This document shows positions 1 through 13,913 of a stretch of 13,913 bases of DNA, piece after piece. Every line of letters starts with the position of its first letter. Position 1 is the first letter of the stretch. Source of the DNA: Candidatus Bathyarchaeia archaeon (GTDB lineage Archaea > Thermoproteota > Bathyarchaeia > Bathyarchaeales > Bathycorpusculaceae); the NCBI GenBank assembly GCA_038883775.1, contig JAVZLM010000014.1, forward strand, positions 1-13,913. Reading direction: 5' to 3'. Below the pieces are notes generated by a model. The model was not told the DNA's origin and did not search any database. It was given only the letters and a program-made list of their open reading frames with translations. The position numbers and the translations under genes were made by a program.

Positions 1-1
1 A

Positions 2-301
2 ATAAAGGATCTTATTAGTTCTGGCATAATCAAAAGATTCACACTAAAACTTTCGCTCTCAGAGGGAGCCGAAGCTATAGCGCTTGTTTCTGTAAACCCA
101 TCAATTCCCACCTCTGAAATATCAGCTAAATTGTTGAAAATACCCCATGTTGACACGGTTTACGAAGTTACGGGCGAATATGACATTGCAACCATAATAT
201 CAGCCATGAGCATAGCTGAGGTCAACGAATGCATCGAAAAAATCCGCAAAATAGATGGAGTAATTAAAACTAACACCATGATCATTTTGAGAAGCTGGTG
301 A
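2..301 (+). CDS. lysM: Lrp/AsnC-family transcriptional regulator, LysM-like (5' truncated by window edge)
   Basis: Not in the ORF track. My translation of frame 2 is open to TGA at 299-301: IKDLISSGIIKRFTLKLSLSEGAEAIALVSVNPSIPTSEISAKLLKIPHVDTVYEVTGEYDIATIISAMSIAEVNECIEKIRKIDGVIKTNTMIILRSW*. GIIKRFT ends the HTH region and VYEVTGEYD is the RAM-domain signature. PxIPTxEIS and the TNxxIILRxW terminus resemble archaeal LysM as I recall it. Confidence 0.85.
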   Translation: MKDLISSGIIKRFTLKLSLSEGAEAIALVSVNPSIPTSEISAKLLKIPHVDTVYEVTGEYDIATIISAMSIAEVNECIEKIRKIDGVIKTNTMIILRSW

Positions 302-383
302 AGCAGATCGCATCAGCAGAATTAGTAGGGGAACAAAAGGCTAAAATAAAGCATGTGTACTCCATTGATGGGGTGTTTCTAAG

Positions 384-1436
384 ATGAAGTGGAAAGTGGC
401 TATTCTCGGGGCAACGGGTGCTGTTGGTCAAAGGTTTGTTCAACTGCTTCATAATCATCCATGGTTTGAAATTGAAGTGCTTGCAGCTTCAGAAAAATCA
501 GCTGGAAAAAAGTACAGCGAAGCATGTAATTGGATACTCGAATCTGATATGCCACGTGAAGTAGCTGAGATGAACGTGGTGAACTCTGACATTAAGTCCG
601 TTGAAAAGGCCGGAAACATTGATTTCGTTTTCTCAGCATTACCATCAGAAATTGCCGGCTCAGTGGAGGAGGAGTTTGCACAAACATATCCCGTTTTCAG
701 TAAAGCAAGCGCCCATAGACTTGAAGAGGATGTACCTCTCTTGATTCCTGAGGTAAATCCGGAACATTTAGAATTAGTGAAAATTCAAAAGGAAAGGAGA
801 GGCTGGGACGGCTTTATATCAACTGACCCCAACTGCTCAACCGTTCAGCTGGCAATCACTTTAAAACCGCTAATGCAGTTCGGCCTAAAGAAAGTCATAG
901 CTTCAACAATGCAAGCCCTCAGCGGGGCAGGATTTCCGGGTGTGCCATCCCTCAGCATAATCGATAATGTTTTACCATACATTCAAGGTGAAGAGAATAA
1001 AATTGAGAAGGAAACTCTAAAAATTTTAGGCAAACTATATAACGGAAAAATTCTTCCAGCAAACATACAAGTTAGTGCAAGCTGCAACCGCGTCAACGTT
1101 AAAGACGGCCACTTAGAATGCGTCTTTGTAGAACTTGAAAGGAAAACCTCAGTAGAAGCGGTCAAAAAAGCATTTGAAAGCTTTAAAGGAGAACCCCAAC
1201 GGCTAAATCTTCCATCCGCTCCAAAGAACCCCATAGTAGTTAGGGAAGAAGAAGACAGACCTCAACCAAGACTCGACAGAGACGAAGGTGCAGGAATGAG
1301 CGTTGTTGTCGGAAGAATCAGAGAAGACCCAGCTTTAACAATCAAATACGTTTGTCTGGGCCACAACACAATAAGAGGAGCTGCCGGAGCAGGACTACTA
1401 AGCGCGGAACTGGCAGCTAAAAAGGGCTACATTTAG
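384..1436 (+). CDS. asd: Aspartate-semialdehyde dehydrogenase (archaeal/fungal type)
   Basis: [10 protein letters not shown] Rossmann motif, PLLIPEVN, catalytic PNCST, QALSGAG, CNRVxVxDGH, [11 protein letters not shown]-like GGGGTG at 370-375. Confidence 0.97.
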
Positions 1437-1522
1437 ACTAAAATTCTCGTTTCTATTACTTCTGTTATCGAAAAGTAATAAGTTGAGTGAAGTTGATATG
1501 ATAGTATATTGGAGAATAAAAT

Positions 1523-2041
1523 ATGAAAGAAAGGCCTAATTATGAAAAGTATCCAGTCAGTGAGGAAGAAATGGGGAAACGCTATAAGAACTGGACGGAG
1601 GCTCTGGCTAGGCAGATGGTTGTCCTATATCGGGTTGGTAAAGAGGTTGGTGGCGAGAAATTTGTTGAGCGTCTGAAAGAAGAATACTATATGGATGGAC
1701 AGAAAAGCGTCAAGATGTGGATATCTTTGACGGGAACCACGCCGGAAGATTTCAAGGATTGCAAAGGACTATCCAAAGTTATGGATTTTATTAATGACTA
1801 TTTTGCAAATTTCTGGGACGGCTATGTTGAAAACACGCCAAAGGCATTTGAGGTAGAACTCAAAACGTGTCCTGTAGCAAAACAGTGGTCAAGAGAACCG
1901 GAATTATGTGAAATCTTAGTGTCGGAATCGCTTAAAGGTTTATTAGCTGGATTAAACCCTAAGTTTAAGACAAAAGGGTTCACAAAACTGCTAACCAAGG
2001 GCGATAATTGCTGCCGCTACCGGATTGAGTTAACAGAGTGA
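1523..2041 (+). CDS. L-2-amino-thiazoline-4-carboxylate-hydrolase-like / V4R-fold protein of unknown function
   Basis: 172 aa with the pattern ELKTCPVAKQW...ELCE...GLNPKFK...LLTKGDNCCRYRI typical of the ATC-hydrolase/V4R-like family. GGAG SD-like motif at 1511-1514. Confidence 0.7.
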   Translation: MKERPNYEKYPVSEEEMGKRYKNWTEALARQMVVLYRVGKEVGGEKFVERLKEEYYMDGQKSVKMWISLTGTTPEDFKDCKGLSKVMDFINDYFANFWDGYVENTPKAFEVELKTCPVAKQWSREPELCEILVSESLKGLLAGLNPKFKTKGFTKLLTKGDNCCRYRIELTE

Positions 2042-2109
2042 ACGATGCGAGAACCATTGAAAAAGCCAAACAACTCATTGAAAGACTTGAGACCAGCGCC
2101 AGAAAATAA
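2038..2109 (+). pseudogene. 23-codon ORF overlapping the previous stop (GTGA); probable N-terminal stub of a truncated gene
   Basis: GTG 2038-2040 overlaps TGA 2039-2041. It reads (M)NDARTIEKAKQLIERLETSARK* with an amphipathic-helix pattern and purine-rich, coding-like composition. Confidence 0.35.
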
Positions 2110-2252
2110 TGGCCCAAGAAACCTAATGAGAGTTTTTGCTTCAGTCCTGTTGAAAGCGAGGATGGATGAACCTTTAGGTTCAACTATATAGAGGATTTTC
2201 CGTAATTTTTAGGTTTCAAGTAATCTTGTATTATGTATTATATTTAGCTGAA

Positions 2253-2288
2253 AGGGGGATTGCTGCATGGAAAAGCAGCAATCTACCT
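2253..2288. repeat. Inverted repeat / hairpin at the 3' end of the integrase fragment (possible terminator or protein-binding site)
   Basis: GATTGCTGC (2258-2266), an 8-nt loop and GCAGCAATC (2275-2283) form a perfect 9-bp stem, extendable imperfectly to 2253/2288. Confidence 0.5.
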
Positions 2289-2579
2289 CATTAGTATCTG
2301 TAATAGTAACGTTACCAGTTCATCACATATTGGATATGTGTAGCTTCTATGACCTTTAACTCCGATTATTGTTAAGGTCTTATTCTGCAAGTTTACATCA
2401 TTCCACTTTAAGTTAAACACTTCTGATAATGTAGCTCCAGTTTCTATAGCTATCATAACCATAGCTCTTAGTTTTATGCTTCTAATTCTGTAGATTAGTT
2501 GTTTTATCCTTGAAGGATTAGGCACATAAACCTCTTTGTTCTTATAGACTTTGAATGATGGCCTCTTAATTTTGAACCT
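2283..2579 (-). pseudogene. Tyrosine recombinase/integrase fragment (box I region only)
   Basis: The frame is open from 2579 (in-frame TAA at 2580-2582) to TAG at 2283: RFKIKRPSFKVYKNKEVYVPNPSRIKQLI...AMVMIAIETGATLSEVFNLKWNDVNLQNKTLTIIGVKGHRSYTYPICDELVTLL. This matches box I (TGxRxxE..L.W.DV) plus the catalytic-Lys hairpin. There is no core-binding domain, HxxR or catalytic Tyr. It lies beside a tRNA 3' end. Confidence 0.8.
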
Positions 2580-2633
2580 TTAAAATGAGTAGCCAAATTC
2601 CAAAGTTTACTAGTTCTGTGGGTGGCGCGTATA

Positions 2634-2706
2634 AGCCGGGGGTGGGAGTTGAACCCACATATAGCTGCTCTGCAGGCAGCCGCCTGAACCGTTCGGCCAC
2701 CCCGGC
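2634..2706 (-). tRNA. tRNA-Cys (GCA), intronless, CCA not encoded
   Basis: Reverse complement is GCCGGGGTGGCCGAACGGTTCAGGCGGCTGCCTGCAGAGCAGCTATATGTGGGTTCAACTCCCACCCCCGGCT. Acceptor GCCGGGG/CCCCGGC, anticodon arm GCTGC-CTGCAGA-GCAGC, T arm GTGGG-TTCAACT-CCCAC, discriminator U73, G37. Confidence 0.97.
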
Positions 2707-2735
2707 GCTTTTCAATTAAAAGTTTTTGTGGGAAG

Positions 2736-2749
2736 GTAATAAAGGTTTT
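2736..2749 (-). promoter_or_regulatory. Putative BRE/TATA promoter of tRNA-Cys
   Basis: The minus strand reads AAAACC-TTTATTAC about 30 nt upstream of the mature tRNA 5' end. Confidence 0.45.
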
Positions 2750-3794
2750 ATTGGTTTAACCCTATTTTGTGGGATATTTCTTTATATATTTCGAGGGCTT
2801 TTTCTTCATTTTCTATGTTTTTTATTAGCATGCGTCCGCTGTTGAAAAGTGTTATTTCGTAATTTTTGTATGTGAAGACTACTGCCATTGAGGACTTTAC
2901 ACGTAATTTGAAGTTTTGCTTTATTTTTTTGTGAAGGCTTTCAAGGTTTAGTTTTGTTGGTTTTTCTGGGTTTATGTTGATCGTGTTTCTTCCGCATAGC
3001 CAGACAAGTTTTTCTCTTGGTTTTTGGGTTGCTGCTTCGCCTCGGCACGCTGGGCAGTTTTCTCTCTTGTATATATCTATTGTTGTGATGTACATGTCGC
3101 TAAAGTCGCATATCATAAGCTTGTTTTTTAAAGGTGTACCTATTCCAGCCAAAAGTTTTATCGTTTCCATGGCTTCTATCGTCCCAATAATTCCTGGAGT
3201 TGCCCCTAAAACCCCTCTAACATCGCATGTTAGGAGGTTGCCATCTTCAAGGTTTGGTAAGACGCATTCTAAGCATGGAGTTTCAGGCGGAGCGAAAACT
3301 GAGAGGTTGCCTTCCATTCCTATGGCGGCTCCGAAAACATATGGGATTTTAAGTTTTATGCAAGTGCGATTGACGATATAACGTGTGCGCATGTTGTCTA
3401 AGCCGTCAACAACGCAGTCAACGCCCTTCAGCAGTTTTTCGGCGTTGTTCACATTCAAGTTTTCAGGCACAGCCTCAACTTTAACAAAAGGACTTATTCC
3501 CATAAGTCTCTTTGCTGAAACCTCAGCTTTTGGATACTGCAAATCCCTTGGTGTGTATAAGACTTGTCTGTGAAGATTGTGAGGTTCCACGGTGTCTTGA
3601 TCTATTAGGCGTAGGTAGCCAACGCCAGCAAGCGTCAAATATAGCGATGCAACCGTTCCAAGTCCGCCAAGCCCGACAACAGCAACATTTGCCCTTGCAA
3701 GCCTCTTCTGCCCTTCACGTCCAAGCTCTCTCATGACAAGTTGGCGGCTGTAAAATTCTTCGTATGAGATTCTTGGTTTTCGCGTTTTTGACAT
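2748..3794 (-). CDS. ThiF/MoeB/HesA (E1-like) adenylyltransferase with a C-terminal Cys-containing TBP-like domain
   Basis: YSRQ arginine finger, GLGGLG, DxDxVExxNLHRQ, two Zn-binding pairs (CLEC, CPAC), active-site-loop Cys in TCDVRGVLG, and a ~90-aa tail starting near LCGRNT. Start is ATG 3794 or 3809. Confidence 0.92.
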   Translation of the reverse strand: MSKTRKPRISYEEFYSRQLVMRELGREGQKRLARANVAVVGLGGLGTVASLYLTLAGVGYLRLIDQDTVEPHNLHRQVLYTPRDLQYPKAEVSAKRLMGISPFVKVEAVPENLNVNNAEKLLKGVDCVVDGLDNMRTRYIVNRTCIKLKIPYVFGAAIGMEGNLSVFAPPETPCLECVLPNLEDGNLLTCDVRGVLGATPGIIGTIEAMETIKLLAGIGTPLKNKLMICDFSDMYITTIDIYKRENCPACRGEAATQKPREKLVWLCGRNTININPEKPTKLNLESLHKKIKQNFKLRVKSSMAVVFTYKNYEITLFNSGRMLIKNIENEEKALEIYKEISHKIGLNQ

Positions 3795-3821
3795 TTCAAA
3801 TCTTCCCATTTAGGACGCATA

Positions 3822-5525
3822 TTAAATGCTGTTCTGCAGCCTTATATTACCCTTTTTCAAAAACTGTTTCTGATAGATTTCTCTAACCTTCTGTATGGTG
3901 TCGGCTTCCTCTGGGGTTTTATCATCCCTTATTCGGGTTATTCGTGCAAAACGCAGTGCCATGCCACATTTGTATTTTGGACTTTTCTGAATTTCGTTGT
4001 AGGCTACTTCCACAACAATTTTCGGAGTCACATAGATTCTACGGTACTCTTCTTTTATGGCCAGCTCTTTTAGGCGTTTAGTCATCTCGATGATTTCGGA
4101 GTCTGTTAACCCCTTGAAGGTTTTGCCAACTATTAAAAACTCGCCGGTTTCTGCGTCGCGAGCCGCCAAATAATAGTCTGAAAGCCACCCGCGTCTCCGC
4201 CCATAACCATACTCCGCGGCAACGATAACTAAGTCTAATGGTTCAAGGATTGGCTTTATCTTTAACCAATGCTTTCCACGGATTCCAGGCGTATATTCAC
4301 TGTTTAACCTCTTAGCCATGAGCCCCTCATGTCCACATTCAATAGCCTCTTTAAGGAACCGTTCCGCTTCGTGAATGCTGCCTGTAACTATCTGTTTTGT
4401 TAATGGTATCCCTCCGGCATTCTCAGCCAATATTTGTCTCCGCTGAAAATATGGCAGCGAAATTAGGCTCTCGCCGTCCAAGTACAAAATGTCAAAGAGG
4501 TAAAGCTTAACCGGCACCGTTTCAGCCATGTTTTCTATTTCATGGACTCTTTTAAACCTCCGCATGAGATGTTGGAATGGAATGGGGTGTCCCTCGCTGT
4601 CTACAGCTATCACTTCGCCTTCTATAATGGCTTCACGGGCTTTAACTTCCCTCTTCACAGCGTCGGCTATTTCTGGCAAACTCTTAGTAACATCTGTTAA
4701 TCTTCGACTGAAAATTCGTACATCATCGCCGCACTTATGAATTTGGACTCTGGCGCCGTCAAGTTTGTGCTCAAAAGCGGTTTTTCCTCCATGTTCTTTA
4801 ATTGCTTCAGCCACATTATTTGCCGTCTGTGCTAGCATAAGCTTGACAGGTCTAAAGACTTGAAAACCGATTTTTGAAAGTACATCCCTACCCCCAGCCT
4901 TTATTAACGCTGCCATAGTGCCAATGTCCCCAAGCACCATTCCCGCCCTTTTAACGGTTTCAAGCGGTATCTGGAAAGCCTTTGAAACCGCTTGCTCCAT
5001 TAATCCTTCATAGAACCCTGTTCGCATCTCGCCAATGAATATCTTAACTAAATATTTTGCTTCAAGCGGGGAAGCTAAACTTAGCAAAGCCTCAATTAGG
5101 CGCTCCTTTTTCTCCCTAGAACCACACCCAACAGTTTCGGCTATAGCCTCAAAATTCCGCCTAACCTCCAGTATTGTCAAGGGCTTTTCAAGAAGCACCG
5201 CTTGCCGCTTAACCTTACAACTTTCGAAAACAACTTTTGCTGCTGAACCCACGTCTCCAGTCTGGTTGAAGGCTTCAAGAAAAACTTTCCACTCAACTTC
5301 AGTAACACGCCTAATAATTCCACTTAGAGTAGCCCAACTCACATCAAGAGTTAGCTGACTCCACTTTGGAAATGGTCTCCCCAAAATCATCGAAACCGCT
5401 GGTTCAACCTCGCTGGGTTCAAGGTTTTTCAGAAATTCCGCTACAAGGTTTACCGCTGCGACCCGTCTGCTCATACCTTCCAGAGTTTCACATAGCTCTG
5501 CCAGGGCCTTAAAGGGTGTAGGCAT
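3822..5525 (-). CDS. lig: ATP-dependent DNA ligase
   Basis: N-terminal helical DNA-binding domain, motif I EHKLDGAR, III EGEV, IIIa LFDILY, IV EGLMAK, V WLKIK, VI LRFARITRIRDDK. ATG 5525 (MPTPF) is more plausible than 5561. Confidence 0.96.
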   Translation of the reverse strand: MPTPFKALAELCETLEGMSRRVAAVNLVAEFLKNLEPSEVEPAVSMILGRPFPKWSQLTLDVSWATLSGIIRRVTEVEWKVFLEAFNQTGDVGSAAKVVFESCKVKRQAVLLEKPLTILEVRRNFEAIAETVGCGSREKKERLIEALLSLASPLEAKYLVKIFIGEMRTGFYEGLMEQAVSKAFQIPLETVKRAGMVLGDIGTMAALIKAGGRDVLSKIGFQVFRPVKLMLAQTANNVAEAIKEHGGKTAFEHKLDGARVQIHKCGDDVRIFSRRLTDVTKSLPEIADAVKREVKAREAIIEGEVIAVDSEGHPIPFQHLMRRFKRVHEIENMAETVPVKLYLFDILYLDGESLISLPYFQRRQILAENAGGIPLTKQIVTGSIHEAERFLKEAIECGHEGLMAKRLNSEYTPGIRGKHWLKIKPILEPLDLVIVAAEYGYGRRRGWLSDYYLAARDAETGEFLIVGKTFKGLTDSEIIEMTKRLKELAIKEEYRRIYVTPKIVVEVAYNEIQKSPKYKCGMALRFARITRIRDDKTPEEADTIQKVREIYQKQFLKKGNIRLQNSI

Positions 5526-5617
5526 AATAACACACTTGATTCTACATGTTAAAATAGTCAAAAGAAGCTAAAATTGTTTATTTTAGTGGACGTGAAATAA
5601 AAGGGGAGATGCAACTT

Positions 5618-5992
5618 TTAAAAAGATTCTTCAAGCTTCGCCTTAACCTCTTTTATCTTTTTTTCGGTCTCCGAAGCTTTCTCTTCTTCGCCTAAAGCCT
5701 TATAACAGTCTCTGGCATATTCCAAAGCGCTGACGCCAAATCTATCAAAGCCCTTTTGAAATGAGAGCTCCGCAGACTTTAAGAAATATTCAACTGCAAG
5801 AGCATAATCCTTCAACATGAAAGCACATTCTCCAGCCTTGAAAAGTGCGTACGTAGCGTCAAAGAAATTGTTCTTTTCCTTGTAAAGTTCAGAAGCTCTC
5901 AGAAACTTTTCCTTAGCTTCATCATACTTGCCAATCTCGTAAAGTGTATTTCCATCTTTGTGCAATTTGACTGGATCTTCCTCTTCCGCCAT
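5618..5992 (-). CDS. Small TPR/alpha-SNAP-like helical repeat protein
   Basis: TPR-type helices (GNTLYEIGKYDEAKEKFLRASELY; AGECAFMLKDYALAVEYFLKSAEL; ARDCYKALGEEEKA). Likely start is ATG 5992 (MAEEED). Confidence 0.8.
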   Translation of the reverse strand: MAEEEDPVKLHKDGNTLYEIGKYDEAKEKFLRASELYKEKNNFFDATYALFKAGECAFMLKDYALAVEYFLKSAELSFQKGFDRFGVSALEYARDCYKALGEEEKASETEKKIKEVKAKLEESF

Positions 5993-6137
5993 GGTTACCA
6001 ACCCATAACTTCCTATACCAGACCACAAACATAAATTTAGGTTTTCCCTGTCAGCGTCTAAAATATTCTAAACTGGTTAAGGTTAAATAGGCATAATGTT
6101 TAAAACGCTCATATCAGAGCCGCAAGGCGAGGTAGAC

Positions 6138-6815
6138 ATGTCCGTTGACGCATTAATAGTGACCAGAAACCTAAGAGAAGTTTTACCTCAGACCATTAAG
6201 AGCCTCCAACTTTATCCATTTAAGAACATCGTTATCGTTACTGGAGAAAAGAATGACCTAAAGCGTCAAAAGGATTGGTATGACATCATCGTCTATGGAG
6301 GCAAAGAACCCTTAGGGCAGCAGAGGAACATTGGTCTGGATCTTGTCGAAGCTGAATTTGTCTGCATGGTCGACTCAGATATAGTTTTAACGAAAGGGTA
6401 TATAGAAACTCTACTGAAACTTTTTGAAGATCCAAAAGTTGCCGTTGCTCGTGGAAGGTTGTTTCCACTTAACCCAGAGAATCTATACTCAAACATTAAG
6501 TCACGCATAACCGAAGCGTTCAACATGATTCATAGGCAGGTGGGATGTGACGCTGCGGTTTACAGAGCCAACATAGTAAAGAAAGTTAAATTTAACCCAA
6601 AACTGTACACAAGGGAGGACCACGACCTAAACAACAGATTGAGGAAATTGGGGTATAAAGTAGTTTTCACAAAGGATGCCTACTGCTTCCATGACTTTAG
6701 AATGTCGATAAAATTGGAAGTTAAGCATCACGCTGAGCGGGGAAACGTATACGCTTTACTATGCTCATGGGCCAGAAACATTTCGAGACCAATATTCTTC
6801 TTTATGCCTTGGTAA
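6138..6815 (+). CDS. Glycosyltransferase family 2 (GT-A fold)
   Basis: QRNIGL, VDSD (DxD) and EDHDL..RLRKLGYKVVF motifs. SD-like GAGGT at 6129-6133 favours ATG 6138 over 6096. Confidence 0.88.
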   Translation: MSVDALIVTRNLREVLPQTIKSLQLYPFKNIVIVTGEKNDLKRQKDWYDIIVYGGKEPLGQQRNIGLDLVEAEFVCMVDSDIVLTKGYIETLLKLFEDPKVAVARGRLFPLNPENLYSNIKSRITEAFNMIHRQVGCDAAVYRANIVKKVKFNPKLYTREDHDLNNRLRKLGYKVVFTKDAYCFHDFRMSIKLEVKHHAERGNVYALLCSWARNISRPIFFFMPW

Positions 6816-6846
6816 TAGCTAAAATGGAACTTAACATTTCCCATTA

Positions 6847-7599
6847 TCATTGCAAAGCTTTTCTTTTAAACCTTTGAGATAGGCTTTTATATATAACGTA
6901 GACCGTGTAAAAGGCATAAGCTGCAAAAAACTTTGGAAGTTTTCGGAAACTGCAAAAGCGTAGATTTTCAATGAGTATATGTATGCTTCCCTTTATTGTC
7001 CAAGCCTCGGGAGGTCTAAAATGTACACAGTAGGGATCGTAAGTTGCCACTAGCCCATAACCCTTCTTCTCCACCCATTCCTTAATGAAGGCATCTTCAA
7101 ACACGTGCAAATTTCTTGGAATTTCTATATCTTTAAGAGCTTCACGGCGCACAAGTAGGTCGTGGGTCCCTCCCCTTAAATCAAAAATTTTCCACGTTAT
7201 TTTCAAGAAAAGCTTTAACACTGCGGGGTTTTTAATGCCTTCCCAAATTTCTATACCCCAAACCCCTCCAACATTGTCTGCCACCAAGTTTTTGGCTTTT
7301 TCAAACCATTTATCACAAAGAACAACGTCACTGTCAACAAAGACAAGCCATTCAGTTTTAGCTTCCTCTATACCCTTCATCCTTGCGCTGCCGCGAGTGC
7401 CATTATCCATCAACAGAACCACATTCCCATATTTCTCCCTAAATTTCTCAATAATTTTTAACGTAGAATCGGTTGAGTATCCATCCACTATTATTAAACG
7501 GTTTACAGGAATATTTTCATAAATTGAGTTTAAGCATTTTTCTAAAACTCTCTCGCTGTTTTTCGTAAGTACTACAACGTCCACGTTTTTGATGGGCAC
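6847..7599 (-). CDS. Glycosyltransferase family 2 (GT-A fold)
   Basis: VVVLTKNSE, IIVDGYSTDST, FVDSDV and FED motifs. GTG start. Confidence 0.92.
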   Translation of the reverse strand: MPIKNVDVVVLTKNSERVLEKCLNSIYENIPVNRLIIVDGYSTDSTLKIIEKFREKYGNVVLLMDNGTRGSARMKGIEEAKTEWLVFVDSDVVLCDKWFEKAKNLVADNVGGVWGIEIWEGIKNPAVLKLFLKITWKIFDLRGGTHDLLVRREALKDIEIPRNLHVFEDAFIKEWVEKKGYGLVATYDPYCVHFRPPEAWTIKGSIHILIENLRFCSFRKLPKFFAAYAFYTVYVIYKSLSQRFKRKALQ

Positions 7600-7712
7600 T
7601 TTTCCACAGTCCCTTCCACAATTTGTAATAATTAAATCAGAATGGAAATTTAAAAGGGTTATAAGATTGCCCAGCCACGTTGCATTTTACCATTTATCAG
7701 CACCGCTAACAG

Positions 7713-7725
7713 TTTATATTATAAA
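7713..7725. promoter_or_regulatory. Palindromic TATA-like element in the divergent GT2/radical SAM intergenic region
   Basis: TTTATA-T-TATAAA reads as an archaeal TATA box on both strands. Confidence 0.5.
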
Positions 7726-7778
7726 TTCAAACAACATTGACTAATAAAATAATTAATACGCATCTTAAGGTGTCTTAA

Positions 7779-8816
7779 ATGTCTGCCATTGTAAAAGCCT
7801 TTAGCATTGTTTCGCGAGTCTTAGCCCCAGACAAGCCTTATCATGTTCAATGGATGATTACAAGAAAATGCAATTACCGCTGCAGAGGATGCAACGTTTG
7901 GCGGGAGCAAGACAACAGAGAACTATCAACTGAAGAGATTAAACATGGACTAGATATTCTCCGAAAACTAGGCGTTATAGAAGTAGTGATATCTGGCGGC
8001 AACCCGCTTTTGAGAGAGGACATCGATGAAATAATCGCGTATGCGTCACGTTACTTCTTTACAACAGTCTATGATAATGGCAGTTTGGCAGCTGAAAAAA
8101 TTGATGCTTTAAAGTACGCAAATTTTGTCGCAATCTCAATAGACAGCCTAAACCCAGAAAAGAACGACCGCATAAGGGGTGTTAAGGGCGCATGGAAGAG
8201 AGCCATGGAAACTGTTGAAAAACTTCATATGGAAAAAATTAATGTGAGCGTAACACCTACAATTTCACAAGCCAATCTTTACGAGATTGTTGACTTCACC
8301 AAGTATTTCTTGAAAAGGGGAATTCCAGTTTGGTATTCTTTATACTCTTACGATACACCAAAGCATTCGAATCCGCTTTTTAAAATAGGAAAAGCGGAAG
8401 ACTCCTTCTCAATAAAGGATAGGGACGCAATGGTTAAGGTATGCGACTCGCTTCTGGAAATGAAGCGTGAGAACGAAAACTTGTTGATTACAAACAAAGT
8501 TTTAGAAGCTGTTAAGCATCTTTATTTGAGCAATAAAAGAATTTGGAGGTGTCGTGCACTTCAGAATTTCTTCGTGATAAATCACCGTGGTGAAGTTGCC
8601 GGCTGCCACCTTCATGAACCGGTCGCTTCAATTTTTGATCTTCCAGACCTTTGGAAAAGTGAGAAGTTTGAAGCCCTTAGAAAAGAGTATAGCGAATGCA
8701 AAAGATGCGCATATCTTTGCTACATTTTCTACTCGATTCATGGAAGCGTCGCCGGCAACATTGAAATCGTTAAGGACAAGTGGCGTAACGTGAAATTTTT
8801 CTTAAAAAGACGTTAG
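7779..8816 (+). CDS. Radical SAM enzyme with a C-terminal SPASM/Twitch-like Cys-rich domain
   Basis: CNYRCRGC (CxxxCxxC), SGGNPLLR, ISIDS. Auxiliary cysteines in CRAL...GEVAGC...CKRCAYLC. Confidence 0.92.
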   Translation: MSAIVKAFSIVSRVLAPDKPYHVQWMITRKCNYRCRGCNVWREQDNRELSTEEIKHGLDILRKLGVIEVVISGGNPLLREDIDEIIAYASRYFFTTVYDNGSLAAEKIDALKYANFVAISIDSLNPEKNDRIRGVKGAWKRAMETVEKLHMEKINVSVTPTISQANLYEIVDFTKYFLKRGIPVWYSLYSYDTPKHSNPLFKIGKAEDSFSIKDRDAMVKVCDSLLEMKRENENLLITNKVLEAVKHLYLSNKRIWRCRALQNFFVINHRGEVAGCHLHEPVASIFDLPDLWKSEKFEALRKEYSECKRCAYLCYIFYSIHGSVAGNIEIVKDKWRNVKFFLKRR

Positions 8817-9784
8817 TTTGCACGTAATATTTCTAAAACAGCTTTCTCAACAGCTTGACGGCTGTTCATTTTAGGCTTCCACCCAAGATTTTTAAGTTTT
8901 TCGATGCTCAGGAGCATAATTTTTACGTCGCCTTTCCATCCTCTTCCTCCATCGACGCCGCCGGTGAAAACATATCGTACGCTTTTTAGTCCCATCTTTG
9001 TGCAAACAATATCTGCTATTTCCTTAACGACTATTTGATCTTCAGAGCCCACATTAAACACGCTTACCCTTTCGTTACTTGCCTCCAAGCCGGCTAAGAT
9101 GGCGTCTATACAGTCTTCAACGTGTAGGTAAGATTTTGTTTGGGTGCCATCGCCGAGTATCTCAAGCCTCTTTGGATTTTTCCGAAGCTTTTTTATGAAA
9201 TCGTTTATGACTCCATGCTGCGACCTTAAGCCTACAATATTAGCCAGTCTATAAATTATAGCTTTGAATCCGTACGTGTTAGCATATGATGAAATGAGGG
9301 CTTCGGCAGCCAGCTTAGAGGCGCCGTAAGTTGAAATGGGTTTTAGTGGAGCATAATCCTCTGGAGTTGGTATTACCGATGCATCTCCGTAAACTGTTGA
9401 GGAAGATGTGAAAATCAGAGTTTTGACATGCCCAACTTTGCGAATTACTTCAAGTAGGTTAAATGTGGCGAGCACGTTTTGTTTGTAATGAATTTGGGGA
9501 TTTTCAGAGCCAACGCGAACTTCCGGGTTAGCGGCAAGATGGAAAACACTATCACACTCACTTATGTATTTGACAACCTCTTTGGGTGACAGCAAGTCGC
9601 CATGTATGAATTTGAAATTAGGGGTGTTCAACCATTTTTTTATGTTTTCAATAACACCTGAGCTTAAGTTGTCAAATACAACAACTTCTTTGCCCATTTC
9701 GCATAATCTGTCTACTAAGTGGCTCCCTATGAAACCCGCGCCTCCTGTTATGAAAACTTTTCCAAGATCTGGACTCAGAGACAT
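8813..9784 (-). CDS. NAD-dependent NDP-sugar epimerase/dehydratase (extended SDR, GalE-like)
   Basis: TGGAGFIGSH, DNLSSG, HLAANP, SSSTVYG, YGASK. 4-nt convergent overlap with the radical SAM stop. Confidence 0.95.
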   Translation of the reverse strand: MSLSPDLGKVFITGGAGFIGSHLVDRLCEMGKEVVVFDNLSSGVIENIKKWLNTPNFKFIHGDLLSPKEVVKYISECDSVFHLAANPEVRVGSENPQIHYKQNVLATFNLLEVIRKVGHVKTLIFTSSSTVYGDASVIPTPEDYAPLKPISTYGASKLAAEALISSYANTYGFKAIIYRLANIVGLRSQHGVINDFIKKLRKNPKRLEILGDGTQTKSYLHVEDCIDAILAGLEASNERVSVFNVGSEDQIVVKEIADIVCTKMGLKSVRYVFTGGVDGGRGWKGDVKIMLLSIEKLKNLGWKPKMNSRQAVEKAVLEILRAN

Positions 9785-9839
9785 TTCTACCCTTCAGCGG
9801 ATTCATATTTTCAAAAAGGCTCTCGGCATATTTATTTTG

Positions 9840-10859
9840 TTATCCTTTATGCCTTGTTAATGCCAACCATAAGTGGTCACATTTTGGACGCGGAAGACTA
9901 GCTAAACGTTTATTTTTGCGAACCATTACACGCGTTTTTGAATCGGCCAAAAACTCGCCTATTACGGACGCCTCAATTTTTTCTTCCCTCAATTTTTTGG
10001 TTATGCATTCTACGTGTTCGGGTTTTGCCGCAATAAGCATGGCTCCAGAGCTTATTAGCTGCAATGGGTCTATCCTTAAAAGCCTACAGATTTCCGCAGT
10101 TTCGTCTGCCACCGGAATGTTCTCTTCAAAAACTTTAACGCCCAAGTTTGAGGCGTCTGCCATTTCGTGAATGCCTCCGATGACGCCGCCTTCCGTCGGG
10201 TCATGCATGGCATTTACTCCGCCAGTTTTGAAGGCCGCTATGCCATCTTTGACCACACTTATTTTCTCAAAAAACTTCTGTGCAGACCTTAAAAGCTCGC
10301 CATCAGCGCCCATATTTAGAAGAAGACTATAGCGTTCGGTTGCAAGTATGGCTGTCCCCTCTATGCCAGCACTTTTTGTCAAGATCAATTTATCTCCAGG
10401 TTTTGCTCCACCGGCAGTGACATAGCGCCCTTTTTCCGCTATTCCCAAAGCACATCCTATGACAACAGGATTTGTAAGCCCAGGTGTTACTTCGCAGTGT
10501 CCTCCAACAATTGCCATTTTTAAATCCTTTGCAGCGGCATCCATTTGGGAACATATAACCTCAACAGTTTCCCAATCAGCTTTTTCTGGAAGCAATATGC
10601 ACGAAAGGAAGAAGATTGGTTCCACACCAAAAGTGGCAACATCATTCGCATTAACGTTAACTGCAAGCCAGCCGATACGCTCAACAGCGCCTGTAATGGG
10701 ATCCATTGAAGCCACTAGGGATTTTTCATCTAAATCGATAACTGCACCGTCAAAACCGGCTGAAGGGCCGAGAACAACTTCCGCCCGTTTAAATCCCAAA
10801 TTTTTAAAGACAATTTCTGTAAGTATTTCAACAGGGATTTTTCCCATGGGCAACTTCAT
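9840..10859 (-). CDS. AIR-synthase-related (PurM/HypE/ThiL/SelD-fold) protein; not a canonical HypE
   Basis: GK start motif, DGAVI, DPITG, NANDVA, IVGGHCEVT, AKPGDKLILTK, MHDPTEGG. It lacks the C-terminal PR(I/V)C-COOH of HypE and ends PRPKCDHLWLALTRHKG. Confidence 0.88.
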   Translation of the reverse strand: MKLPMGKIPVEILTEIVFKNLGFKRAEVVLGPSAGFDGAVIDLDEKSLVASMDPITGAVERIGWLAVNVNANDVATFGVEPIFFLSCILLPEKADWETVEVICSQMDAAAKDLKMAIVGGHCEVTPGLTNPVVIGCALGIAEKGRYVTAGGAKPGDKLILTKSAGIEGTAILATERYSLLLNMGADGELLRSAQKFFEKISVVKDGIAAFKTGGVNAMHDPTEGGVIGGIHEMADASNLGVKVFEENIPVADETAEICRLLRIDPLQLISSGAMLIAAKPEHVECITKKLREEKIEASVIGEFLADSKTRVMVRKNKRLASLPRPKCDHLWLALTRHKG

Positions 10860-10882
10860 TTTTAGCCCTTTTCAAAGTTCTT

Positions 10883-11602
10883 TTAGATCTTAAATATCCT
10901 TTGTGCATTTTGCTCCAAAATCATATCAAGCTGCTTTTTTGTTAAACCAGCAACTTCAACTTTTTTAATTTCAAAGGCAGGGTGGCCGAAGGGCATATCA
11001 GACCCGTAAATGACTCTGTTCTCGCCGATTTTTAAAACAGCCTCCTTTATTTTACTATGCATAGGCATCGCGGATGTTTCTAGTATGATGTTTTCATGTT
11101 TTTGTGCAACTTCTATGGCTCCGTTAATGTAAACTATATGCCCATGACCCATGTGGCCCAAAATAATTGGAACATCGGGGTACACATCAGCTAAGTTTCC
11201 AAAGTGCCATGGCAAAGACCATGGTGGATGACCGCAATGGAAAAGGACTGGCACCTTATATTTACGGGCTTGATCCATTATAGGATAAACTATGTCCTGA
11301 TCCGGCAAGTACGCGTTAAGTAAGGGGTGCATCTTTATCCCTCTGAAACCCCATCTGTTAACTGCTTTGTCTATTAGTTTCACAGCGTCTTCGCCGTAGT
11401 AGGGGTTGACCCAGACAAGGCCCACGAGTTTCTCTGGATATAAATTAACTGCGTTTTGGGTCAATTGATTTGGTAAAGAAAAGACTATACACTTTTTTAT
11501 GTTGCATTCATCCATAATACGCAGCATTCCTTTAACATCTAATTCAACGTTGAAAACTGGGAATTTGCCAAGATGAGTGTGGGAGTCTATAACCACAATC
11601 AA
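10883..11602 (-). CDS. Metal-dependent amidohydrolase superfamily protein (Amidohydro_2/TIM barrel)
   Basis: IDSHTH (HxH), GIKMHP, LFHCG, LGHMG, YGSDMPF. SD-like GGAGAGG immediately upstream favours TTG 11602 or GTG 11596; ATG 11635 is also possible. Confidence 0.92.
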   Translation of the reverse strand: MIVVIDSHTHLGKFPVFNVELDVKGMLRIMDECNIKKCIVFSLPNQLTQNAVNLYPEKLVGLVWVNPYYGEDAVKLIDKAVNRWGFRGIKMHPLLNAYLPDQDIVYPIMDQARKYKVPVLFHCGHPPWSLPWHFGNLADVYPDVPIILGHMGHGHIVYINGAIEVAQKHENIILETSAMPMHSKIKEAVLKIGENRVIYGSDMPFGHPAFEIKKVEVAGLTKKQLDMILEQNAQRIFKI

Positions 11603-11639
11603 TCCTCTCCACACATTTAACCCAGTTTTGGGCATTAAC

Positions 11640-12179
11640 TTATAGCAAGTATTCTATTTTTAGTGATCGCCTTAATATTAACAAAATTGGCACCGTCACG
11701 ACGATGTCTATAGCGCTTAGAGGGAAAAATGTGATTAGATCTAAATACGCTACAGGACCAAACAAAAAGTAATCGTAAAGAAAATAACCCACGTTTTTCT
11801 CGATTGCGGCGAAAACCATTGCTAGAAGTTCGGAACGTCTCGGTTGTGTTGAAAATAAGCGCCTTAAACTGCCCAGCAGAAAACCCATAAAACCGCGAAT
11901 AACTATTGTTGCTGGAGCCCACTGTATAAAACTACTACCCCATAGGGGATTCCATATGTCGAAGAGCATAGCACCAACACCACATGCAAATGATCCTACA
12001 AGAGGCCCGCAAAGGATGGCTGCTATAAAAGATGCAATGTCTCCCAAATGCCAAACCCCTAAAGGTTTGGGCATAGGAACAGATATGGCTGTCATGGCGT
12101 AAACAAGTGCTGTCATGACACCCATAGTTGCTATAACTTTTGAAGGTGACACGTTTACATGGAATGCTCTTGTGTTCAC
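11640..12179 (-). CDS. ECF transporter substrate-binding S component (HmpT/PdxU-like)
   Basis: 179 aa, about 6 hydrophobic segments. The pattern ALV...T...VP.P..G..HLGD...F.AA.L.GP..G..A.GVG..L.D....WAP.T.VI.G.MG resembles HmpT/PdxU-type S components as I recall them. The substrate is not proven. Confidence 0.85.
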   Translation of the reverse strand: MNTRAFHVNVSPSKVIATMGVMTALVYAMTAISVPMPKPLGVWHLGDIASFIAAILCGPLVGSFACGVGAMLFDIWNPLWGSSFIQWAPATIVIRGFMGFLLGSLRRLFSTQPRRSELLAMVFAAIEKNVGYFLYDYFLFGPVAYLDLITFFPLSAIDIVVTVPILLILRRSLKIEYLL

Positions 12180-12202
12180 GTTTTACCCCTTCGTATAGAT
12201 TT

Positions 12203-12236
12203 AGTTAAGGTATAACTTTACTATATAAAATTTAGC
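12203..12236 (-). promoter_or_regulatory. Putative promoter (TATA) and candidate operator upstream of the ECF S gene
   Basis: Minus-strand TTTATATA at 12229-12222 preceded by GCTAAA. Inverted repeat AGTTA-N5-TAACT at 12203-12217 just downstream. SD-like AAGGGG before GTG 12179. Confidence 0.5.
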
Positions 12237-12268
12237 TTAACCAAAAAATGGAGTGATCATGAAAATTA

Positions 12269-13672
12269 TCACAACAAGAGTTTTAAGTCATCAAGCGCTG
12301 TCAAAACTTTTCTCCCACGCCTCGTTATTCTGTAGTGTTTTCTCCCATTTTTTATGAAGCTCACCACTAACCCTCTTTGGTACAGTTCATTTAGGTGCTG
12401 GTATATGGCTACTCTTGTCATTGTTTTTCCGAGTTTTTTCCATAAATCATAGCCGTAAGTGTCCTTTTCACACAAGATCTTAAGTATTTTCGCTTTTGTA
12501 CTTAACTCTAATCCAATAACCGCTGTTTTCTTTTTCTTTGTTAAGGCTTGAAGGATGTCTGTTGCTTTTAGACCGCTTCCAGTTATTAAGCATACAACCT
12601 TGTCCTTTTTGTCGATAACTCGCTCATTCATAAGCTTTTTTAGCGCTGCGTATGTTGCTGCGCTTGCTGGTTCGGCGAAGACGCCTTCATGTTTGGCGAT
12701 TTCCTGTTCTGCTGAAAAGATTTCTTCGTCTGAAACTGATGTAGCGATTCCTTGGGATTCTTTTATGGCTTTAAGGGCTAGTTTGCCATACCAGGGGTTT
12801 TTAACGAGGATGGCGAGTGCCCGGGTTGAAGGTTTTGCTGTGAAGGCTAGCTCATGAATTTTTTGCGTGTACGCTTTCACAATTGGTGAGCATCCTTCGG
12901 CTTGGACGCCGATCATCTTTGGAACGGATTTTACCTCGCCTTTTATTTCAAGTTCTTTGAAGCCTTTCCAAACGGCATATAATGTTCCGCCACTCCCCAT
13001 GGGGGCTATAAACCAGTCTGGAGCCTCCATTTGTTCGTAAACTTCATAGGCTATGGTTTTTAGGGCTTCTATGGATAGTGGATTAAACTCTGCGGACCCT
13101 TGATACCATCTCATTTCTTTAGCTAACTCATCCGCTCTTTTCAATGAATCATCCACTATTTCACCGTGCTCCTCGATTATAGCATCATAGATGAGCATTT
13201 GGGCAAGTTTTCCCATGTCCACGTTTCTCGGCACCACAACATGGCATGCTAATCCGGACTTTGCACAGTATGCAGCCAAAGAGGCACCAAGGTTTCCATT
13301 TGTAGCACAGACAAGCGACTTATACCCTAAATCTACAGCGTTGGAAACCATTAGGGCAGCGCATCTATCCCTAAAAGAATTTGTTGGGTTTCGCGTCTCG
13401 TCTTTGAAGTATAAATTGTTTAGCCCAACGCTTTCGGCAAGTCTCCACGCCTTTATGAGCGAGGTTCCGCCTTCCCCCATTGAAACAACATTCCTAACCG
13501 CTGGCAAAAATTTCCTGTAACGCCAAAAAGTGAAGGAACCGACAAATTTCTCAGTTTTAAGCACTTCATCGTCACATTTATACTCTAGAATGCTGCCACA
13601 TTTCTTGCAACTATATCGTGGCGGATAAGCTTCAAACTTTGCACCACACGTTGTGCACGTCAGATAGAACAT
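12269..13672 (-). CDS. Threonine-synthase-like (PLP fold type II) protein lacking the catalytic Lys, fused to a C-terminal PadR-type winged helix-turn-helix
   Basis: N-terminal Zn ribbon (CTTC/CKKC), SMGEGGT, NPTNSFRDR (canonical NPTGSFKDR), GVQAEGCSP, EGVFAEPASA, LITGSGLK. Then ILKILCEKDTYGYDLWKKL...AIYQHLNELYQRGLV...RKHYRITRRGRKVL, the PadR pattern. Start is GTG 13675 or ATG 13672. Confidence 0.88.
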   Translation of the reverse strand: MFYLTCTTCGAKFEAYPPRYSCKKCGSILEYKCDDEVLKTEKFVGSFTFWRYRKFLPAVRNVVSMGEGGTSLIKAWRLAESVGLNNLYFKDETRNPTNSFRDRCAALMVSNAVDLGYKSLVCATNGNLGASLAAYCAKSGLACHVVVPRNVDMGKLAQMLIYDAIIEEHGEIVDDSLKRADELAKEMRWYQGSAEFNPLSIEALKTIAYEVYEQMEAPDWFIAPMGSGGTLYAVWKGFKELEIKGEVKSVPKMIGVQAEGCSPIVKAYTQKIHELAFTAKPSTRALAILVKNPWYGKLALKAIKESQGIATSVSDEEIFSAEQEIAKHEGVFAEPASAATYAALKKLMNERVIDKKDKVVCLITGSGLKATDILQALTKKKKTAVIGLELSTKAKILKILCEKDTYGYDLWKKLGKTMTRVAIYQHLNELYQRGLVVSFIKNGRKHYRITRRGRKVLTALDDLKLLL

Positions 13673-13747
13673 CACGCTGCCTCGTTTTCCCTTTTCCTAA
13701 ACGTTAAATTCAGCAGTCCCATCTATGAGGCTTTCTGAATTCTAGGT

Positions 13748-13912
13748 TTAAGGCTCCAAGCTTGGAAGTATTGCAATTACCTCCGCAACTCGCTTTACAA
13801 TTATCCGGTCAAATTTGACATCGTTTTCTATATTAACCAGCGGACCGATTCCATGCTGTTCGTTTTTAATATTTCTTGGGTTTGCATCCTTTGGCTTTTC
13901 CAACATTATGAA
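13748..13912 (-). CDS. C-terminal end of a hypothetical protein (truncated by window edge)
   Basis: Open frame FIMLEKPKDANPRNIKNEQHGIGPLVNIENDVKFDRIIVKRVAEVIAILPSLEP* ending in TAA at 13750-13748. No recognisable motif. Confidence 0.5.
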   Translation of the reverse strand, partial: FIMLEKPKDANPRNIKNEQHGIGPLVNIENDVKFDRIIVKRVAEVIAILPSLEP

Positions 13913-13913
13913 T

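Follow-up and report, generated by a model that had tools for sequence, protein, structure and literature searches.

Four genes lie in the same orientation on the minus strand at 9840–13675 of the window, by which we mean the whole 13,913-nt stretch of Bathyarchaeia DNA analysed here. The open reading frame listing and our reading of the sequence place intergenic gaps between them of, in order, 89 nt, 4 or 43 nt (depending on the start codon) and 23 nt, gap sizes identical to those in the initial annotation. From the first gene to the last, the features are as follows.

12269..13672, minus strand: threonine synthase (ThrC)-like PLP fold type II pseudoenzyme with a C-terminal PadR winged helix-turn-helix domain, 'type 1' (Lys to Arg); Pfam and alignment to 2zsj
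12222..12229, minus strand: TATA-box-like TTTATATA, putative promoter element of the S gene, sharing 2 nt with the operator; sequence reading
12202..12223, minus strand: predicted operator, 22-bp imperfect palindrome TAGTAAAGTTATACCTTAACTA, ending 22 nt 5′ of the S start codon
11640..12179, minus strand: solitary ECF S component, divergent subfamily of PF07155/COG4720 (PdxU/HmpT family); PF07155, 71.2 bits
10883..11596, minus strand: metal-dependent Amidohydro_2-fold enzyme, 237 aa from GTG 11596; PF04909, 93 bits
9840..10859, minus strand: ATP-utilising protein of the PurM superfamily (AIRS/AIRS_C), family uncharacterised; Pfam

A fifth co-oriented gene, encoding an NAD-dependent epimerase (9784..8813), lies 55 nt past the PurM-fold gene and outside the four-gene set originally described; the same window also carries asd and an AsnC-type gene.

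Portions of the arrangement recur in related loci, placing it beyond chance: in 33 of 42 loci, counting the window, a co-directional S gene comes next after the regulator gene, and an S gene stands directly 5′ of the amidohydrolase gene in 59 of the 63 metagenome loci with room upstream of the latter. These two pairings are conserved, whereas the four-gene unit is only partly kept. The metagenome-assembled genome (MAG) apparently holds two versions of the locus, on contigs C14 and C4, so statements about its own genome may mix two populations.

A threonine synthase-like protein with a DNA-binding domain

The first gene encodes 467 aa from an ATG at 13672, the length of nearly all its homologues, or 468 aa from a GTG at 13675. 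Its product matches PALP (250.9 bits, residues 64–366) and PadR (45.4 bits, residues 397–459) and resembles ThrC over the full length of the fold (E = 2.1e-65 to 2zsj), sharing with it an N-terminal Cys-rich zinc-ribbon-like segment and the cofactor-contacting motifs; the family retains the stacking Phe, the GN and TG motifs and the Gly-rich phosphate loop. Unlike ThrC, it has lost the catalytic Lys and the Arg that contacts the substrate phosphate, has gained a DNA-binding domain and is found among B6 genes rather than threonine genes. Its NPTNSFRDR segment aligns to NPTGSFKDR of the threonine synthase 2zsj, with Arg in place of the Schiff-base Lys. Among 120 type-1 homologues, this site holds Arg in 117, Ser in 2, another residue in 1 (Met in one analysis) and Lys in none, and the NPxR arginine, together with adjacent residues, is replaced in all 120. 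Lys loss and the added domain go together: in a diverse set of 151 sequences, made up of the query and 150 representatives, Lys is missing from 72 of the 78 in which the C-terminal domain is present and the site is occupied by a residue, and kept by 69 of the 71 that have no such domain.

The gene is annotated as threonine synthase, as is every named database relative, and the protein exceeds the TIGR00260 cut-off (218.8 versus 167.1 bits) while reaching 400 bits against the 'threonine synthase' model NF004170, below its cut-off of 421. That it is an active threonine synthase, extended at its C-terminus, is nevertheless hardly credible given the missing lysine and phosphate-binding arginine, the identity of the extension as a PadR DNA-binding domain and the presence in the same genome of canonical ThrC paralogues (contigs C7, C18/C2 and C6), three of three with Lys at the site. 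These results bear out the proposal that the protein is a PLP-fold pseudoenzyme regulator; rather than a threonine synthase, the gene more likely encodes a transcription switch built on a dead enzyme and controlling a vitamin-B6-type importer.

A predicted operator and the link to vitamin B6

The palindrome in front of the S gene matches the consensus TAGTATAGTTATAACTATACTA at 18 of 22 positions, and of 32 related loci, 29 have a counterpart (at least 16/22 matches) in front of their S gene. The placement of the TATA-like element relative to the start codon and the palindrome agrees with that in related loci, consistent with a role as promoter. A position weight matrix scan of the whole 1.69-Mb genome returned just two strong sites, the window site (24.3) and a paralogous one at C4:167574 (36.3), both preceding regulator-linked S genes; the third-best site (13.2) is at the level of a shuffled genome. 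On metagenome contigs, 25 of 55 window-type S genes have a site with a score of 22 or more in front of them, and a site is present before 14 of the 16 such genes that have a co-directional regulator.

A sister clade of the regulator, which we call type-2 fusions, carries Leu, Ile or Met at the Schiff-base position (Lys in 0 of 10). Type-2 genes stand divergently beside pdxS-pdxT in all four loci of family f21 fetched around PdxS and beside the same pair in a Nitrososphaerales MAG (L164), and they adjoin PF07155 S genes in L055, L058, L059 and L148 and in Thorarchaeota, a Nitrososphaerota MAG and Nitrosopumilales. Sister fusions next to pdxST or PF07155 S genes thus span Bathyarchaeia, Nitrososphaeria and Asgard archaea. 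Of the 14 fusion loci outside Bathyarchaeia, 6 have neither an S gene nor pdxST nearby, 2 of these 6 ending at a contig edge, and two PdxS loci of family f12 (L061 and L062) have no fusion nearby. Intergenic regions of type-2 loci with pdxST or S-gene neighbours share a ATATATAA-N-CCTATATAT motif, part of which may be the TATA boxes of two divergent promoters lying back to back.

Of 301 Bathyarchaeia genomes, 33 have a PdxS match above the cut-off, among them just 7 of the 102 that encode a type-1 orthologue; none was found in the window's own genome (91% complete). Judged by this rarity, archaea of this class mostly cannot make vitamin B6. The phyletic comparison proposed earlier shows no complementary pattern: genomes of family f30 encode no type-1 orthologue and yet have PdxS in only 1 of 43. 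The operator, the association of type-2 fusions with pdxST and the rarity of PdxS together make the pairing of a regulator with a B6 importer well supported by comparative genomics, and the sister fusions beside pdxST and the absence of PdxS from the genome much strengthen the B6 link first suggested from the sequence.

Descent of the sensor from threonine synthase raises the possibility that it instead senses threonine, homoserine, O-phosphohomoserine or a PLP–amino-acid adduct, and that the S component imports an amino-acid-like nutrient. A canonical Lys-bearing thrC does lie close to the regulator, in most cases as the adjacent, divergently oriented gene upstream of it, in seven family f2 loci (L030, L032, L035, L036, L039, L040 and L041) and on several other contigs, and asd and the AsnC-type gene share its window. 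However, no operator turned up in front of the regulator gene or towards thrC (14/22 positions at best), the genes under apparent control are PF07155 S components and pdxST rather than amino-acid genes, and the substrate-phosphate arginine and its neighbours are replaced throughout type 1, so that we regard amino-acid sensing as unlikely.

Among known systems, the closest parallel to a B6-sensing regulator is offered by the bacterial PLP-binding factors of the PdxR/MocR type (Suvorova & Rodionov 2016, PMC5320631), which likewise join an enzyme-derived PLP-fold domain to a winged helix-turn-helix, are encoded beside pdxST or B6 salvage and uptake genes and are predicted to couple B6 supply to the PLP level. 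These have a type I aminotransferase-like fold and an N-terminal GntR domain, in contrast to the type II ThrC-like fold and C-terminal PadR domain of the archaeal protein. Unlike them, most members of the present family lack the Schiff-base lysine, so any PLP binding must be non-covalent; PdxR/MocR is an analogue of the regulator, not a member of its family. RbkR, an archaeal vitamin regulator derived from riboflavin kinase, also combines a pathway-type enzyme domain with a DNA-binding domain and controls synthesis and transporter genes of its vitamin (PMC5397151), as we predict here. It differs in vitamin, fold and DNA-binding domain and is bifunctional, keeping its enzyme activity, whereas the present regulator has lost its catalytic residues; the available text of that paper contains 0 occurrences of 'pyridox' and no mention of B6. 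As the initial annotation had suspected, literature searches turned up no account of these regulators or of such an archaeal system. The regulator suggests a hitherto undescribed family of B6 regulators in archaea.

The S component, its partner enzyme and the transported compound

The S component (179 aa) belongs to a subfamily in which 32 of 32 members match PF07155, the family of PdxU and PdxU2/HmpT (PMC9997740). Among solved S components, only HmpT is matched (4hzu_S; E = 9.5e-5 with the protein alone, 1.4e-4 with the subfamily profile), in line with the PdxU/HmpT type first assigned, and a profile built from 29 regulated S components matches only HmpT/PdxU2 (E = 2.6e-23). Like HmpT/PdxU2 and PdxU, it is encoded by a solitary S gene with the ECF module elsewhere: contig C1 encodes an EcfA, EcfA′ and EcfT module that has no S gene of its own, as anticipated. 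Similarity of the window-type subfamily to HmpT nevertheless amounts to only about 25 bits. The acidic residue at HmpT Glu41 is retained as Asp47, while His84 corresponds to an invariant Arg followed three residues on by an invariant Met. Compared with the commoner regulated S type, the window protein lacks the AEVPxNIxQ motif and differs at near-invariant positions (FN to WH, Lys95 to Arg, Glu98 to Met). These absences make a plain B6 vitamer uncertain as substrate, and the weak match to HmpT likewise leaves room for a substrate other than a standard vitamer.

The amidohydrolase is an obligate partner of this S subfamily, tightly paired with it (59/63 loci); bacterial HmpT and PdxU genes are not known to be followed by an Amidohydro_2 gene. 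A 250-aa product from ATG 11635 is possible, although orthologue alignments begin at about residue 13–15 and an SD-like GGAGAGG lies 5′ of GTG 11596. Nine residues are invariant across 30 sequences (D4, H6, H8, K88, H90, H120, H148, E173 and D200). The AlphaFold model (pLDDT 96.6) has as its nearest folds the uncharacterised 3cjp and aromatic-acid decarboxylases, hydratases and lactonases; the activity of the enzyme, like that of the PurM-fold protein, is a prediction.

Bacterial salvage of base-degraded thiamine includes an amidohydrolase step. By analogy, an HmpT-like S component could import a hydroxymethylpyrimidine (HMP) or formylaminopyrimidine-type precursor, the amidohydrolase deacylate it and the PurM-fold protein, as a relative of ThiL (its second-best NCBIfam match, 97 bits), phosphorylate an intermediate. 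The weak HmpT match of the window-type S component would fit this reading, and HmpT was originally named after hydroxymethylpyrimidine, but its reported substrate is pyridoxamine (PMC4860826). Moreover, sister regulators adjoin pdxST rather than thi genes, no thiamine gene occurs among the neighbour clusters of the 42 loci that were annotated (a part of all clusters), and the genome encodes a CytX-like HMP transporter beside ThiDN as well as a bona fide ThiL (271 bits). The transporter next to ThiDN weakens thiamine-precursor salvage, the main alternative raised initially, and we consider it improbable.

On sequence and gene context throughout, we regard the locus as probably an uptake operon that responds to vitamin B6. 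As its signal, the dead active site would reversibly bind PLP or a closely related B6 vitamer. In its ligand-bound form, a regulator dimer would occupy the 22-bp palindrome, which covers the interval from the TATA box to the S-gene transcription start, and would silence the operon downstream when B6 is abundant; we infer the ligand, repression rather than activation, and the compound transported. The S component would work with the EcfA-A′-T module from elsewhere in the genome to bring in a B6-related compound, which the amidohydrolase may convert in one step, the operon here also encoding the PurM-fold protein.

The PurM-fold gene and the extent of the unit

The last of the four proteins (339 aa) matches AIRS (66.1 bits) and AIRS_C (98.8 bits). 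Its best NCBIfam matches all fall under their cut-offs (HypE, 123 versus 251.6; ThiL, 97 versus 184), true HypE and ThiL are located elsewhere in the genome, and by its sequence the family is distinct from HypE, ThiL, PurM, PurL and SelD. The gene is present in single copy (E ≤ 1e-50) in 259 of 301 Bathyarchaeia genomes, with or without the regulator nearby. The original scheme of import, hydrolysis and phosphorylation presumed one conserved four-gene unit and does not stand as such, the amidohydrolase being tied to one divergent S subfamily and the PurM-fold gene occurring regardless of the regulator; the pseudoenzyme regulator, the S family, the shared ECF module and the B6 link in that interpretation hold.

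The functional unit might comprise the regulator, S component and amidohydrolase only, the PurM-fold gene being an unrelated housekeeping gene that lies downstream by chance in this lineage, a serious possibility that we nonetheless lean against. The single-copy spread of the gene through the class fits a housekeeping gene, as does its location elsewhere in many regulator-bearing genomes (for example G202, G090, G044, G014 and G241); adjacency is limited to 20 of 42 loci after S and 17 of 51 directly after the amidohydrolase gene, on either strand, and in the window the gene is set off by the 23-nt gap before it and by a T-rich stretch and the 55-nt gap after it. Against this, it recurs beside B6-linked genes in varied arrangements and lineages: it follows S in families f1, f5 and f6, is convergent with an S gene in G013 and, next to a type-2 regulator, in L058, lies 3′ of S in a Nitrosopumilales MAG (L156) and, in a single case (G007), stands directly 5′ of pdxS-pdxT.

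The predicted regulator: a threonine synthase fold fused to PadR

The four genes lie co-oriented on the minus strand as placed in the initial annotation, separated by 89, 4 or 43, and 23 nt, and Pfam assigns them the following domains:

Gene 1, minus strand: ThrC-PadR gene, PALP with a C-terminal PadR domain
Gene 2, minus strand: S gene, PF07155
Gene 3, minus strand: amidohydrolase gene, Amidohydro_2
Gene 4, minus strand: PurM-fold gene, AIRS and AIRS_C

The gene 1 product matches threonine synthase 2zsj (E 2.1e-65) with NPTNSFRDR in place of NPTGSFKDR, so that arginine occupies the position of the Schiff-base lysine. Its 120 nearest database clusters are 64–85% identical, nearly all 467 aa long and, wherever named, called 'threonine synthase'. 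Among these 120 type-1 homologues, the fusions resembling that of the window, the lysine site holds R in 117, S in 2 and another residue in one (M in one alignment), and K in none. K is likewise missing from all ten proteins compared from the sister clade, type 2 (about 475–495 aa, 34–39% identical to the window protein, with L, I or M at this site), and is present in all three canonical paralogues; the genome itself encodes Lys-bearing ThrC paralogues on contigs C7, C18/C2 and C6. Type-1 fusions retain the stacking Phe, the GN motif, the Gly-rich phosphate loop and the TG motif, where threonine synthases contact the cofactor. The window protein has Ser in place of the NPxR arginine, which in threonine synthases binds the phosphate of O-phosphohomoserine; type-1 proteins have V, A or others there, type-2 proteins F or L, and two of the three canonical paralogues keep R.

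Across 151 diverse sequences (the query and 150 representatives), lysine is missing from 72 of the 78 that have both an aligned C-terminal domain and a residue at the lysine site, and is retained by 69 of the 71 in which that domain is absent. The six exceptions comprise two true fusions and four proteins of 614–622 aa with a different tail. The two lysine-keeping fusions, which represent the P0126 (62 members, Bathyarchaeota) and P0130 (Lokiarchaeota) clusters and read NPTSSFKDR and NPTNSFKDR, could bind PLP covalently and may reflect the ancestral state.

The whole window protein exceeds the cut-off of the threonine synthase model TIGR00260 (218.8 versus 167.1 bits), a score that reflects fold and not activity; we rejected threonine synthase as its identity despite this score, given that both the Schiff-base Lys and the NPxR Arg are missing. 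The PadR domain (PF03551) scores 45.4 bits against a cut-off of 27 over residues 397–459, and 53–54 bits in type-2 proteins, and Pfam found neither a GntR nor an aminotransferase domain in the window regulator. From these sequence features, gene 1 is predicted to be a pseudoenzyme regulator.

Canonical Lys-bearing thrC genes (about 410–430 aa) lie near the type-1 gene in seven loci of one Bathyarchaeia family (L030, L032, L035, L036, L039, L040 and L041), and thrC is also found near it in other contigs (L068, L080, L081, L157, L167, L172 and L177). Most of these are directly upstream of the regulator and divergent, with no operator seen on that side, and their position may point back to a duplication as the source.

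A predicted operator and a probable link to vitamin B6

We compared 42 loci, comprising the window, the paralogous locus on contig C4 of the same MAG and loci from 40 genomes of the class. In 33 of them the regulator is followed on the same strand by a PF07155 S gene, and directly 5' of the S start codon lies a 22-bp palindrome with the consensus TAGTATAGTTATAACTATACTA. Of the 32 intergenic regions examined, 29 match it at 16 or more of 22 positions, and two of the remaining three show a partial site at the border of an over-long ORF call. The window copy (12223..12202, minus strand) matches the consensus at 18 of 22 positions and lies immediately against a TTTATATA box; 22 nt, including a GAAGGGG stretch, separate its end from the GTG. 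A position weight matrix scan of the whole genome returned strong sites only here (24.3) and before the C4 S gene (36.3), the next score, 13.2, being no higher than that of a shuffled genome. Upstream of the regulator gene itself no operator was found (best 14/22). The palindrome is the kind of conserved inverted repeat, in promoters of adjacent target genes, that marks PadR-family regulation. Situated downstream of the TATA box and ahead of the point where transcription is expected to begin, it has the position expected of a dimeric repressor; the regulator would bind here as a dimer and probably repress the S gene. In metagenome contigs, a type-1 operator (score ≥22) precedes 25 of 55 window-type S genes, the divergent subfamily to which gene 2 belongs, and is present in 14 of the 16 such loci with a co-directional regulator.

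The decisive observation linking these regulators to B6 is the position of type-2 fusions beside pdxS. All four family f21 loci fetched around PdxS carry a type-2 ThrC-PadR fusion divergent to pdxS, with a Pfam-confirmed pdxT in one of them (L051), and in three further loci (L055, L058 and L059) a type-2 fusion is divergent to a PF07155 S gene; two family f12 loci lack a fusion near PdxS. The type-2 intergenic regions share a ATATATAA-N-CCTATATAT motif, the halves of which could double as the two TATA boxes of the divergent genes. A scan of species genomes gave 28 fusion loci for examination, 14 of them outside Bathyarchaeia going by their record titles. In seven of these 14 (two Thorarchaeota, a Nitrososphaerota MAG, a Nitrosopumilales MAG, a Hermodarchaeota, a Promethearchaeia and one unclassified archaeon) a PF07155 S gene adjoins the fusion, in one, a Nitrososphaerales MAG, pdxS-pdxT is divergently adjacent, and in the other six neither S gene nor pdxST lies nearby, two of these ending at a contig edge. 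The type-2 motif recurs outside Bathyarchaeia, GC-rich spacers included. A regular expression for it returned no match in the metagenome loci and was too strict, because palindromes of this kind are visible by eye in three of them (L092, L135 and L143). The protein atlas also contains clusters combining PALP and PadR in which Nitrososphaerota and Thorarchaeota are the commonest phyla.

PdxS was not found in the genome of the window; across the class it is above cut-off in 33 of 301 genomes and lacking in 268. A full-length type-1 orthologue (430 bits or more) occurs in 102 genomes, 7 of which have PdxS. The phyletic pattern of the regulator set against that of PdxS fits B6 dependence, and is not diagnostic of it. 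The E. coli-type pyridoxal kinase PdxK (TIGR00687) scored in none of the 301 genomes, which does not amount to absence of a pyridoxal kinase, because the model is narrow (of 14 control genomes, only 2 exceed its cut-off) and the genome has a ThiD-type kinase gene (ThiDN), next to a CytX-like transporter.

The S component, the amidohydrolase and the PurM-fold protein

The window S component matches PF07155 with 71.2 bits against a cut-off of 26.7, and all 32 members examined of its subfamily also match this family. PMC9997740 places PdxU and PdxU2/HmpT in PF07155/COG4720, and PMC4860826 reports pyridoxamine as the HmpT substrate and Glu41 and His84 as substrate-contact residues. Affinity was judged against solved structures. 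The sole solved S component matched by a profile of 29 regulated S components is L. brevis HmpT/PdxU2 (4hzu_S, E 2.6e-23), with 6fnp_A appearing only at E 0.2, and 4hzu_S is also the only one matched by the window protein (E 9.5e-5) and, weakly, by its subfamily (E 1.4e-4). HmpT is thus the closest solved S component, and not RibU, ThiT, BioY, FolT, PanT or CbrT, which also have solved structures. HmpT Glu41 aligns with Asp47 of the window protein and His84 with Arg95, a position that is always Arg across the window-type subfamily and Lys in the common type, the more frequent form of regulated S component. The window protein is 24–34% identical to other regulated S components and lacks several of their near-invariant residues; L011, the locus of the nearest relative, whose regulator is 79% identical, has an S gene of the common type and lacks the amidohydrolase. 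An ECF module on contig C1 (111–114 kb) encodes ATPases scoring 277.9 bits (ECF_ATPase_1) and 276.2 bits (ECF_ATPase_2), both under the NCBIfam equivalog cut-offs, and a CbiQ-type T gene, with no adjoining S gene.

The window-type S gene is tightly paired with the amidohydrolase. A search of metagenome contigs gave 80 amidohydrolase loci, 63 of them with at least 560 nt upstream, and in 59 of these 63 the gene immediately upstream is a co-oriented window-type S gene (46–76% identical); the four without it are among the more distant amidohydrolase matches (44–60% identical). Of the 45 loci with room for one, 29 have a neighbouring ThrC-PadR gene (13 co-directional, 13 divergent and 3 convergent). 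The amidohydrolase (PF04909, 93 bits) has an invariant set of HxH, K, H, H, H, E and D, including H6, H8, K88, H90, H120, H148 and D200, and with it the metal-ligand set of Amidohydro_2 (HxH, H, H, D). Its model is a TIM barrel (pLDDT 96.6) that Foldseek matches with probability 1.00 to 3cjp, an uncharacterised Clostridium protein and the best match, and to Amidohydro_2 decarboxylases; aromatic-acid decarboxylases, hydratases and lactonases follow at 14–22% identity, and fold matches to a predicted model of this breadth name no substrate. C4 and L022 have a paralogue, 30% identical, upstream of their regulator gene, and some contigs have both. In five loci (L080, L081, L083, L124 and L129) the window-type pair is accompanied within a few kb by a second PF07155 S gene, of the common type.

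The PurM-fold protein scores below the NCBIfam equivalog cut-offs of the named families (HypE 123.4/251.6 bits, ThiL 97/184.15, SelD 77.6/125, PurM 42.5/236), so these four identities were rejected; true HypE (376 bits) and ThiL (271 bits) are encoded elsewhere in the genome. The names of its relatives and the protein atlas, giving only 'AIR synthase family protein' or 'hydrogenase maturation factor', offered no functional lead. The gene is found in 259 of the 301 class genomes, almost always as one copy and often distant from the regulator. Of 42 loci, 20 have it after the S gene, and in 17 of 51 it is next to the amidohydrolase on either strand. In L058 it neighbours both S and a type-2 regulator, in the Nitrosopumilales MAG it is downstream of S, and in two class genomes it is directly upstream of pdxS-pdxT (G007) or convergent with an S gene (G013). 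This repeated and varied association with B6-linked genes suggests that the PurM-fold protein has a part in B6 metabolism not confined to salvage.

In some lineages the regulated operon holds extra genes, for a ComB-like 2-phosphosulfolactate phosphatase (PF04029, 247 bits) and a 240-aa NAD-kinase-C-domain protein, after the PurM-fold gene (L014–L016) or after the S gene (L020, L021, L024 and L160).

Relation to known systems and surroundings of the locus

Bacterial PdxR (MocR family), archaeal RbkR and, as predicted here, the ThrC-PadR system are alike in that an enzyme-derived sensor with a winged helix-turn-helix domain controls the supply of its own vitamin. MocR/PdxR proteins join an N-terminal GntR winged helix to a fold-type-I aminotransferase-like domain, whereas the window regulator joins PALP, a fold-type-II family, to a C-terminal PadR; because fold, DNA-binding domain and domain order differ, ThrC-PadR falls outside both the PdxR/MocR and RbkR families. 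Full-text literature searches, and passages of PMC9997740 and PMC5397151, yielded no account of a ThrC-PadR regulator or an archaeal B6 regulator; predictions of archaeal B6 salvage may be listed in the supplements of PMC9997740 and PMC5320631. B6 transporters and regulators are an acknowledged gap in knowledge, and PMC9997740 lists only three characterised prokaryotic B6 transporters.

We offer as a long shot the joint reading that ThrC-PadR proteins are the missing archaeal B6 regulators and that their regulon exposes two B6 enzymes. The PurM-fold protein would then phosphorylate or otherwise activate B6 vitamers at the expense of ATP, as a non-orthologous replacement for PdxK, and the window-type S component and amidohydrolase would return a modified or degraded environmental B6 compound to the vitamer pool, candidates being a lactone or a pyridine with an acyl or carboxyl group, for instance a pyridoxolactone/pyridoxate-type product. 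Apart from this long shot, if the main reading of ThrC-PadR proteins as B6-sensing regulators holds, thousands of archaeal 'threonine synthase' sequences (1,978 members in one Atlas cluster of the family) would be misannotated and represent a vitamin sensor made from a dead enzyme, and the regulon would mark B6-supplying genes in Bathyarchaeia, Nitrososphaeria and Asgard archaea. With PdxS lacking in most Bathyarchaeia genomes searched, these abundant sediment and hot-spring archaea would also depend on B6 supplied by their community. The regulon singles out two enzymes of unassigned function as B6-linked candidates.

The window is one entire 13.9-kb contig (C14) of a Bathyarchaeia MAG of 1.69 Mb. 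The MAG is 91% complete with 5.12% contamination and appears to contain two syntenic versions of this region (window 2748–6028 and L010, on C4, 11883–15098), both in the order ThiF, DNA ligase, TPR protein and then the ThrC-PadR/S locus, at 64–79% protein identity; its thrC copies on C18 and C2 are nearly identical. The duplicate regions look like two related populations binned together rather than true paralogy. Near the C4 locus only fragments of a PurM-fold gene occur (L010 3531–4143, C4:161530–162142; 43–61% identical, with a 157-aa ORF), which may be a decayed copy.

DNA nearly identical to window 9700–13913 occurs in hot-spring DNA metagenomes, with no RNA run among those listed; eight runs from two studies contain at least half of the sampled words. 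A bacterial promoter and terminator scan was set aside, as promoter-like sites were fewer than in shuffles and the method is unsuited to archaea. Between asd and ThiF, a 172-aa ORF (1523–2041) has a subthreshold match to ATC_hydrolase (26.8 versus 28.1 bits). On the same strand, 55 nt beyond the PurM-fold gene, is an NAD-dependent epimerase gene belonging to a glycosyltransferase/radical-SAM neighbourhood. The window has two GT2 glycosyltransferases (6096–7599) and a radical SAM/SPASM gene (7779–8816; best match the PTO1314 family, 115 bits, under the cut-off), and such radical SAM/SPASM and GT2 genes adjoin the PurM-fold gene across much of the family.

Follow-up and report, generated by a model that had tools for sequence, protein, structure and literature searches.

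A threonine synthase-like protein fused to a PadR-type winged helix in Thermoproteota: a candidate archaeal regulator of vitamin B6 homeostasis

The stretch of DNA analysed here, called the window below, comprises 13,913 nucleotides of a Candidatus Bathyarchaeia genome. Its last third carries a run of minus-strand genes around a single open reading frame in which a threonine synthase (ThrC)-like domain is followed by a PadR-type winged helix-turn-helix (wHTH). The features, in the direction of reading, are as follows.

13748..13913, minus strand: small co-directional upstream ORF, 3' end only, cut by the contig end (83 aa in relatives)
12269..13675, minus strand: ThrC-like/PadR fusion ORF, a single open frame of 468 aa from GTG 13675, with the stop codon at 12269-12271
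13598..13657, minus strand: N-terminal Zn ribbon of the fusion with Cys7, Cys10, Cys23 and Cys26 (CxxC...CxxC in the translation)
12578..13486, minus strand: fold-type-II PLP (PALP) domain, ThrC-like, residues 64-366 (Pfam PF00291, 2.1e-74)
13370..13372, minus strand: AGG codon for Arg102 at the position of the PLP Schiff-base Lys, inside NPTNSFRDR (codon and translation)
12509..12538, minus strand: basic flexible linker, residues 380-389, containing TKKKKT (translation; AF2 pLDDT below 50)
12272..12502, minus strand: PadR-type wHTH and C-terminal helix, residues 392-468 (PF03551, AF2 secondary structure and structure search)
12222..12230, minus strand: TATA-like box TTTTATATA, placed by eye and inferred as the likely promoter of the S-component operon; it abuts the palindrome
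12202..12223, no strand assigned: candidate operator without binding data, read on the minus strand as TAGTAAAGTT-AT-ACCTTAACTA, 22 nt before the S-component start
11640..12179, minus strand: ECF-type S-component, PF07155 (PdxU/PdxU2 family), a divergent 179-aa copy (1.4e-19, 71.2 bits against a cut-off of 26.7)
10883..11635, minus strand: Amidohydro_2 protein (Pfam), starting 4 nt after the S-component gene and probably in the same operon
9840..10859, minus strand: AIR-synthase-related (PurM/ThiL/HypE-like) protein, third in the locus and conserved, with scores under the cut-offs for HypE and ThiL

Most homologues of the fusion are 467 aa long, so ATG 13672, which gives this length, is a likelier start than GTG 13675. 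A first-pass annotation, made from the sequence alone, had described the frame as running through TKKKKT into a PadR-like wHTH. The translation, the Pfam matches to PALP and PadR and the AF2 model bear this out, and the strings it had quoted (CATNGNL, FNPLSIEALKT, APMGSGGT, GEGGT, EPASA, TGSGLK, CxxC...CxxC and TKKKKT) are present in the translation. The PadR match covers residues 397-459 (8.1e-12; 45.4 bits, with the cut-off at 27). In the AF2 model, whose pLDDT is 93.1, only the linker (residues 380-389) falls below 50. In structure searches, the whole protein matches ThrC (2zsj, 6nmx and 1v7c with TMt of 0.85-0.88; 2d1f with a Z of 42.6), and residues 391-468 match PadR regulators (5dym, with a Z of 13.5 and 78 residues aligned at an rmsd of 1.6 A); against the 5x11 PadR-DNA complex, the wHTH reaches a Z of 12.3. 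Solved ThrCs share 36-38% identity with the fusion. Among the NCBIfam models, the protein scores above the cut-off of the thrC model TIGR00260 (218.8 vs 167.1) but below those of PRK05638 (400.2 vs 421) and PRK08197 (289.7 vs 303). The architecture had been put forward as independent and new. The fusion is real, but it is not unseen, as the curated NF004170/PRK05638 already covers both domains.

The fusion was also modelled as a homodimer. The prediction scored 0.77, with 0.00 for the best of three controls, and the benchmark for this score is reached by 20 of 30 one-chain-pair structures and 1 of 23 single-chain structures. Contact agreement between runs was at least 62% and partner pLDDT at least 85. 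The confident part of the predicted interface is the ThrC-like domain, not the wHTH. Since this interface is of the ThrC type, the pass may reflect resemblance to solved ThrC dimers; the model says little about where the winged helices would be placed.

Fold-type-II PLP enzymes are known to require the Schiff-base Lys. The reading of AGG at 13372-13370 as Arg102 in its place was confirmed, and Arg is the rule at this site. In the set formed by the query and its top 120 homologues (121 sequences), R occurs in 118, S in 2, M in 1 and K in none. In metagenome loci the count is 77 of 78 for R and 1 of 78 for S, the codons of the 78 parsed loci being AGA (36), AGG (25), CGA (14), CGT (1), CGG (1) and AGT (1). 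That Arg is specified by AGR as well as CGN codons speaks for selection of this residue. Because AAG and AGG are one transition apart, the codon could in principle stem from faulty sequencing or assembly, or from a private mutation in a thrC gene undergoing decay. This explanation is virtually ruled out, and indeed refuted, by the homologue and metagenome counts: Lys is absent from all 121 sequences, and Arg is written with five different codons. The ORF is, in addition, intact and strongly conserved. As for the read support that the first-pass annotation had wished to see checked, contigs from four runs of two studies span the codon and, among the matches listed (there were 14 further ones), none differs at 13370-13372. 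One of these runs may be the source sample itself. For RNA, no data set was listed that covers the stretch.

The loss of Lys is a property of the family. All 30 fused ORFs from Thermoproteota genomes carry Arg, and the unfused neighbour carries Lys. The comparison set consisted of 151 rows of representatives at 50% identity, 80 with a C-terminal wHTH and 71 without. Lys is found in 69 of the 71 without a wHTH and in 6 of the 80 with one, of which 4 are 614-622-aa proteins of another architecture. The fused clusters P0123 and P0127 retain Lys, and both are nested in the Arg clade. Across the fused clade, the residues that take the place of Lys are R, L, I, V, M, T, F, S, N, A, Y and H. Of all columns with a conservation of 80% or more among 69 unfused proteins, the Schiff-base Lys is the only one to drop below 30% in 74 fused ones. 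Near this site, N96, P97, T98, S100, F101, D103 and R104 are kept in the fused proteins, as are G127, N128, G227, G229, E335, T365, G368 and K370 elsewhere; the assignment of any of these ThrC residues to PLP contact is presumptive. The Zn-ribbon Cys residues are retained in 85-89% of the 74 fused and 84-88% of the 69 unfused relatives.

In a FastTree phylogeny, the fused proteins form a single clade of 76 rows across Thermoproteota. By this tree they have one origin, the support for the clade being only 88. The clade splits into two subclades, both starred in the tree, with Arg or L/I/V/M at the Schiff-base site. Family-wide, loss of Lys accompanies the fusion, a link that the first-pass annotation had proposed to test. 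The other motif deviations that it had listed (the NPxR Arg, ASTGNT and GNAGN) were rejected as diagnostic, because the nearest unfused, Lys-bearing relatives vary at the same positions. The relatives of the fusion number 12,747 at E<=0.001, and entire clades are fused. As had been predicted of automatic pipelines, every source name for these proteins is 'threonine synthase'. PRK05638, which is itself named threonine synthase, appears to describe proteins without the Lys, since genome matches to it at about 700 bits carry Arg.

The neighbourhood of the fusion gene is conserved as well. An S-component of PF07155 adjoins it in 27 of 41 loci from genomes and in 64 of 78 from metagenomes. In the genome loci, the two genes run in the same direction in the Arg clade, and most pairs of the other clade are divergent. 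No S-component was found near the fusion in 14 of the 41 genome loci, and in five of these 14 the fusion comes after gatD-gatE. In 5 metagenome loci, pdxJ (PF03740, 4.5e-97) stands in place of the S-component behind the same palindrome, and in 2 further ones it is convergent with the fusion. In genus g25, all 5 genomes that carry PdxS have pdxS-pdxT divergent from the fusion across a gap of 61-64 bp. In locus L049 the divergent neighbour is a true thrC, and such a gene is also found near the fusion in L044, L047 and L056. An Lrp/AsnC gene precedes the fusion in genomes of f10. The AIRS-like protein has a homologue in 57 of 80 related loci, after the S-component or pdxJ; ThiL is its second-best family, at 97 bits against a cut-off of 184. 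Amidohydro_2 homologues were found in only 3 of the 80. No Pfam match was obtained for the small upstream ORF (83 aa in relatives). The window also holds a ThiF-family gene at 2748-3809.

The substrate of the S-component can be approached only through its relatives. These relatives score 91-115 bits against PF07155. Searched against solved chains at E<=1e-4, a profile of the family's S-components retrieves only 4hzu_S, the HmpT/PdxU2 of L. brevis (1.3e-17). HmpT was first predicted to be a hydroxymethylpyrimidine (HMP) carrier, and its substrate was then reported as pyridoxamine, according to the accessible part of PMC4860826. Within the available text of PMC9997740, PdxU and PdxU2/HmpT are placed in PF07155. 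The name of PF07155 comes from riboflavin S-components. Membership of PF07155 does not fix the substrate, given this naming and the early HMP prediction. Four of the six conserved residues named in PdxU2 (E41, Y120, N140 and Q143) are identical in the archaeal family consensus, whereas H84 and Q87 align with Lys and Glu, and many of the archaeal S-components differ by an insert of about 70 residues. The transport of B6 vitamers by these S-components is inferred from such likeness, without transport data. The S-component of the window lacks the family's conserved last-helix Asn/Gln aligned to HmpT N140/Q143. As this copy is divergent and its operator degenerate, the window paralogue may have shifted in specificity.

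A 22-bp palindrome, TAGTATAGTT-NN-AACTATACTA, lies in the Arg clade between a TATA-like box and the next gene. With at most 3 mismatches, it occurs once each in 72 of 80 metagenome loci, always past the fusion stop and before the next gene. The site of the window has 4 mismatches to the strict palindrome and 2 to TAGTAWAGTT-NN-AACTWTACTA, and the arrangement of TATA-like box and palindrome recurs in related loci. The exact palindrome is found once in the source genome, between a second fusion (the C4 paralogue) and its S-component; apart from this and the window's copy, every site has at least 5 mismatches, which is the level of a reversed-pattern control. In more distant lineages, no strict palindrome could be detected in 11 of 20 genome loci (L039-L042, L045-L047, L053, L054, L057 and L058), and only a shorter core, TAAAGT-N4-ACTTTA, was seen in three distant genomes of f10. 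The sister clade has its own palindrome, CCTATATATAGG, with a TATA-like box on one side and the fusion gene's start on the other. It occurs with at most 2 mismatches and no more than 30 nt from the called start in 10 of 19 sister-clade loci, and the exact form is genome-unique in 5 of 5 genomes searched. Upstream of Arg-clade genes, CCTATATATAGG is absent; the best matches have 2-5 mismatches and are scattered, two of them inside the gatE coding sequence. Genome G125 holds the one pdxJ among 201 genomes, and no palindrome was found in the 126 nt available upstream of it before the contig end. Two stretches had been suggested at the outset for EMSA, 12180-12268 and 13676-13747. The likely operator at 12202-12223 falls in the first of them and not upstream of the fusion gene, where the sequence is mostly the 3' end of another ORF. 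Likewise, GTCAAATTTGAC and TCCAAGCTTGGA in 13676-13913 were rejected as operators, as they lie inside the 3' end of the upstream ORF and their palindromy is not kept in relatives.

The gene content of the genomes was surveyed for B6 synthesis and for separate threonine synthases. No match to PdxS, PdxJ or PdxA was detected in the source genome, which is 91% complete. By hand tally, PdxS is present in 10 of 66 genomes with the fusion and in 81 of 135 without it. These genomes are related and no phylogenetic correction was made; moreover, the fusion-bearing genomes are those among the matches listed (with 139 further matches), and low-scoring members may be missed. The separate Lys-bearing thrC that the first-pass annotation had proposed looking for is present: Lys-bearing genes on C7, C6, C18 and C2 of the source genome exceed curated thrC cut-offs.

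The lost Lys, the DNA-binding domain, the conserved palindrome and the B6 gene neighbours make an undescribed archaeal B6 regulator the most likely reading of the fusion. It would be a one-component transcription regulator of vitamin B6 homeostasis rather than a threonine synthase, a view we hold to be probable, with appreciable room for doubt. Against it weigh the divergence of the window's S-component and its degenerate operator, the 14 genome loci without a nearby S-component, the thrC genes beside or near the fusion in four loci, the absence of a palindrome from the 126 nt in front of the G125 pdxJ, and the two fused clusters with Lys. The architecture, the selective loss of Lys, the neighbourhood, the genome-unique palindromes and the lack of detectable PdxS, PdxJ and PdxA in the source genome are observed; DNA binding, repressor polarity and the ligand are inferred. 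In the proposed mechanism, the protein would dimerise through its ThrC-like domain and set its paired PadR-type winged helices on the 22-bp palindrome between the TATA-like box and the next gene start, a position at which binding would block transcription initiation. The gene under control would be that of the PdxU/PdxU2-family S-component here and in most relatives, and pdxJ or pdxS-pdxT in others. Having kept the whole cofactor pocket without the Schiff-base Lys, the ThrC-like domain may bind PLP or another B6 vitamer reversibly and non-covalently and so report the free pool. With vitamer bound, the uptake or synthesis genes would be repressed. The initial idea of a dead ThrC-type enzyme that now serves as the sensory part of a one-component transcription factor is thus supported by the loss of Lys, the separate thrC, the palindrome and the target genes, with ligand and DNA binding still inferred. 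Of the ligands proposed with it, a B6 vitamer is the best supported because the neighbours are PdxU/PdxU2-family S-components, pdxJ or pdxST; the options from the threonine pathway are less so, and binding of any of them remains an inference.

The protein could instead be a transcription factor that senses a metabolite of the threonine pathway or of other amino acids, with the S-component importing this compound or a precursor. O-phosphohomoserine, threonine, 4-phosphohydroxythreonine or a PLP-amino-acid external aldimine trapped in the absence of Lys are the candidates. The ThrC substrate and cofactor pocket, conserved in all but the Lys, would suit such a ligand, and so would the thrC genes at or near the fusion in L049, L044, L047 and L056. 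The Lrp/AsnC gene in front of the fusion in f10 genomes fits too, this family being tied to amino-acid metabolism in the accessible portion of PMC10201364. However, the adjacency of thrC is limited to a few related genomes, it is B6 genes (PF07155 S-components, pdxJ and pdxST) that are conserved as partners, and the candidate operator stands at these and not at thrC, which leaves the amino-acid reading unlikely. A regulator of HMP, the thiamine precursor, or of other vitamin salvage, with the ThrC-like domain binding that compound, is less probable again. It draws on the first assignment of HmpT, the only solved S-component relative, on ThiL as the second-best family of the conserved downstream AIRS-like gene and on the ThiF-family gene of the window. 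Nevertheless, other lineages have pdxJ or pdxST where the target gene would be, the pocket of the PLP fold is conserved, and the AIRS-like protein remains well under the ThiL cut-off.

It is also conceivable that the fusion is still an enzyme, a threonine synthase or related lyase working through another residue or free PLP and autoregulating through its DNA-binding tail as a trigger enzyme. Its score above the TIGR00260 cut-off, a pocket complete except for Lys and the two Lys-bearing fused clusters nested in the Arg clade could be taken this way. We consider it very improbable, as the 12 different residues that replace Lys across the clade are so varied that no single chemistry could stand in for it; the general need of fold-type-II enzymes for this Lys, the PRK05638 score below its cut-off and the other Lys-bearing thrC genes of the source genome also weigh against catalysis.

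If the fusion is indeed a B6 regulator, the family might be a general vitamin B6 gauge of TACK archaea, derived from a threonine synthase in which one change, the loss of Lys, turned tight PLP binding into reversible sensing of free PLP. Its small regulon could then point to B6 genes not yet recognised: the AIRS-like protein could be a missing archaeal step of B6 salvage or synthesis, e.g., a vitamer kinase unrelated to PdxK, and the two cassettes of the source genome could have diverged for different vitamers. This extension is speculative and, taken as a whole, rather unlikely.

Full-text literature searching found no archaeal regulator of vitamin B6 metabolism. None is named in the accessible text of PMC9997740 or PMC5320631, comparative-genomics studies on PLP metabolism and its regulators, whose supplementary tables lay outside the search and could list genes, and the census of archaeal transcription factors in PMC2872624 makes no mention of threonine, PALP, PadR or pyridoxal. 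B6 transporters are described as a poorly studied class in the available part of PMC9997740. If the proposed function is true, thousands of archaeal 'threonine synthase' proteins are misnamed, which would affect metabolic reconstructions of Bathyarchaeia and related groups and predictions of B6 auxotrophy. The family would also be a clean natural case of an enzyme becoming a sensor via loss of one residue, and a non-homologous archaeal counterpart to bacterial PdxR. Both operator motifs, a defined set of target genes and candidate transporters of B6 are at hand for testing.

Among known systems, the PdxR/MocR family (GabR, TauR) comes close, as its members are, like the fusion, one-component regulators with a sensor derived from a PLP enzyme. 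In bacteria, PdxR regulons include pdxST, pdxK and pdxU, and MocR regulators are stated not to be present in Archaea, as far as the accessible text of PMC5320631 goes. The predicted targets of the fusion (pdxST, pdxJ or a PdxU/PdxU2-family S-component) overlap with those of PdxR, in a partly divergent arrangement. The MocR sensor is a fold-type-I aminotransferase-like domain, whereas that of the fusion is fold-type II and ThrC-like, the structure search listing fold-type-II enzymes; MocR proteins carry an N-terminal GntR HTH, and the fusion a C-terminal PadR wHTH, with PALP and PadR as its only Pfam domains. The fusion also lacks the Schiff-base Lys. Since the sensor fold, the DNA-binding domain, the Lys and the archaeal range all differ, the fusion is an analogue and not a homologue of MocR/PdxR. 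It resembles ThrC in its fold, in its Zn ribbon and in almost every conserved residue of the pocket, but it lacks the Schiff-base Lys, has gained a linker and a wHTH, and its conserved neighbours are B6 rather than thr genes. PadR proteins (B. subtilis PadR, AphA, LmrR) are small, and it is at the interface of the PadR dimer that they sense ligands. The fusion shares their wHTH fold and C-terminal helix, and a palindromic operator would be expected for a dimer; its wHTH is, in contrast, attached to a 380-residue enzyme-derived sensor. Known PadR operators have half-sites of the ATGT/ACAT type, and the candidate half-sites of the fusion (TAGTATAGTT) are not of this type. Finally, archaeal ThiR joins an enzyme-derived ThiN domain to a DNA-binding domain and controls thiamine genes. 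Its design principle is the one proposed for the fusion, but it differs in its vitamin, in the fold of its sensor and in the family of its DNA-binding domain.

The elements of the window considered here are:

12269-13675 (-): fusion gene, a single open frame of 468 aa
12202-12223: palindrome copy TAGTAAAGTT-AT-ACCTTAACTA, with 4 mismatches
11640-12179 (-): gene of an ECF transporter S-component (PF07155, 71.2 bits, cut-off 26.7), 89 nt downstream of the fusion gene

The ATG at 13672 is the likely start of the fusion gene, since most homologues are 467 aa long. The encoded protein begins with a Zn ribbon holding four Cys, followed by a fold-type-II PLP domain (PALP, PF00291; residues 64-366, 2.1e-74), a basic linker including TKKKKT, and a PadR domain (PF03551; residues 397-459, 8.1e-12, 45.4 bits against the Pfam cut-off of 27). 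An AlphaFold2 model built from 79 aligned family members reached a mean pLDDT of 93.1 and a pTM of 0.82, with values below 50 only in linker residues 380-389. In structure searches, the N-terminal part of the model resembled solved threonine synthases (2zsj, 6nmx and 1v7c with TMt of 0.85-0.88; 2d1f with Z of 42.6), and residues 391-468 resembled PadR regulators (5dym; Z 13.5, rmsd 1.6 Å over 78 residues), among them the complex of B. subtilis PadR with its operator (5x11; Z 12.3). These searches found no solved chain that spans both parts. NF004170/PRK05638, a curated model of 442 positions under the name 'threonine synthase', aligns with residues 5-461 of the fusion. The two-domain form is thus already present in databases.

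A two-copy prediction of the fusion protein scored 0.77, against 0.00 for the best of 3 controls, and passed a mark that 20 of 30 proteins solved as one-chain pairs reached, compared with 1 of 23 single-chain ones. Contacts agree between runs to at least 62%, the partner pLDDT is at least 85, and the interface predicted with confidence is formed by residues 47-164 and 324-375 of the ThrC-like domain. As this predicted interface resembles solved dimers of threonine synthase (ThrC), the model may owe its pass to that likeness.

The codon at 13372-13370 (minus strand) is AGG and encodes Arg102 in NPTNSFRDR, at the position of the Schiff-base Lys in ThrC enzymes. Translation and codon reading confirmed this assignment of the first-pass annotation, and the other sequence strings quoted there are all present in the translated protein. 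In the query and its best 120 homologues (64-85% identical, each with PALP and PadR), the site is occupied by R in 118 cases, S in two, M in one and K in none. Every one of these homologues that is named in its source is called a threonine synthase of Bathyarchaeia, so the thrC label thought probable for automatic pipelines is indeed in use. The ORF could be parsed in 78 of 80 related metagenome loci, with R in 77 and S in one. The codons are AGA (36), AGG (25), CGA (14), CGT (1), CGG (1) and AGT (1), a spread which implies that Arg was kept through synonymous change in both codon families. Regarding support for AGG in independent data, contigs from four runs (two studies) span the codon, and none of the matches listed differs at 13370-13372; one of the four runs may be the window's own source. 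Judged from these sequences alone, Arg102 is neither a sequencing error nor a private change. Arg is also found in all 30 fused ORFs from loci returned by a search of 201 Thermoproteota genomes. The window's own copy apart, these are 33-65% identical to the query, and they include the ORFs scoring about 700 bits to PRK05638. The single unfused neighbour gene in these loci carries Lys and canonical ThrC motifs.

The expected association between Lys loss and the fusion was borne out in an alignment of 151 cluster representatives at 50% identity. K occupies the site in 6 of the 80 rows with a C-terminal part over the winged helix-turn-helix (wHTH) and in 69 of the 71 rows without it. The remaining wHTH rows have L (20), R (16), I (14), V (5), T (5), M (4), F (3), S, N, A, Y or H (1 each), or a gap (2). 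Four of the six K-bearing wHTH rows are 614-622-aa proteins of another architecture. These Lys-bearing, ThrC-like proteins (P0221, P0237, P0267 and P0268) have a long, different C-terminal extension which is partly aligned to the wHTH columns.

Columns were compared between 74 fused and 69 unfused Lys-bearing relatives. Of the columns conserved to 80% or more among the unfused relatives, only the Schiff-base Lys drops below 30% in the fused set. The fused proteins retain the flanking N-P-T-x-S-F and D-R, as well as G127/N128, the Gly-rich loop G227/G229, E335, T365, G368 and K370; from ThrC structures, we take these to include the residues holding the PLP ring and phosphate. The first-pass annotation had also pointed to deviations in the NPxR Arg, ASTGNT and GNAGN, but they are not diagnostic because unfused relatives vary there too.

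A FastTree tree of the 151 rows places the fused proteins in a single clade (76 rows; support 88, not starred) with two starred subclades. The window protein belongs to the Arg clade (25 rows), and the sister clade (50 rows) has L, I, V, M and similar residues at the site. Two Lys-carrying fused clusters, P0123 (470 aa, labelled Bathyarchaeota, 62 members) and P0127 (475 aa, labelled Lokiarchaeota), are nested within the Arg clade. Their Lys may be a reversion through one transition, and they may bind PLP covalently.

The window's own assembly (1.69 Mb, 28 contigs, 91% complete, 5.12% contaminated) yielded 11 PALP matches: two fusions, four Lys-bearing ThrC-type genes (contigs C7, C6, C18 and C2), two CysK-like and three TrpB-like. 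Both fusions, the window copy and C4:167614-169020 (-), carry Arg. The proteins on C7, C6 and C18 exceed curated thrC cut-offs (PRK06450, 446.5 vs 301; PRK08197, 503.5 vs 303; TIGR00260, 213.8 vs 167.1), which settles whether a separate Lys-containing thrC is present. As far as gene content can tell, threonine synthase is encoded elsewhere in this genome. The Lys-bearing thrC genes at C18:6725-8062 and C2:164275-165561 are near-identical and share a neighbour gene of the arginase family; they represent either a duplication or a strain mix in the bin. Fusion, palindrome and S-component occur together twice in the assembly, as paralogous cassettes on C4 and at 11640-13675 of the window. The C4 cassette has an exact palindrome and an S-component of 303 aa; in the window cassette, the palindrome is degenerate and the S-component, at 179 aa, is divergent. 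The two cassettes may be paralogues that have diverged to different specificities, or they may stem from two organisms in one bin.

The S-component gene is adjacent to the fusion in 27 of 41 genome loci and present in 64 of 78 parsed metagenome loci; 5 of the 14 loci lacking it have less than 200 nt of downstream sequence. It lies co-directionally just downstream in the Arg clade and is mostly divergent in the other clade. A profile of 13 S-components, searched against solved chains (E<=1e-4), matched only 4hzu_S, L. brevis HmpT/PdxU2 (1.3e-17). According to the accessible sections of the sources, the compound extracted from HmpT was pyridoxamine (PMC4860826), and only three prokaryotic B6 transporters are characterised, among them PdxU and PdxU2/HmpT, both of PF07155 (PMC9997740). 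Of the conserved HmpT residues named in those sections (PMC4860826), E41, Y120, N140 and Q143 (4/6) are the same in the archaeal consensus, and H84 and Q87 correspond to Lys and Glu. The window S-component is divergent and lacks the Asn/Gln pair.

In three genomes of family f10 (L039:8032-12788, L040 and L046), an Lrp/AsnC gene, the fusion, the S-component, a fused double ABC ATPase and a 248-aa protein without Pfam match, possibly the T component, stand in a row. Such a row makes up a full operon for a dedicated ECF transporter and includes two genes for regulators.

Other B6 genes were found beside the fusion. In five metagenome loci (L108, L109, L125, L135 and L144), pdxJ (PF03740, 4.5e-97 for L109) takes the place of the S-component, and in L105 and L118 it lies convergently just downstream. 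On these five Bathyarchaeia-like contigs (in L109 at 5477-6921), the gene after pdxJ encodes a protein of 226 aa that weakly matches a TIM-barrel family (His_biosynth). In genus g25, the fusion is divergent from pdxS-pdxT in 5/5 PdxS-bearing genomes, with 61-64 bp between the start codons; being close kin, these amount to a single case of conserved synteny. In two g25 genomes that lack PdxS, the fusion and its synteny are retained without pdxST. The divergent neighbour of the fusion in L049 is a true thrC, and such a gene is also close by in L044, L047 and L056. In five loci of families f16 and f21 (L042, L045, L054, L057 and L058), the fusion stands almost immediately behind gatD-gatE on the same strand, and neither S-component nor palindrome was found near it.

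An Amidohydro_2 gene and then an AIR-synthase-related gene lie close behind the window S-component gene. The AIR-synthase-related protein is encoded behind the S-component or pdxJ cluster (window 9840-10859 (-), L082:5987-7243, L095:5353-6366, L109:7059-8078), with homologues in 57 of 80 related metagenome loci. It scores below the HypE and ThiL cut-offs; its function is unassigned, and it may perhaps be part of B6 metabolism. Directly upstream of the fusion lies a small conserved ORF on the same strand (window 13748-13913 (-), L082:3677-3928; 83 aa in relatives, no Pfam match), preceded by a family-2 glycosyltransferase gene.

PdxS, PdxJ and PdxA gave no match in the window's own genome, but their absence is unproven in an assembly that is 91% complete. 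The same genome has one EcfT-type gene, and one kinase of the ThiD/PdxK family matched strongly. Among the 201 Thermoproteota genomes, PdxJ occurs in one, and 66 have a full-length fused match by hand count, which may miss low-scoring fusions. PdxS is present in 10 of these 66 and in 81 of the 135 others. This contrast is suggestive only, because the genomes are related and the fusion list may lack low-scoring members.

Candidate operators were found in both clades. Archaeal repressors typically act at sites between the TATA box and the start. The one in Bathyarchaeia (Arg clade) loci, TAGTATAGTT-NN-AACTATACTA, is a perfect inverted repeat of 22 bp. It directly follows a TATA-like TTTAAAT/TTAAAAT box, and the next gene, S-component or pdxJ alike, starts 8-40 nt beyond it. 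A scan allowing up to 4 mismatches over 20 specified positions gave exactly one match in each of 72 of the 80 metagenome loci, all with at most 3 mismatches and always 3' of the fusion stop, between the fusion gene and the one after it. Eight loci gave no match: two have no downstream sequence (L116, L156), in two pdxJ is convergent (L105, L118), two keep only a remnant half-site (L085, L086), and in two the fusion ORF could not be parsed (L104, L123). In L085 (5408-5500) and L086, only the left half (TAGTATAGCC...) remains and the S-component gene is absent, which looks like deletion of the target gene. The palindrome occurs in 9 of 20 genome loci, all Bathyarchaeia. In the window's own genome, it is exact once (C4:167574-167595), between the second fusion and its S-component. 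Apart from the window copy, other sites there have at least 5 mismatches, a level that a reversed-pattern control also reaches. Relative to the window, contigs of related runs lack 1 nt at 12199 and carry substitutions at 12229 (TATA-like box) and 12186; among the matches listed, none differs within 12202-12223. Three distant f10 genomes have TAAAGT-N4-ACTTTA, the core of the Bathyarchaeia site, inside a longer palindrome at the same intergenic position.

The sister clade has a different palindrome, CCTATATATAGG, located between a ATATATAAG box 6-7 nt upstream and the start of the fusion gene itself 3-25 nt downstream. In 10 of 19 loci, it lies no more than 30 nt from the called start and has at most 2 mismatches, and one further locus has an exact copy at -96; three loci probably have miscalled starts. 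The exact 12-mer occurs once per genome in 5/5 genomes searched (three families), each time before the fusion start, and one-mismatch matches are about as common as in the control. The palindromes of the two clades have a CTATA/TATAG core in common, and the recognition helix (…Y-Q-H-L…) is nearly invariant in both.

The fusion fits a local one-component regulator, because an enzyme-derived sensor with an intact cofactor pocket and no covalent anchor is joined to a PadR wHTH, with a genome-unique palindrome at the adjacent promoter and a B6-linked gene behind it. DNA binding, polarity and ligand are inferred. A B6 vitamer, most simply PLP, would bind the ThrC-like domain reversibly and act as co-repressor, and the loss of the Lys would be what makes this binding reversible. 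The strongest rival accepts the regulator and replaces the vitamer by an amino acid or an aldimine as effector. The B6 reading leans on the adjacent gene set, namely a B6 transporter-family gene, pdxJ or pdxST.

Within the texts open to a full-text literature search, no paper was found that describes an archaeal B6 regulator of ThrC or PadR type, or a regulatory role for a threonine synthase homologue lacking the Lys, and the accessible portion of an archaeal transcription-factor census contained none of the relevant terms. Bacterial PdxR has the same target set as the genes adjacent to the fusion, and its family is not present in Archaea, as stated in the available part of the source (PMC5320631). 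On the reading inferred here, the fusion would be the same kind of system as this known pairing of a PLP-enzyme-derived sensor with an HTH that controls pdx genes, but it is non-homologous to that design in both domains.
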